A stretch of DNA of 64,000 nucleotides from NCBI GenBank assembly GCA_037189845.1, contig JBBCIS010000003.1:385477-449476 (forward strand), in the 5' to 3' direction. Origin of the DNA: a bacterium (GTDB lineage: Bacteria; Bacteroidota; Bacteroidia; Chitinophagales; JADIYW01). A model generated the notes under the pieces. It made no database searches. It saw nothing but the letters and a program-made list of their open reading frames with translations, and was not told the DNA's origin. The first letter of the stretch is position 1; each line of letters starts with the position of its first letter. Of the stretch, positions 1-64,000 are shown one piece after another. A program made the translations under genes and the position numbers.

Positions 1-549
1 CACACCTGAAGCAGGGATGCTTGCAGAAGCAGCTTCAACAGCAGCAGAACCGCTACCTTTCACTGCACCGAAAGAATTAGGAACAAGACCTACGATTTTA
101 ACAGCAGTTTCTACTTTCACGAAAGCAAAAGCTTTTCCGGAGAAAGCAGCTTTTTTCACTACGAAACCGTTAGAAGTATCAGGAAGCGCAACAGCACCGG
201 ATACTAAACCAGCCTGTAATTTTACAGATAATCTCGGAGCAACTGCTTTACCAGTTGAGCTTTGAGATAATACTACTACCTGAGCACCTGCAGACTGAGC
301 TACCTGTGCCAATACAGAAGCGTACACTCCTGAGTCGAATGCATCTAAAGAAGCGTCAGCAACATGCAAAACTTTTGCAGCGCCGTACTCTCCTAAAGCA
401 GCTAAATCACCAGCAGCTACTGAACCCAAAGCAACACCTACTGCTTCTGTACCTAACTGGCTTGCAACAGCAGCAGCATAAGAAGCTGCTTCGAAGCTAT
501 TTTTCTTAACGTGACCACCTACTGAGTCAACTAAAAATAATACTGACAT
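1..549 (-). CDS. etfA: electron transfer flavoprotein alpha subunit, N-terminal part (gene runs off window start)
   Basis: Minus-strand ATG at 549, 3 nt after the etfB stop. Translation MSVLFLVDSVGGHVKKNSFEAASYAAAVASQ... resembles an EtfA N-terminus and the frame stays open to position 1. The order matches the conserved etfB-etfA arrangement. Confidence 0.8.
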   Translation of the reverse strand, partial: MSVLFLVDSVGGHVKKNSFEAASYAAAVASQLGTEAVGVALGSVAAGDLAALGEYGAAKVLHVADASLDAFDSGVYASVLAQVAQSAGAQVVVLSQSSTGKAVAPRLSVKLQAGLVSGAVALPDTSNGFVVKKAAFSGKAFAFVKVETAVKIVGLVPNSFGAVKGSGSAAVEAASASIPASGV

Positions 550-552
550 GGA

Positions 553-1296
553 TTAGATTGCTTTTGCTTCGTTATGTAATAATGTTACAAGTTCTTCTAC
601 GTTATCAGGAGATATCAATTTCACTGCAGCTTTAGCCGGAGGTAATTCATATTTCACGATAGAAGTCAATGCAGGAGCAGCAACAGCAGGAACCACTTTC
701 AAAGGTTTGGTTTTTGCAGCCATGATACCTTTCATATTAGGGATTCTTTGCTCAGCCATACCTTTAGCAGCGCTCAATACAAACGGAGCAGCTACTTCTA
801 CTACTTCTTTACCACCTTCAATCTCACGTGTAACTGTAGCAGTACTACCGCTCACTTCTAATTTAGTAGCATAAGAAACAAAAGGACTATCCAATAACTC
901 AGCTAACATACCACCGATGTTAGAACCGTTATAGCTGATAGTTTCTTTACCTAAAAGGATTACATCATAACCACCATCTTTAGCAACAGCAGCGATGTTG
1001 GAAGCAACTCCGAAAGCGTCCAATTCATCAGCGCCATCTATACGGATAGCATCATCAGCACCGATAGCCAATGCTTTACGAATCACCTGATCATTAGCAG
1101 CAGGACCTACGTTTACAACTGTAACGGATCCACCATTTGCTTCTTTTAATTCCAAAGCACGCACCAAAGCGTACCACTCGTCGTAAGGATTCAGAATCCA
1201 CTGAACCTTATCGTTGTTAAATTTAGTGTCGTTATCTACAAACGAAATCTTTGTAGTTGTATCCGGCACTAAACTAATGCATACCAAGAATTTCAT
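553..1296 (-). CDS. etfB: electron transfer flavoprotein beta subunit
   Basis: 247 aa, starts MKFLVCISLVPDTTTKI. Contains RALELKE...VTVVNVGP...IRKALAIGADDAIRI, typical of EtfB. Confidence 0.9.
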   Translation of the reverse strand: MKFLVCISLVPDTTTKISFVDNDTKFNNDKVQWILNPYDEWYALVRALELKEANGGSVTVVNVGPAANDQVIRKALAIGADDAIRIDGADELDAFGVASNIAAVAKDGGYDVILLGKETISYNGSNIGGMLAELLDSPFVSYATKLEVSGSTATVTREIEGGKEVVEVAAPFVLSAAKGMAEQRIPNMKGIMAAKTKPLKVVPAVAAPALTSIVKYELPPAKAAVKLISPDNVEELVTLLHNEAKAI

Positions 1297-1357
1297 ATTT
1301 TTGAAAGAATTTTGTTTTAAGCTTTGCGAAAATATACATTTTTAAGGATTTTTTATA

Positions 1358-1684
1358 ATGATGGACAGGTTAGAAAGACTAAAGGTGCTGGCACAGGAAC
1401 GACCGGATGATGCATTCACGATTTTTGCGCTTGCAAAAGAGTATGAGAAAAATGGTGATACAGAAAATTCATTGAAGCACTACTATCAGATCACGGAACA
1501 AAATCCGGACTATGTCGGGACTTATTATCATTTAGGAAAGCTTTTAGAACTGGATAATCAGGAAAATGAAGCATTATCTGTGTATAAAAAAGGAATAGAA
1601 ATCGCTCAGAAAGTCAATGACCTCCACGCCTTGGCTGAGCTCAGAAATGCTTATCAGAATCTTCAGATCGAAATGGATCTTTAA
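1358..1684 (+). CDS. small TPR-like repeat protein
   Basis: 108 aa helical protein with TPR-like residue pattern (YYHLGKLLELDNQENEALSVYKKGIEIAQK). Confidence 0.5.
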   Translation: MMDRLERLKVLAQERPDDAFTIFALAKEYEKNGDTENSLKHYYQITEQNPDYVGTYYHLGKLLELDNQENEALSVYKKGIEIAQKVNDLHALAELRNAYQNLQIEMDL

Positions 1685-1717
1685 ACCTTAATTAGATTCA
1701 TTCTTAAAAATTATTTA

Positions 1718-3094
1718 ATGCTGGACAACGTAAAAAACGCCCTCATTTCTTCCAATTTATTCAATAAATCGACTTCTTTGTTGATTGCATGCAGCGGAGG
1801 AAGAGATTCCATGGCATTATTGCACGCTTTTGTTTCAGCCGAATTTTCAAAGATAGAGGTCGCTCACTGCAACTTCCAGTTGAGAAACGAGGAGTCTGAT
1901 GGTGATGAGATTTTTATCCGGGACTACTGCCAAAAACACAACATACCATTTCATACTGTACGTTTTGAAACTTCGGTTTTTGCCAAAGAAAATAGTGTAT
2001 CCACACAAATGGCAGCCCGTACTCTGAGATACGAATGGCTGGAAACAGTCCGGAAAGAAAGGCAATTGCATCTTATAGCTGTCGCACATCACCAGGATGA
2101 TCAGGTTGAAACAATTTTGCTTCAGCTGATACAAGGTACCGGCATACACGGACTCAAAGGCATGCTGGCTAAAAATGACAAAATCGTCCGCCCGTTTTTG
2201 AATATTTCCCGCCAGGAAATCAATCAGTATGTGGAAGAGAATAAAATTTCTTACAGAGAAGACAGCTCAAATAATTCAACATATTATAAAAGGAATTTTG
2301 TCCGTCACGAAATCAGTCCGTTGCTGAAAAAAATTAATTCCAACTATTTACAGGAGTTATCAGAGTTTTCCCAAAGAATGCAGGAATCAGAATTTCTCTT
2401 TAATGAACAGGTAGAAAAAATCAGAAAAAAAGTGCTGGTTCCATGGAAAGAGGGATATCAGCTATACCTGACTTATTTACTGAATCATCCGGCTTGTAAT
2501 ACGCTTTTTCATGAGATGCTGACTCCGTTTGGATTGGGCAAGGAGCAAATCAAAGAGCTGTTGCTGACAGCCAAAGGTCTGAAAAAAGAGAATGCATCCG
2601 GTCAGACTTTCTATTCCGGCACACACAGGATGATTATGGACAAAAAATCTCTTTTCATTTTACCATTAGAGAATGAATTGACCTCTCTCCTAACCTATGA
2701 TAAATGGCCGAATCAAATTATTTTCAATGATTATAAAATAGATGTGAGGTTGCAACCTGTTTCCAAAGTCAATATGCATCAATCTTCCCGCCATGCTTAT
2801 CTGGATGCAGATAAGATCAACTTTCCGATACAAATCAGATTTCCTGAAACGGGTGATTATTTTTATCCCTTTGGTTTGGGTAAAGCGAAAAACGCTGAAA
2901 AAGCCGGCAAGAAAAAATTGTCCAAATTCTTTAAAGACATTAAATTATCTGTTGCAGAACGGGAACGGATTCCAGTTATCAAAAGCGGAGAAAGAATTCT
3001 TTGGATAGTCAATCACAGAATAGATGACAGGTACAAAGTAACTGAAAGTACGAAAAATGTAGTCGTGCTGCTGATTACAAAAGGGTATGAGTGA
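1718..3094 (+). CDS. tilS: tRNA(Ile)-lysidine synthetase
   Basis: N-terminal PP-loop SGGRDSMALLH and the HHQDDQVET motif; ~458 aa, typical TilS size. Confidence 0.9.
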   Translation: MLDNVKNALISSNLFNKSTSLLIACSGGRDSMALLHAFVSAEFSKIEVAHCNFQLRNEESDGDEIFIRDYCQKHNIPFHTVRFETSVFAKENSVSTQMAARTLRYEWLETVRKERQLHLIAVAHHQDDQVETILLQLIQGTGIHGLKGMLAKNDKIVRPFLNISRQEINQYVEENKISYREDSSNNSTYYKRNFVRHEISPLLKKINSNYLQELSEFSQRMQESEFLFNEQVEKIRKKVLVPWKEGYQLYLTYLLNHPACNTLFHEMLTPFGLGKEQIKELLLTAKGLKKENASGQTFYSGTHRMIMDKKSLFILPLENELTSLLTYDKWPNQIIFNDYKIDVRLQPVSKVNMHQSSRHAYLDADKINFPIQIRFPETGDYFYPFGLGKAKNAEKAGKKKLSKFFKDIKLSVAERERIPVIKSGERILWIVNHRIDDRYKVTESTKNVVVLLITKGYE

Positions 3095-3616
3095 GCAATT
3101 ACGATTTTTGATTGACGATTGACGATTGACGATTTCGCTGACGCAGGGAGACTCGAAACCATAAACAGGGTTGCAGAATGAAATGGTTCTACCACGAATT
3201 TAGTAGAGATTTTGTCTTATTGTGGTTCGAAAGCGTTTCGACAACAATCTTAATTGCAATCATCAAACACCGTGATTTTCTTTTTTCTTTCATACTTTTT
3301 TAGAAAAAGTATGGCAAAAATCGCGCCCGACTTTTCGGCGACCCACTTCATGCTCAATGGCTAAATCTTCTAAACTCACCACCTTGTGGGCGGTTCAAAC
3401 AGTAGAAGATTTTACGCCATTTTCGTATTAGTGGGTATCCCGCCTGCAAAGCCAAGGGCGCAGAAAAGCACAGAGATTTGGGTGTAGATATATTTGTTTT
3501 ACTCTTTGGGGCTTATCGCAGAAAATTCTTTCTCCATTAAAATAGTGGTAGAACCAATGAAATAGACTAAAACTCCCAGCTATTTTTTAGAATACGGGAA
3601 AAATATCCATTTCAAT

Positions 3617-5014
3617 TCAAAAATGTTTATCGATAAATTTTCTGCAGTAAGTTGCTATCGTCACAACACCGGAACCGCAGAACATTTGACCACTGAAATA
3701 TAATCCGTTTTGCCCTTGCAGCTTTTTCATCGTGGCATACCATCCATTCCCGCTGGCCGGAAGCGACGCAGGATTGGAATACTCAAAATCTTCATAAGAG
3801 AGCATGTTGTTCATTTGGGTACCCATTTTAGGCAGGGTATGCTTCAATGCCGCCAGGTATTCATCTTCTGATTCTCCGGTATTTAAATAAACCGCTGCCA
3901 GAGCGACGGGTGCAGCATAAAATTTTTCTATACCATATACATCAGACCTTACCTTCATGTCCGGATGCCCCATTCTCAGACCATTACGCCCGTCACCCAC
4001 TAAGGCAGGAGCAGGGAATTTTTTGCTGTCCCATGATTTTAAGCTTATGGTCCAGACTCTGGTCTGCCTTTCGGGTTTTCCTTCCTGCATCAGCTGACTC
4101 AAATCCTTATCTCTTACAGATTGGGCTGCATGGTGAAGCGGACAACAAAAAATCAACGAATCAGCAGCAGCCGGATTTCCGTTGACATCAAAAAGCACAT
4201 TTCCGTTTTCAGACCGGATATTGCTGATAGTAGCATTCAGGCGAACATCCAGCTGATATTTTTCGACCAATCTTTGAAAAAACGGCTCATACCCTCCTTT
4301 GAAATACAGATAATTTCCTTTGGAAGGGCGGTTGATGAAATCTACCAGATCTTTATTCTTATTCCATTTCGGATGCCATCTGATAATAGTGGCAAATGGC
4401 TCTTTTGAAAGGAACTTGTGGAGGTAAGGTGTCAGGTAATACACTCTGGATGCCATGCTGTACGAAACCGGAAGAGTATGAGCAGGCCCCATGAAAAAGA
4501 GATCTACCACATAAGCAGCAAAAGTCGCGAATGCTTCCATCCCGGTTCTTTTTCCCCATTCTTCTATGTTTTCTCCCGGCAGACAAAGCCCCTTTTCGTG
4601 AATTTCTTCTACATCATAGCATTTTTCTATTTCACACAGAAAATCATATCCTTTTACAAAATCAGACAGCACTTTGAATATGCTGTACTTTTTCAAAGGC
4701 TCAGGAATTTTTATCCGCTTATTTTTCTCAAAATCATAAAAGACAGCATCAGGATAATTACCCATTAGAAATTCAGGAGAGCCTGCAATCTGCATAAAAT
4801 CCGTCTGTACATGATGTCCGTCGAGACTGATTGCAGGAATCAGCTTGGTAGAAAGATCATATGGTTTTCCCTCATAAAAAGCGGTACTGGTCGAACCGGC
4901 GATTTTTGCCCCTTTTTCATATAAAGTGACATCGTACCCTTTTTCTTTCAGATAAATAGTTTTTATGATGCCGGAAACTCCTGCACCAATGATGGCGATG
5001 TGTTTTTTATTCAT
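3617..5014 (-). CDS. FAD/NAD(P)-binding oxidoreductase (amine oxidase / phytoene desaturase-like)
   Basis: N-terminal dinucleotide-binding motif IAIIGAGVSGI...LYEKGAKIAGS; 465 aa. Confidence 0.65.
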   Translation of the reverse strand: MNKKHIAIIGAGVSGIIKTIYLKEKGYDVTLYEKGAKIAGSTSTAFYEGKPYDLSTKLIPAISLDGHHVQTDFMQIAGSPEFLMGNYPDAVFYDFEKNKRIKIPEPLKKYSIFKVLSDFVKGYDFLCEIEKCYDVEEIHEKGLCLPGENIEEWGKRTGMEAFATFAAYVVDLFFMGPAHTLPVSYSMASRVYYLTPYLHKFLSKEPFATIIRWHPKWNKNKDLVDFINRPSKGNYLYFKGGYEPFFQRLVEKYQLDVRLNATISNIRSENGNVLFDVNGNPAAADSLIFCCPLHHAAQSVRDKDLSQLMQEGKPERQTRVWTISLKSWDSKKFPAPALVGDGRNGLRMGHPDMKVRSDVYGIEKFYAAPVALAAVYLNTGESEDEYLAALKHTLPKMGTQMNNMLSYEDFEYSNPASLPASGNGWYATMKKLQGQNGLYFSGQMFCGSGVVTIATYCRKFIDKHF

Positions 5015-5040
5015 GAGTTGTTTACGTCAATTCTCTTCAA

Positions 5041-6537
5041 TTAATCTTTCACGCAACGGCAAGAATAACCGTCTCTAATTGTAGGAGCTGGTGATTGATA
5101 GCTGAAATTAGCAGAATTGTATGCCATAAAATACATATACGAAGTGCCGCCATACTGCGTATTATCATCAACCCACCAATAACCATACTCGTCCATTAAG
5201 AAAGATGATCCATCTCCACCCCAACGCATTCCGCCCGGCAAACCTGAAAAACCCAGATTGTTTGTAGCACCAGAGTTGGGCGATTTCCATAAACCCGTAC
5301 CATCTGTTTTATTGCCGGTAGCTTTCAATCCCCCATAGCTGCTGTTCTCATAATAGCTCAGAGAAACCAAATCCTGGATTGTAGGAATACGCCATCCCTG
5401 CGGACAGAGCTTTCCGGTATTCACCGCATACCAGTTGTATAACTTTCCATAAGGTACATTATACGAAACATCGTTATTATAATGACTCCAGGCTCCGGTA
5501 GTCAGATTCCCCCATGTAGCACCATCATTCACATTCGGTATAGGTGTACCGTCATTATATGTTGCTGTTCTGAGGTTTTCTGCCATCCACGTCTGTGTGC
5601 CTATCTGTATAGTAGCGTAATTATTACCTTCTATATCTGCTACGGCACCATAAGTCAGAACTGGATTCAGGTATGCTCCGTCAGCAAAATTTACTGTCAC
5701 GTCATCAGAGTTGATACCGCAGGCATTGCTGACAATCCAGCGCAGCACATAAGTCCTGCCCGGCACACCTGTAAAAGTGCTTGTTGCGCTTAACGGATTA
5801 CTAAAAATACCACCCTCACCATTTACGATTGTCCACAGACCTGTACCTGATGCTGCCAATGATGCCGGATTATAAAGATTCAGCTGGTCGGTACCGGCAT
5901 CAGCCTGTGAAGGAGGAGCACAAAACCTCACCAGCACGTCATGGAATGTACTGCCCGACTCATTGCTCACTGTCCAGCGCAGTATATATGTAGTTCCCGA
6001 TATACCTGTAAAAGCACTCACAGGGCTTGATGCATCGCTAAAACTGCCTCCTGCTCCGCTCACAATCTTCCACTGCCCTGTACCATCTAATGGCGACATG
6101 GCAGAAAGCCCCGTACTTGTTCCCGGTACATCCGTCTGGTCGCATCCTGCATGAGCTTGTGGTATGTAAACATTGGTTTTAACCATCGTGAATGTCCCTC
6201 CCCATACCCACTCCGAAGCATCTTCTGTAGTCCTTGCGGCAGTATTACACAGGGATTTTACCCGCCACTTATATATACCGGGAGGTACTGTCATGGTAGC
6301 AAAGCCTGCTCCGACAGAACTGTATCCTTTGGAGTTTTCACCCGTCTGCTCGTTTCTCAGCAATATGGCATGAATATCAGCACCTCCCGTACCTGTCCAC
6401 GAAAATGTCACTTGGTTTCCGGCAACAGATACTTGCAAGCCTACAGGCGTACCGCAACTGCCCTGCGCATAGGAGGATTCTGCCACGAACCCGAACACCG
6501 TGAGCAGGAGCAACGAAAGGATGTAATTTCTTATCAT
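5041..6537 (-). CDS. secreted protein with three N-terminal repeat modules and a C-terminal Fibrobacter succinogenes major paralogous (FISUMP) domain
   Basis: C-terminal QTWMAENL...GKLYNWYAV...CPQGWRIPT signature. Three SGTG(L/Q)W(K/T)IV...G..Y.LRW.VSN repeats. Signal peptide is reached from the internal Met at 6537; the ORF-track start at 6570 adds a non-signal extension. Confidence 0.75.
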   Translation of the reverse strand: MIRNYILSLLLLTVFGFVAESSYAQGSCGTPVGLQVSVAGNQVTFSWTGTGGADIHAILLRNEQTGENSKGYSSVGAGFATMTVPPGIYKWRVKSLCNTAARTTEDASEWVWGGTFTMVKTNVYIPQAHAGCDQTDVPGTSTGLSAMSPLDGTGQWKIVSGAGGSFSDASSPVSAFTGISGTTYILRWTVSNESGSTFHDVLVRFCAPPSQADAGTDQLNLYNPASLAASGTGLWTIVNGEGGIFSNPLSATSTFTGVPGRTYVLRWIVSNACGINSDDVTVNFADGAYLNPVLTYGAVADIEGNNYATIQIGTQTWMAENLRTATYNDGTPIPNVNDGATWGNLTTGAWSHYNNDVSYNVPYGKLYNWYAVNTGKLCPQGWRIPTIQDLVSLSYYENSSYGGLKATGNKTDGTGLWKSPNSGATNNLGFSGLPGGMRWGGDGSSFLMDEYGYWWVDDNTQYGGTSYMYFMAYNSANFSYQSPAPTIRDGYSCRCVKD

Positions 6538-6876
6538 AATAGTCAAAATATAAATACAGAAAATCTGCAAAAAGCGTTTTTAGACCAAACAGATTTAATA
6601 AATGTAGGAAAGCTATATATGAAAAAAAATAGCCAAATTGGCCATTTTTTTATACCGTTTAAGCGTTATTACTGTTTTTTGAAATGCTTCCGCCAACCAC
6701 CATACTTCGATAGATGGTTGTTGAATGAAACCGAAATACTCAGTGCCCATCCGCCACAGCGGATAAACTCGGATAAGCAAGCGGACAGGTACAGCATGAC
6801 AGAACTCACCTAAACCTTTACAAAAAATATTATTGGCTATGCCGAAATTCTGGTTTCTAAAAAGAACTCGTGGCAG

Positions 6877-7025
6877 CACGGCATTCGCATTTAACTTTTT
6901 AGCGATCGATCAAATGACAATCATCTAAAAATAGCCACGAATTCACTAATAAATGGATAAATATTCCTGTTTTTATCTTTCGTATATTAGTGGCAAACAG
7001 TAAATTTTTAAATGCGAATACCATG
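6877..7025 (+). repeat. MITE-like intergenic repeat, copy A (149 bp), imperfect TIR CACGGCATTCGCATTT / AAATGCGAATACCATG
   Basis: Near-identical internal blocks (AATCATCTAAAAATAGCCACGAATTCACTAAT...GTATATTAGTGGCAAACAG) recur at 36525-36740 and, reverse-complemented, at 15189-15380. Terminal inverted repeat match 14/16. TGGCAG occurs at both flanks. Confidence 0.7.
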
Positions 7026-7047
7026 TACTGGCAGTAAAAAATTCTTT

Positions 7048-10000
7048 TTATTCTTTCATCATCTCCAATTTTATCAGGCGTTTTTCGAGGTCTGAGTTGT
7101 GGGTTTTCTGAGTGCTCAGCTCGGCACCCAGGGTGTTGATGATTTGTTGCTGTTCCTGTATGGCTTTGGTGAGTACCCCTATTAGCTCCGTGGTGTTCAA
7201 TCCGAGATATTTTTCATCCAATTGGGAAACTAAGTTATAGCCTTCCATCTGGTGTGCCTGCAAATTGGATTGTACGTCCTGTGCTATAAATCCGATGGTT
7301 TTTCTTTCGGTATCCGAATTGTTATATACATATTCCACAGGCTGGAGCCGCATGACAAAATCCAATCCGGGTTTGAGGGGCTGTATATTATGCTTCAATC
7401 TTCTGTCGGAAGCATTTGTCCAGGAAGCAGCAAACATCCGGTACACGTTGTGTGCATTGTTTCCGATGGTCACTTCATTGCTCGCATTTATTGCAGAGGC
7501 CTGTGCATTATATCCTATCATGACATTATTGTCTCCCGTCACTAAAGCATCTCCGGCGGATGAACCCAGAGCCACATTGTTTGACCCTATGGTATTTCCA
7601 AGTAAGGCCTGATATCCTATAGCTGTATTCTGTCCCCCCAAAGTATTACTGACCAATGTATTTGTTCCCAATGTGACGTTCATCCCTCCTGAGCTGTTAT
7701 TTTGCAAAGAGCGAAAGCCTACGGCAGTGTTAGCATTTCCTGTGTTGATGGAAGGATTGTTTGAGCCTCTCAGCGCCCCTTTTCCTATTGCTACATTCTG
7801 ATTAATGAAAGCAGTAAGAGTATTATTTGCATAACACATAGCGCTATCCCCAATCGCAGTAGCCCCGGATCCGCGTATGTTCCTGAGTAGTGCATGCATA
7901 CCTACAGCAGTGTTCTGATTGCCGATGGTATTTTCAACAAGTGCTTCTACCCCGATAGCCGTGTTATTATTTCCCATTGTGTTTCGAAGAAGCGCACCTC
8001 TCCCGATGGCTGTATTTTGGTATCCCTCTGTGTTTTGCCAAAGTGTTCCCGACCCGATAGCAGTATTCCGGTAGCCTGTAGTATTTGCGTAAAGTGCACT
8101 TTCTCCCATTGCAGTATTAGCGTATCCGGTAGTAGTATTAAACATGGACTGATAACCCACAGCGATATTATTGTAGCCTGTATTATTTGCCGCATTGGCT
8201 GACCCCCTCAGTGCTTCATAGCCTATGGCAATGTTCTTGCTGTCAAATGAGGTAATTCTTGAATTGGCATAGTACATCGCTCTGTAGCCAATTGCAATAG
8301 TACGGGATACTGCCCTGTTGCTGTAAAGTGCTTCTACCCCGATGGCCGTATTATTATTTCCCACCGTGTTCTGATAAAGGGCCTGAAAACCGCATGCTAT
8401 ATTATTATATCCGCTTGTGTTCTGATAAAGGACCTGAGAACCGTATGCCATGTTATTATATCCGCTTGTATTCTGATAAAGGGCCTGATACCCATACACC
8501 GCATTATCATTTCCGCTTCTATTGGAAAAGAGCGACTGATACCCTGTCGCTGTATTATTATTTCCTATGTTGATTGCCGCATTGGTTGACCCTCTCAATG
8601 CTTCATAACCTACTGCAACATTATAATTTTCAAATGCAGTAACTCTGCTGCTGGTATAGTACATCGCCCTGCTACCGATAGCAGTGGCATGTGATCCGGC
8701 TACGTTGTTGTGAAGTGTCTCAAATCCTACCGCCGTATTCAGATTTCCGTCCATGTTCCGCATAAGTGCATCTCGTCCCACCACTGTATTTTCATATCCG
8801 GAATTATTATTCCAAAGAGCACCCTGCCCGAGTGCCGTATTTGAATATCCTGTTCGATTGGCCCAGAGCGTACGCTCACCGATTGCGGAGTTGGCATATC
8901 CTGTAGTATTCTCCCACATAGATTGATAGCCTACAACAGTATTATTGTAGCCCGTATTATTTACCGCATTGGTTGATCCTCTCAGTGCCTCATAACCAAT
9001 AGCGGTATTTCTGCTGTCAAACGAGGTAGCCGTTGAATTGGCATAATACATTGCCCCGCTACCGATAGCAACAGCTCTATAACCTGCCCTATTGCTGTAA
9101 AGGGACTCTGCACCGATGGCCGTATTATTATTTCCTGTAGTATTGTTGCGAAGTGCATTCATTCCAAAAGCAGAATTAGCAGTTCCTGTATTGGTCTCTA
9201 AACTTCTGTATCCCAAAGACGTATTCCTTCCTGTAGTGTCTATTCTCCCTGCTTTCTGGTTATTGACCCTGAAATTCAGCGGTACATTATCTGTCGTACC
9301 TATGAAATGTGTGCCGTCCATAGTGCCGGAATTTCCAGTGAGTGACCAATAGTTGGCCAGGGTTAAATTCTGCCAGCTTGCCACACCGTCTGCATCAGAA
9401 GTAAGGACTTTACCTGCGCCCGGTACACCACCGCGAATACGTATCTGTCCATTGATGTCCAAAGATTGGGTTGGAGTGCTGGTGCCTATCCCGACCCTGT
9501 TTCCTCCACCCTGCAATATCAAAGGTAAAAGTGTACTGCCGTCTGTGGCGATAGCATCAATAACCCCGACACCAAGAGAGCGACTGGGCATGATGCGAAC
9601 AACAGCACTGGTGGCATTAGGAGTGGTTACTGCATCCTGATCAGTTATCCAGAGTTGTTTGTTGTTGTTTCTGTTCACTCCGGCCATGATGGCAATACCG
9701 CTTGCAGCATTGCCGCTCGGGGTTACATATTCCTGTCCGCTGATGGTCAGGTTAGCCTGCCGCTGGGTGGTCTTGTTGATTTCTACGGCACCCGTATTGG
9801 CAGAAATCACTCTTCCGGCTCCTGCTCCTCCAAAATTATATGCTTCATTCAGTGTTCCTCCTCCGGTAATGGGTGTTTCCCATGTTGCTACTCCGCTTGC
9901 ATCGGAAGTGAGGACTTTTCCTCCCCCCGGTGCACCGCCCCGGATACGGACTTGTCCTACGATATCTAATTTTGCAGTAGGTGCACCAGTGCCTATTCCT

Positions 10001-10839
10001 ACATTTACATTGGTGGTATCACCGAGTACGAGACTATTGCTCATACTCACCTGGGCATTATAACCTATAGCCGTGGCATTTGTCAAATTACTAAATATAA
10101 CGCCTGCATTATAGCCAAGTGCTGTATTATTATTCCCGGAACCATTGGAGAAAAGTGAATACCTGCCAGTAGCAGTATTATTATTTCCCGTATTATTAGA
10201 ATAAAGCGCACCATCTCCATTGGCAGTATTATTTGTCCCTGTGGTATTATGCCTAAGTGCGGTATATCCATTAGCACTGTTATTGCTTCCTGTTGTATTG
10301 TTGAGGAGACTATACATTCCAAAAGCAGAGTTTCCTATTCCGGTATTAACATCCAGACTTCTGTACCCAATAGAGGTATTAGCCCTAATACTATCTATTC
10401 GCCCTGATTTTTGATTATTGACTCTGAAATTCAGCGGACTGCCGTCCGTAGTACCTATAAAATGTGTGCCGTCTACAGTGCCGGAGTTACCAGTAAGAGA
10501 CCAATCGTCACTAAGCTCTCCGGCTGTGATTAATTTTGTCCAGACAGGTGTAACAACACTGCCGGCATTATAATAAAAACCAGTTCCTCCCCCGATGGAG
10601 GAATTGATGTTCCAGACTAAGAGAGATGTAGCAGGATTGGGAATAGTAACAGCATCTGATGTACTGTTCAGAAAAACTCTGGGTATCAGCAGGCCTTTGT
10701 TGCTCGCACTGATGTCCAGCATGGCAGAGTTGTCAGGAGCAGCCCCGGTAGAATTGATACCGATATTTTGTGCCGGTGCCCCGGAATATTCGATAAATAA
10801 GAATACTATCAGTAAACTGATCTTTAATTTATCTTTCAT
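7048..10839 (-). CDS. secreted tail-fibre-like repeat protein with C-terminal intramolecular chaperone (peptidase S74-type) auto-processing domain
   Basis: Signal peptide MKDKLKISLLIVFLF. Dozens of ~14-17-aa N(T/N)xxGxxAL-type repeats, predicted beta-helix. Internal segmental duplications (WSLTGNSGT[VM]DGTHFIGTTD...NFRVNNQK and GIGT..P...LDI.GQ.RIRGG.PG.GKVLTSDA.GVA.W). C-terminus SDRRLKHNIQPL...IGFIAQDVQ resembles the endosialidase/tailspike chaperone domain with a DxRxK-type cleavage region. Confidence 0.8.
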   Translation of the reverse strand: MKDKLKISLLIVFLFIEYSGAPAQNIGINSTGAAPDNSAMLDISASNKGLLIPRVFLNSTSDAVTIPNPATSLLVWNINSSIGGGTGFYYNAGSVVTPVWTKLITAGELSDDWSLTGNSGTVDGTHFIGTTDGSPLNFRVNNQKSGRIDSIRANTSIGYRSLDVNTGIGNSAFGMYSLLNNTTGSNNSANGYTALRHNTTGTNNTANGDGALYSNNTGNNNTATGRYSLFSNGSGNNNTALGYNAGVIFSNLTNATAIGYNAQVSMSNSLVLGDTTNVNVGIGTGAPTAKLDIVGQVRIRGGAPGGGKVLTSDASGVATWETPITGGGTLNEAYNFGGAGAGRVISANTGAVEINKTTQRQANLTISGQEYVTPSGNAASGIAIMAGVNRNNNKQLWITDQDAVTTPNATSAVVRIMPSRSLGVGVIDAIATDGSTLLPLILQGGGNRVGIGTSTPTQSLDINGQIRIRGGVPGAGKVLTSDADGVASWQNLTLANYWSLTGNSGTMDGTHFIGTTDNVPLNFRVNNQKAGRIDTTGRNTSLGYRSLETNTGTANSAFGMNALRNNTTGNNNTAIGAESLYSNRAGYRAVAIGSGAMYYANSTATSFDSRNTAIGYEALRGSTNAVNNTGYNNTVVGYQSMWENTTGYANSAIGERTLWANRTGYSNTALGQGALWNNNSGYENTVVGRDALMRNMDGNLNTAVGFETLHNNVAGSHATAIGSRAMYYTSSRVTAFENYNVAVGYEALRGSTNAAINIGNNNTATGYQSLFSNRSGNDNAVYGYQALYQNTSGYNNMAYGSQVLYQNTSGYNNIACGFQALYQNTVGNNNTAIGVEALYSNRAVSRTIAIGYRAMYYANSRITSFDSKNIAIGYEALRGSANAANNTGYNNIAVGYQSMFNTTTGYANTAMGESALYANTTGYRNTAIGSGTLWQNTEGYQNTAIGRGALLRNTMGNNNTAIGVEALVENTIGNQNTAVGMHALLRNIRGSGATAIGDSAMCYANNTLTAFINQNVAIGKGALRGSNNPSINTGNANTAVGFRSLQNNSSGGMNVTLGTNTLVSNTLGGQNTAIGYQALLGNTIGSNNVALGSSAGDALVTGDNNVMIGYNAQASAINASNEVTIGNNAHNVYRMFAASWTNASDRRLKHNIQPLKPGLDFVMRLQPVEYVYNNSDTERKTIGFIAQDVQSNLQAHQMEGYNLVSQLDEKYLGLNTTELIGVLTKAIQEQQQIINTLGAELSTQKTHNSDLEKRLIKLEMMKE
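8366..8518 (-). repeat. 3 x 51-bp in-frame tandem repeat inside the tail-fibre-like gene (a further partial copy at ~8315-8365)
   Basis: Units GTGTTCTGATAAAGGGCCTGAAAACCGCATGCTATATTATTATATCCGCTT x3 at >85% identity, encoding 17-aa repeats. Confidence 0.85.
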
Positions 10840-10975
10840 CTCATGCTACTATAATGGTCAAACAAATACCGACAGACTTCCTGAAAAGAGCTGTCGCAGG
10901 GTAGTCGACAAATATATTGTTGAGATATATTTTAAAAAATAGCCATTTTAGCTATTTTTTAAAGATAAAGTGCGC

Positions 10976-11740
10976 TTAAATGCTCAACAAGTTACATACT
11001 TCCACTATAGCAGTATTGTTGCGTAATCCTAATCTGTTTCTGACAGCTTTCAGATGATTATTCACAGTATGTACACTGATAAATAATTTTGCTGCAATCT
11101 CGTTAACCTTCATACCTGCTGCCCAATGCCTGATACAGGACAACTCTATATCGGAAACAATTTCTTTGTTTCTTATTTTTTTCTGATCCGAAAACCAGGT
11201 ATATACATTTTCTCCGGTATTGATCCGGAACCAGTATACATCACCTTCCAGCAAATGAGTTACGTCTTTTTGATAAGACAAAAGTATCTTGGACTGTTTC
11301 TGTCCGTTTAATATCATAGGGACAACATGCCAGATCAATCTGATAGCATCTCCGCGTAAAGTTGTTGCCTTTGCCCCGCAAAAAGTGCTGCTGAAATACA
11401 TCTTTTCCTGATCGGAAAACTTTTCCATGAGTTCTTCATGCACCTTTATGCACTCACCAAGAGTTCGGATATCATCCAGGACTTTCGGATAAAACTCTTT
11501 AAAAGAATGAATACTTTCCGTTGTCTCTACTCCCCAAAACTGGTTGAAATTGGGAGTTACGTTTTCGTAATTGAGTGTGACTTTATTCAGAATCATCAAT
11601 ACGATATTATGACTCTCGGCATACTCATTTAAAAAAGCAAAATATTGCTTCAAATCGGATTCTTCTAATTTTTCAAAATCATCAATATTACTGATAGTAT
11701 TAAATATTGCTTCTGCCTTTGTAGTGATTAAAGAATTCAT
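10976..11740 (-). CDS. LuxR/GerE-family HTH transcriptional regulator with uncharacterised N-terminal domain
   Basis: C-terminal ELSCIRHWAAGMKVNEIAAKLFISVHTVNNHLKAVRNRLG is a GerE/LuxR HTH. No receiver or autoinducer-binding signature seen N-terminally. Confidence 0.75.
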   Translation of the reverse strand: MNSLITTKAEAIFNTISNIDDFEKLEESDLKQYFAFLNEYAESHNIVLMILNKVTLNYENVTPNFNQFWGVETTESIHSFKEFYPKVLDDIRTLGECIKVHEELMEKFSDQEKMYFSSTFCGAKATTLRGDAIRLIWHVVPMILNGQKQSKILLSYQKDVTHLLEGDVYWFRINTGENVYTWFSDQKKIRNKEIVSDIELSCIRHWAAGMKVNEIAAKLFISVHTVNNHLKAVRNRLGLRNNTAIVEVCNLLSI

Positions 11741-12266
11741 TGCTGTATTTCCCTGATATTATCAAAGATAAAATTTAATAACTCGTTAGCTGCTTTATCT
11801 TACAAGCAATTTTGAATCATTTCCTGCTGCCCTTTGACCACATTAATAAGCAACCAGTTTGCTTTTATCTATCAACCTGAAGGAATAGGATAACCGTTTC
11901 CTGATACGGCTCAGTGATGGTCTCTGGATGTTGAGATAGGAAGCGATGTGATAAAGTGGAAGCTGATTAAATATGTCGGGATGTCGTTTGATCAGGTTCA
12001 GATATCGCTGCTCCGTTTACCACAAAACCAAAATGTGTACAAACTGATTTCTATTGATTATAGAAATCTCCTTTATTGTACGTTCTGTATTGCCAGTATG
12101 ATAATGATTTCTCAAATTCCTCCGGAGCAAGCCCAGCGAAATGATGAAAAATCACGGATAATCTTTGATAGCCGGCATTCATGAACATTTAATTTATATT
12201 CATGAAATATATCATTATGAATAATTTATAAAAAATTACTCCTCTGAAAACAAAAGCAATTTTCCA

Positions 12267-13538
12267 TTATTTACTGATGACAAGCTTTGAAATGCTGCTC
12301 TGTCCGGCATCATCTGTCACAGTCACAAGATAAATTCCGTTTGGCGCATCCAGCTGAATTTCCTGTAGCATTTTTGTCAATCTGATTTCTTTCATCAGCT
12401 GACCGTTCATAGAGTGTATCTGTACAAGGGTCTTGGATTTTAATTCCGGAGTCTGTACTATAAAGCTTCCCTGGCTTGGATTCGGATATAGTCTGAGCGC
12501 TGTGATATTTCTGTTTTTCAACCCGGTAGTCACAGTAGTATCAGCATAATATTTGCATTGAGAATCGTATAAAAAATCTACTGCTTTTTCCAAAGCAAAT
12601 TCAGGCATCAGATCATCCACGGGATGTGCAGCACCATTTACGATGTGTTTTACAACCCGGGCACCGATGCTTTCTAATCTGGGAACATAATGCTGGGCTC
12701 CATAAAATTTACCAAGATGGCAGGCAGCAACATAGAAACATCCATGGTTATACGGTACTGACGGATCTGCATTGTGGTGTAACGCCATCACATCTACATC
12801 ATTCTTCTCTCCTATCCAGTCCACTTCAGCCAATGCGCCGCTGTCTACTATCAGATTTCTGACAGTATTGGTAGAACCGTATTGCAGATGTTCTGATGTA
12901 GTCCCTTCAAAATCACCTCCCAAAGTGGTCAGCGCCTGTCTCCATGACCCGCTCAATTCATCAGACTCATCCAGAAAAGCAGTATGAATCACTCCGATAG
13001 CTCCTGCTGACGAGCCGTATAAGGTAATGTTGTTCGTATCTATCCCAAAAGGGTTATCTGCTTCTGCAGCTGTGTACTTTAAATACCTGATAGCGCCTTT
13101 TATATCATGGACACTTCGGATAATGGCTCTGTACCAGTTGATCTTATTGGCAAAGTAAAGAATGGGAAGCCCGTCCGGATCTTCTGTTTGCTCCAGGCGA
13201 TACTGCACTGCTACTGCTACATAACCACGTTTGGAAAGCTCATTTCCCATCATTTTCATGGTACTGCCCGTTTTATCTCCGGCAACATATGCTCCGCCGT
13301 GCATCAATAAAACTACAGGTCTGACCCGCATCGTATCATCCAGTAGCTCAGGCATGTAAACATCCAGAAATAAATCCTGCTGCTTTCCTAAATTGTTGGT
13401 ATTAGATCCGTATTTCACATTGGAAATAACAGCATTTCTATCAAAAATCTTATCTCTGAATCTGGCATCGCTGCATTGTGCCTGAATAAAGTTCTGAAAA
13501 ATCAGAAAAGCTGTAACTGATAGTAACAGGTGTCTCAT
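12267..13538 (-). CDS. secreted alpha/beta-hydrolase (esterase/lipase) with T9SS C-terminal sorting domain
   Basis: Signal peptide present. LLMHGGAYVAGD (HGG oxyanion motif) and YGSSAGA (GxSxG). C-terminal ~75 aa LYPNPSQGSFIV...GIYLVTVTDDAGQ...KLVISK resembles a Por/T9SS CTD. Confidence 0.75.
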   Translation of the reverse strand: MRHLLLSVTAFLIFQNFIQAQCSDARFRDKIFDRNAVISNVKYGSNTNNLGKQQDLFLDVYMPELLDDTMRVRPVVLLMHGGAYVAGDKTGSTMKMMGNELSKRGYVAVAVQYRLEQTEDPDGLPILYFANKINWYRAIIRSVHDIKGAIRYLKYTAAEADNPFGIDTNNITLYGSSAGAIGVIHTAFLDESDELSGSWRQALTTLGGDFEGTTSEHLQYGSTNTVRNLIVDSGALAEVDWIGEKNDVDVMALHHNADPSVPYNHGCFYVAACHLGKFYGAQHYVPRLESIGARVVKHIVNGAAHPVDDLMPEFALEKAVDFLYDSQCKYYADTTVTTGLKNRNITALRLYPNPSQGSFIVQTPELKSKTLVQIHSMNGQLMKEIRLTKMLQEIQLDAPNGIYLVTVTDDAGQSSISKLVISK

Positions 13539-13669
13539 ATAGCGTGTTTAGTAGTAGTTTGAGCAACTAATATACTAAATAGTATAAACTATGATGATAC
13601 ATTTATATAGCACGCAAGCATATTATAATGCAATCTGTATAAATCAATAACAGGCAGGATATCTGTGTA

Positions 13670-13707
13670 TAACAAGAAAAGTGCTCCGGCAGACCTGAAG
13701 CACTTTT
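13670..13707 (-). terminator. putative intrinsic terminator downstream of the Nfu gene
   Basis: Hairpin AAAAGTGCT-N13-AGCACTTTT followed by a U-rich tract on the minus strand. Confidence 0.45.
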
Positions 13708-13728
13708 ATCTGTCAAAGTTTTATCTAC

Positions 13729-14319
13729 TTATTCTCCTTCTGCTACAACTTCCTGTACTTCCGGAACAAATCTTTTCATCAATCCGTCAATACCTTGTTT
13801 CAGGGTGACAGTAGATGATGGGCAACCACTGCAGGAGCCTTGTAATTGTAAAGTCAGCTTACCATTCTCAAAAGAGGAAAAAGAGATACTTCCGCCATCC
13901 ATTTCTACGGCAGGTTTTACGTATTTTTCCAAAACTCCTTTGATACGGATTTCAAGATCAGAATCTCCATCTGCAACGGTGTTGGATACTTGTGTAACTG
14001 GTTTTTCGAACCCTTCTTCAAATACCGGCTGACCTGAATCAAAGAAGGATTTGATAGCCTCTTTAGCATGAATCATCAGCTCTTGCCATGTGATGGATTC
14101 GTTTTTAGTAATCGTCACAAAATTATTGCTGATAAATACGCCTTCTACTCCTTCCATTCCAAACAGCATAGAAGCGAAGGGACTTTTTGCAGCATCTTCT
14201 ATTTTTTGTAAATCCACAAAGTCGTTGGGCATTAAAGGCCTGTTGATAACAAATTTCAAAGTCAGCGGATTCGGAGTAGCCTCCGTGTATATCATGACAG
14301 GTACGATTTTCTGTTCCAT
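13729..14319 (-). CDS. NifU/Nfu-type Fe-S cluster scaffold protein
   Basis: Nfu N-domain plus C-terminal NifU domain with CSGCPSS motif; 196 aa. Confidence 0.8.
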   Translation of the reverse strand: MEQKIVPVMIYTEATPNPLTLKFVINRPLMPNDFVDLQKIEDAAKSPFASMLFGMEGVEGVFISNNFVTITKNESITWQELMIHAKEAIKSFFDSGQPVFEEGFEKPVTQVSNTVADGDSDLEIRIKGVLEKYVKPAVEMDGGSISFSSFENGKLTLQLQGSCSGCPSSTVTLKQGIDGLMKRFVPEVQEVVAEGE

Positions 14320-14353
14320 AGTGCTTTTATATTGATAACCTTAAAAAAGGAAA

Positions 14354-15109
14354 TTAGTTTGAACGATGAAAAATAGTGGCAGATGCCTGAGCTGCAGGAA
14401 GAATGAAAATCTCTTCGATATTTACATGTTTAGGCTGGCTGGCCATAAAATAAACGCTTTCCGCCACATCTTCTCCTTTAAGTGGTTCAAATCCATCGTA
14501 AGTTTTATCTGCCAGTTCCTGATTTCCTTTATACCTTACTAATGAGAATTCCGTATCTGCTGCTCCCGGACTGACTACGGACACTTTGATCCCATGCTGT
14601 ACCAAATCTATTCTCATACTTCTGGTCAGCGCCCGTACTCCGTGCTTGGTAGCACAGTACACATTACCTCCGCCATAGGATTCAATGCCGGCAAGCGATG
14701 CAATATTGATGATATGACCTTTACCGTTTTTAATCAGTATCGGTGTCAGCTCCCGGGTTACATACAACAATCCTTTGAGATTGGTATCAATCATCCTTTC
14801 CCAGTCATCATAGATCCCTTCCTGGATAGGGCCTCTACCCACAGCCAGTCCTGCATTGTTCACCAATACATCTATCTGAGACCACTTTTCATCCAATGCT
14901 GCAATATTTTCTTTCACTGCAGGAAGATCTCTGACGTCATAATTTTGTATCAAAACATCTACCTGATATCTGGATAAAATCTGAGATTTTAATTCTTCCA
15001 ATCTTTCTCTCCGGCGACCGGTAATCACGATATCCCATCCCATTGAGGAGAATTTCCATGCACAAGCCTCGCCTATTCCGGATGTCGCTCCGGTGATGTA
15101 TGCTATCAT
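14354..15109 (-). CDS. short-chain dehydrogenase/reductase (SDR)
   Basis: ITGATSGIGEACA (TGxxxGxG), NNAG and a YxxxK-type catalytic region. Start set at the internal Met (MIAYITGATSGIG), because the ORF-track extension to 15202 overlaps repeat copy C and encodes no plausible sequence. Confidence 0.85.
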   Translation of the reverse strand: MIAYITGATSGIGEACAWKFSSMGWDIVITGRRRERLEELKSQILSRYQVDVLIQNYDVRDLPAVKENIAALDEKWSQIDVLVNNAGLAVGRGPIQEGIYDDWERMIDTNLKGLLYVTRELTPILIKNGKGHIINIASLAGIESYGGGNVYCATKHGVRALTRSMRIDLVQHGIKVSVVSPGAADTEFSLVRYKGNQELADKTYDGFEPLKGEDVAESVYFMASQPKHVNIEEIFILPAAQASATIFHRSN

Positions 15110-15188
15110 AATGAAAAACTCAGTTGAGTAAAGTAAGCTGCAAAAGTAAGGGAATACATGGAGAATAAGAAAACAACTGGAAATAAGA

Positions 15189-15380
15189 CACGGCGTTCGC
15201 ATATAAAAGTTTATTGTTTGCCACTAATACACAAATTGATTCTTTCAGCATGACAAAGAAGTTTTTATTATCATGATTTATAGTCAGACTGTCTGTTCAA
15301 GAAAGAAACAAGACTCTTTATCCATTGATTAGTGAATTCGTGGCTATCTATTTTGGATGATTACCTGGCGAACTTTCGCT
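15189..15380 (-). repeat. MITE-like intergenic repeat, copy C (reverse orientation, one end divergent)
   Basis: Reverse complement contains AATCATCCAAAATAGATAGCCACGAATTCACTAATCAATGGATAAA...TGTGTATTAGTGGCAAACAATAAACTTTTATATGCGAACGCCGTG, matching copies A and B. Confidence 0.65.
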
Positions 15381-15505
15381 AAGAGCATAAAATTCTGATA
15401 ATCAACTTCCATGTATACTACCCAGGAAGGTAGTCATCAAAACTACCTGATTTCTATCCCTGCTGAAATTCTTCAGAATAAAAAAAGTTTGGAATTTCAT
15501 CAGCT

Positions 15506-16498
15506 ATGAAAAAGCACATACACATTCAACTTTTCGCGGTTTTGATTTCTTTTCTTTTACTGTCTACGGCATGTGACAAAGATGGAACAGAAATCATTGA
15601 CATTAAACTTCCGGATGTAACTACAAACCCGGCAACTGGCATGACTGATAACTCAGTAGTGCTTCATGGCACGCTGAACAGCGATGGAAGTGCCAAGGTG
15701 ACTGAAAGAGGATTTGTATGGTCTGCAACAAATAAAATCCCATCTCTTGCTGACAATAAAATTATCTCAACGGGTACTACGGGAAACTTTGAGGCGACTC
15801 TCAGCGGGTTGAATGAATTTACAGTTTACTACGTCAGAGCTTATGCAACCAGCAAAGAAGGGACCGGATATGGTGTAAATACTGAATTTAAGACGTTACA
15901 AAAGGCTATTGATGTCACTTGTGAAGCAACTATAACAGATGTGGATGGCAATACTTATCAGGTGGTAAAAATAGGCAGCCAATGCTGGATGGAGTCCAAT
16001 CTGAAAACATCAAAGTATAACGATGGAACCACAATCAGCAATCTGACTGAGAATGATGCCTGGAACAATTCTACTTCCGGAGCATGGTGCTACTATAAAA
16101 ACAATTCTGACTCAGCAATGTATGGCAAACTCTATAACTGGTACACAGCCAATACCGGCAAACTGTGTCCTGCTGGCTGGAAAGTTCCTACAGATGATGA
16201 TGTAAAAAAGCTTCTGGACTTTGTCGGGAATCCGGGTGCAGCTGCAATAAAATCTGTTTCAGGATGGCCGGAAGGATTAAATGGTATCAACTCCAGCGGC
16301 TTTAATCTGTATCCTGCCGGTGACAGATTTGCAACCAGCGGATTCACAAATCTGGGCCAGGCTGCTTTCATGTGGATCTCTAATGAATACAGCACTGATA
16401 ACGGAATTATATACGGTATGGCAGGTACCGTCACGAATTTCACTCAGATGAATCAAAAGAAAAATACCGGAGCCTGTATCCGATGTATCAGAAAATAA
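15506..16498 (+). CDS. lipoprotein with C-terminal FISUMP domain (paralog of 5041-6537)
   Basis: Lipobox LLSTAC. C-terminal QCWMESNL...GKLYNWYTANTGKLCPAGWKVPT closely parallels the 5041-6537 C-terminus. Fn3-like N-terminal region. Confidence 0.75.
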   Translation: MKKHIHIQLFAVLISFLLLSTACDKDGTEIIDIKLPDVTTNPATGMTDNSVVLHGTLNSDGSAKVTERGFVWSATNKIPSLADNKIISTGTTGNFEATLSGLNEFTVYYVRAYATSKEGTGYGVNTEFKTLQKAIDVTCEATITDVDGNTYQVVKIGSQCWMESNLKTSKYNDGTTISNLTENDAWNNSTSGAWCYYKNNSDSAMYGKLYNWYTANTGKLCPAGWKVPTDDDVKKLLDFVGNPGAAAIKSVSGWPEGLNGINSSGFNLYPAGDRFATSGFTNLGQAAFMWISNEYSTDNGIIYGMAGTVTNFTQMNQKKNTGACIRCIRK

Positions 16499-16547
16499 AG
16501 GTCAATTATCTCTGGTTCTGAAGAAACTCAAATCAGAAAATCACACA

Positions 16548-16572
16548 TTGTTGAAAGGCTGCCCGAATGGGC
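16548..16572 (+). terminator. intrinsic terminator
   Basis: GGCTGCCC-GAAT-GGGCGGC stem followed by TTTTTT. Confidence 0.6.
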
Positions 16573-16861
16573 GGCTTTTTTAATGGAAAGAACCCTGGTT
16601 TCTGATGCAAAAACATTTCTGAGTTATCTGTAAAGATTTCGTTGCGTATGCTGCGATAGCGATAGAGCCGGTTCCGAACACATTCGGAACAAGGTGAAAG
16701 CGCGCCCGAAGGGATCGCCCCAAAATATTTTTAGAGTAAACGTTGTCTCTGCCAGAAAAATTGACTGTTTCTTAATACAGACAGAGTGATAAAAAGAAGC
16801 GGATTTTTTCGATAGTCGAATAGTAAATGTAATTTTGTTCAATCTTATAACATAAAAATAT

Positions 16862-18055
16862 ATGCTACCTACATCTGACCTGTTGAACAGATTAAGCGAG
16901 TCGGCAACTATCAAAATGGCTCAGTTGAGCCGTGAGCTCGCATCGAAAGGCGTGAACGTAATCAGTCTTAGCCTGGGAGAACCTGATTTCAGAGCCCCTC
17001 AACACATAAAGGATGCTGCCAAGAAGGCATTGGATGCAGGATTCGACGGATATTCTCCTGTAGCGGGATATCTGGATTTGAGACAGGCTATCTGTGAGAA
17101 ATTAAAAAGAGACAACAACTTAGAATACAAACCGGAACAAATCGTGGTTTCTACCGGTGCAAAACAATCTCTTGCCAACGTATTCCAAAGCTTCCTGAAC
17201 GAAGGTGATGAGGTCATCATCCCTGCGCCTTACTGGGTGAGCTATCCGGAGCAAATCAAAATGTGCAATGCTACTCCGGTATTTATCACTACCAATGTGG
17301 ACAGCAATTTCAAAATCACTCCTGAGCAATTAGAAGCTGCTATCACTCCTAAAACTAAATTCATCGTGTACTCTTCTCCATGTAACCCTACGGGTTCCGT
17401 ATACAGCAGAGAAGAACTGGCTGGTTTAGTGGCAGTTTTGGAAAAATATCCTGAAATCGTCGTGGTTTCTGACGAAATCTATGAGCACATCAACTATGTA
17501 GGCGAGCATGCAAGTATCGCTCAGTTCCCGTCTATGAAAGACAGAACGGTAGTGGTGAACGGGCAAGCAAAAGGTTATGCTATGCCGGGATGGAGAATCG
17601 GATATATCGCTGCTCCTCTTTACATCGCTAAAGCTTGTGATAAATTGCAGGGGCAAGTGACTTCCGGTACTAACTCTGTGGCTCAGAAAGCTACTGTAGA
17701 GGCACTTCTGGGCGACCAGACTCCTACTAAGGAAATGCGTGCAGCTTTCGAAAAAAGAAGAGAGCTGGTATTGAGCATTCTCAGCACTATCCCTAACGTA
17801 AAATGCAACGTTCCTGACGGAGCATTCTATGTTTTCCCGGATGTGAGCGCATACTTCGGTAAAACTTTTGAAGGTGAAGTACTAAAAGATGCTGATGATC
17901 TTTGCCTGTATTTATTGAATGTAGGTCACGTGGCAGCTGTTTCTGGCAGCGGATTTGGTGCTCCTGAGTGTATCAGATTCTCTTATGCTGCTTCTGAAGA
18001 AACTTTGAAAGAAGCTTTCACAAGGGTAAAGAATGCATTGGAAAAATTAGCTTAA
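16862..18055 (+). CDS. aspC: aspartate aminotransferase (class I PLP-dependent aminotransferase)
   Basis: LSESATIKMAQLSRELASKGVNVISLSLGEPDF N-terminus; NGQAKGYAMPGWRIGY lysine region; 397 aa. Confidence 0.85.
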   Translation: MLPTSDLLNRLSESATIKMAQLSRELASKGVNVISLSLGEPDFRAPQHIKDAAKKALDAGFDGYSPVAGYLDLRQAICEKLKRDNNLEYKPEQIVVSTGAKQSLANVFQSFLNEGDEVIIPAPYWVSYPEQIKMCNATPVFITTNVDSNFKITPEQLEAAITPKTKFIVYSSPCNPTGSVYSREELAGLVAVLEKYPEIVVVSDEIYEHINYVGEHASIAQFPSMKDRTVVVNGQAKGYAMPGWRIGYIAAPLYIAKACDKLQGQVTSGTNSVAQKATVEALLGDQTPTKEMRAAFEKRRELVLSILSTIPNVKCNVPDGAFYVFPDVSAYFGKTFEGEVLKDADDLCLYLLNVGHVAAVSGSGFGAPECIRFSYAASEETLKEAFTRVKNALEKLA

Positions 18056-18072
18056 CCCTAAGTTAGTTATCA

Positions 18073-18108
18073 ATATACAAACCCAGTGAGCCTTACGGCT
18101 CACTGGGT
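18073..18108 (+). terminator. intrinsic terminator
   Basis: CCCAGTGAGCC-TTAC-GGCTCACTGGG perfect 11-bp stem followed by TTTTTGTTTT. Confidence 0.85.
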
Positions 18109-18357
18109 TTTTGTTTTATGGAACTTCAGGAGGTATTATACCGATGGCCATTCAATATAGATCAATCCCGATTCACTTTGTTTTCGGGATTACGTTACTC
18201 TTCATTTCAACTCCGTTTAATTGGTATAGTTTGTTGTTCTCCCGACTTTTTAGATAAAATATGGATAAAATGCAGATATTTTATATTTTTATGTTTATCC
18301 TGAGCATCGCGAAGGGTAGCATTTTTGAAAAAAATATGAATAAAATATGAATAAAAT

Positions 18358-19431
18358 ATGGACAAGTTTATTCAGAAGCTCAATTTTGATTTTGTTACTA
18401 ACCAAAGAGTACTACAACTCATTGGCCACATTGATGGCTTCAAGGGCAAATGGAATATTGCCGAAAAACAGGAAAACCGTTATTTGAAAGAATTGCGGAA
18501 AATTGCCACCATTGAAAGTATTGGTTCATCTACAAGAATTGAGGGCGCAACACTTACCAACCAGGAAGTACGGGAACTTCTGAAAGACATCAAAATTACA
18601 AAGCTAAAAAGTCGTGATGAACAAGAGGTAATGGGATATTACAATGTTCTGGAACTCATTTATGATAATTATTCCGTTATACAACTTTCAGAAAGTTACA
18701 TTAAGCAACTCCACCAGATTCTTTTGAAATACAGTAGTAAAGACGAACGGCACAGGGGAGGCTACAAACACCTTTCCAACAAAGTAGTAGCGACTTATCC
18801 GACAGGTGAACAGAGAACAATTTTTTCAACTACTGAGCCTGCATTGGTTGCCGGAGAAATGCAGGAGTTAGTTGATTGGACAAAAGCACAATTAGAACAA
18901 AAAAGTATTCATCAACTAATTGTAATTGGTAGTTTTATTTACGATTTTTTAAGCATACATCCATTTCAGGATGGGAACGGCAGATTGTCCAGACTGCTTA
19001 CTACACTTTGCCTGTTACAAAATGATTATTCCTTTATTCAATACATCTCGTTTGAAAACCATATCGAGCAAAACAAAAAATCCTATTACGAAGCTCTGAT
19101 GAATGGTCAGAAAAATCGGGGAACAGATAACGAACGCATAGATCTTTGGCTAGTTTTCTTTCTGGAAAGCCTGAAAACACTTACTGAGAAATTAGAGCAG
19201 AAATATGACATATTCAAATCTAAAGGTGGTTATCTGAATGACCGGCAAAAGTTAATAAAAAATTTTATTGCAAATCGCCAACCTGTTAAGGTAAGTGATT
19301 TAGCAAAGCAATTTCCTGATATCGGGTTGAGTACTTTGAAGAAAGATTTGCAATACCTGCGAAATGAACAAGTGCTGACAATGATTGGACAGGGAAAAGG
19401 AAGCGTCTACATTTTGAAAAAACAAGACTAA
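18358..19431 (+). CDS. Fic-family protein (class II, N-terminal inhibitory motif) with C-terminal winged-helix domain
   Basis: Fic motif HPFQDGNGRLSRLL; N-terminal SxxxEG (STRIEG) inhibitory-helix motif; C-terminal wHTH-like segment KVSDLAKQFPDIGLSTLKKDLQYLRNEQVL. Confidence 0.85.
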   Translation: MDKFIQKLNFDFVTNQRVLQLIGHIDGFKGKWNIAEKQENRYLKELRKIATIESIGSSTRIEGATLTNQEVRELLKDIKITKLKSRDEQEVMGYYNVLELIYDNYSVIQLSESYIKQLHQILLKYSSKDERHRGGYKHLSNKVVATYPTGEQRTIFSTTEPALVAGEMQELVDWTKAQLEQKSIHQLIVIGSFIYDFLSIHPFQDGNGRLSRLLTTLCLLQNDYSFIQYISFENHIEQNKKSYYEALMNGQKNRGTDNERIDLWLVFFLESLKTLTEKLEQKYDIFKSKGGYLNDRQKLIKNFIANRQPVKVSDLAKQFPDIGLSTLKKDLQYLRNEQVLTMIGQGKGSVYILKKQD

Positions 19432-19518
19432 CATGAATACTGCTCAAAACCATGAATAAATGGATAGCTAAATAGCTTAAATATTGGTTGATTTCCATCA
19501 TAATAAAAACCAGTAGGT

Positions 19519-20322
19519 TTATACCGGACTATTCTTACCTTTCCTGTTGAAAGTATAGTAGACAGCCATTCCAGTGAAAAGCAGGCCTCCCACAATATTT
19601 CCGATAGTAACAATGGATTGGTTATACCACCAGTCTGCTATGGTGACATTGGCTCCGAAAAGGATGCCCGCCGGAATGACAAACATATTGACGACTGCAT
19701 GTTCAAAACCTAAAGCGAAAAAGATGAAAATAGGAATCCCTGCCGCTACTATTTTTCCTACAGTGGACTTTGATGTCATAGACATGACGACTCCCATGCA
19801 GACCATCCAGTTGCAAAGTATGGCTTTAATAAATGCTGAGACGGCTCCTGCGCTTCCATACTGCATATAGGCAATGGTTTTTTTTTCAGCAACTTTGACA
19901 ATCATTTGTTCTATCGGATCTCCGGTCTGAATTGCTCCCATCATCGATATAGCTGCCCAGTAAAATAATGCGTACAGCAAGCTACCGATGAGATTGCCCA
20001 GAAATACCCAGAACAGGTTGGAAAGCATGAGTCTGCCGGAAATCTGTTTCTCCATATATGCGATAGGAATTATTGCAAAGCTGCCAGTCACCAGCTCCAG
20101 CCCCAGCAGAACGATAATGACGAATCCTACAGGAAAAACAATGGCTCCTATCAGAGGCGTATTTGTCTGTGTAACTGCTGCGAACGCAAGTGTGACCGAT
20201 ATAGCAAGCAATGCTCCGGAAAGCATTCCCCTGATGATGAGGTCTTTGGTGGGTAATGCTGATTTTGTAAGGGCGGCACTGAGCATTGTGCCTGCAACTT
20301 CTTTGGGTGATACGTAATCCAT
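19519..20322 (-). CDS. formate/nitrite transporter family protein (likely nitrite transporter NirC-like)
   Basis: FNT-family membrane protein, 267 aa, last gene of a co-oriented nirB-nirD cluster. Confidence 0.8.
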   Translation of the reverse strand: MDYVSPKEVAGTMLSAALTKSALPTKDLIIRGMLSGALLAISVTLAFAAVTQTNTPLIGAIVFPVGFVIIVLLGLELVTGSFAIIPIAYMEKQISGRLMLSNLFWVFLGNLIGSLLYALFYWAAISMMGAIQTGDPIEQMIVKVAEKKTIAYMQYGSAGAVSAFIKAILCNWMVCMGVVMSMTSKSTVGKIVAAGIPIFIFFALGFEHAVVNMFVIPAGILFGANVTIADWWYNQSIVTIGNIVGGLLFTGMAVYYTFNRKGKNSPV

Positions 20323-20506
20323 AGTTTTTTTGTTTAAGGTTTAAGGTTTGATGTTTAAAGTTTTGCTGTCGCCCGGTGGCTGAGCAGTTCGACTACGTGG
20401 TTGTTGAGCCCAGTCGAAACACTTACTGACCACGGAGTTGGAGCCTGATTGAGTCCACGGTCCACAGACCGCCGTATTTGTCGTCTGTCATCCGTGGTCT
20501 GTTGAG

Positions 20507-20905
20507 TTAAAACTTGTAGCCTATACCTATTCCCGGATGCCACCGGCCACTGACAGCCGATGTTTTGGGATTATAGAATACAGGTAGTTGCAAAGCAAAA
20601 TGTTTATAAGAAAGCGTGAGTCCTGCTCCCAGAGACGGCATGACAAATGAATTGGATACTTCATTGTTGTCTTTTTTGAACCGCAGGGAAGGCAAGACTC
20701 CGGCTAAAAGTGTAAATGATTTCTTCTTCCACTTGATAGCGGGCCCGGTGAAATTGAGATAAGCGCCTTTATCTACATATCCGGCTATTATATATCCCTC
20801 CCAGATCGAGAATGAGATATTTTTTTCCTTTTTACTTTCTTCTTTGGTGGATTCAGCAACGACCAGCAAGGGGAGCAACATGAATAGAGTAATGATGATT
20901 TTCAT
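20507..20905 (-). CDS. small predicted outer-membrane beta-barrel protein of unknown function
   Basis: Signal peptide, alternating amphipathic strands, C-terminal GIGYKF (terminal aromatic). Embedded between nirD and the FNT gene. Confidence 0.5.
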   Translation of the reverse strand: MKIIITLFMLLPLLVVAESTKEESKKEKNISFSIWEGYIIAGYVDKGAYLNFTGPAIKWKKKSFTLLAGVLPSLRFKKDNNEVSNSFVMPSLGAGLTLSYKHFALQLPVFYNPKTSAVSGRWHPGIGIGYKF

Positions 20906-20929
20906 ACAGTTTGGTTTTGACTACAGTAA

Positions 20930-21289
20930 TTAAAAGATTCCGATATAGACGATTCCATCATCAATCTTTACGGGATAGGTTTTGATGGCACATTCATCTC
21001 CGTTCAGGCATTCTCCTGTCTGGAGTGAAAATGTTTTTTTGTGGAATGGACAAGCTACTTTGGGTACTTCTCCGTGACTACCCAGCATTCCCCTGCTGAG
21101 TGCCATTTGCTTTTTGTGGGGACATTCATTTTGAGTAGCATACCATTCATCTCTGCGGGTAAAATAGAACAGAGCTATCTGCTGATCTTCATATTTGACA
21201 CATGCGCCTCCATTTTCGATGACATCTTCTGTCCTGCAGGCTGCAAACCATGTGCTGACAGCTGTTTTCGTTTCTTTTTCTTGTATCAT
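20930..21289 (-). CDS. nirD: nitrite reductase [NAD(P)H] small subunit (Rieske-type)
   Basis: CPHKKQMALS...VACPFHKKTF Rieske CxH...CxxH; 119 aa. Confidence 0.85.
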   Translation of the reverse strand: MIQEKETKTAVSTWFAACRTEDVIENGGACVKYEDQQIALFYFTRRDEWYATQNECPHKKQMALSRGMLGSHGEVPKVACPFHKKTFSLQTGECLNGDECAIKTYPVKIDDGIVYIGIF

Positions 21290-21478
21290 GGTTGTAGTTT
21301 AAAGTTCAATGTTTTTTTAGTCCACGGTCAACAGTCCACAGATCACCGTTTTGATGATTAGTTCACAGACCGCGGTTCATCCGCCTCGACAGATCGTTTT
21401 TGCTGTTATCGTTTGCGTTGTCTGTTTTCAGTCGTCCGTTGTCTAAAGTCTTTCATCTTTTCTCTTATGTCTTGAGCA

Positions 21479-23968
21479 TTACCCCCAATTCGCAGCTCTC
21501 TTTTGCTCTCTCATCGGGTCAAATTTTACAGAAGGATCTTTCTCTTCCGTTGCGTTGACGAAGTGGCTGAATTTTTTTCTGATTTCAGGATTTTCGACTG
21601 CTGCTTTCCATTCGCATTGATAAGCACTGATGAGTGTCGCTATTTCGGCTTCTAATTCGCCTCCGATACCTAAGCTATCGTGCACAATCACATCTTTGAG
21701 ATAACTGATGCCGCCTTCGAGCTTGTTGAGCCATGGTGCAGTCCGGGTCAGCGGATCAGCTGTTTTAATGTAAAACATCAAAAATCTATCTATGTATCTG
21801 ATGCAGGTTTCACTGTCTATATCTGCTGCCAGAAGCTGTGCATGCTGGGGTTTGCTTCCTCCGTTACCGCATACATACAGGTTCCATCCTTTTTCAGTAG
21901 CAATAATTCCGAAATCTTTACCCTGTGCTTCCGCACACTCTCTGACACATCCCGAAACAGCAGATTTGAGCTTATGGGGTGCCCGGATACCTTTGTATCT
22001 GTCTTCTATCTGAATAGCAAAAGTGACGCTGTCGTGCAATCCGAATCTGCACCATGTAGAGCCTACGCAGCTTTTGACTGCACGGAGAGATTTACCGTAT
22101 GCGTGTCCGCTTTCAAACCCGGCAGCAATAAGTTCTTCCCATATATAGGGCAGGTCATTCAGATGCGCCCCGAACATATCTACCCGCTGAGCACCGGTAA
22201 TCTTGGTGTACAGATTGTATTTTTTCGCTACTTCACCTATTACAATGAGCTTCTCAGGAGTGATCTCTCCACCGGGAATTCTGGGCACTACGGAATATGT
22301 ACCGCCTTTCTGGATATTGGCTAAAAATCTGTCGTTGGTATCCTGAGAGGCATGATGCTGTTTCGCAACGACCAGGTCATTCCATGCGCTTGCCAGTATA
22401 GAACTGACTGCCGGACGGCATACTTCACAACCATCGCCGTGCCCTACACCATTTAAAACTTCGTCATATGTCCGGAAATTCTTTATTTTAACCAGGCTGA
22501 ATAACTCCTGCCTGGAAAACTGAAAATGCTCACAGATAATATTTCTGATAACTTTGCCCTGCTTTTTCAAAGTACTGTTGACAATATCTTTGACCATAGG
22601 CACACAGCCTCCGCAACCTGTGCCAGATCTGGTACATTTCTTCACTGCATCAAAATTTTCACAGCCCTGATTTACAGCATCGGCAATTTGCCCTTTGGTG
22701 ACACCTTCACAGCTACAAATCAACGCATCGTCCGGAAGCTCAAATCCATCATCAGCACCGGAGCTGTTAGATTTCACAATCAGGTTGAGCGGATTCCCTT
22801 TGATTTCTATCTTGTTTTTGTACATCTGCAAAAGCTTGTTGTATTCTTCTGCATCCCCGACCAGGCTTCCCCCAAGCAGGAATTTACCATCATTGGAGAT
22901 ATTTATTCTCTTATATATTCCGGAGAGAGTATCATTATATAAGATGCTTTCGGCCTCATTTCCGTCGATAAAGGGATCTCCGAAACTGGCAACATCTACT
23001 CCTATCAGCTTCAGCTTGGTGCTCATATCAAAGCCACTGAACTTTTTGCTCTGAGTTCTGGCCAGCTGCTGAGCTACAATTTCAGCCATTTCATACCCGG
23101 GAGCGACCAACCCGTATATAGTATTTTCATGGAGTGCACATTCTCCGATGGCAAATATTCTCGGATCGCTGGTCTGCATAGTATCATTGACAATAATACC
23201 TCCACGGGGGCCAATATCCAGCCCGCATTTTTTCGCCAGCTCATCTCTCGGTCGTATCCCTGCTGAGATGACTGCTATATCTGCTGTCAAAGTGGTTCCA
23301 TCAGAGAAAATAAGGCTATGTATGGAATCATTTCCCAGCACCGCCATAGTATTCTTATTATTGTGAGTAGTAATACCCAGTTCCTTCAGCTTTCTTTTCA
23401 GAGTATCTGAACCTTCACTGTCTATCTGTCTAGGCATCAGCCTCTGTGAAAACTCAACGATGCTGATATCTTTTATTCCTAAATCCAAGAGTGCTTTTGC
23501 TGCTTCAAGCCCTAACAGGCCTCCGCCAATGACAGCCCCGGTTTTACAGCTGCCTGCATAGCTTTTTATCATATTGAGATCTTCAATAGTCCGGTAAACA
23601 AAAACTCCCGACTTGTCTATGCCATACATATCAGGTACAAAAGGAGCGGATCCTGTGGCCATGATAAGGTAGTCATAAGAAACTTTGCATCCTTCAAAGG
23701 AGGTAATTCTCCTGTTTGCCCTGTCTATTTGCATAACAGGATCGCCCAGATGAAGGTCGATTTGATTTTCTCTGTACCACTTCATAGGTTTCATGCACAA
23801 ATCCTTTACAGTCTTTCCGGCAAAGTATTCACTCAGGTGCACTCTGTCATAAGCTGAGATCGGCTCTTCTCCAAAGACAGTCAACGCCAAATCGGGTATC
23901 TGCAATTCTGCCAGTTTCTCACAGAGCCGCTGCCCGACCATTCCATTTCCGATAATAGTAATTTTCAT
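21479..23968 (-). CDS. nirB: nitrite reductase [NAD(P)H] large subunit
   Basis: N-terminal FAD/NAD Rossmann fold (KITIIGNGMVGQRL); BFD-like [2Fe-2S] Cys cluster; C-terminal sirohaem/4Fe-4S nitrite-sulfite reductase domain (CVGSTWCRFG); 829 aa. Confidence 0.9.
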   Translation of the reverse strand: MKITIIGNGMVGQRLCEKLAELQIPDLALTVFGEEPISAYDRVHLSEYFAGKTVKDLCMKPMKWYRENQIDLHLGDPVMQIDRANRRITSFEGCKVSYDYLIMATGSAPFVPDMYGIDKSGVFVYRTIEDLNMIKSYAGSCKTGAVIGGGLLGLEAAKALLDLGIKDISIVEFSQRLMPRQIDSEGSDTLKRKLKELGITTHNNKNTMAVLGNDSIHSLIFSDGTTLTADIAVISAGIRPRDELAKKCGLDIGPRGGIIVNDTMQTSDPRIFAIGECALHENTIYGLVAPGYEMAEIVAQQLARTQSKKFSGFDMSTKLKLIGVDVASFGDPFIDGNEAESILYNDTLSGIYKRINISNDGKFLLGGSLVGDAEEYNKLLQMYKNKIEIKGNPLNLIVKSNSSGADDGFELPDDALICSCEGVTKGQIADAVNQGCENFDAVKKCTRSGTGCGGCVPMVKDIVNSTLKKQGKVIRNIICEHFQFSRQELFSLVKIKNFRTYDEVLNGVGHGDGCEVCRPAVSSILASAWNDLVVAKQHHASQDTNDRFLANIQKGGTYSVVPRIPGGEITPEKLIVIGEVAKKYNLYTKITGAQRVDMFGAHLNDLPYIWEELIAAGFESGHAYGKSLRAVKSCVGSTWCRFGLHDSVTFAIQIEDRYKGIRAPHKLKSAVSGCVRECAEAQGKDFGIIATEKGWNLYVCGNGGSKPQHAQLLAADIDSETCIRYIDRFLMFYIKTADPLTRTAPWLNKLEGGISYLKDVIVHDSLGIGGELEAEIATLISAYQCEWKAAVENPEIRKKFSHFVNATEEKDPSVKFDPMREQKRAANWG

Positions 23969-24136
23969 TCCTGTTTGTTTTATTCCGACAACTCGGTTTA
24001 TTAAAAAATATATGTGAATTATTTTCAGAAAAACAACAAATAAATATATTGATATCCTGAAATTATAAATGAAATTATTGTAAAATCAAGATAGTTTTTC
24101 ATTTTTAAGATTAATTTAGAGTAAATTATATTACAT

Positions 24137-24973
24137 ATGAAAAATCATAAAGTAAAAAGATTGACATTGCTGGGAGCAGGTCCAGGAGACCCGGAGCTCT
24201 TTACTTTAAAGGGGGTCCGGGCATTAGAGGAGGCTGATGTGGTATTGTATGACGCATTGGTCAATGTGGAATTATTGAAATATGCAAAAAATGCTAAAGA
24301 GAAGATTTTTGTGGGAAAAAGGTTTGGATGTCATGCGCTTTCTCAAAAAGAAATCAATGAGCTGATTCAGGAAAAGGGGACGCAGTATAAAGATGTCGTC
24401 CGGCTGAAAGGGGGCGATCCTTTTGTTTTTGGCAGAGCACAGGAAGAAATTATTGCAGCCACCGAAGCCGGGATGGAAGTCCGTGTTATCCCCGGCATTT
24501 CTAGTGCGCTGGCAGTGCCTGCATCTCAAATGATATCGCTGACTTCCAGAGGAGTAAGTGACAGCTTCTGGGTGGTCACGGGTACAACCTGCTCGGGAGA
24601 GGTATCTTCTGATATTCATCTGGCGGCTCAATCAAAATCTACAATTGTCATCCTGATGGCGATGAATAAGCTGGAACAAATCATGGAACTCTTTTCTGAA
24701 TACGGAAAAGGGGATACACCTGTTGCTATTATACAGAACGGAACTACAGATACTGCTAAAATTGTAAGAGGCAGAGTAAGGGACATTTATTATCGTTCGC
24801 TTTACGCTGAAATCGGAAATCCTGCTGTCATCGTTGTAGGGGAAGTGGTAGAGCTGAATGAAAATATTGTCCGGCAACTGAAATCAGAGCGCTTTTTGAC
24901 GGCAGAAAATTTGTTCCTTGAAGACAATACAATAAATATAGACCGGGAACGGACAGGCGGGCTGAGCAGATAA
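24137..24973 (+). CDS. cobA: uroporphyrinogen-III C-methyltransferase (sirohaem synthesis)
   Basis: LLGAGPGDPELFTLKG...VVRLKGGDPFVFG SUMT signature; divergent from nirB, consistent with sirohaem supply. Confidence 0.85.
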   Translation: MKNHKVKRLTLLGAGPGDPELFTLKGVRALEEADVVLYDALVNVELLKYAKNAKEKIFVGKRFGCHALSQKEINELIQEKGTQYKDVVRLKGGDPFVFGRAQEEIIAATEAGMEVRVIPGISSALAVPASQMISLTSRGVSDSFWVVTGTTCSGEVSSDIHLAAQSKSTIVILMAMNKLEQIMELFSEYGKGDTPVAIIQNGTTDTAKIVRGRVRDIYYRSLYAEIGNPAVIVVGEVVELNENIVRQLKSERFLTAENLFLEDNTINIDRERTGGLSR

Positions 24974-25069
24974 ACACAGAAGAAAATCATTATTCATCAT
25001 ATCAATCAGTGTTACCAGCGTGCTATCTTAATTTATCCTGCTTACCAAAATGTCGTACTTTTATGACAG

Positions 25070-25762
25070 ATGAAAAAGAGCATAGTGCTGTCGGCTGAGA
25101 ATTGTTTCTTATATGAAAAATGCCAGGAGGCCTGGTGGCCGGCACTGGATGCTCATACGAAGCAAATCCGTATCAGAAAAGGGCAACAGATATTTACTGA
25201 GGGAGAGAAGGTTTCCGGAATCTATTTCATGGTAGAAGGTGTTGTCAAAGTACACAAACGGTGGAGTAATGACAAGGAGTTGATTGTGAGATTTGCTCAA
25301 AAGAAAGACATCCTCGGACACAGAGGATTGACTACACACACAGATATTTACCCGATATCGGCAACTGCATTGACAGATGCTGTTGTTTGCTTTATAGATT
25401 TACCATTTTTTTTCGCCAGCCTGAAAGTGAACGCTGCTCTGGCTCATGATATGATGATGTTTTTTGCTGACGAACTGATGCTATCTGAACAAAATCTGCA
25501 GGTACTGGCCAATCTGCATGTGAAAGGAAGGCTTGCAAGATTGCTTGTTTCACTGGAGAAAAAATTCGGAGTTGATGAAAACGGAGCAATATCTTTCCCT
25601 GTTTCCCGTCAGGATATGGCTTCCTGTATAAGTACTGTATACGAAACTGTTTATAAGCTGCTACTGGAATTTACAGATGCTGGTTGGGTGGAGACAAACG
25701 GAAAGCATCTTATTCTGAAGAACAAAGCTGCACTAAAAGAATTGTTCCAAAGTCCGGAATAG
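25070..25762 (+). CDS. Crp/Fnr-family transcriptional regulator
   Basis: cNMP-binding-like beta-roll plus C-terminal HTH (SRQDMASCISTVYETVYKLL). Only two N-terminal Cys (C12, C18), so not a classical 4-Cys FNR. Confidence 0.8.
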   Translation: MKKSIVLSAENCFLYEKCQEAWWPALDAHTKQIRIRKGQQIFTEGEKVSGIYFMVEGVVKVHKRWSNDKELIVRFAQKKDILGHRGLTTHTDIYPISATALTDAVVCFIDLPFFFASLKVNAALAHDMMMFFADELMLSEQNLQVLANLHVKGRLARLLVSLEKKFGVDENGAISFPVSRQDMASCISTVYETVYKLLLEFTDAGWVETNGKHLILKNKAALKELFQSPE

Positions 25763-25989
25763 TCCTGCATCTCCCGTCATCAAAGCAAGCTCTCTCCATA
25801 GCAAGATCCTGGCAATCGGTTTGAAATATATCATCAACAAAATGGCACATTTACTATATTTTATTGTGTATAGTCAATAAAAATTACAATTTTACATTTT
25901 TTATAACTTATACTCAATAAAAATAGTCATCAGAATAATTCTCGCAGATAATTGAAACTTCAAGCTTCACATAGCGTAGTAAATAATCA

Positions 25990-28900
25990 TCAATTATCTC
26001 CACCTCTTTTTCCAAGCAGCTTCACCAGTTTCTGCATGTGCTCATTCAGCCCGGAGAATTGCATCAGTACCTGTGCAGTCTTGTCATCATCAGCGATACC
26101 GGAAAACTGGTTGTTTTTGCGGAAGGTTTCTGTGATGTGCAAATAGCGGGCCTGCTCTTCCGGAGTGGCGATATGCATCAGATGTTTCAGCTTTAAAAGA
26201 TTGGCTTCGGCATCGGAAGTGAGTGTCTGCGCATCTGCCTCATAAGATCCGATCACCAGCTGTATCAGCTCCTGCTCATTCATTAACGGGACGACTTTCG
26301 TGACCATTTTATTCATGTTGCGGTATGAACCCTGTAATTTGAACGCAGGTTCTGTACGGTAGGTGTCTTTCATTCCTGCGCTCTGAATGTATAGTTCGTT
26401 GACCTGAAGAATAATATTTCTGATGTACAGACAGTTTTTCAGAACAGCTATGCTGTCTTCGATTTCGGCAGCTGTATGGTTGGCTTCCAACTCCGGACTG
26501 TATTCTTCTTTGCGCTCGATATACTGTATGAGCTTGTACAGATCATTGATGTTTTTGTGGGCTATCGCCTGGAGATACCTGTTTTCGCTGATGGCATTTT
26601 CTATCAGGCTGAGGTCAAAATATTGCCTGCTCTCTCCTGCCACATCTCCCAGATTATATACATCCGAACGATTGGCCAGCATGTCCGGGATTTTGAAAAG
26701 ATTACCGCTTTCTGTATATGGATTACCCGCCATGACCACGCAGAATCTTTTGCCACGAAGGTCATAAGTTTTACTTTCTGATTCAAAGATGCCGTCTATC
26801 TTGCGCTGTCCGTCTGCCAGAGAGATAAACTGCTGTAAAAATTCAGGGCTGCAATGCTGGATATCATCTACATACAGCATGACATTGTCCGCCATCTCAA
26901 AGGAGAGGTTAATTTTTTCCAACTCTGCTTTTGCTCCTGAATTGGTAGCTTCTGACGGATCGATGCTGGTGATGCGGTGACCGATAGTAGGGCCGTTGAT
27001 TTTTACAAAATGTAGTCCCATCGTTGCTGCCAGATATTCCATCAGAGTGGTTTTACCATAACCCGGAGGAGAAATCAACAACAGCATACCCATTCTTGCT
27101 GTCCGCTTGTCATTGCCGATAGTACCCAGCTGCTTGGACAAATTGGCTCCAATCATAGGGAAATAGACTTCATTGATGAGCTTATTTCTCATGAATGAGC
27201 TGAGTACTTTGGGACGCATTTCCTGAATTTTTAACCGCTGCTCATATTTTTGGATGAGTCCGCGTTTGGTTTCCCTGAATGAGTCATACAACGGAACTGT
27301 TGTCTCATCGAAATGCTGTAAACGATTCAGAAAATCATGGTACTGAATATGATATCCCTGATCTGAGATCACCGGATGAGTACCCTTTAAGTCATGAATG
27401 GTCATGGCATCTGTACCGATGTGTTCCCGGTATGCATCAAATTCAAAAACCAGCAGACAGGCTGCTTCTTCTATATATTTGAGATTATAGGAATTTTCTT
27501 TTTGTGTAGTAACGAAGGCCTCTATCCAGTCCGAAATGGTATGGTAGCGTTCATAGAGGCTATACTGCTGATTGCGCGCATCTTCTTCAAAACGCTCCAT
27601 CTGATGGAGGTCATTCAGGTGCCTGATAAAATCATTTTTGATATGGATAGCCGGAATACTGGCGGTAAAAACCGGAGTATCCTCAAATTCAGCTATCAGA
27701 TATGATGCTATTGAATGAATGGTCCGCTGATGTAATTCGGGGTGAATTTTTTGTATCTCCTGTGTCAGTGCTTTGAAGGATTTCAATTCTTCAAATGGTG
27801 TCTGAAATAATTGATGAATCTTATGGGCTGATTGTATCCATTGGGATAATTTTTCCCTGGTTGCTTCTTCCAATTGTTTCCAGTACAATTGAGCCTGCAC
27901 CCTGATTTCTACAGAAAATCTCAGCACACCGAGTTCTTCATACATTTTCAGTAATGCTTCAAATATCATCAAGGCATCTGTATTGTGTACACCTTTTACA
28001 TATCCGCCTGCGTAATCTCTTTCTATTAAATTATCAATATAGGTCAATGCAGAAAATCCGTTATCCGTTTTGGTATAAGCTATAAAGGTGAGATAAGCCA
28101 GATATTCCGCCCGGTAAACGCCCGGATTTTCTGAACGGTAATCCTGATCCCAGACACTGATATATTGCTGAAAGATTTTCTGATCAATAGGCTGGTAAAA
28201 GTTGGTTCCCATCAGGTGATACATGAGCCTGTCCTGATGTTTGACGATGGTGAGCGATAATTCCTGCTTATTGACCGCAAACTTATATGTACCAAGTGCG
28301 ATAATATTTTGTCCGTCCACAAAAAGTTCGGCCTGATCATGCAAGACCCTCACTGCATTTTCCTGCGCCAGCTTGAGACTGTTAAGCAGGTTTTCAGCTT
28401 TCCCGACATCACCGAGCTGCTGAAGCTCCTGCGCAAGATTCCGGATTTTTTCTATCATGAGATCGCCGGCAAAAAAGCTGAAGATTTCTTCTGTTGAGCT
28501 AAAGCTACGGGCTTTGGTTTCCACACTTTTCAGGACACGAAGTCCTATTTGCTCAAGATTCCCGGTCCGTTTATTGATCTGTGCGATCAACATTTCTTTT
28601 TTACCATTGAAAGCTTTGACTACCTCATCCCGCTTATCAGCTATTTTCATTATAAACTCATCAAAGTCCGCAAACTTGCTTTCCAGCTCTTCGATGTGGA
28701 CACTGATTTTGGTGAAATAGTTGTCTGTTTTTTCGACAGTATCTGAAAGGTCCAGGAAATTGACAATGCTTTGTTCGAGCAAGGTCAGCTGTGCATGAAA
28801 CTCCCCGACTGCTTCACTGGACTTCAGGGTACTTATTTTCCTGTTCAATAAAGCTCTGACTTCATTCAATGTTGAAAAAAGCAAAGAGATATTCTCAATG

Positions 28901-30837
28901 ATTTTAGTCGTTTGAGTGGTATCTTCTATTTTAAGGCTGTTCAGTATGTCAATGAGCAATTCTAATTGTCCTGCTATGCTCAGACATTCCTTTTCAATGA
29001 CCTGTGCATCTATGACTTTACTGACAGCTTCGATAGCCTGACGTTGTGCTTCGATATTTTTCTCATAAGGCAGTAAAGCATTCTCCTGTAATAAAAAGTT
29101 GATGGTTTCCTGTGAAAGTTGTTCATTGAATGCTTTAACCTGCTCTGACAAAGCCTGAATTGCCTGCTCATCAATATATCTTACCTGTAATAATTCAATG
29201 ATACTGCCCTGCGCCAGGCGGACAGTATGTAGCTGTCTGACCAGCTCATCGACTGCGGTATAACGGGCATTCCTGATGGTTTGACTCAATTGTGCAATGC
29301 GTTCCTGCATGAGCTTTTCTTGTGCGGATGCGTACTGACGCTGTGCCTGTACTTTGGCAAATTCATCTATAGCTGTATTGGCTATCTCGCTGATGGCTTT
29401 CAGCGGTTCTGCAAGATTGAAAGTTTCTTCGTCAGCCAGCCAGAAATAGCTGTCTGTCATCGCACGGGACAATCTGGCTATATCTTCATACAATCCTTCA
29501 TAACTGTCTTCTTTCCTGAGCAGCTGTACTATCTCATATCCTTCAGACATGGCGTGTACGATATCTTTATTGCCGATTTTGTACAGGACATTGTTTCTCA
29601 TTTCCCGATTTTCCACCAGGATTGCGGTATATGGAGTCTGCCAGATTTGTACCTGATGATGCCTGATGGCTTCACGTTCTGATTTGAAATAAATCAGCTT
29701 TCCATCCTGAAAAATTGTAAATCCATTGCAGATGATGGGCGTATTGACCTGCTGCTGAATCACGTTGTAAGACATCAATACATAGGTATTGGAGGTCTTC
29801 TGATAATAAACATACAGATAGTCTTCTCCATTCGGAGCTATCATGGTACGCATGTATTCCAGCTCATCTATTCCGTTGTCGAAGAGCTTATATTCTCCGT
29901 TTTGCAGATAATAGCCGTTGGAAAAGATAATTCCCTGCTGATCCGGCAATAGAACTCCGCTGTACAACAGGCTCGGAATATTATGGACTTCTTTTGTCCT
30001 GATGTTATAAATATAGGCTCTGGACTCTTCCTGGTAGGGCTGTATTTTGATAGCAATCAGGTTGCCTAAATCCGCATAAAAATAGTTGGCATCATCCAGC
30101 TGCTGATCCTTGTTGCTGACTGGTTCTGAGTAAATTCCCAGTCCACTCTCCGTATTATCTTCAATTTTGAAGGTGATGTCTCCGTTGATCGCTTCGATAA
30201 ACACCTTGTCCAGGATAGATATATGCGGATGTACCCCCAATCGCCTGTCTTCCAGACTGGTCTTTTTGAAATCAAAGCTATACTGTGGTGCAGTTCTGAC
30301 CTCATGAATGCTTCTGTCATCTATGTATTGCAGGCGATTTCCATCTATATACCACTTAAAAGCTTTCCTGTCGGCTACATTTTTTGAGCTCTGGAAAATC
30401 ATGTACAGATAATTCTCCGTCTTGTAGAATTTGGAGAAAAAGGCTTCTCTGTAGTATTTATAGAGGTTTTTAAAATCTGCTTCAAACTGTGGATCTGCAA
30501 TCAAATCCAGTGTCGTAGGCTCAAATTGTATATCCTGAAAATGATAGATACTGAATACATCATCCAGTGAGATCTCTTCTCTCAATCCAAAGTGAACATT
30601 GTAAGCAAAAATGCAATGCTCGCCCAATGCTATTATACCTCTCGCTACTCCATTGTGCTCGGTAGTGATACGCTGATTGGCAATCAGTGCAAACTGTTCG
30701 GTATTGAAAATGGCTTTTCTTCCAACATTCAATGCTGCCAAGCGATCGCTCAGTATCTTGCTCTGCTCCTGTAAACGATTACGGATAATTTCGTAAGTAC
30801 CCGCTTCTAAAGACATCATTGGATTGGATTTTGGCAT
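25990..30837 (-). CDS. giant (1615 aa) multidomain protein with MoxR-type AAA+ ATPase core; function unknown
   Basis: Uninterrupted ORF. Walker A LLLISPPGYGKTT at ~27061-27090, Walker B MLYVDDIQ, and MoxR-like sensor-1/helix-2 region FCVVMAGNPYTESGNLFKIPDMLANRSDVY. ~450-aa beta-rich N-domain and ~600-aa Q/E/L-rich helical middle. Confidence 0.7.
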   Translation of the reverse strand: MPKSNPMMSLEAGTYEIIRNRLQEQSKILSDRLAALNVGRKAIFNTEQFALIANQRITTEHNGVARGIIALGEHCIFAYNVHFGLREEISLDDVFSIYHFQDIQFEPTTLDLIADPQFEADFKNLYKYYREAFFSKFYKTENYLYMIFQSSKNVADRKAFKWYIDGNRLQYIDDRSIHEVRTAPQYSFDFKKTSLEDRRLGVHPHISILDKVFIEAINGDITFKIEDNTESGLGIYSEPVSNKDQQLDDANYFYADLGNLIAIKIQPYQEESRAYIYNIRTKEVHNIPSLLYSGVLLPDQQGIIFSNGYYLQNGEYKLFDNGIDELEYMRTMIAPNGEDYLYVYYQKTSNTYVLMSYNVIQQQVNTPIICNGFTIFQDGKLIYFKSEREAIRHHQVQIWQTPYTAILVENREMRNNVLYKIGNKDIVHAMSEGYEIVQLLRKEDSYEGLYEDIARLSRAMTDSYFWLADEETFNLAEPLKAISEIANTAIDEFAKVQAQRQYASAQEKLMQERIAQLSQTIRNARYTAVDELVRQLHTVRLAQGSIIELLQVRYIDEQAIQALSEQVKAFNEQLSQETINFLLQENALLPYEKNIEAQRQAIEAVSKVIDAQVIEKECLSIAGQLELLIDILNSLKIEDTTQTTKIIENISLLFSTLNEVRALLNRKISTLKSSEAVGEFHAQLTLLEQSIVNFLDLSDTVEKTDNYFTKISVHIEELESKFADFDEFIMKIADKRDEVVKAFNGKKEMLIAQINKRTGNLEQIGLRVLKSVETKARSFSSTEEIFSFFAGDLMIEKIRNLAQELQQLGDVGKAENLLNSLKLAQENAVRVLHDQAELFVDGQNIIALGTYKFAVNKQELSLTIVKHQDRLMYHLMGTNFYQPIDQKIFQQYISVWDQDYRSENPGVYRAEYLAYLTFIAYTKTDNGFSALTYIDNLIERDYAGGYVKGVHNTDALMIFEALLKMYEELGVLRFSVEIRVQAQLYWKQLEEATREKLSQWIQSAHKIHQLFQTPFEELKSFKALTQEIQKIHPELHQRTIHSIASYLIAEFEDTPVFTASIPAIHIKNDFIRHLNDLHQMERFEEDARNQQYSLYERYHTISDWIEAFVTTQKENSYNLKYIEEAACLLVFEFDAYREHIGTDAMTIHDLKGTHPVISDQGYHIQYHDFLNRLQHFDETTVPLYDSFRETKRGLIQKYEQRLKIQEMRPKVLSSFMRNKLINEVYFPMIGANLSKQLGTIGNDKRTARMGMLLLISPPGYGKTTLMEYLAATMGLHFVKINGPTIGHRITSIDPSEATNSGAKAELEKINLSFEMADNVMLYVDDIQHCSPEFLQQFISLADGQRKIDGIFESESKTYDLRGKRFCVVMAGNPYTESGNLFKIPDMLANRSDVYNLGDVAGESRQYFDLSLIENAISENRYLQAIAHKNINDLYKLIQYIERKEEYSPELEANHTAAEIEDSIAVLKNCLYIRNIILQVNELYIQSAGMKDTYRTEPAFKLQGSYRNMNKMVTKVVPLMNEQELIQLVIGSYEADAQTLTSDAEANLLKLKHLMHIATPEEQARYLHITETFRKNNQFSGIADDDKTAQVLMQFSGLNEHMQKLVKLLGKRGGDN

Positions 30838-30890
30838 TGATTTGAGGTTAAAGACATGAGACGAGAGACAATAGACTTAAGAAGTTTAAG

Positions 30891-30950
30891 GTTTAAAGTC
30901 TAAGGTTTAAAGTTTGCTCACGCAACGATTGAAAACCTTAGACTTTAAAC
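30891..30950. promoter_or_regulatory. 18-bp perfect inverted repeat GTTTAAAGTCTAAGGTTT-N24-AAACCTTAGACTTTAAAC between the flotillin and giant-ATPase genes
   Basis: Arms at 30891-30908 and 30933-30950 are exact reverse complements. No U-tract follows on the coding (minus) strand. Adjacent direct repeats AAGGTTTAAAGT x2. Confidence 0.6.
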
Positions 30951-30962
30951 AACTTATCAGAT

Positions 30963-33038
30963 TTACGAAAGCTTTTTATTAGACAATCCGAGATTGCTGG
31001 CCATATTCAAAAGATTATTGATTAACGGCCGGTCAGAATCATCACTCTGCTGATGCATTTTGAGTAAGATGCTGGAAATCGTCAGATTCTTAATATCGTT
31101 GGTGCTGACATTGTATTTGTCAGCAAAATCTCTGATTTTATCCAGTAGATCTCCGTTGGAAGAGCCATCTCCAATCAATGCATTTTTGATATGCGTGGCA
31201 TTCTCACTTTCGTTGATTAATCTATCGAAACCTTTGGCGTTAGAAACCTGATCGACAATATTCCGGAAGAACATGGTCTCTCCACCTACGATATCTATGT
31301 TGGCTGATTTCAGTGCCTCGGAAAGGACATCTGCCTGAGCCACTGCAACATCTTTCTGGATATTGATCTGTGCAAGTGCAATATCTTTATCTTTCTGCAC
31401 AAGGATTTTGAACTCTTCGTGGTCTTTGCCAACGCCGTCCAGCTTCTTCATTGCCTCTGCTTTCTCTTCAATACCGGATGCTTCTGCCAACGCTTTCTCT
31501 TTTGTTCCTTCTGCTTCCGCAAATGCTTTTTGTTTCATCACTTCCGCTTCCATCAGACCTTCTTTGCGTTTCGCATCTGCCATTTTCTCTACTACATTCG
31601 CCTCGACGATACCCTGGCGCTCAGTTGCAGCTGCTTTTGCCATCATTACTTCTGCTTCAGATAAACCGATAGTCGCTTCCTCACGTGCCTGGGCTTCTGC
31701 AAGAATTTTCCTTGCTTCTGCTTGTTTTGTAGCTGCATCTTTACGAGCTTCTGCATCGATCAGCATTTCTTTGGCTTTTTCTTCCGCCGCCTTTTTGTCC
31801 GCTTCTGCCGCTTTCACGGTATAGATTAATTTTTCTTCTGCCTGACGGGAAGCTTCGGTGATACCGACTGTTTTCACTCTTTCCACCTCACGGAAAGCTT
31901 CAATATCTTTGATGTTCTGCTCTTCTTCGACTACGCCTTTTTCTAATTTGACGCGCTCTTTGATGACATCCTGGATGTTTTTGCGTTCGATCTCGACCGT
32001 TTTTTCTTTCTCTATCTGGGCGAGTGTGACAATTTTCTCTTTTTCTGTCTGCTCCAATAATTTGTCTTTCTCTACTCTTTCAGTCTCTACCGCATCTGTT
32101 CTCAGCTTATTTTTCTCTGCAATGATGATCTGACGGAGCTTATTTTCTTCCTGAATGGCTAATTGTTCTTCTGTACGGATTCTGACCGTTTCAGATTTTA
32201 GTCTTTCTTCTTCTCTGACTTTGAGAATTTCTGCTTCTTCCCTGGATTTAATATTGTCAATTTCTCTTTTTTGCTTCTCTTCTTTTTCAGCCATCTGACG
32301 TTCCAATTCCAGTATAGCTTCTCTGGCTTCTACATTTTGTTTTTTGATGACTTTCTCCTCTTCTCTGCGGATCAGATTGGATTTGATATTCTGAGCGGCA
32401 GTCAGTTCCGTGATCTTTTTGATACCTTCTGAATCAAGGATATTTTCTGCACTTAAAAATCTTAGTTCCGTCTGTTCTAAATAATCGATAGCACAATCAT
32501 CTAAAATATATCCATTGAGGTCAGTACCGATCACATCCAGAATCTCATCCCTGAACTCCCGACGTGCTTCATACAGCTCTATGAAATCGAATTTTTTACC
32601 CGCAGTTTTAAGTGCTTCAGAAAATTTGGCTTCAAAAACGTTATTCAGCGTATCTACATCACTGGCACGGTCGCAACCTATCACCTGCGCTACATTGATG
32701 ACGTCATCAACACTTTTGTTGACCCGTACAAAAAATGCAACTTTGATATCTGCCCGGATATTATCCTTACAAATCAAACCATCGTGTTCCATCCGGTCGA
32801 TTTGTAATTTTTTTACGGAAATATCCATTATTTCCATTTTATGCAAAATAGGAATCACGTACATACCACTGTTAAAAGCAACCTTGCTGCCTCCGACACC
32901 TGTCCTTACGATAGCCTTGCCTTGCGGAATTTTTTTGTAAAATGTCGCAAATGCAAATAGTACAACGACGATAATGAAGATCACTCCGCATATCAACAGG
33001 ATGAGTAATCCTCCCAAATTGTCAAATAATGTTCCCAT
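30963..33038 (-). CDS. flotillin-family SPFH (band 7) protein
   Basis: N-terminal TM segment; SPFH domain; ~350 aa of E/K/A/R-rich coiled coil; 691 aa. Architecture of YqiK/FloT-type flotillins. Confidence 0.85.
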   Translation of the reverse strand: MGTLFDNLGGLLILLICGVIFIIVVVLFAFATFYKKIPQGKAIVRTGVGGSKVAFNSGMYVIPILHKMEIMDISVKKLQIDRMEHDGLICKDNIRADIKVAFFVRVNKSVDDVINVAQVIGCDRASDVDTLNNVFEAKFSEALKTAGKKFDFIELYEARREFRDEILDVIGTDLNGYILDDCAIDYLEQTELRFLSAENILDSEGIKKITELTAAQNIKSNLIRREEEKVIKKQNVEAREAILELERQMAEKEEKQKREIDNIKSREEAEILKVREEERLKSETVRIRTEEQLAIQEENKLRQIIIAEKNKLRTDAVETERVEKDKLLEQTEKEKIVTLAQIEKEKTVEIERKNIQDVIKERVKLEKGVVEEEQNIKDIEAFREVERVKTVGITEASRQAEEKLIYTVKAAEADKKAAEEKAKEMLIDAEARKDAATKQAEARKILAEAQAREEATIGLSEAEVMMAKAAATERQGIVEANVVEKMADAKRKEGLMEAEVMKQKAFAEAEGTKEKALAEASGIEEKAEAMKKLDGVGKDHEEFKILVQKDKDIALAQINIQKDVAVAQADVLSEALKSANIDIVGGETMFFRNIVDQVSNAKGFDRLINESENATHIKNALIGDGSSNGDLLDKIRDFADKYNVSTNDIKNLTISSILLKMHQQSDDSDRPLINNLLNMASNLGLSNKKLS

Positions 33039-33188
33039 GAAAATTGATTTAGTTTTAAATGTTTAAGGTTTTTTTAGTTTAAAGCCGATGAGTTTCGACA
33101 GGTGGTTTCCGGATCATTTCGACTCCGCTCAATGACCTCTTCAACACTCTATAGTGTTAACAAATTCGGCAATCGTAAATTGTAATTT

Positions 33189-33848
33189 TTAGTCTTGTAA
33201 TACATTTTGAACAGTAATCTCCGGAATGACCCAGTAGTATTTTCCTCCGTCTCCTTCATCTACCAGCATAACCTCTGCATTATATGAAATACGTTGTTTT
33301 GATTTACTTTTTACCAAAACCCTGATAACATCTTTCATAATGATAACTTCAGCATATCCCAGCTTGTCTCCTTCGATAGTAGATTTCATAAATCCTGTCC
33401 GCCCGATCAGCTCATGTGCTTCTTCGCCATTATATCCCATTGTTTTATACACTTTGATGAGTGGTTTGGTGGCCCATCTGGTCAAAAAATATGCAATGAA
33501 AAAAACCGGTAACAATATCAAAGCAGACTTCCAGCCCCATGCACCGATGTTCCAGATCATAGAAGCAGCTAAAGTAAACAACCAGGAAATCAGCTTGAAT
33601 GTACTGAGGACGACCATTATCGGCACTTTACCTACGTTAATAAATTCCAGCGCTTTGGAAAAAAAAGATGGTTCTGCGCCGTCAAGATCTGTGTCTACAT
33701 CTAATCCTTCCGGTGCTCCTACATCCAGGTCTCCCAGAAAATCTCCTGAAACGAATGTGACTAACCAATATATAGCAGACAGTCCTACTAAAGCCGTCAT
33801 GATAGCATTCGGTAAAGGGTCAAACAGATAGCTGATAATTGTTACCAT
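33189..33848 (-). CDS. NfeD-like membrane protein (YuaF/YqiJ-type, C-terminal OB-fold)
   Basis: Multi-TM N-terminus; C-terminal ...GDKLGYAEVIIMKDVIRVLVKSKSKQRISYNAEVMLVDE beta-barrel pattern. Sits immediately upstream of the flotillin gene, as in yuaF-floT / yqiJK. Confidence 0.65.
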   Translation of the reverse strand: MVTIISYLFDPLPNAIMTALVGLSAIYWLVTFVSGDFLGDLDVGAPEGLDVDTDLDGAEPSFFSKALEFINVGKVPIMVVLSTFKLISWLFTLAASMIWNIGAWGWKSALILLPVFFIAYFLTRWATKPLIKVYKTMGYNGEEAHELIGRTGFMKSTIEGDKLGYAEVIIMKDVIRVLVKSKSKQRISYNAEVMLVDEGDGGKYYWVIPEITVQNVLQD

Positions 33849-33867
33849 TGATTTTTATTCTTTTTGT

Positions 33868-34566
33868 TTACATACCCAGCTTGCTTTTGATTTCCGCAAG
33901 CTCTTTTTGAATAGAAAACCGATCATCTTTACAGATCTCGTCTATTTCATCTTTCACGCTGTGCTGAGCCTGAGCAATTTCTCCATACGCTTTAGCGAGT
34001 GCTTCCTGATCTTCAACTTTATCTTTCATTCTCTCCAGCATAGAAATCGTACTGTTGCTTTCAATCTGAGCGATTTGCTTATTCACCTGTTGTGTAGCAG
34101 CACTCACTTTGACTCTTGCACGTAACGTTTTCAGCTCCTTTTCCCATTTCGCCAGATTTTCTTTCAAGATCTGGATATTCTTCAGCATCTCTACTCCGGT
34201 CTGCTCATGAGTTTCCGCTTGTTGACCCAGCATTTCCGCATCCTCCAGATATTTTCTTTTCAGCGAAAGTGCCTCTGTTGCCAATTGCTCGGCTTTTTCA
34301 ATTTCCAGTTCCTGATCCTGTGCTTTTTTCAAAATCAGGATCGCCTTGTCTCCATAACTGACAGATTCCTTTTCACAGTGTGTCTGCTCATTTCGGGCAC
34401 GGATGCCCAAAGCTTTTACTCTGGCATACGCCTCTGTCGCTTGTGTCAAATCTTCTCTCAATTCTCTCAAACCCTGCTCTGTCATCTTCACAGGATCTTC
34501 CATTTTTTCTACAGCGGCATGAATCTCTGCCTGACCGATTCGAAATAATCTCTTGAAAATATTCAT
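33868..34566 (-). CDS. pspA: PspA/IM30 (ESCRT-III superfamily) protein
   Basis: MNIFKRLFRIGQAEIHAAVEKMEDPVKMTEQGLRELREDL aligns with the PspA/Vipp1 N-terminus (E. coli [28 protein letters not shown]); all-helical; 232 aa. Confidence 0.85.
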   Translation of the reverse strand: MNIFKRLFRIGQAEIHAAVEKMEDPVKMTEQGLRELREDLTQATEAYARVKALGIRARNEQTHCEKESVSYGDKAILILKKAQDQELEIEKAEQLATEALSLKRKYLEDAEMLGQQAETHEQTGVEMLKNIQILKENLAKWEKELKTLRARVKVSAATQQVNKQIAQIESNSTISMLERMKDKVEDQEALAKAYGEIAQAQHSVKDEIDEICKDDRFSIQKELAEIKSKLGM

Positions 34567-34585
34567 AACTTATAAATTTTAAAAA

Positions 34586-34984
34586 TTATCGTTTAGAAAA
34601 ATATATTATCTGCTCTCTGTATTCATAGAGTAGTAACCCTAATGAGTTCAGTGCAGCTTCCAGCTCGTTGAAATCCATATTCTCAATCTGCATGGTATAC
34701 CTGTACAAAACTTTATCACCCTCTTCGTTGATCACAAAGGCCCCATGCAGCATATCCCTGTTTTTCTGCAGCAATGCCTTGAACATTTCAAGATTATCTT
34801 CCTTGAATGAAAAGAGATAATACTCCATGATCAACAAGGGTGGCACTACGCCAATAATCAGATTCCTGATTCCGTCCTGCTCATTCTCAATTTTCATGAT
34901 TCCGGACAACTCATCTGCATAAGTCACTTTGTACTCTGCCTGGTGAATCAACTCCCTGATTTTATCCATGTATGATACTCTCAT
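34586..34984 (-). CDS. YbjN/DUF2170-like (type III secretion chaperone-fold) small protein, PspA-adjacent
   Basis: ~133 aa from Met MRVSYMDKIREL. Size, alpha/beta pattern and position next to pspA resemble E. coli yjfI-yjfJ and YbjN-family proteins. The ORF-track N-extension to 35074 is rejected. Confidence 0.45.
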   Translation of the reverse strand: MRVSYMDKIRELIHQAEYKVTYADELSGIMKIENEQDGIRNLIIGVVPPLLIMEYYLFSFKEDNLEMFKALLQKNRDMLHGAFVINEEGDKVLYRYTMQIENMDFNELEAALNSLGLLLYEYREQIIYFSKR

Positions 34985-35051
34985 AGGCAATTTATTTTTA
35001 GATTGAAAATATTGCTTACCTTTAAGCATAATAAAATTAGCAAAAAATATT

Positions 35052-35078
35052 TTAATTGCAAATATTTTTTGCAATTAA
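35052..35078. promoter_or_regulatory. perfect palindromic operator TTAATTGCAAA-N5-TTTGCAATTAA in the divergent promoter between the XRE regulator and the PspA cluster
   Basis: 11-bp arms are exact reverse complements. Additional half-site-like AATTAGCAAAA (35033) and AATTAGCACAT (35087, overlapping the XRE start codon). Confidence 0.7.
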
Positions 35079-35097
35079 GGAAAAATAATTAGCACAT

Positions 35098-35775
35098 ATG
35101 ACAAAGTTCGGTGTAAATATTAAGAAAATCAGGAAGACAAAAGGGCTAAGCCAACAGTCTCTTGCCGATATTTTCAATATTACCAGGGGGAACATCTCTT
35201 CTTATGAAGATAACCGCGCTGAGCCCAGACTAGAAACTATTATATCAATTGCTAATTATTTTGGCATTACAATTGAAAAATTATTAACAAAAGACCTCAC
35301 TATTAATGAGATCCTGCAGTTCAATTCAGATAAAATCATAGAAGATGAACAGAGATTGAGCAATCTGAAGCTGAAAGATGTTTATTTTATTAGCGATGAT
35401 ATTTTAGCAAAAGGCCTGCATCAGGATATCAGCTTTGAGGATTTTGACCAGTTTCCGCTTATTAAAATTCCGGACACCAGCACTTCATCTATTATCGCAT
35501 TGAGCTTCAATTCTAATATCCCGCATCATCAATATTTTGAGCAGTTTCCTTTAAATGATTTGTTGTTTTTCAGAAATATAGACCCTGCAAATATTCATCT
35601 TCTGGATCAGAAAATGGGGATGTCACTGAGTTCTCATAGCATTGTTTTAGGTCAATTTATTCAAGAACCTGATCAGGAAATTACTTTTTTTCTGAATCAG
35701 CAGTATCAGGAAAAAGTGGACTTGCAACAGACCAAGAGATACTGGAAGTTATTTGCCAGCTACAAGCATTTATAG
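35098..35775 (+). CDS. XRE (Cro/cI-type) HTH transcriptional regulator with uncharacterised C-terminal domain
   Basis: N-terminal IKKIRKTKGLSQQSLADIFNITRGNISSYEDNRAEPRLETIISIANYFGITIEKLL is a canonical XRE HTH; 225 aa. Confidence 0.8.
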   Translation: MTKFGVNIKKIRKTKGLSQQSLADIFNITRGNISSYEDNRAEPRLETIISIANYFGITIEKLLTKDLTINEILQFNSDKIIEDEQRLSNLKLKDVYFISDDILAKGLHQDISFEDFDQFPLIKIPDTSTSSIIALSFNSNIPHHQYFEQFPLNDLLFFRNIDPANIHLLDQKMGMSLSSHSIVLGQFIQEPDQEITFFLNQQYQEKVDLQQTKRYWKLFASYKHL

Positions 35776-36085
35776 TTGAACCTTATTTTTCTGCCACTAA
35801 GGCACCAAGGTACAAAGATATTTAACTATAAAAATTAGACTAAAAATTTCGAGTCTTTGTGTCTTAGTGGCAAATATTACAATTCTGACACGAAGCCACA
35901 AAGGTGTTTAGCAATAAGAATCAGATGATAAGACATTTGTAACCAACTCCATTTACGGCTATATTTTTTCAAAAAAATCACTACGAAATGAGCTTCACGC
36001 ATGAGACAAGATGCATGAATTTTTCTTTGGAGAGCTATCTACAACTTTCACTTTTTAGATGGATATTTGATTAAAATCTACATAT

Positions 36086-36484
36086 ATGAAACACCTTGCT
36101 TTTTGTTTTTTAGCACTATTTACATATAAGGCAAATGCCCAACTAATTATCACAACATCTTTACGCCAAGATGCTGTCTGGGATGAAAATAAAGAAGAAT
36201 GGGAGGTACTTTCTTCTGAAGAAGGGAGTACACTTTTTGAGTTTGACCGCGAACTGACGCAATTCAAGCATACTACTCCAAGTATATCATCTGTTTATTA
36301 CATCGAAGATTGGGAGTACAATGAAGAAAATGTAAAATACACGATGGATGTTACGAGTGATGCAGGGAATGAGTATGAGTTAATCATTGACGGTATCAAC
36401 AATTGTGTGGCATTTTTTTACTGGAAGCAGGATAAATATATTCTCGTCAGACACACGATTGCTGAGACCAGGTTTGAAGAGTAG
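36086..36484 (+). CDS. hypothetical small secreted protein
   Basis: Signal peptide MKHLAFCFLALFTYKANAQ; no recognisable motif. Confidence 0.4.
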   Translation: MKHLAFCFLALFTYKANAQLIITTSLRQDAVWDENKEEWEVLSSEEGSTLFEFDRELTQFKHTTPSISSVYYIEDWEYNEENVKYTMDVTSDAGNEYELIIDGINNCVAFFYWKQDKYILVRHTIAETRFEE

Positions 36485-36524
36485 GTAAGTTCTTATTCTG
36501 AAAAATATCAACCGGTAGACAAAT

Positions 36525-36740
36525 CACGGCATTCGCATTTAACTTTTTAGAGAATAGTAGAAAAATAATCATTTAAAATTTAGCTACGAATTCACTTATT
36601 AGAGGATAAATATTCCTGTTCTTTTCATGAAACGAGTGGCATCATGATAATATAATGATATCAAAAGCTTCTTTTCCCTGTTGAAAAATTCAATTCGTGT
36701 ATTAGTGGCAAACAATCTGCTTTTAATTGCGAGCGCCGTG
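36525..36740 (+). repeat. MITE-like intergenic repeat, copy B (216 bp), imperfect TIR CACGGCATTCGCATTT / AATTGCGAGCGCCGTG
   Basis: Shares both end blocks with copy A and carries an extra internal ~70-bp segment. Confidence 0.7.
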
Positions 36741-36842
36741 CCGACAAATATTGTTTGCTGGTTGAATTCAGCGTTCATCGTTTTAAACTATTGTAAAAAT
36801 TTAAGATTTTATACATATTTTCATGCATACAAAGATATAGCT

Positions 36843-39503
36843 ATGAAAAAAATCTTTACGGGACTATTACTACTTACATTTCTGACTGGTGCAAAAGCAC
36901 AGTATGTAGAATTAGATAATTATTTCATCAGAAAAGCACTGATAAAACTTGCTCCGGAATGTTTTGATACGCAAGAAAGATTAGATACTACCTGTACAAA
37001 ACTACAAGAAATCAAAGATTTTTATGCGACAGACTACGAGTTAGTGGATGCCAGTGGAAATGTAAATGAAGACTTGTATAATGAGATATACGGAGAAGGA
37101 GACCCTTGGAGTATGATTTTTTCTGTAAATGGACTTCAATATCTAACCAATCTGGAAGGACTTGACTTAGCATTTGGAAACACAGGAGTGTCAGCTGAAA
37201 GAAGGCATTTACCGAATAAAATTACAAGTATCTATGCCGCAGGCGTAGCATATTTTATAGATAATTACAATGGATTTAGCATTGAAATTCCTGAATCCGT
37301 TAAACACCTAAGTTTAGTTGGATATGGATATCAAAATGGAGGGCCAGTTGGATGCAGTCTTCCCGTTGGATCTCAATTAGAAAGCATATCCATCAGGGGT
37401 ACTAATAACGTCAGTGGTATAATGAATACTCAGGTAAAAAAAATAATCGATGATGGTGCCAATATTTTTTCTGTCCCTAGTGGTCTTTTTAGACAAATCC
37501 CAAATACTGTCGAAGAAATTCATTTCTATGATTTGAACAATAATTTTAGTACTATATCTTTTGACTCTGAATTGCCCTCATCTTTACCTTCAATCAAAAA
37601 AATAAGTTTTAATGACGTTGAATTTGAAGAAAACATTTCACTCCTTTCTATTTCTAACTACAATACACTTGAAGAAATCTCATTTATATCTACTAGTAAT
37701 TGTCCTGCTTTAATTTACCCTCAAAGCTTAAAGAAAATAACCTATGACGGGTGTTTTATTTCGAGCGGAGGCACTGAATGTATACCCCCTCATATAAATT
37801 TAGAATTCCTCGAAGGTCTTGAGTCTCTTCATATTTCTAATTTCCCTGATTTAGAGTTCATTGAACCTGCCTATCCTCAGACCTTACAAAATCTAACACT
37901 GTCCAATATCAATATATCAGTTCTTACCGATATCCCTTCCACACTCAAAACCTTAGATATCTCTTCTAATAAATTAGAAATAATAGAAAGCATTCCTGCC
38001 CAATTAGAATCTCTCAATGTTTCTGGGAATGTCAGCTTGAAATGTCTTCCAACATTGCCCGCTTCATTAAACTCTCTATATGTTGTCGGCTCAAAGATTA
38101 CCTGTATACCTAACGAGACGAATAAGATCAAAGCAACAGCAGCTTTGCCACTTTGCCCTGGACCCTGCGGAGAGATTCCTGATTTACTTTCGGGAATAGT
38201 ATTCTTAGATCTTAACAAAAATGGAAGACTTGATGGTTCTGACAGGAAAATACAAGGTGCATTTATACATGCTGATGATAAAATTCTGACAACAAATTTT
38301 AATGGGGAATACAGATTTTATGCAAATCCTGATGAAGCAAGTAAAATTTCTGTCACGTATAAACACCCGCATTTAGATAAAATTTTACCCGCTGAACGTA
38401 TCTATTCGAATTCAGGAAATAACGATAAAATTGACACTATGCACTTTGCTATACAGCTGCGTGATGTCAAAGATGTAGAGGTAATTATTACACCTTTTGT
38501 TGCAAGGAATGGTTTCACACCTACCGCAAGGATAACCGTTACCAACAGGGGAACTCTTCCTGTAAATAATTTTAATCTTTCACTGCATGCTCCTTTACAT
38601 TGGACTTTTGTCAGCTCATCACCAGTAGCTCAAAACACTACAGACAGCATTCTTTGGAGCAATATTTCTCTCGCTGTTAATACCAGCAGAACCTTTCAGG
38701 TAAATCTGACAGTACCTGCAACTGATACTATTGGAACTCCTTTTGCGCTGACAGCTAAAGTACATAATGTAACTGAAGATGAAACACCTCAGAATAACAC
38801 TTCCCTTTACTCATCTGCCATCCGTGGTTCGTTTGACCCGAATGACAAATTAGTCTATCCTGAAACATTGCCACCGGGATATGCAGAAGGTACCGAGCTG
38901 ATATATACCGTCAGATTTCAGAATACAGGAAATGACACAGCTTTTACAGTAGTAGTCAAAGATACTATTCAGGCAAATCTCGACCCGCTGAGTTTCAGAT
39001 TTATCTCCGGCACTCATCCTCTGGTATGGTCGCTCAATGAGCAAGGAGTGATTACTTTAACTTTTGAAAATATTCTTTTACCTGACAGCAATGTCAATGA
39101 ACCGGCTTCCAATGGTCAGGTGACTTTTGCTATTCAGCCAAAAGCCGGATTGGGCTCAGGTGTATCGGTAGAAAATAAAGCGGCTATCTATTTCGATTTC
39201 AATGCGCCTATCATTACGAATACGGCAGTCTCCAGAGTCGGGGTAATTACTTCTGTAAACAAAAGAAATTCTATCAGCTTAGCTGTATATCCTAATCCTG
39301 CTAAAGATATCGTCCATCTGCAATGGTCAGAAGGAGGAAAAACAAATATATCTGTTGCTGATATTTCCGGGAAGGTGATACATCAGTCTGTTATCAGCGG
39401 CAACTATACTGAGATTCCTGTGCAAAATCTAAGCAAAGGAATGTATCTTATTCAGATTCAAAATGAGCAGGGAATCGGTGTTTTGAAAGTGATTATTCAA
39501 TAA
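36843..39503 (+). CDS. secreted leucine-rich-repeat / conserved-repeat (DUF11-like) protein with T9SS C-terminal sorting domain
   Basis: Start set at MKKIFTGLLLLTFLTGAKAQ (signal peptide); the ORF-track extension from 36681 overlaps repeat copy B. LRR-like LxxLxLSxN repeats; GSFDPNDK motif; C-terminal LAVYPNPAKDIVHLQW...GMYLIQIQNEQGIGVLKVIIQ T9SS CTD. Confidence 0.7.
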   Translation: MKKIFTGLLLLTFLTGAKAQYVELDNYFIRKALIKLAPECFDTQERLDTTCTKLQEIKDFYATDYELVDASGNVNEDLYNEIYGEGDPWSMIFSVNGLQYLTNLEGLDLAFGNTGVSAERRHLPNKITSIYAAGVAYFIDNYNGFSIEIPESVKHLSLVGYGYQNGGPVGCSLPVGSQLESISIRGTNNVSGIMNTQVKKIIDDGANIFSVPSGLFRQIPNTVEEIHFYDLNNNFSTISFDSELPSSLPSIKKISFNDVEFEENISLLSISNYNTLEEISFISTSNCPALIYPQSLKKITYDGCFISSGGTECIPPHINLEFLEGLESLHISNFPDLEFIEPAYPQTLQNLTLSNINISVLTDIPSTLKTLDISSNKLEIIESIPAQLESLNVSGNVSLKCLPTLPASLNSLYVVGSKITCIPNETNKIKATAALPLCPGPCGEIPDLLSGIVFLDLNKNGRLDGSDRKIQGAFIHADDKILTTNFNGEYRFYANPDEASKISVTYKHPHLDKILPAERIYSNSGNNDKIDTMHFAIQLRDVKDVEVIITPFVARNGFTPTARITVTNRGTLPVNNFNLSLHAPLHWTFVSSSPVAQNTTDSILWSNISLAVNTSRTFQVNLTVPATDTIGTPFALTAKVHNVTEDETPQNNTSLYSSAIRGSFDPNDKLVYPETLPPGYAEGTELIYTVRFQNTGNDTAFTVVVKDTIQANLDPLSFRFISGTHPLVWSLNEQGVITLTFENILLPDSNVNEPASNGQVTFAIQPKAGLGSGVSVENKAAIYFDFNAPIITNTAVSRVGVITSVNKRNSISLAVYPNPAKDIVHLQWSEGGKTNISVADISGKVIHQSVISGNYTEIPVQNLSKGMYLIQIQNEQGIGVLKVIIQ

Positions 39504-39523
39504 TATCTGATTTCTACCAATAC

Positions 39524-39560
39524 AAACCAATGGGTTGTCACAGACTCATTGGTTTTTTAT
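39524..39560 (+). terminator. intrinsic terminator
   Basis: AAACCAATG-N14-CATTGGTTT followed by TTTT. Confidence 0.6.
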
Positions 39561-39635
39561 TTAGTGCATTGCTACAGCTAATTCGGGTAACAATATTTCA
39601 CACATCATTTAATGTCAATCGTTTATATTTGATAC

Positions 39636-40232
39636 ATGAGTGATTTTTTAGAAAATTTCAGACAGGAAAAGAAAACGATTGATATCGTCAAAGCGAATGT
39701 TTATGGTTTATTTCTGATTATTCCCTGGGCAATTGCTTTTGCTGTTCCTTATTTCTTTATATGGAGAGAACAATTCTCTATGGATTATATAAAAAATTCA
39801 TTTTCGGCTTTGGGGGTCTGGGGTTCTATCGGGATCTCAACAATGATTTTATTAGTGATGATTGTTGGAATTGTTATTCATGAGCTGATTCACGGTGCAT
39901 TTTTTGGTTATTACGCACGAGGGGGTTACAAGACTATCAAATTTGGAATCATATGGAAATATCTTACACCGTACTGCCACTGTAATGAACCGTTAAAAGT
40001 CAAACATTACTTATTGGGAGCTGCTGCACCTGGCATTATTCTGGGAATCTTACCTTCTATTGCAGCACTTTTCATGGGAAATATCCTGATGCTGGCATTC
40101 GGAGGATTTTTTACGATTGCAGCTATTGGCGATCTGATGATTATACAACTGATCTGGAATGAGGACAGAAATGCTTATGTGCAGGATCATCCAAGTGAGG
40201 CGGGTTGTTATATTTACAGACCAGTAGAGTAA
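39636..40232 (+). CDS. DUF3267-like membrane protein, putative zincin metallopeptidase
   Basis: Four TM segments with HELIHG (HExxH) in a TM-proximal position; 198 aa. Confidence 0.6.
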   Translation: MSDFLENFRQEKKTIDIVKANVYGLFLIIPWAIAFAVPYFFIWREQFSMDYIKNSFSALGVWGSIGISTMILLVMIVGIVIHELIHGAFFGYYARGGYKTIKFGIIWKYLTPYCHCNEPLKVKHYLLGAAAPGIILGILPSIAALFMGNILMLAFGGFFTIAAIGDLMIIQLIWNEDRNAYVQDHPSEAGCYIYRPVE

Positions 40233-40343
40233 ATGGGTATCTTGTATTGAGTATTGAGACGGCTGACGCAACATAGTTGTTTACGGTAAATAGCTCGCTC
40301 TGCGTTAAATCCTTTGTTTCCAAAGGAACAAAAACTACCTGTA

Positions 40344-41711
40344 TTAAATAGATTTCAGGAAATACAATAGTTGCTCTCTTTCTTTTTTAGTCAGTCTGGT
40401 ATAATTCATCTTGATATTTTCGGCTTCGCCGCCATGCCATAAGATGGCTTCCTCTAAAGTTTTTGCTCTTCCATCATGCAAGAACCTTGCATTGGGATTG
40501 ACAATTTGAGCCAACCCGATTCCCCACAACGGCGGTGTACGCCATTCCATCCCGGTCGCCTTGAAATCCGGTCTGTTATCTGCCAGGCCTTCTCCCATGT
40601 CATGCAGCAATAAATCTGTATAAGGAAAAATTTTCTGATCGCTCAAAGCTGCTATAGGATGAGCTCCTGTGGTATATGACGGTTTGTGGCAACTTGCACA
40701 GCCAATTTTAGTAAATAGATTTTTTCCGGATAAATAATCAGCTTGTGTTGTATTTCTGGCTGCAGGTACAGCTATTGTCTGAAAATAAAATGCCATCATG
40801 TTGACAATTGTATCATGAATATCCAAATCAGCTTGTAAGCCAATATTACAATTTCCCTGTCCGTTGCATTGTTCTTCTCTGAAAAAAGAATTTGTCAGTC
40901 CCATATCCTGAAAAGCAGCATCTGCAGCTTGTTGGTGTGCAGTAGGATTATTGGCTTTCCATCCAAAACGTCCCAGTACGCTCCGTCCTTTGATAATATC
41001 CCAAACCAGATTTGCCTTGCCACTGATGCCATTTCCATCCGCATCAGAAATATCTTCCTGTGATAATATATCGCTTTCACTGATGGCTTCAAGAAGTCCC
41101 AAACCAAAGATGGCCGGAGCCTGTCTGGCGGATGTCAGTACCGGTACGGAAAGCGGTAAATAGGTATTAGCAATGGTATAGGTAGGTTTTGTTAAAGCAA
41201 CTATTGCTCCATCCAGAAACTTTATAATTTCCTGCACTTCATTATATGCCAGCTGTCCCTCCGGTATACCGCTATAGAGTGCTTTTGTTTGAAGCTGAGT
41301 GCCAAAATCCGGTACTGCCAAGGGACCTCCAAAACTATTCTCTCCATCTATGCTCAACCGAAGGAGTAATCCTGTGGAATTGTCTCCCAAAGCAGTCGGA
41401 ACAGAACCGCGTCCGTTTCTGGTATGACAGGAAACACAGCTATTTTGATTAAATAATGGCCCCAGACCACCAAATTTGGTAGCCGGAGCCGTTACAAATT
41501 GTTGGGAAAATAATTTATCTGCTATCAGATGTTCTGCGACACCTTTTGCATCCAGATTCGCCAAAGGATAGCTGTAAGCATCTGCGCCGGTGGAGAAGAT
41601 CGTGGTTTTTCCTCCCGAAAGACGTTCGTCGTCAGTTACAGGAGCGGGGCCGTCCTTTTTACATGAGTATAAACTCAATGCAATAAATCCAGCCAATAAC
41701 CAACTTCTCAT
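40344..41711 (-). CDS. di-haem cytochrome c peroxidase-like oxidoreductase (DUF1111 family)
   Basis: Two CxxCH haem motifs (CVSCH, CASCH); lipoprotein-type signal; typical partner of imelysin. Confidence 0.8.
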   Translation of the reverse strand: MRSWLLAGFIALSLYSCKKDGPAPVTDDERLSGGKTTIFSTGADAYSYPLANLDAKGVAEHLIADKLFSQQFVTAPATKFGGLGPLFNQNSCVSCHTRNGRGSVPTALGDNSTGLLLRLSIDGENSFGGPLAVPDFGTQLQTKALYSGIPEGQLAYNEVQEIIKFLDGAIVALTKPTYTIANTYLPLSVPVLTSARQAPAIFGLGLLEAISESDILSQEDISDADGNGISGKANLVWDIIKGRSVLGRFGWKANNPTAHQQAADAAFQDMGLTNSFFREEQCNGQGNCNIGLQADLDIHDTIVNMMAFYFQTIAVPAARNTTQADYLSGKNLFTKIGCASCHKPSYTTGAHPIAALSDQKIFPYTDLLLHDMGEGLADNRPDFKATGMEWRTPPLWGIGLAQIVNPNARFLHDGRAKTLEEAILWHGGEAENIKMNYTRLTKKEREQLLYFLKSI

Positions 41712-41736
41712 TCTCCTGTATTATCTCCTATAAAAA

Positions 41737-42789
41737 TTATAGATTGGATACTAATGGAACTAATTCGCTTTCTAAGGTTTCCTGAAGATCACGTACAGCA
41801 GCCTGAGCTGCAGCAATGGAAGGTCTGGAAGATGTAATCGCTTGTGTAAAAGTTCCATCAATCGCTAAAATGGCGTTGATAGCTGCATCAATCTGAGCTC
41901 TGATTTTTGTATCCAAAGCTTCATTTTTAGCTTTTACGATTGTTGTCAGAGAAATTCCATTTCCGGTTGTACCATAAGTTCCGGTATAGATATTTTTTAC
42001 ACTTCTGATATTATCTGAAAAGTCAGATTTTGAGTTGGCACTGAATCTTGATTCTTCCAGAGTCACATCTGATGCAGCGAACGGATCATTGATTTTACCA
42101 TTACCCACTTCATCTGCTATAACTACCAATGCATTTGCTACTTCTTCCAGAGCCGCTTTTTCGCTAACATATAAAATACTTCCAACCCCGGCTTTTGTCA
42201 GATTAGCAATAAAATTACCACTCGATGGACTCCATAAATCATATAACTTTTTAGTATCTCCTGCCAAAGCTCCGGCACAAGCAGTCAGGTATTCAAATTG
42301 TCTTACAGAAAGCTGATCAACTGTTTTATCTCCATTCTCACCCCAAAGCAAAAATTCTATTGTGTGGAATCCTTTTAATGTTCCTTCCTGACTATTGAGA
42401 TAAGTCACAGTCAATGCGTCAGAGCTCGCTAAAACAGCATTCAGATCGACCACATTCACCGGCCATGAATCTATAGACGGATCTATTCCTTCCTGATCAA
42501 CCGGACCAAATAAAAATCCCTCTGCCTGTTCCCAGAATACACGCATGTCTACCCATGCTTTACGGGCAGCAGTAAGATTTGCTGCAGATGGGTCGCTTTG
42601 TAATTTTTGTATTGCTGTTTGCAAAACAACTCCTGCATCCGCAAGATTTTTGTAAGTAGGAATAATAACATTGCTGCCGATGTTATTCAGCTCGTCTTTG
42701 TAATCTGCTGATTCAATGACTTCTTCTTTATCGCAGGCAGTCAAAAATAAGCCTGCTGACAAAAACATTAGATAAAATGATTTTTTCAT
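41737..42789 (-). CDS. imelysin-family (peptidase M75 / EfeO-like) lipoprotein
   Basis: Lipobox LFLTAC; conserved GFHTIEFLLWG (HxxE) imelysin motif. Confidence 0.8.
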   Translation of the reverse strand: MKKSFYLMFLSAGLFLTACDKEEVIESADYKDELNNIGSNVIIPTYKNLADAGVVLQTAIQKLQSDPSAANLTAARKAWVDMRVFWEQAEGFLFGPVDQEGIDPSIDSWPVNVVDLNAVLASSDALTVTYLNSQEGTLKGFHTIEFLLWGENGDKTVDQLSVRQFEYLTACAGALAGDTKKLYDLWSPSSGNFIANLTKAGVGSILYVSEKAALEEVANALVVIADEVGNGKINDPFAASDVTLEESRFSANSKSDFSDNIRSVKNIYTGTYGTTGNGISLTTIVKAKNEALDTKIRAQIDAAINAILAIDGTFTQAITSSRPSIAAAQAAVRDLQETLESELVPLVSNL

Positions 42790-42816
42790 TTTGATAGTGA
42801 TTAAAAATGATGAATA

Positions 42817-44073
42817 TTAAAAACTAAAACCTACACCCATGGCGAAAGTCTTTTCCTTTTGTTCTGTACCAAGTATCCTCCATGCATAGCTTGCCTTGAG
42901 GACGATCTGTTTGATAGGCAAATAATTTAATCCGACTGTATATACCTGGCGTTCGTATCTCGGATTATTAAAAATATTTCCCTGTGTTTTCAACATAGAG
43001 TCGTACCATTCCAACCTTGTAAACGGGTATAGCTCCTGTTTGATGTCTTTTTTTACAAATGACAACACGTCATATCCTGCTTCCACATACGCTCCGGCTG
43101 CCATCTTGCCGACAGGCGTACGTTTTACATCCAGATTATTGGAAAGATTTCTATTGGCATTACTAAGCGCTTCACTGTTCTGAATATGTCCGAACATAGC
43201 TAAAGCCGATACTCTCCACGGATGTTTGGAATAAGTAAAGTGCACATCTCCATAAATCAGCCAGGATTTCTGCTTAAAATCATTTTTAGGTCTGTTGGGA
43301 GAAGGATTATTGGCATACACATTGAATCCTACCTCACTACCTTTCCCAAACACATAATCCAACCGACCGGCATAAGCAAAACTGTTGGCGTTGATGGTTT
43401 CAAAACGAGTCTGATATCCCCGCTTTATCCAGTTCAGTGAGCTGAAACCTGTATTATCCAATCCACTCATCACATATACTTTGTATGACAGCTTAGGATA
43501 TTCTTCTTGTTTTCTCAATTCAAAATCTCCACTCAGCTCCACACCGGTTTCATACCAGCCCAGCGGCAGGATTGTATTTTCGAGCTCCGATCTGTAAGGG
43601 GTAAAATATTGTACAGGTCTGTCCTGTTTGGAAGCGTTGCCCAAATACACTCTCATTTTTCCCAGCCGGATATTGATGGCCTTATTGACTTTGAATAAGA
43701 TATTGATCTGTTCCAGCGTAACAGCTCCGCCATGCTCGATTTCTTCTTCAAATTCTCCAAACTCTTCCAACGGGTCAAAAGACATTGCTGCTCCGGTGCC
43801 ACCATGCTCAAACTCAATTTCTGCTTTAAATTCTATCTTGTCATTAAAGTTGTATTTCAGATACATATTCAAACGCTCAGGGTCTATAGCGTTTCTTTTG
43901 TCCGGCAATGTTTCCCATTTGTAATTGTAATAATTGACGACACCATAGCCGCTTAAAGTAAATTTTTCTAACCAGGCTGGCTTATTTCTTTTTGAGGATG
44001 TACTATCTTCTTCTGCTGATAATTGGGCGGTCATTAACCCAAAAACTATCAGCAACCATATTTTTTTCGACAT
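42817..44073 (-). CDS. predicted outer-membrane beta-barrel protein (porin-like), imelysin-cluster associated
   Basis: Signal peptide; C-terminal ...AMGVGFSF with terminal Phe; alternating strand pattern. Confidence 0.5.
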   Translation of the reverse strand: MSKKIWLLIVFGLMTAQLSAEEDSTSSKRNKPAWLEKFTLSGYGVVNYYNYKWETLPDKRNAIDPERLNMYLKYNFNDKIEFKAEIEFEHGGTGAAMSFDPLEEFGEFEEEIEHGGAVTLEQINILFKVNKAINIRLGKMRVYLGNASKQDRPVQYFTPYRSELENTILPLGWYETGVELSGDFELRKQEEYPKLSYKVYVMSGLDNTGFSSLNWIKRGYQTRFETINANSFAYAGRLDYVFGKGSEVGFNVYANNPSPNRPKNDFKQKSWLIYGDVHFTYSKHPWRVSALAMFGHIQNSEALSNANRNLSNNLDVKRTPVGKMAAGAYVEAGYDVLSFVKKDIKQELYPFTRLEWYDSMLKTQGNIFNNPRYERQVYTVGLNYLPIKQIVLKASYAWRILGTEQKEKTFAMGVGFSF

Positions 44074-44485
44074 AGGAAAATATGCGGTTCTTATTTTTAT
44101 TCAATATAAATAACGAAGCGAATTTAACGACATTATTGAAAGTAAATCTGTGACTTTTGACATAGTAATTCCGAATCAGATATTTTAACAGAAAATTACA
44201 AATTTACACCACAACACACTATTTTTCAGATATTTACATCATACTAAAATTTAGGTATTCAAATGTATTCAATTAGGTATTTTACACTAATAAAAAGATG
44301 CAATCTGAGCAAAAACAAACTGTAAAAACTGAGGAACAGGATAGACAATTCAACAAAGTCAAATTATAAAATAAATTCATTTCATTGAATATTCAAAGAG
44401 TTATAAAATACAATCAATCCGGGCAACTCTCCTGGAAATCATTTTGTACACTCATAAAATAATGAGAATTACTAACTTCACTTTT

Positions 44486-46126
44486 ATGAAAATAGCGATA
44501 GCGCAGCAGAATTATATTGCAGGAGATTTTGAAGGGAATTATCAGAAAATTGTTCAGGCTGTAGATACGGCTTTCGCACAGGGTGCTGATATCTTATTAC
44601 TGGCTGAACTGACTGTATGCGGCTATCCGGCCAGAGATTTTCTGGATTACAGAGATTTTACCCATCGGTCATTACAGGTCGTTCAAAGGGTAGCAGACTA
44701 CGCCAAAAATAAACTGGCGGTAGTGATTGGAACTCCTACTTTCAATCCGGTATTGGACGGAAAGGATTTGTATAATTCTGCGTGCTTTCTGGTGGATGGC
44801 AACATTGAATTTACTGCCAATAAAGCTCTGCTTCCTACTTATGATATCTTTGACGAGTACAGATATTTTGAGCCTGCAAAAGAATTCAATGTTCTCGAAT
44901 ACAAAGGATATAAAATAGCGCTGACTGTCTGTGAAGATATCTGGAATATCAAGAATGAAAATCCTTTGTACCCAATGAGCCCGATGGATGAGCTGGTCAG
45001 ACAATCACCTGACCTGATGCTGAATCTTTCTGCTTCTCCGTTTGCCAGAGGTCATGCCCGTAACAGAAAAGAGATTGTAAAAGCAAATGCCATCCAGTAC
45101 AATGTTCCTGTTTTTTATTGCAATCAATATGGTGCACAGACAGATATCATCTTTGACGGAGGTTCTATCGTGTGCAGTCCGTATGGAAAAATTTATGAGG
45201 AGCTGTCGTATTTTGAAGAATCGGTCATGACATTTGATCTCGAATCTGTCAAAAATTATCAGGGTGCAGATCAGGAACAACAAGAGGAAGATATCACACT
45301 AGTACATGACGCTTTGGTTTTGGGTATCCGGGATTATTTTGCCAAATCAGGTTTCAAAAAAGCTATCGCCGGACTTTCAGGGGGTGTAGATTCTGCTTTA
45401 GTAGTAGCGCTGGCTGCAAAAGCTTTAGGCCCTGAAAATATCTTTTCTGTATTGATGCCGTCTCAGTATTCCAGTGATCACTCCATTAATGATTCACTAA
45501 AATTGGTAGAAAATCTGGGGTCTCCTCATGCTATCATGCCTATCAAAGATGTTTTTGATGCTTTTGAACAAACACTTGTGCCGCATTTTGAAGGACTTCC
45601 ACCAAATGTCACAGAAGAAAATCTTCAGTCCAGAATCAGAGCTGTTTATCTGATGGCTTTTTCCAACAAATTCGGCTATATCCTGCTCAATACTTCCAAC
45701 AAAAGTGAAGCGGCTGTAGGTTACGGAACTTTGTACGGTGATATGTGCGGTGCCATAGGTGTGATAGGCGATTTGTATAAAACCCAGGTGTACGAATTGT
45801 GCCGCTATATCAACAGAGACGGGGAAATTATTCCTGAAAATATTCTGACAAAAGCTCCCTCAGCAGAATTGAGACCGGATCAGAAGGACAGTGACTCTTT
45901 GCCGGATTATGATATTCTGGATAAAATTTTATACCAATACATAGAAAGATGTCAAAGTCCTCAGGAAATCGCCGCTCAGGGATTTGACACGGCTTTGGTA
46001 CAAAGAGTTTTAAAACTTGTCAATAATGCAGAGTTTAAAAGATTTCAGACTCCGCCTTATCTGAGAGTTTCTCCAAGAGCTTTTGGTGTAGGAAGAAGAT
46101 TACCTATCGTTGCGAGATACCTTTGA
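44486..46126 (+). CDS. nadE: glutamine-dependent NAD+ synthetase
   Basis: N-terminal CN-hydrolase domain (MKIAIAQQNY..., catalytic Cys in TVCED) plus C-terminal NAD synthetase SGGVDSALV PP-loop. Start set at the internal MKIAIAQ rather than the ORF-track start at 44444. Confidence 0.9.
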   Translation: MKIAIAQQNYIAGDFEGNYQKIVQAVDTAFAQGADILLLAELTVCGYPARDFLDYRDFTHRSLQVVQRVADYAKNKLAVVIGTPTFNPVLDGKDLYNSACFLVDGNIEFTANKALLPTYDIFDEYRYFEPAKEFNVLEYKGYKIALTVCEDIWNIKNENPLYPMSPMDELVRQSPDLMLNLSASPFARGHARNRKEIVKANAIQYNVPVFYCNQYGAQTDIIFDGGSIVCSPYGKIYEELSYFEESVMTFDLESVKNYQGADQEQQEEDITLVHDALVLGIRDYFAKSGFKKAIAGLSGGVDSALVVALAAKALGPENIFSVLMPSQYSSDHSINDSLKLVENLGSPHAIMPIKDVFDAFEQTLVPHFEGLPPNVTEENLQSRIRAVYLMAFSNKFGYILLNTSNKSEAAVGYGTLYGDMCGAIGVIGDLYKTQVYELCRYINRDGEIIPENILTKAPSAELRPDQKDSDSLPDYDILDKILYQYIERCQSPQEIAAQGFDTALVQRVLKLVNNAEFKRFQTPPYLRVSPRAFGVGRRLPIVARYL

Positions 46127-46267
46127 GTAAAGACTGCAGACCTAAGACTACTAACTCCAATGTAAAACACAACTAACGAAGTATAAGTGCGAATTTGCAG
46201 ACGCCTACCGATAGTAAATTCACCGTCAAAAACGTTAGTCTGTGGTCAGAAGCTCAACTACCCCCTT

Positions 46268-48616
46268 TCAATTCTTAACTAAATGTAGCCGGGAAATCAA
46301 TTCCTGCAATTTGGTCTGATGGAGAGAGCCATCCGGATGCTGTGTCCATAATGCTTCCTGGATCTGAGCCTCGTCTTTCAGCTCATTTTCTCCCAGAATA
46401 TGTAACACACCTATCAGCTTGTGAAAGATTAAAGATATATTTTCCGGATTGCCACTTCCGGCCTGATTTTCCAACTGAGTGATATAAGTTTTGAGTTCTG
46501 TTCTGGCCTGATCGATAATGGGCTTGTGCTCAGGATTATTTTCGTCAAAAATCAACTCTTCCGTTTCTGTTCCGAAATCCTCATCAAATGCGAAATACTT
46601 GTGGATGACTTTCAGTAATTGTATCTCTGTAAATGGCTTTTCCAGAATATCACTGAATCCAAACTCATCCAGAACATCTTTCGTGTAATGAGCTGCTGTC
46701 ACCGCTATTACAGGCAGAGATCTCACATCTTCTTTTTCGTGATTTCTGATCGCCCGGCAGATTTGCTTTCCTGAAATTTCCTGAAGATTCATATCCAGCA
46801 ATACTAAATCGAAATGATTTTCTGCTAAAGCTGGTATTACCTGATGGCCATCTTCCAGCTGGGTGAGCTGTACATTGTATTTTTTTAGAATATACTCTAT
46901 CAATTGTAAGTTGACTTTCACATCGTCCACTACTAAAATTCTCGCCTGCTCAATATTCTTTCCTAAGTCAGCCTTCTGCTCATCAGAAATTACTTCCTCA
47001 ATATCACCTTCTCCGCTTTTATACGGGATGAAGAATCCGAAAACAGTTCCTTTCCCTACTTCACTTTTTACTTCTAGCTCCCCACCCTGCAATTCTATCA
47101 GTTCTTTGGTAATGCTCAATCCCAGCCCTGTCCCCTGCGAATTGACCTGGTCACGTGTGGAAGCCTGTTCGAATGCGTTAAAGATTTTTTTCAAATCCTC
47201 TTCAGTCATCCCCACACCTGTATCAGCAACTTTCACATGCAGATTACCTTGCCGGTCCGACAGTGGCTCATACTTTAAAGTGACATTGACAGATCCTTCT
47301 GACGTGTATTTTATGGCATTATCCACTATATTCAGGAGTACCTGTCTTAGTCTCAATGCATCACCTTCTAATTTTTCCGGTAATGTTCCTGTAATCTCAA
47401 AAGTGGATTTCAAACCTTTTTCTGATGCATTTTTTTCAACGATCAGCTCTAGCTCTCTTGCCATCTGACCCGGATCAAAAGTAATATTCTTCAGAGAAAA
47501 TTTGCCTGCATTCAATTTGCTGAAATCCAGAATATCGTTCAGAATGTGCTTTAAATGCCGTGCAGATTTGTAAATAATCTGAGAGATTTCTGCTCTTTTA
47601 TGATCGTCCCTTTCATTTTCCAGCTGCTCGGAAAATCCTATCACAGCATTCAATGGTGTTCTCAATTCATGACTGACATTGTAGAGGAATGTTTCTTTGG
47701 CTTTTGCAAAAGCTTCCACTTCATGATTGGCTTTTTGTAGTGCAGCAGTATAGCTTTTACTTTTCTTAATAAAGTTGATGATCACGACAATGGTCACCAA
47801 CATCAGCAAAGTTCCCAACAAACAAAAAATAGTAATGAACTTATAGGTTTTTGCAGTCAGCTCAGATGACTCCAGCGTATTTTTTACAATCTGCTGCTTT
47901 TCTATTTCCTGCAATTGGAATATCAGTGAGCGTATCCGGCCCATAATTTCCTCATCTTGCTTCAAAAGAGCAAATTCCTGATATTTAATGTCTTTCAATT
48001 GTGTCAGCTGATCGCTTTTTACTCCTGTAAGCTCATTCCCTATTTCGGTTTTCATTCTCGCAAGAACATTTTCCGGCTTAGCAGCTTCTTTTTCTTTTTT
48101 GATTCTGTTGCGTTCTTCTTTACCTACAAACAATTTTTTACTTTTTGTAATTTTCTTGTTCGCTTCATCAGCAATGCTGAGCTTGGAATCAATACGCTTG
48201 AGTTCTTCAGTGACCAATTCATTGTTCCTGAGCAGCAAAATTGCTTCCAGCACATCATTTTTATGCTGTACCAAACCCTTTAATGAATCTGCCAGTATCC
48301 TGCTTTTAGGGTCACCGGAAGCGTTATGGGAAATGGAGTCCATCAGACCATATACACCATCCAGAATTTTTGCATAAGGTTCCAGATATTGTTTATCTCT
48401 CGTGAGATTATAAGATTTTACACTACTTTCAGCATGAGACAGCTCCGAAGTAAGAGACTCCAGCAATAATAACTTAAGGTCGGGATTACTCGCCTTATTG
48501 ATATTATCTACAACCCGGTTCAGATTGACAAATGCTAAAATTCCTGTACCTGCAATGAAAATAAAAGCCATCGAAAGTACAATTATGCTAATCTTTTCCA
48601 GATTAATTTTCCTCAT
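46268..48616 (-). CDS. hybrid sensor histidine kinase (TM sensor - HisKA - HATPase - receiver - HPt)
   Basis: H-box NVSHELRTPLNAV; G-box GTGLGLSI; receiver ILVVDDVKVNLQL...LLDMNLQ; C-terminal HPt-like FHKLIGVLHILG. Confidence 0.85.
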   Translation of the reverse strand: MRKINLEKISIIVLSMAFIFIAGTGILAFVNLNRVVDNINKASNPDLKLLLLESLTSELSHAESSVKSYNLTRDKQYLEPYAKILDGVYGLMDSISHNASGDPKSRILADSLKGLVQHKNDVLEAILLLRNNELVTEELKRIDSKLSIADEANKKITKSKKLFVGKEERNRIKKEKEAAKPENVLARMKTEIGNELTGVKSDQLTQLKDIKYQEFALLKQDEEIMGRIRSLIFQLQEIEKQQIVKNTLESSELTAKTYKFITIFCLLGTLLMLVTIVVIINFIKKSKSYTAALQKANHEVEAFAKAKETFLYNVSHELRTPLNAVIGFSEQLENERDDHKRAEISQIIYKSARHLKHILNDILDFSKLNAGKFSLKNITFDPGQMARELELIVEKNASEKGLKSTFEITGTLPEKLEGDALRLRQVLLNIVDNAIKYTSEGSVNVTLKYEPLSDRQGNLHVKVADTGVGMTEEDLKKIFNAFEQASTRDQVNSQGTGLGLSITKELIELQGGELEVKSEVGKGTVFGFFIPYKSGEGDIEEVISDEQKADLGKNIEQARILVVDDVKVNLQLIEYILKKYNVQLTQLEDGHQVIPALAENHFDLVLLDMNLQEISGKQICRAIRNHEKEDVRSLPVIAVTAAHYTKDVLDEFGFSDILEKPFTEIQLLKVIHKYFAFDEDFGTETEELIFDENNPEHKPIIDQARTELKTYITQLENQAGSGNPENISLIFHKLIGVLHILGENELKDEAQIQEALWTQHPDGSLHQTKLQELISRLHLVKN

Positions 48617-48807
48617 ATAAATAATGAATTGTAAAGGATAAAATTAAAAATATCCACTTGATTTTTAATAAATAACAAAAAAACCTGTTGAAAATTATAA
48701 CAATTATAAAGCGTTTGTAAAGTTATATTATATAAAATGTTATTTTATATTTACATGTTAGTTGTATACAGGAATGACTTGTAACTTAATGCCACAATGT
48801 CCGCAAT

Positions 48808-49446
48808 ATGCTTTTAGTTCTTATCGATGATCAACAACTGATTACCGGTGCGTTGAAAATACTCCTCTCTGATATTTTTGAAGAAGCAGAAATATTGTCT
48901 TTTAATAATCCTCAAACCTTTCTGGATACTTTTGAAGAAGGCAAAAATCCTGATATTATTTTCATTGACATCATCATGCCGGATATCAACGGTATTAAAC
49001 TGATAGAAATTGCGAAGAAAAAATTCAAAGGCAAAACCAAGCTGATTGCACTCAGCTCTTTAAGGGATATTTCTACCATCAAAAACGCATTGAATATCGG
49101 GGTAAATGGATATCTCTCAAAAGATGTTTCACCGGAAGAGCTTAAAGCCGCGATAGAAGAAGTGATGGCAGACAATACTTATGTAGAGAAAAACCTCCGC
49201 AGCCGGGCCATGCATTGTTTTGTAACAGAAGAAGATGTGGTATTGCAGCTGACTGACAGGGAACAGGAAGTTCTCAATGGCATCTGTGATGGGTTCTCTA
49301 TCAAAGAGATTGCTGCTCAATTGTACTTAAGCCATCACACTGTACAGTTTTATCACAAAAACATCATGAATAAGTTCAAGATCAAAAAGAATACTGAACT
49401 AATCGTTTTTGCAATTAAGCATGGGTTGTATGTGCCTAAGGGTTGA
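48808..49446 (+). CDS. response regulator, NarL/FixJ (LuxR HTH) family
   Basis: Receiver (MLLVLIDDQQL...FIDIIMPDINGI) plus LuxR HTH (LTDREQEVLNGICDGFSIKEIAAQLYLSHHTV); divergent from the hybrid kinase. Confidence 0.85.
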   Translation: MLLVLIDDQQLITGALKILLSDIFEEAEILSFNNPQTFLDTFEEGKNPDIIFIDIIMPDINGIKLIEIAKKKFKGKTKLIALSSLRDISTIKNALNIGVNGYLSKDVSPEELKAAIEEVMADNTYVEKNLRSRAMHCFVTEEDVVLQLTDREQEVLNGICDGFSIKEIAAQLYLSHHTVQFYHKNIMNKFKIKKNTELIVFAIKHGLYVPKG

Positions 49447-49447
49447 T

Positions 49448-50335
49448 CTACAATTTATTTCTGTCAAAAATCAGACTTCCCTTATTAAACAATAAAAGTC
49501 CCAGCAGTATAATTATTGAGCTGACCAGGAAGTTTTTGTCAGGTATCTCATTCAGTATAAATACTCCGAATACTGTAGCCAGCAATGGTGTGACAAACAT
49601 ATAATTGCTCACCTGTGAAGTGTTTTCTGCCAGTGAAAACGCTTTTGCCCAGGACACATAGGCTATTGCGGAAGAAAAAACGCCCATTGTCAAAATTACC
49701 AGCCCGGTAACAAGATTCATGCTTATAATTTCGGGATAAGATGCCGGCAGAAAATATAAAAAAGGTACTGTTCCCAGAAAAATACTGTACACAGATACCT
49801 GGAGAGAAGTATATTTTTTAGTCAGCTGCTTTTGAAAAATATTATACACACTCAGACAAAATGAAGCAAGCAGCAGCCACAGAATTCCAGTGTTTGCATT
49901 CAGATTTTTAACGCCGCCTGCCAGGAGGTAAATTCCCCAGAACTGTAACGCAATAGCTCCCCATTGAAACCATCTCAGCTTTTCTTTGTAAAAAATACTC
50001 GCAATCAATGCCGTAATAATCGGCACTGTAGCCATAATAACACTACTTGTTGCGGCTGTAACAGTTTGTGCGCCCTTATTGAATGTCAGCATAAAAAGGA
50101 AAAATCCACAGGTCCCGGAAAGTATAAATCCTTTCAGATCTTTCTTGTCAAATAATTGAACCTTGATAAAAAACAACATTATTATCAACGCAATCGAAGC
50201 AATCCCGTTGCGCAGCAATCCTACTGTCGTATAATGAAGCTCCTGCAGGGCAAGCCTGGTAAATACAAATGCCAGTCCCCACCCTACGATCGTTATCATT
50301 GCGTAGAGATGATAACTACTTCTCCATCGACTCAT
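49448..50335 (-). CDS. DMT-superfamily (EamA-like) transporter
   Basis: 10-TM duplicated EamA pattern; 295 aa. Confidence 0.75.
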   Translation of the reverse strand: MSRWRSSYHLYAMITIVGWGLAFVFTRLALQELHYTTVGLLRNGIASIALIIMLFFIKVQLFDKKDLKGFILSGTCGFFLFMLTFNKGAQTVTAATSSVIMATVPIITALIASIFYKEKLRWFQWGAIALQFWGIYLLAGGVKNLNANTGILWLLLASFCLSVYNIFQKQLTKKYTSLQVSVYSIFLGTVPFLYFLPASYPEIISMNLVTGLVILTMGVFSSAIAYVSWAKAFSLAENTSQVSNYMFVTPLLATVFGVFILNEIPDKNFLVSSIIILLGLLLFNKGSLIFDRNKL

Positions 50336-50677
50336 TCCTTATAATTCTAAGGCGAATTTATACTTATTCAATCACTTTAATAGTCACCAAAATATTATTT
50401 AGTTGTCAAAACAAGTAGTATTGAGTATTCGAACTGCTGATGAAATTGATGTCTGGACGTAAGCCTTTTCCTGAATCGTCATGTTGAACTTGATTCAGCA
50501 GCTGTACCTGAATCAGTATCTCTTTCAATCTGACAAATTCCGTGTCAGGCACTGAATGACGAATCAAACGACAACTGGCGTAAGCAAACTTTAAATCCGT
50601 GACACACTTAGAATAATCTCAGTGCCCGACGGCAAGACTTCAAACTTTAAAATGGTGGACAGTGAACAGTTGAACAT

Positions 50678-53476
50678 TTAATTCATCACAAACTGATAAG
50701 GTGAAAATTTATAGGCATCCGGATTTGCATTCTGGACAAATGGGATATCCGGATTTAAAATTTCTTCCAATAGATTAGTGAGCTGTTCAATGAACATACT
50801 TTGTGTTTCTGCAGGAATTTGTAATCCATCATTGAGATATTGAATTCCTTTGGATAAATCTCTGATACTATAAAAACCAATGATGGCAGAAGATTCATTT
50901 AATAAAAACTGATAAAACAATCCCTGAAATGTCTGCGGTTTTGTAGTATGATTGAATCGTTCAAAAACTTTGGAAAGATCCCTCAGATCACCTGCGAGTT
51001 CTACTTTTCCCGTTTTGTAATCCAGTATCCTGACTCCGGAACTGATCTTATCTACACGGTCAATTTTCCCCTGAAAGGAAATTTCCTGACGATCTTTCAA
51101 TGTAACAGATCGTTGCCGCTCTCCTTCCAGCAACAAAATTTCAAATGGCTCTTCTTCCGCCATTCTGATATCCGTTTCAATGATTTTTTTCAACGATTGC
51201 AAAATGATATCATATGCCAAAAGATTTTGGCCTTTGAGCTGATTAAAAGACTGGTATTCTGTTTCAAAAGCTTCTTTCAAAGTAATTTCCAACAGAGGGA
51301 GCTTTGCTCTGATTTTGTCTGCGGTCACTTGCTGCTGTAAAAAATCCTGATACAGGATCTCTATTGTTTTATGTAAAACATTTCCAAAAGAGCCCGCATC
51401 CATGATTTCCTCCGTTTCCCTGGGTTCTTCTATTTCTGCTACGTATTTCAGGTAAAATTGTACAGGACATCTGAGGTACAGAACCAATGCACTCTGAGAA
51501 TAACTTCTGTTCCGGAGAATTTCTATATGTTCAGGTGTTTTCTTTATAATTATTCGCCCGGTACTTTCTTCAGAACTCTTCTCCTTGGTGTGATCTTTCA
51601 ACGGATATGACCAGCTGGTTCGGGTGATGATATTTTCCGGGGTGTTCAATTCCAGCATGATCTGTCCCAGAAATCTGCTTCTCTCAAAAGGCTGCTCACC
51701 CGGAACATTGTTATAAATCAGATGGCTTTCTTCCGATCTTTTGAGCAGTCTGTAAAAATGATAAGCATATATTCCATCAAAAGCTTTCAAAGTAGGTAAT
51801 CCGAAAGGCTTCCTAAGATTATAAGGAATATAGGAGTTACCTCTTCTCGATCTGGGTAAAATCTCTTCATTGGCACCCACTATAATCACTCTGTCAAAAT
51901 CCATCAATCTAGATTCAAGAAAGCCCATCACTTGAACAGGCATTTTCTGATCAGAGAGGAATGGAACTGCTATTGATTTAATATGTGAAAGCAACAGCTG
52001 ATATATTGCCTTAAAAGATACTTTTGATTCAAATGGCTCCAATATGACCTGCTTATCATAAATGGCCTGGATAAAATACGGGATAATGATTCCCAGCTGT
52101 TGGTTTTGCCCCTGGATATTTTCTTTTAGTTTTTCCAGTGACCGGATCCAGAATCTGCACAATTCTCTCAGGCTAGCAAAGCGCTCTCCCTCTCCGGAAA
52201 GTAACAGATCTATATGGCCGCTCAGATTTTTCTTGCTGAAGAAAAAAACAGATGAATCCAGAAATCTCTTTTTAAACTGTCTGACGTTGGCATCATCCAC
52301 CAGTATTCTGAAATAGGAATGCTTGAATAATCTGTTCAGCTCCGATTTATGTATCGTTTCACTGCTGTTGATCCGGTATAAGATCTCCAGCCAATCTGTC
52401 ACAGAAGACTCACCAACCGGAAAGCTCATAGTGATATTCGTCATATCCAGATCCTTCAGCTCATATAAAAATGATTCCAGTATATTTTCCTCACAAAGTA
52501 CAACTCCGGTTCTTTTCCCGTCATTGAGCGCAATATATTTTTTCAGAATGTCTGCAGCTACTTTGACCTGACCCTGATGAAGAGGAGCTCCGTGAAGGTG
52601 ATATTTCTTCCGGGTACTGAGTACGCTTCCATCTTTCCAGAAAGATTTGATTCCCGGGAAAAGAGTCTTATACACCCGTAAGAAATCTCCGGCCTCATGA
52701 TAATTATTGTCCATGAAGTAATCATCAGCATCCCAATACATCGCTACATCTGACAAATCAGCGAGCTTTTTAATCAGCAATACATCCAGATCCGCAAAAG
52801 CATTAAACCCTGCAAAATGAATGTGGCTATACGGGAAAACAACAGATTCTGCATTCTTTATTTCATGATAATAGGTACGGAATGCGAGTCCCTCATACGC
52901 CAGCATCTTATTTTTTAAAGCCAGCGCATATTCCTGGTAAATTTTCCCAACGACTTCCCATGTTTTAATAAATGATTGCTCATAAGGCTTATCGGCATGT
53001 ACTACTTTCCAGAAATGCCGCATGATTTCTTTCAGCTCTTCATCTATTTTGAAATGCTCATCAATTTCTTTGATGTCCTGAATAATGGTGAAAAGCTTCT
53101 TCGCATCTACATTGTATTTATCTATCTCATCAAAATCCGAGAGCATCATCCTGCCCCAGGGTAGAAATTCCTCAAAAGATATTTCGTCCGGCCAGTGCTT
53201 CTGATAAATTTCGTAAAGCTCCAGCAGCAGAATATCATTATCAGGAACAGCAAATCCACTCAGCCTGGTCCAGAATTCATTGATAGAAATGACCTCCGGC
53301 ATCAGAAAAGCCCGTTCAGGATATGATTCCATTAAATACTGCATCAATACGGTACATGCTCTGCGTGACGGCAAAACGACAACTGTAGAAATCATACTTT
53401 CCACATCAGTTTCACAGATCTTCTGAGCAGCCCATTCCAGGAACGGAACATCTTTTTCGTCTTGATTCAGCAACAT
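50678..53476 (-). CDS. PD-(D/E)XK nuclease superfamily protein (AddB/RecB-like, inactivated helicase-like N-region)
   Basis: C-terminal ...RIDRVDKISSGVRILDYKTGKVE matches the PD-(D/E)XK D...(D/E)xK core; 932 aa; no adjacent AddA/UvrD-like partner. Confidence 0.6.
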   Translation of the reverse strand: MLLNQDEKDVPFLEWAAQKICETDVESMISTVVVLPSRRACTVLMQYLMESYPERAFLMPEVISINEFWTRLSGFAVPDNDILLLELYEIYQKHWPDEISFEEFLPWGRMMLSDFDEIDKYNVDAKKLFTIIQDIKEIDEHFKIDEELKEIMRHFWKVVHADKPYEQSFIKTWEVVGKIYQEYALALKNKMLAYEGLAFRTYYHEIKNAESVVFPYSHIHFAGFNAFADLDVLLIKKLADLSDVAMYWDADDYFMDNNYHEAGDFLRVYKTLFPGIKSFWKDGSVLSTRKKYHLHGAPLHQGQVKVAADILKKYIALNDGKRTGVVLCEENILESFLYELKDLDMTNITMSFPVGESSVTDWLEILYRINSSETIHKSELNRLFKHSYFRILVDDANVRQFKKRFLDSSVFFFSKKNLSGHIDLLLSGEGERFASLRELCRFWIRSLEKLKENIQGQNQQLGIIIPYFIQAIYDKQVILEPFESKVSFKAIYQLLLSHIKSIAVPFLSDQKMPVQVMGFLESRLMDFDRVIIVGANEEILPRSRRGNSYIPYNLRKPFGLPTLKAFDGIYAYHFYRLLKRSEESHLIYNNVPGEQPFERSRFLGQIMLELNTPENIITRTSWSYPLKDHTKEKSSEESTGRIIIKKTPEHIEILRNRSYSQSALVLYLRCPVQFYLKYVAEIEEPRETEEIMDAGSFGNVLHKTIEILYQDFLQQQVTADKIRAKLPLLEITLKEAFETEYQSFNQLKGQNLLAYDIILQSLKKIIETDIRMAEEEPFEILLLEGERQRSVTLKDRQEISFQGKIDRVDKISSGVRILDYKTGKVELAGDLRDLSKVFERFNHTTKPQTFQGLFYQFLLNESSAIIGFYSIRDLSKGIQYLNDGLQIPAETQSMFIEQLTNLLEEILNPDIPFVQNANPDAYKFSPYQFVMN

Positions 53477-53650
53477 TTTCAGGACTCTTGTTAAAAATAC
53501 AGATTATCTGAAAAGATGGCTAACGAACGGCAGATTTTGTCCCTTTTGCATTTGAATAAGCGGTGATACAAAATTATTTTGTCCAATATTTACTCTTTTT
53601 ATATATTATAATACTGCAAAAATATTTATAAATTCAGCAAATCTTATTTT

Positions 53651-55198
53651 ATGAAATATATTGCATCAATAGTATTTACCTCATTCATAATTTCTCTTGT
53701 TAGTGCGCAAAATCCTACTGTTAAATGGAGTCCGTTTTTCGAATCAAAAACAGATAGATTTATTAGGATTCCTTATTTTGATGCAAACTGTGTTTATACA
53801 ATTCGAATAAATCCTCAAAACTCCCAAGATTATATATTAGAAAAATACAATAGTGACTTTAAATTGAATGAAACTTTTAAGTTAAACGATGTTGATCTAA
53901 ATTACAATTTAGATAATAATACTGCTGATAATAAAGTTATACATGGATTGTTTCGTCTATCAGAAAAGAAGCAATCAAAAATGGCATATACACTTAGATC
54001 TTACGATCTTAGCAATGGTTCATTAATTAAAAAAACAGAGTTAGAACCAATAGCTGTATCTTCTGACATATATGAGCAAAACTTTCTTAATACCTCTGAA
54101 AACAAGAAATTCTCAATACTGTTACTAACCAACTATACACATTCAAAAAAATACTCAACGCCTAAAACGCTTAATATCACATTGTTTGATGCTAACGGAG
54201 AAAAAATTTGGCAGAAGAAAATTGCAAGTCCTGGTTTTAATACTTATCAAAGTAAAACTATTGATGTAAAGACAAACAATCAAGGCGATGTAATCATTTT
54301 GGAAAAAAATTACAATACTGAAAGCAATTCAACAAATGATATTCAACTCAAAGGCAGAAAAATTGTAACTAATTATAAATATTTCTATACCCTGATTACA
54401 GAAAATGGTAAAAAACAAGAAAGATTTGAACTTAAACACAACGAGGGCAGTCTGTATAATATAAAAATTGTAACAAATAAAACGAATGATAATTTTCAAA
54501 TTTTTGGTCATTGCTTTATGCAAGAAAAAGGAAATGCTATATACTATGGCGAAATTAGTCCAAAGGGAGAAATAGTTAAATCAGATGATAAATTACTAGA
54601 GAAAGATTTATTTGTTGACATAAATAAAAACAATAATGCAATCGATTTGCTTGGTACAAGCTTCCCGTTAGACGTAAGATTAAAAATAAATGCATTTATA
54701 GGCAAACAAGATGGTGGTGCATTTGCTGTTTTAGAATTTTATGATGTAATGAATGGAATATTTAATTCAAGCGGCAGATATGTTCAATATGATCACTATT
54801 ATGGCAGTATGTTAATTGTATCAATCAATCAACAAGGAGAAATTGTTTGGATTAAGAAGATCCCAAAAAATCAAGTTCATAAATCAGAAGATCACTCATC
54901 AGTCTTCGCATTTGTAAATAATAACCAATTAGGTTTAGTGTATAATGATCATCCGGAAAATTTAGACAAAGGATTAGAAGACAAATTTTCTTATACTAAA
55001 AACTTTAAAAACTCCATATGTATCCTGAGAAACATAGATTCCGAAGGAAAAGTATCAACTAAGAAATTATTTGACAATAAAGATATAGAAGGTATATTTA
55101 GCCCTGGAAAATCGAAGTATAATATAATATCGAAGATACTTATTATCAGAACTAATGAAAATGACAATTTCAAGATAGGTTTTGTCAACTTGGACTAA
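53651..55198 (+). CDS. hypothetical secreted protein in markedly AT-rich gene
   Basis: Signal peptide MKYIASIVFTSFIISLVSAQ; N/K/I-rich composition; GC visibly lower than flanking genes. Confidence 0.5.
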   Translation: MKYIASIVFTSFIISLVSAQNPTVKWSPFFESKTDRFIRIPYFDANCVYTIRINPQNSQDYILEKYNSDFKLNETFKLNDVDLNYNLDNNTADNKVIHGLFRLSEKKQSKMAYTLRSYDLSNGSLIKKTELEPIAVSSDIYEQNFLNTSENKKFSILLLTNYTHSKKYSTPKTLNITLFDANGEKIWQKKIASPGFNTYQSKTIDVKTNNQGDVIILEKNYNTESNSTNDIQLKGRKIVTNYKYFYTLITENGKKQERFELKHNEGSLYNIKIVTNKTNDNFQIFGHCFMQEKGNAIYYGEISPKGEIVKSDDKLLEKDLFVDINKNNNAIDLLGTSFPLDVRLKINAFIGKQDGGAFAVLEFYDVMNGIFNSSGRYVQYDHYYGSMLIVSINQQGEIVWIKKIPKNQVHKSEDHSSVFAFVNNNQLGLVYNDHPENLDKGLEDKFSYTKNFKNSICILRNIDSEGKVSTKKLFDNKDIEGIFSPGKSKYNIISKILIIRTNENDNFKIGFVNLD

Positions 55199-55216
55199 TC
55201 ACTAAACAATATGTAA

Positions 55217-55250
55217 ATGAGGAGCTGCAGTTGTGGCTCCTCATTTTTTT
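55217..55250 (+). terminator. intrinsic terminator
   Basis: ATGAGGAGC-N10-GCTCCTCAT followed by TTTTTTT. Confidence 0.8.
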
Positions 55251-55487
55251 ATTAGTAAAAATTTCTTTTTAGACATCTAAACTCATAAGCAATTTCCACC
55301 AACATAAAACACAATTAATTGATTATCAAAAATAATTCAAAAAACAATCCTATAAGTTCACACAATCTACACTTTTGACATAAAGTATTCTCATAAAACC
55401 CTGACAAATCCTACACAAACTCCCTTGTCAATCCTCTTTGCGGTAAAATCCAACCAAACTTAGCGTCGTAATCTTGCAGTGTAATCA

Positions 55488-58334
55488 ATGCAACAATTAC
55501 ACATGTTCAATTTTATTAAAAACCAGCCAAAAAAATCCTGCAAAATCTTTACAGCCATATTGGTTTTGCTAGGTTGGAGCTCCATAGCCTTTGCGCAGAA
55601 CGGCTCTATCACAGGTAACATTTTCGACAAAAATTCTCAGGAACCACTTATCGGAGCTACTGCTGTTATTGAAAACACCACTCAGGGAGCTTCATCAGAT
55701 TTCGATGGAAATTACACGATCTATGAGGTAAAGCCAGGTAAATACAAAGTAAAAGTTTCTTATATCGGTTACGATTCCAGAATTATTGAAGATGTCACTG
55801 TAGAAGCAAATAAAGCAATCACTCTGAACGTCGCACTCAGTGAAACGATCGGAGAGCTTGAAGTCACAGAAGTAGTTGCCTTCAAAAGATCTAATACCGA
55901 ATCTGCTGTATTGATGGAGATCAAAAATACAGACCTGATAGCAAGCGGTATTTCTGCTCAGCAAATCGGAAAATCTCTGGACAGAGATGCAGCGCAGGTC
56001 GTCAGACGTGTTCCCGGCGTCACACTCATGGGCAATTTCATCAATATCCGTGGTCTGAATCCGAGATATAATAATGTATTGCTGCACAATTCGGTAGCAC
56101 CGAGCCTAGAAACCGATATCAAATCTTTCTCTTTTGATATGATTCCAAGTGGCCAGATCGACAGGATCCTTATCATGAAAAGCCCCTCTGCAGAGATCAC
56201 AGGAGATTTTGCCGGTGGTGTGGTAAAAGTTTTCACGAAGTCCATCCCAAATGAAAATTTTTATACCATCCAATATAGCACACAATACAGAACAGGTACT
56301 ACTCTGAAAGATTTCTATCAGGGCGACCAGGGATCTTTATTTCATCTGGGATTCGACAGTAAGCATGCCTTACCTTCCGGATTTCCGACAGATTTGAGAA
56401 AGTCTTCAGCTCAAACCCTTGTCAATGCAGGAAGGTCCATGAGCAACAATTGGGTAGCTAATAAGACTATGGCTATCCCCGATCAGAGGTTTGCTTTCAC
56501 AATGGGTCATAGAATCATTGGCAAAAAAGCGCTTATCGGCGAAATCACGGCTATCAATTACAGCAATACCAGAAGCACTTTCGATGTAAAAAGGTCTGAT
56601 TATAATATCTATAATACTGAACAAAAAACATCTTCTCCGATCTTTGATTTTCAGGATGTACAGTACAACACGAATGTAAGACTAGGTATTATTCACAACT
56701 GGTCTTTCAAATTCAAAAGGGGTTCTACAATTGATTTTAAAAATCTTGCCAACTTTAACTCTTCCAGCCAGTATATTCACAGAGGTGGTCAACACTATGA
56801 ATTTGGATATTTTCCTAATAACCACTCCTTTGATCAGGTATTCAAAGGACTCTATTCTGGTCAGCTGGTTGGTAAACATGAATTATCTGAAGGCGCAGCT
56901 AATCTGGACTGGGTAGCAGGAGCAGGAATTACCTACAGAAACCAGCCGGATTATAAAAGATATCGTTCGGATCTGGATACTGCATCCGGCAAATCTATTC
57001 TTTATGTACCGGTAGGGAATGCTCAACCTTTCTTTTTAGGAAGATTTTACTCAGAAATGAAAGAGTATGTCGGAAGTGTACAGGTCAATTATGCCTATAA
57101 AATCGGCTACAAAAAATCTAAATCTTTCATCCCAACGCTTTATGCAGGGTTGAATGTTGAATATAAAGACAGAAACTTTAAAGCCAGAAACATCGGTTTT
57201 ATCCGCTCTCCTCAGTTTGACATGAACAATCTGGAAAATAGCATTGACGAACTTTTCCAGCCTGAAAATATCAATACAACTACAGGTGTTATTCTCGATG
57301 AGCAAAGTAATCCGAGTGATTCATATTCTGCCAGCAGCCTGTTAGGTGCTGCCTATTCAAAAATTGAGCTACCTATCAATAAATTCAAAGTAGTAGCAGG
57401 TGTAAGATATGAGTATTTTTTACAAAAGCTCAACTCTGCCACATTGACAAATGATCCGGTGAATGTCAACAGACCCAATCACTTCGTTCTGCCGTCAGTG
57501 AATACCAGCTACTCATTCATGGACAATAAAATGGTAGCACGTATCGCTTACGGTATGAGCGTCAATAATCCTGAGTTCAGAGAAATTGCACCATTCGGAT
57601 TTTACGACTTCAATTACAATTATACATTCTCAGGAAATCCGAATCTGGTTTCCAGCAAAATCCACAATGCTGAGATCAAATGGGAATACTATCCAACTAC
57701 ATCGGATGTTATCAACTTTTCAGTATTCTATAAAAGATTTCTCAATCCGATAGAAGTCATCATTGTACAAGGTGCAGGTGGTTCGGGAGGTTCAAAATCC
57801 TTTACTTTCAGCAATGCAGAGCACGCAAATCTATACGGAGCAGAGCTCGAGCTGAAAAAATCTTTCACGAAAGCACCTGTTAAATTTCTACAGAATACAG
57901 GTATCATGTTAAATGCAACTTACTTAGTAAGCAATGTATTCCTGGGAGAAAAAGTAGCAGGTCAATCCAATAACAGACCGCTCCAGGGGCAATCTCCATA
58001 TGTGATTAACTCAGGAATTTTCTATCAGGATCAGGAAAAAAATTATCAGATCAATCTGATGTACAATGTTACCGGCAGGAAAATCATGTTTGTAGGATCT
58101 GATGACTATCCGGATATCTACGAAATGCCGAGACATACTTTAGACCTGAGCGCTTCCTATATGTTCCCTAAAAATGTAGAAATCAGCGCAGGTATCTCTG
58201 ACATTCTCAATGCTGAATTCCTTTGGCTGCAGGACGGAAACGGAGATGGCAAGTTCAGCAGGAAAAATGATCAGATCATTCAGCAGTACAAACCGGGCAG
58301 AGTGATCTCCCTCGGCGTAAAATATAACTTTTAA
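55488..58334 (+). CDS. TonB-dependent outer-membrane receptor with N-terminal carboxypeptidase-regulatory-like domain
   Basis: Signal peptide; GSITGNIFDKNSQEPLIGATAVIENT...DFDGNYTI (CarbopepD_reg); plug and barrel regions; C-terminal ...GVKYNF. Confidence 0.85.
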   Translation: MQQLHMFNFIKNQPKKSCKIFTAILVLLGWSSIAFAQNGSITGNIFDKNSQEPLIGATAVIENTTQGASSDFDGNYTIYEVKPGKYKVKVSYIGYDSRIIEDVTVEANKAITLNVALSETIGELEVTEVVAFKRSNTESAVLMEIKNTDLIASGISAQQIGKSLDRDAAQVVRRVPGVTLMGNFINIRGLNPRYNNVLLHNSVAPSLETDIKSFSFDMIPSGQIDRILIMKSPSAEITGDFAGGVVKVFTKSIPNENFYTIQYSTQYRTGTTLKDFYQGDQGSLFHLGFDSKHALPSGFPTDLRKSSAQTLVNAGRSMSNNWVANKTMAIPDQRFAFTMGHRIIGKKALIGEITAINYSNTRSTFDVKRSDYNIYNTEQKTSSPIFDFQDVQYNTNVRLGIIHNWSFKFKRGSTIDFKNLANFNSSSQYIHRGGQHYEFGYFPNNHSFDQVFKGLYSGQLVGKHELSEGAANLDWVAGAGITYRNQPDYKRYRSDLDTASGKSILYVPVGNAQPFFLGRFYSEMKEYVGSVQVNYAYKIGYKKSKSFIPTLYAGLNVEYKDRNFKARNIGFIRSPQFDMNNLENSIDELFQPENINTTTGVILDEQSNPSDSYSASSLLGAAYSKIELPINKFKVVAGVRYEYFLQKLNSATLTNDPVNVNRPNHFVLPSVNTSYSFMDNKMVARIAYGMSVNNPEFREIAPFGFYDFNYNYTFSGNPNLVSSKIHNAEIKWEYYPTTSDVINFSVFYKRFLNPIEVIIVQGAGGSGGSKSFTFSNAEHANLYGAELELKKSFTKAPVKFLQNTGIMLNATYLVSNVFLGEKVAGQSNNRPLQGQSPYVINSGIFYQDQEKNYQINLMYNVTGRKIMFVGSDDYPDIYEMPRHTLDLSASYMFPKNVEISAGISDILNAEFLWLQDGNGDGKFSRKNDQIIQQYKPGRVISLGVKYNF

Positions 58335-58395
58335 GGACTCAGGACAATTTACTTCACAAATCAAAAATTCATAATTCATAAATCCATATCTAAGC

Positions 58396-59886
58396 ATGAA
58401 AACTATGAGATTTCAAACACCATTTAAAAAAGCTTTCACGAAAGCTACTTTGGGACTATTGATGTCAGCAGCAGTAATTACCGGCTGTAAAAAAGACGAA
58501 GTAATCGACGACGATGACGACACTCCTATTGTCACAGAAAAACCCGTAAAAGAAATATCCGGTACTTTTTCAGGAGAGGTAAAATTCTCAGCAGATACTA
58601 TCTACTTATTGAAAGGATTCGTAAGAATCGGAGAAGATGATGGATCTACTATAAAATCTACCGGAAAATTAACCATCGATCCGGGAACATTGATCATGGG
58701 TGACAGAGAAACGAAAGGCACATTGATCATTCAAAGAGGTAGCCAGATCTTTGCTGAAGGTACTGCAGAAAAACCAATTGTATTTACCTCAGAAAGAGCT
58801 ATCGGATTAAGACAGCCAGGTGACTGGGGCGGCGTAGTGATCTGCGGAAAAGCTAAAAATAACATCCCGGGCGGAACTGCACAACTAGAAGGCGGTTACG
58901 GCGCATTTCACGGAGGAGACAATGACGATGACAACTCCGGTATCTTCAAATATATCAGAATTGAATACGCAGGTATTGCTATCAATCCTAATGAAGAGGT
59001 CAACAGTTTGACAATGGGTTCTGTAGGTCGTGGTACCCAAATCAGTTACGTACAGGCTTCTTACGGGCTGGATGATGCTTTCGAGTGGTTCGGTGGAACT
59101 GTAAATGCATCACATCTTGTTGCATATAGAGGTTTAGATGATGATCTGGACTTAGACCTAGGTTATTCAGGTAATATCCAGTTTGCATTATTGATCCGCG
59201 ACAATCAGCTTTCTGACCAGTCAGGTTCTAACGGTTTTGAAGTAGACAATGATGGTTCAGGAACGAACAATACTCCTTTCACTTCTGCTATCGTTTCTAA
59301 CGTAACAGTTATCGGTCCGAAAGGAAACAGAGAAACTCCTATCGGTCAAAACTTCCAACACGCTTTACACTTGAGAAGAAACAGCAGAATCCAGATCCAC
59401 AACTCTTTCTTCACAGGATATCCTAATGGATTCTATCTGCAAAGCTCAGGAACAACCACCAATACTGTATTAAAAAATAACGTACTTGCTGCTGTAGAAA
59501 ACTGGGGTGGCAATGGTTTCGGTGAAAAAGGTGACCTGTATGTAAACAGCATTGTCGGAACTGATACATCTAAAAATGCACATGGTGGTGCACAACCAAA
59601 AGGTGTTCCTTATAAAACGGATGTTGTTGGATTTGACTTAAAAGAAACTTTCCTTGCAACCAATTCATTCCTAGCTAAATGGCAGGATGCAGGTATTGAC
59701 GCTTCCATCTTTGATGTTGTAAATCCTAAGGTAACACCTAACTCTGGTTCTATCTTGTTGGCAGGTGCTGACTTCGCTGGATTGTCAGGGTTCCAGAATG
59801 TAGCATTCCGTGGTGCATTCGGCTCTGAAAACTGGACTCAGGGATGGGCGGAATTCAACCCTAACGCAAAAGATTATTCAAAATAG
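58396..59886 (+). CDS. lipoprotein of unknown function, likely surface partner of the TonB-dependent receptor
   Basis: Lipobox VITGCKKDE; 61 bp downstream of the receptor with no intervening terminator. Confidence 0.55.
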   Translation: MKTMRFQTPFKKAFTKATLGLLMSAAVITGCKKDEVIDDDDDTPIVTEKPVKEISGTFSGEVKFSADTIYLLKGFVRIGEDDGSTIKSTGKLTIDPGTLIMGDRETKGTLIIQRGSQIFAEGTAEKPIVFTSERAIGLRQPGDWGGVVICGKAKNNIPGGTAQLEGGYGAFHGGDNDDDNSGIFKYIRIEYAGIAINPNEEVNSLTMGSVGRGTQISYVQASYGLDDAFEWFGGTVNASHLVAYRGLDDDLDLDLGYSGNIQFALLIRDNQLSDQSGSNGFEVDNDGSGTNNTPFTSAIVSNVTVIGPKGNRETPIGQNFQHALHLRRNSRIQIHNSFFTGYPNGFYLQSSGTTTNTVLKNNVLAAVENWGGNGFGEKGDLYVNSIVGTDTSKNAHGGAQPKGVPYKTDVVGFDLKETFLATNSFLAKWQDAGIDASIFDVVNPKVTPNSGSILLAGADFAGLSGFQNVAFRGAFGSENWTQGWAEFNPNAKDYSK

Positions 59887-59910
59887 TTGCATACATCTTC
59901 AAAAGGTGTG

Positions 59911-59953
59911 ACCCCGATATGGCTGGCTGGCTGTATCGGGGGTTTGCTTTTTA
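59911..59953 (+). terminator. intrinsic terminator
   Basis: CCCCGATA-N14-TATCGGGG followed by GTTTGCTTTTT. Confidence 0.65.
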
Positions 59954-60152
59954 TAGTTCTCATCGGAATAATAAAAATGGCGTTAACGAGCCACCACATT
60001 ATCATATAATAAAATATAACTTATAGGCACATAAAATAACTTATAAATAAAACTTTCCTAAAAGAAGTTTTTAAGTTCTGAGTATACGCTTCTTTTATTA
60101 CAATGTTCATCTATTTAATTTTTTAAAGTATTTTTAGATAAAATCACTATTC

Positions 60153-61115
60153 ATGAAAAAGTTGTTCAAATTCTTAGTGCTTATCATAGCTATACTTGTT
60201 GCCGGAATCTTCTTTTTAATGAAAGACCCGATTCCTTTGGAAGCTCTGAAAGAAAAATATGTCAATGAAAATTCTAAGTGGATAGATATCGAAGGTCTGA
60301 ATGTACACTACAGAGATGAGGGTCAAGGACAACCTGTTGTACTGGTGCATGGAACCGGAGCCTCTTTACAGACTTTTGATCAATGGACAGATACTTTAAA
60401 GAAATATTACAGAGTCATCCGCATGGATATTCCTGCATTCGGGTTGACAGGACCTAATACTGCCAATGATTATTCTATTGCAGCTTATGTGAAGTTTATA
60501 GAGGATTTTACAAAAAAGCTGGGTGTTACTGATTTTATATTAGGGGGAAATTCTTTGGGAGGAGAAATTGCATGGAAATATGCATACTATCACCCTGAAA
60601 ATGTAAAAGGACTGATACTTCTTAATCCGGCAGGTTCACCGGTACAAAAATATGACATGCCGTTATTTTCAGCATTCAGACTGGCAAGAATACCTGTTAT
60701 CTCAGGTCTCTTTGGAAAACTGGATCCTAAATTTACCGTAGAGAAAACAGTCAAACAAGCCTATGAAAAAGACGAGCTTGTCACTCCTGAGAAAGTAGAG
60801 ATGTATTATGAAATGTCCATGAGAGAAGGAAACAGAGCTGCATTTGTACACAGATTGCAACAAGTAGACAAAGATCCTGTTCTTCAACCTGAGAAGGTAG
60901 AAAATCCAACTCTCATCATGTGGGGAGATAAAGATGCGATCTTATTGATTGAGCAGTTTGATGGTTTCAAAGACATGAAAAAGATGCAATCCATCATTTA
61001 TCCCGGAGTAGGTCATACACCGCAGGATGAAGTAGCTGTAGAAAGTGTCCACGATGCGATGAAATTTATTCAAAACCTTACTACTGTTGCCGACACTGCA
61101 AAAGTTTTGAACTAA
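60153..61115 (+). CDS. alpha/beta-fold hydrolase
   Basis: VLVHGTGAS...GNSLGG (GxSxG)...GHTPQDE catalytic triad layout; N-terminal TM anchor. Confidence 0.8.
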   Translation: MKKLFKFLVLIIAILVAGIFFLMKDPIPLEALKEKYVNENSKWIDIEGLNVHYRDEGQGQPVVLVHGTGASLQTFDQWTDTLKKYYRVIRMDIPAFGLTGPNTANDYSIAAYVKFIEDFTKKLGVTDFILGGNSLGGEIAWKYAYYHPENVKGLILLNPAGSPVQKYDMPLFSAFRLARIPVISGLFGKLDPKFTVEKTVKQAYEKDELVTPEKVEMYYEMSMREGNRAAFVHRLQQVDKDPVLQPEKVENPTLIMWGDKDAILLIEQFDGFKDMKKMQSIIYPGVGHTPQDEVAVESVHDAMKFIQNLTTVADTAKVLN

Positions 61116-61140
61116 GACTGGAATCAGTTGTTATCTGAGA

Positions 61141-61764
61141 ATGAGAATGTTTTTGAGTCTGGTCATCATGAGTCTGGTATCATGTACCAATGCGCAGCAT
61201 TCTACTGAGCAGAAATCTGAAAAAAATAAAATGAATCATACAATCACATTAGGCGGAGGGTGCTTCTGGTGCACAGAAGCTGTCTTTCAGAGACTGGAAG
61301 GTGTGGACACCGTCATCTCAGGATATATGGGAGGACACACCAAAAATCCTACATATAAAGAAGTTTGCACCGGGGAAACAGGTCATGCTGAAGTCATTCA
61401 GATCTCTTACAATCCTGAAAAAATTTCTTTGGGAGAAATCTTTGAAGTATTTTTTGCAACCCACGATCCTACTACACTGAATCGTCAGGGTGCAGATACA
61501 GGAACACAATATCGCTCTGTTATTTTTTATGAGAATGAAGAGCAAAGAGCTTTAGCTGCACAGACCATTGCCGGACTCACTCAGGAAAAGATTTTTGAAG
61601 ACCCGATTGTTACTGAAATCAGCCCGGCAGCAGTATTCTATCCGGCTGAAGATTATCATCAGAACTATTACAATCTTCACGGCACCCAGCCATTCTGTTC
61701 AATGGTCATTTCTCCGAAAGTCCAAAAGCTACACAAATACTTTCAGGATAAGCTGAAAAAGTGA
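61141..61764 (+). CDS. msrA: peptide methionine sulfoxide reductase MsrA (exported form)
   Basis: GGGCFWCTEAVFQ active-site motif; N-terminal signal/lipoprotein-like MRMFLSLVIMSLVSCTNA. Confidence 0.9.
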   Translation: MRMFLSLVIMSLVSCTNAQHSTEQKSEKNKMNHTITLGGGCFWCTEAVFQRLEGVDTVISGYMGGHTKNPTYKEVCTGETGHAEVIQISYNPEKISLGEIFEVFFATHDPTTLNRQGADTGTQYRSVIFYENEEQRALAAQTIAGLTQEKIFEDPIVTEISPAAVFYPAEDYHQNYYNLHGTQPFCSMVISPKVQKLHKYFQDKLKK

Positions 61765-61882
61765 TCTTATACTATTTAATGTCGTTTAGTTAACAAAAAA
61801 GATTGCCTTTAGATTCTTTCAGAATGACATAAATCAATCCTTTTTGTATAGGTAGGTCATGCTGTAAGCATCTCACTTATTA

Positions 61883-61923
61883 TAAAAAATGCCTCTGTTA
61901 TTATTAAACAGAGGCATTTTTAT
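61883..61923. terminator. bidirectional intrinsic terminator between msrA and sucB
   Basis: AATGCCTCTGTT-N7-AACAGAGGCATT 12-bp stem with A-tract upstream and T-tract downstream. Confidence 0.8.
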
Positions 61924-61939
61924 TCTTACTGTTTATTGA

Positions 61940-63184
61940 TTAAATACCGAACAGCATTCGCTCCGGATTTTCTAAATAATCTTTTACTGCGACGAGGAAT
62001 CCTACCGATTCTTTACCATCTACGATTCTATGATCATAAGAAAGTGCCAGGTACATCATAGGACGTGCCACAATCTGACCGTTGATGACCATCGGTCGAT
62101 CCTGAATTTTATGCATTCCCAGAATAGCTGATTGAGGCTGGTTGATAATCGGAGTACTCAATAATGAGCCAAATACGCCGCCATTAGTGATAGTGAATGT
62201 ACCGCCTTCCATATCTTCCATTGTCAGCTGACCATCTCTGCCTAATGTAGCTAATCTTTTTACATCTTTTTCGATATCTACAAAGCTCATAGCTTCAGTA
62301 TTCCTGATCACCGGAACAACCAGACCTTTTGGGGTAGAAACTGCAATAGACACATCACAGAAATCGTGGTAGATAATTGAATCTTCATTGATATAGGCAT
62401 TGATAGCCGGATATTTTTGCAATGCCAACGTACATGCTTTTACGAAAAAAGACATAAATCCGAGATTGATTCCGTGCTCATTTGCAAAATCATCTTTGTA
62501 CTGTTTGCGCAACTCCATGATACGGGTCATATCTACTTCATTGAAAGTAGTAAGCATCGCAGTGTTATTTTTTACCTCCACGAGTCTTCTGGAAATCGTT
62601 TTGCGCAGACGTGTCATTTTCTCTACACGTTCATTTCTGGAGCCCGGCACTACCGGAGCTGCTTTTGCCGGTGCCTCTGCTTTTTTCTCAGGAGCAGGTG
62701 ATGGTTTGGGAGCTGGTTCAGCTGGCTGTGCTTTAGATGCATCGTCTTTAGTGATACGGCCGTCTACTCCTGTACCTTTGACAGATGCCGGTTCTACACC
62801 TTTTTCATCCAGAATTTTCTTCGCCGCAGGTGATGGATGTGCAGTAGCATAAGTTGCTTCTTTAGCCGGCTCTTCTGCTTTCGGAGTTTCCTGAACAGGA
62901 GCTTCTTCTGTTTTCTCCTCTTTTTTCACAGGAGCTTTACCCGCCGCACCTTCTGTTTCTATATAGCAAACTAAATCGCCTATTTTCAAGTCATCACCTT
63001 CTCCTGCTACTCGTGTTACCACCCCTGCAACCTCAGCAGGCAATTCCAATGTAGCTTTATCTGATTCGAATTCACAAAGGGATTCATCCATGGCTACAGT
63101 TGCCCCATCTTCTACCAACCAGGAAGATAAGGTCACCTCTGTTACAGATTCACCTATGGACGGTACTCTGATTTCTACTTTCAT
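61940..63184 (-). CDS. sucB: 2-oxoglutarate dehydrogenase E2 component (dihydrolipoamide succinyltransferase)
   Basis: Lipoyl domain ...[11 protein letters not shown]; P/A-rich linker; catalytic ...SYDHRIVDG; immediately downstream of sucA. Confidence 0.9.
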
Positions 63185-63206
63185 ATATATCGTTTTTCTC
63201 TAAAAA

Positions 63207-64000
63207 TTAACCGTTAAACGTTTTATCGACCACCTCTTTCTGCTCTCTTTCATGAATTCTGGCAAATCCAGTGGCAGGGGATGCACTCGCAGATCTGGAA
63301 ACCAGATTCCAATTGACATCTTCACGGGCATTACGCATATACCACCATGCTCCCATATTGGACGGTTCTTCCTGTGTCCAGTACACTTTTGCTTTAGGAT
63401 ATTTTTTGAGGACAGCATTGAATTGTGTATGTGCCAACGGATACAATTGTTCTACACGAACCAATGCTACATCATCACGTTTATTCTCTCTTTTATATGC
63501 TAAAAGGTCATAGTAAATTTTACCGGTGCAAAAAACTACTCTTTTTACCTTCTCAGGCTTTTCTACCAGCTGATCGTCTATAATCTCTTTGAACTTGCCT
63601 TCGTACAATTCTCTTACATCAGATGTACAGTCAGGATGTCTGAGCAGAGATTTGGGAGACATATTGATCAAAGGTTTACGGAAATCCCAGGCCAGCTGTC
63701 TTCTGATCGCATGAAAAAGATTAGCCGGCGTTGTGATATTTGTTACCACCATGTTCAACTCGGCACAAGCCTGTAAAAATCTTTCTAATCTCGCGCTGGA
63801 ATGCTCAGGCCCTGCACCTTCATAACCGTGAGGCAATAAAAGAACCATACCGGTATTCCTGTTCCATTTTGTTTCACAGGAGGCAATAAACTGATCTAAA
63901 ATAATCTGAGCACCATTGATAAAATCTCCGAACTGCGCTTCCCAAAGAACTAAATGATCGGGATGTGTCAATGAATATCCGAATTCAAAACCCAAAACTC
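63207..64000 (-). CDS. sucA: 2-oxoglutarate dehydrogenase E1 component, C-terminal part (N-terminus beyond window end)
   Basis: ...LLLPHGYEGAGPEHSSARLERFLQ... matches the OGDH E1 C-terminal region; frame open to the window end. Confidence 0.85.
   Translation of the reverse strand, partial: VLGFEFGYSLTHPDHLVLWEAQFGDFINGAQIILDQFIASCETKWNRNTGMVLLLPHGYEGAGPEHSSARLERFLQACAELNMVVTNITTPANLFHAIRRQLAWDFRKPLINMSPKSLLRHPDCTSDVRELYEGKFKEIIDDQLVEKPEKVKRVVFCTGKIYYDLLAYKRENKRDDVALVRVEQLYPLAHTQFNAVLKKYPKAKVYWTQEEPSNMGAWWYMRNAREDVNWNLVSRSASASPATGFARIHEREQKEVVDKTFNG

Follow-up and report, generated by a model that had tools for sequence, protein, structure and literature searches.

PspA/IM30 systems have been studied mainly in Proteobacteria, Firmicutes and Actinobacteria, and PspF and ClgR have been described as activators of pspA. 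Phage lambda CI binds 17-bp pseudo-symmetric operators located between divergent promoters and is able to loop to a distant site 2.4 kb away, and the lambda cI mRNA that starts from PRM is nearly leaderless. Auxiliary operators within genes are known as well, namely lac O2 in lacZ, gal OI in galE and purR O2 in the purR coding region. An operon class in which CesT/Tir-PspA is found together with band-7/flotillin, AAA+ and YqiJ/YuaF proteins was presented by Ravi et al. (2024, mSystems, PMC11237479); the section on this class describes it by comparative genomics only and names no XRE regulator or operator. Our full-text literature search likewise found no description of the regulator (xre) or of the operator site reported here.

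The window, by which we mean the whole stretch of 64,000 nucleotides that was analysed, contains such a gene cluster next to a divergently transcribed regulator gene (Table 1). Based on the sequence alone, a first-pass annotation had placed a perfect inverted repeat with 11-bp arms and a 5-nt spacer between the two and had read it as the operator of a dimeric XRE protein. The exact complementarity of the arms (100%) was confirmed by the sequence and by a repeat finder, and the distances given for it were correct, as 19 nt separate the palindrome from the XRE ATG and 67 nt from the start codon of the CesT/YbjN-like gene, which is itself conserved in the subgroup alignment. With up to three mismatches allowed, the 27-mer occurred once in the 64 kb and in none of 100 dinucleotide shuffles. 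The window holds six distinct perfect inverted repeats (arms of 11 nt or more, spacer up to 10 nt), compared to 0.25 expected under a first-order Markov model, and two of the six overlap at the palindrome locus. The core of the palindrome, the predicted primary operator O1, scored 30.8 of a possible 31.2 bits with a position weight matrix (PWM) trained on other loci, which was the top score in the window.

Table 1. Positions of the regulator gene, the divergent gene cluster and the predicted control elements in the window.
Feature	Position	Strand	Sequence or motif	Remarks
DUF3686 + DUF7902 + AAA+ ATPase gene	25990..30837	-		1615 aa; last in cluster; Pfam
Flotillin-like/coiled-coil membrane protein gene	30963..33038	-		691 aa; faint NCBIfam FloT match only
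YqiJ-like membrane protein gene	33189..33848	-		Weak Pfam YqiJ_N match below curated cutoff; synteny
PspA/IM30 gene	33868..34566	-		Pfam PF04012, E=7e-37; synteny
CesT_Tir_1/YbjN-like gene	34586..34984	-		First of divergent operon; Pfam PF22550, E=2e-43
Probable -7 box of the PspA-operon promoter	35032..35039	-	TAATTTTA	7/8 matches to TAnnTTTG
Second, overlapping inverted repeat	35040-35052 / 35060-35072		GCAAAAAATATTT / AAATATTTTTTGC	Repeat finder
Perfect palindrome with 11-bp arms	35052-35078 (arms 35052-35062 / 35068-35078)		TTAATTGCAAA-TATTT-TTTGCAATTAA	Between divergent xre (+) and CesT/YbjN-PspA-YqiJ-flotillin-AAA+ genes (-)
O1, predicted core primary operator	35057..35073		TGCAAA-TATTT-TTTGCA	Family consensus TGCWAA-N5(A/T)-TTWGCA
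Candidate weak secondary site	35078..35094		AGGAAA-AATAA-TTAGCA	2 mismatches; 21 bp from O1; contains the right 'half-site'
xre gene	35098..35775	+		225-aa regulator; HTH_3 residues 8-62, linker helix, LexA/lambda-CI-like beta-rich C-terminal domain
O_int, operator-like site	35250..35266		TGCTAATTATTTTGGCA	xre codons 51-57 (I-A-N-Y-F-G-I); 193 bp from O1

We compared the region with related loci from Chitinophagaceae, Cytophagales, Sphingobacteriaceae, Weeksellaceae and Tannerellaceae, which were retrieved partly via the peptide [TS]RGNISSYE. Culturable genera that have the locus include Chitinophaga, Terrimonas, Sphingobacterium and Empedobacter. Of 81 orthologous intergenic regions, 80 contained an O1-type site, a 17-bp inverted repeat in a constant location, which matched the consensus with at most one to two mismatches 22-55 nt ahead of the XRE ATG; the sole exception was a single locus (L073). 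Synteny of xre with the divergent CesT/YbjN-PspA-YqiJ-flotillin genes was found in 79 of 80 loci. Among the 62 distinct sites, positions T1, G2, C3, A5, A6, T12, T13, G15, C16 and A17 were invariant, and the spacing of 5 nt between the half-sites was constant in all related sites. In the two-fold symmetric TGCAAA-N5-TTTGCA the half-site centres are 11 bp apart, approximately one helical turn. An unbiased hexamer count agreed with this, with TGCAAA present in 73 of 77 loci (7-fold enriched) and a 12-fold enrichment of both TTAGCA and TTGCAA. Two upstream sites occurred in 16 of the 81 loci, at spacings of 21, 30-32 or 40 bp, which are roughly whole helical turns. The full 11-bp arms were not supported by the comparison: the conserved part of O1 comprises only the inner 6 bp of each arm and the A/T spacer, whereas the 5 bp on either outer side extend it in a lineage-specific manner, with complementarity not above that of shuffles in the 62 sites, and the 11-bp perfection is local. 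Judging from these alignments, the palindrome is the window copy of a 17-bp site that is kept before the same HTH regulator gene in about 80 Bacteroidota genomes, and this conserved site is very probably the switch of the membrane-stress (PspA/flotillin) gene cluster. The earlier assignment of a dimeric-XRE operator to the divergent region thus finds strong comparative support in its conservation, synteny and PWM score.

The flanking half-sites of the first-pass annotation fared less well. The left one, AATTAGCAAAA, lies at 35035-35045 and not at 35033-35043. It is conserved only in the four-member subgroup of the window, in which the block AAAATTAGCA is invariant, and it coincides with an exact -7 box, TAATTTTG, on the minus strand of the closest relatives. 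Its reading as part of a full site was rejected, as the partner half is not conserved and the spacing in the window would be 6 nt, not 5. The minus-strand box TAATTTTA sits at -33 from the O1 centre, which is the place of exact minus-strand TAnnTTTG boxes in 56 related loci (in L001 and L002 the exact box at this position is CAAAATTA), and by this comparison it probably serves the PspA-operon promoter as its -7 box. This box overlaps the left half-site and accounts for most of it. The right half-site, AATTAGCACAT, was indeed found at 35087-35097, but it adjoins the ATG (35098-35100) rather than overlapping it, and it is not conserved even among the closest relatives. The candidate weak site that contains it scored 7.2 bits, the fourth best value in the window and below the training range; a weak site at the +21 offset was seen in 16 of 77 loci, and its sequence at 35078-35094 is not conserved among the closest relatives. 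The octamer AATTRGCA showed no enrichment as a repeated half-site in the window (8 found and 9.8 expected). At best, the right half-site could be the right half of this weak two-mismatch site 21 bp from O1.

The strongest secondary site, absent from the first-pass annotation, is located inside xre (O_int). Within the 64-kb window a regulon scan with at most one mismatch returned O1 and this intragenic site only, without further targets; O_int scored 23.9 bits, and the next PWM match after these two was 9.7 bits at 53615. O_int was found at the identical codon offset in approximately 70 of 80 loci, and when sites with at most one mismatch were collected from the related loci beyond the upstream 200 nt, 70 of 80 fell at this single intragenic position. 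Synonymous-site variation was depleted at xre codons 51 and 53-56. Residue 56 is variable (S/C/G/N), yet its codon is always NNC (AGC 36, TGC 21, GGC 19, AAC 5), Ile51 is encoded by ATT in 77 of 79 sequences, and Tyr/His54 by NAT in all 79. The bias persisted in a dereplicated set of 37 sequences, with ATT for Ile51 in 35 of 36 (p=3e-15) and a codon 56 ending in C in 37 of 37 (p=6e-25). This codon usage shows that strong constraint on synonymous sites maintains O_int. An internal -7 box (TATTTTTG) was considered for the same segment and rejected, with the invariant T of codon 51 and C of codon 56 lying outside the motif; the third T of TTTG in this region is present in just 21 of 81 sequences. 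The distances from the upstream to the intragenic site cluster with a period of about 10.5 bp, to which few independent lineages contribute. O_int also overlaps the codons of a conserved helix in the DNA-binding domain of the regulator itself.

The Pfam matches of the regulator are limited to the HTH_3 type (PF01381, E=8.6e-13, residues 8-62), and NCBIfam has no family-level model for it and gave sub-threshold HTH matches only. The structure model had a pLDDT of 87.5, and Foldseek matched it over its full length to lambda CI, 186 CI and LexA. The regulator thus models as lambda CI/LexA-like, with an HTH domain followed by an S24-like domain at the C-terminus, in which no Ser-Lys dyad is conserved. 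Across 97 sequences, the position of the best dyad candidate, Ser136, was occupied by serine in 65, threonine in 18, glycine in 6 and glutamine in 5, and Lys172 was lysine in 90; we take these residues to be the putative equivalents of the LexA dyad. No conserved Ala-Gly cleavage site was found in the linker, and there was no Pfam Peptidase_S24 match. Because the dyad, the Ala-Gly site and the Peptidase_S24 match are all missing, self-cleavage of the RecA type is unlikely, and we rejected the reading of the C-terminal domain as a self-cleaving S24 protease for lack of a conserved dyad. All 97 homologues have the same recognition helix, RGNISSYE, which matches the invariance of the half-site; in the retrieved loci this invariance arises by construction, since [TS]RGNISSYE was used for their retrieval.

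In the divergent cluster the ybjN, pspA and yqiJ genes follow each other at gaps of 19 nt, so that their joint control from O1 is plausible. Gaps of 150 nt and 125 nt precede the flotillin-like and AAA+ genes, respectively, in which we found no exact -7 box and no minus-strand terminator-like site. The flotillin-like protein is 67-87% identical to the syntenic gene product in related loci, and we infer from the operon class, as covered in the relevant section of PMC11237479, that this 691-aa protein belongs to the band-7/flotillin group. No other DNA-binding domain was detected in the cluster genes with Pfam.

Sigma-A promoters of Bacteroidetes have a TTTG at -33, with a TAnnTTTG box (-7) 19-21 nt downstream of it. 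A scan with a sigma-70-type promoter model, which is not applicable to this phylum, gave results at chance level (25 found, 26 expected) and was set aside. In approximately 52-56 loci the operator centre is flanked by two exact TAnnTTTG boxes, one on the minus strand 32-34 nt to its left and one on the plus strand 38-39 nt to its right, the final G of the latter being 5-8 nt before the ATG. In most relatives the TTTG of the left half-site precedes the minus-strand -7 box by 20 nt and coincides with the predicted -33 TTTG of the PspA-operon promoter. With the -7 box placed at -12 to -5 (PMC9723704), the centre of O1 falls at about -39 of the predicted cluster promoter and at about -43 of that of xre. 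The motif matches predict, for most loci, an xre mRNA with almost no leader, whose promoter O1 would abut. At the window locus no exact TAnnTTTG box is present on either strand, and the 7/8 box TAATTTTA (35039-35032) lies 19 nt from the CAAA of O1. Starts are predicted about 5 nt beyond the -7 boxes, which for the minus strand of the window would be near 35027. The promoter of xre could not be placed in the window because an exact box is lacking and O1 is 11 bp nearer to the ATG than in most relatives. Two imperfect candidates for it are TACCTTTA (35017-35024) and TATTTTTTG (35063-35071).

Taking the comparative data together, we consider it likely that O1 is the primary operator of the adjacent 225-aa XRE regulator, which would act as a dimeric repressor and autoregulator with an auxiliary intragenic site. 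An XRE dimer would bind both half-sites, which are spaced by one helical turn, and O1 would lie between a pair of divergent sigma-A promoters. The left half of O1 (TTTGCA on the minus strand) would supply or overlap the -33 TTTG of the cesT/ybjN-pspA-yqiJ(-flotillin-AAA+) promoter, and an occupied O1 would keep RNA polymerase off and repress the cluster, while the same dimer would abut or overlap the promoter of xre and lead to autoregulation. O_int, and possibly the site at +21, may contribute cooperative and possibly looped binding via contacts of the C-terminal domains, as in lambda CI. A membrane-stress signal would then inactivate or sequester the regulator through its C-terminal domain, and induction would follow. 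A more far-reaching version can be put forward tentatively, in which a lambda-like switch with a non-cleaving CI/LexA fold has been domesticated so that it represses a PspA (ESCRT-III-like)/flotillin/AAA+ membrane-repair operon, controls its own leaderless mRNA, loops to a second operator dual-coded in the codons of its DNA-binding domain and receives its signal via a histidine-rich C-terminal domain (with the conserved residues H143, H144, D154, H167 and H224) or via capture by PspA or the CesT-like protein.

Class II activators, and lambda CI when it activates PRM from OR2, likewise bind near -40, a position that would suit either sign of regulation. The XRE protein could be an activator that recruits RNA polymerase to one or both promoters and switches the cluster on under stress, which we regard as unlikely. 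The predicted centres of O1 at about -39 and -43 relative to the two starts fit this idea; on the xre side O1 ends just before a conserved TTG that suits a -33 element, 19 nt from the -7 box, and the nearly leaderless xre mRNA predicted in most loci resembles that of lambda cI. PspF and ClgR have moreover been described as positive regulators of pspA, although for ClgR a repressor role is suggested in PMC11237479. However, on the cluster side the left half-site contains the -33 TTTG itself, so that binding of the regulator there would be in competition with sigma region 4, and an intragenic site together with extra sites between -33 and -7 is typical of repression.

It is improbable that the site is bound by another transcription factor encoded elsewhere, with the XRE protein having another target. 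Co-occurrence of the site with xre is inseparable from that with the PspA cluster, as they are always found together, but the 17-bp symmetry with half-sites one turn apart fits a dimeric Cro/CI-type HTH, a copy of the site lies in xre itself, the cluster encodes no second candidate and the motif is confined to one locus within the 64 kb. At a similarly low, marginally smaller probability we place the view that the inverted repeat is a by-product of two back-to-back Bacteroidetes sigma-A elements (TTTG) in an AT-rich divergent region. Each half-site does contain TTTG or CAAA, and the left half has the correct spacing of 20 nt from the minus-strand -7 box in most loci. However, the invariant GCA trinucleotides are not part of the -33 consensus; the right half is mostly TTAGCA, not TTTGCA, and lies at an unusual 24 nt from the plus-strand -7 box, from which a separate TTG is 19 nt away. 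The constant 5-nt spacing between the halves also speaks against it, as does the recurrence of the 17-mer under synonymous constraint in a coding sequence, where no promoter element is expected. Finally, it is hardly credible that the palindrome acts as a hairpin in RNA or DNA, be it a 5'-UTR structure, an attenuator or a terminator. The 11-bp arms can fold at about -10.5 kcal/mol with a z-score of -2.15 (7 of 200 shuffles fold as well). We rejected this reading on the Rfam search (no match above noise), the fold z-score and the pair counts: paired cells amounted to 70.2% compared to 69.5% in shuffles (62 distinct sites), pairing at the five outer positions is not kept, and 38 of the 62 sites are unpaired at position 4/14 without a compensatory pattern. 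In addition, no T-tract follows the stem, and in most relatives the site precedes the predicted transcription starts on both sides and would be absent from the transcripts; the lineage-specific 11-bp arms and the pairing without covariation argue for a protein site instead.

The conserved site gives the CesT-PspA-flotillin-AAA+ class in Bacteroidota a concrete, widespread cis-element and a candidate regulator. It also opens to testing the induction signal, the regulon, via matrix scans of complete genomes, and the promoter mechanics, which are of interest as Bacteroidota promoters differ from the sigma-70 model. In addition, O_int offers a clean natural case of a protein-coding segment that is also under DNA-level constraint.

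The genes under the predicted control match the neighbourhood described in the section of PMC11237479 on the CesT/Tir-PspA operon class. As with PspF and pspABC in Gammaproteobacteria, which are outlined in the same paper, the regulator gene and the pspA operon diverge from a common central control region, whereas PspF itself belongs to the sigma-54 enhancer-binding AAA+ activators and carries a Fis-type HTH, and xre has neither. In Actinobacteria, ClgR is a small Cro-like HTH protein of one domain, whose gene is co-transcribed with pspA in the clgR-pspA-pspM-pspN operon, in contrast to the 225-aa, divergently transcribed xre with its added S24-like domain, and the partners here are CesT/YbjN, YqiJ, flotillin-like and AAA+ proteins; the likeness to ClgR is limited to a generic HTH, and the HTH sequence of xre is closer to CylR2 and C.BclI.

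With lambda CI the regulator shares, according to its model, the two-domain arrangement of a Cro/CI HTH and a LexA-like beta C-terminal domain, and the locus shares the (here predicted) 17-bp pseudo-symmetric operator between divergent promoters, a regulator mRNA that in most relatives is predicted to have almost no leader, further sites spaced by whole turns and a distant putative auxiliary site that would suit looping. It differs in that xre is a chromosomal gene by a membrane-stress cluster and not part of a prophage immunity region, in the low sequence identity of the C-terminal domain to CI and LexA (only 5-17%), in lacking their conserved Ser-Lys dyad and Ala-Gly cleavage site, and in the putative auxiliary site being in the coding sequence of the regulator itself, 193-205 bp away compared to 2.4 kb. 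In this last respect the locus resembles lac O2, gal OI and purR O2, which are also second, weaker operator copies within genes, downstream of their promoters and spaced so as to suit DNA looping or a roadblock, and in purR the auxiliary site is likewise within the regulator's own gene. O_int differs from these three in overlapping the codons of a DNA-binding-domain helix and in being known from comparative synonymous-site constraint.

The perfect inverted repeat that the first-pass annotation had described beside xre was recovered both from the sequence itself and with a repeat finder. Its 27-mer has no other copy within the 64-kb window with up to three mismatches allowed, and none of 100 dinucleotide shuffles gave a match. 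Six distinct perfect inverted repeats (arms ≥11 nt, spacer ≤10 nt) were counted in the window versus 0.25 expected under a first-order Markov model, and two of the six overlap at this locus. The arms of the second repeat there, read outward, each resemble a -7 promoter box plus one extra base (TATTTTTTG). The four further repeats lie at 18079-18110, 55215-55246, 61888-61918 and 10932-10962, two of them with G+C-rich arms, for example AAACCCAGTGAGCC-TTAC-GGCTCACTGGGTTT at 18079.

Features of the operator region and the divergent gene cluster
Feature	Position	Strand	Remarks
xre	35098-35775	+	225 aa; HTH_3 domain at residues 8-62 (Pfam)
CesT_Tir_1/YbjN-like gene	34586-34984	-	
PspA/IM30 gene	33868-34566	-	
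YqiJ-like membrane protein gene	33189-33848	-	
691-aa coiled-coil protein gene	30963-33038	-	faint FloT match only
1615-aa DUF3686-AAA+ protein gene	25990-30837	-	
Reported palindrome	35052-35062 / 35068-35078		TTAATTGCAAA / TTTGCAATTAA; spacer TATTT
O1, core of the palindrome	35057-35073		TGCAAA-TATTT-TTTGCA
Second inverted repeat	35040-35052 / 35060-35072		GCAAAAAATATTT / AAATATTTTTTGC; perfect, 13-nt arms; overlaps reported palindrome (repeat finder)
Left flanking half-site	35035-35045		AATTAGCAAAA
Right flanking half-site	35087-35097		AATTAGCACAT
Intragenic operator-like 17-mer	35250-35266		TGCTAATTATTTTGGCA; xre codons 51-57 (I-A-N-Y-F-G-I); locus coordinate 4153 in L001-L080

Full-length homologues of the xre product occur across Bacteroidota (36-63% identity), and 80 related loci (L001-L080), one genome per species, were compared. 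The divergent upstream layout with the same four genes is present in 79 of them. A TGCWAA-N5-TTWGCA site with at most one to two mismatches begins 22-55 nt before the xre ATG in all loci except L073; the window operator starts at -41 and has no mismatch. Hexamer counting without a motif assumption ranked TGCAAA (73 of 77 regions, 7-fold versus control), TTAGCA (12-fold) and TTGCAA (12-fold) at the top. Among 62 distinct sites there is no variation at T1, G2, C3, A5, A6, T12, T13, G15, C16 and A17; position 4/14 takes A or T, and nearly all spacer bases are A/T. The 11-bp arm length does not stand as an operator feature, since the five outer base pairs are not kept across these sites and the conserved core is 17 bp. 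In 38 of the 62, position 4/14 does not pair, and the 11-pair helix shows 70.2% pairing versus 69.5% in shuffles. Because the outer pairs are lost and pairing stays at shuffle level, the conserved object is, judged from the alignment, a 17-bp sequence-specific site and not a hairpin. Its half-site centres are 11 bp apart, the geometry of a dimeric HTH protein, as had been proposed, and binding is predicted. A hairpin reading of the palindrome was rejected, as pairing was at shuffle level, Rfam gave no match and the RNA fold was unremarkable. The Empedobacter/Algoriella group carries the symmetric variant TGCTAA-N5-TTAGCA. L073, a Bacteroidales MAG contig with 1328 nt of upstream sequence at hand, is the sole fetched locus where the xre homologue does not adjoin the PspA cluster; it has the intragenic site, and upstream only a two-mismatch site at -108.

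The minus-strand cluster is of the operon class that combines CesT/Tir-PspA, band-7/flotillin, AAA+ and YqiJ genes, defined by comparative genomics in a section of PMC11237479 that names no regulator for it. The public automatic gene call, in assembly GCA_037189325.1, starts the YbjN-like gene at 35029 (147 aa, reaching into the promoter region 34985-35029); close relatives share a start at 34984, an ATG that gives 132 aa and lies 67 nt from the palindrome, in agreement with the earlier figure of about 70 bp. A gap of 150 nt precedes the flotillin-like gene and one of 125 nt the AAA+ gene, and neither holds an exact -7 box or terminator-like site. An 18-nt perfect inverted repeat in the 125-nt gap (GTTTAAAGTCTAAGGTTT at 30891-30908, AAACCTTAGACTTTAAAC at 30933-30950, 24 nt apart) may serve as an attenuator or processing site, or may be a repeat element within the cluster.

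Bayley et al. 2000 and Chen et al. 2007 reportedly located the -33 element, TTTG or TTG, upstream of the -7 box at a distance of about 19-21 nt. The Bacteroidetes sigma-A -7 box is TAnnTTTG, at -12 to -5 (PMC9723704). About 52-56 related loci have an exact box on each strand: the G of the minus-strand box falls 32-34 nt to the left of the operator centre, that of the plus-strand box 38-39 nt to the right and 5-8 nt before the xre ATG. From these distances, we infer that the operator centre lies at about -39 for the cluster promoter and about -43 for xre relative to the predicted starts. As the exact plus-strand box ends so close to the start codon, a leaderless or almost leaderless xre mRNA is predicted in about 52 relatives (most of L003-L060). 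In the related loci CAAA of the operator's left half-site is the putative -33 TTTG of the cluster promoter (20-nt spacer), and the conserved TTG just past the right half-site that of xre (19-nt spacer). In the subgroup of the window, L001, L002 and L025, the operator is 11 bp nearer the xre ATG than in other relatives, and there is no exact TAnnTTTG 5-8 nt before that ATG. At the homologous minus-strand position L001 and L002 have an exact box (TAATTTTG), and the window has one that matches at seven of eight positions (TAATTTTA, 35039-35032). The motif search placed no xre promoter in the window. A plus-strand block conserved in this subgroup (TACCTTTA, 35017-35024; TATCTTTA in L002 and L025) resembles the xre -7 box of other relatives but sits upstream of the operator, and may represent either an xre promoter that has moved or a piece of the ybjN leader.

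Flanking half-sites of the AATTRGCA type had been taken to suggest cooperative or autoregulatory binding; the bare octamer occurs at chance frequency in the window. The left one, whose coordinates are corrected in the table, is better not read as an operator half: it largely coincides with the probable cluster -7 box, because the homologous box exact in L001 and L002 sits there. The block AAAATTAGCA (35033-35042) shows no variation within the four-member subgroup and is missing from other relatives, and the subgroup alignment has no conserved partner half at the correct 5-nt spacing. The right one abuts the xre ATG instead of overlapping it and lacks conservation even within L001, L002 and L025. 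It is the right half of AGGAAA-AATAA-TTAGCA (35078-35094, two mismatches). That site ranks fourth in 64 kb, with 7.2 bits against a matrix from the operator sites of other loci, and its offset from O1 is exactly 21 bp. Weak sites recur in many relatives at the +21 offset only (16 of 77), and in 16 loci a pair of good sites lies upstream, 21, 30-32 or 40 bp apart. Since these weak and paired sites exist, cooperative binding appears plausible in the regulator family, the half-sites first named being weak evidence for it. Two full upstream operators at 30-32 or 40 bp spacing were seen in Sphingobacterium (L062, L064-L066, L068, L072, L074-L076) and in Tannerella/Bacteroides (L070, L071, L079), with TGCACATATTCTTTGCA and TGCAAAAATATTTTGCA as examples.

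Apart from O1, only one site in the window matches with no more than one mismatch; it lies inside xre and scores 23.9 bits. About 70 of the 80 loci match at this position, which accounts for 70 of 80 off-target matches across 711 kb of sequence; the peptide patterns used for fetching loci do not span codons 51-57. The Ile51 codon is ATT in 77 of 79, other Ile columns being mixed, and codon 54 is NAT in every sequence. Residue 56 is variable (S/C/G/N), its codon invariably NNC (AGC 36, TGC 21, GGC 19, AAC 5); TCN, AGT, TGT and GGA/T/G were never observed there. Normalised synonymous diversity is 0.12, 0.37, 0.0, 0.33 and 0.0 at codons 51, 53, 54, 55 and 56, and 0.7-1.0 at most remaining codons, the lower few being Ser18, Phe22, Ala6 and Phe26 (0.42-0.61). 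After dereplication to 37 sequences the constraint holds (Ile51, p=3e-15; third base of codon 56, p=6e-25). The protein motif alone does not account for the codon choice at 51, 54 and 56, and by this measure conservation of the 17-mer at the nucleotide level goes further than the protein would demand. An internal -7 box was rejected because the invariant bases fall outside TAnnTTTG. Start-to-start distances between upstream and intragenic sites cluster at 174-177, 183-184, 192-195, 203-207, 214-217 and 223-225 bp, which suggests helical phasing, with few independent lineages contributing.

The AlphaFold model of the regulator (97-sequence alignment, pLDDT 87.5) has an HTH, a long linker helix and a beta-rich C-terminal domain. 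The best full-length Foldseek matches were the lambda-186 hybrid repressor, LexA, lambda CI and 186 CI. By sequence, the HTH part alone matches solved structures, CylR2 and C.BclI best; the approximately 160 remaining residues had no Pfam match, and NCBIfam held no specific model. The Peptidase_S24 profile did not match. Self-cleavage is unlikely, because the candidate serine of the C-terminal domain is not conserved in the 97-sequence alignment, nor is any Ser-Lys dyad, and no Ala-Gly cleavage site is evident. Residues N138, N140, H143, H144, D154, N165, H167 and H224 are nearly invariant in the LexA-like C-terminal domain, and the His/Asp/Asn cluster among them (H143, H144, D154, N165, H167, H224) may point to a site for a ligand or metal.

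The palindrome is thus probably the primary operator of the adjacent CI-like regulator, by predicted binding. A dimer on O1 would cover the -33 element of the cluster promoter and repress it, and would contact or cover the promoter of the regulator itself, which would make it autoregulatory. The intragenic site may add cooperativity and possibly a loop of about 190-205 bp, as may the extra upstream sites in some lineages. What is least secure in this model is the sign of regulation; the main rival, an activator acting at O1 like lambda CI at OR2/PRM, seems unlikely to us.

Full-text searches of the literature did not find a described regulator of the CesT/Tir-PspA operon class, which the system is predicted to control. 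PspF-pspABC shares the divergent layout only, and the regulator does not qualify as a PspF. It is like ClgR-PspA in coupling an XRE protein to PspA, but ClgR is small, single-domain and co-transcribed, and the regulator falls outside that family as well. On self-cleavage it also stands apart from the LexA/CI family. The lambda OR switch is a close analogue in architecture and fold, and so are classical auxiliary intragenic operators for the site in xre. From its sequence features, we file the system under a known kind, an autoregulated Cro/CI-type regulator with a palindromic operator.
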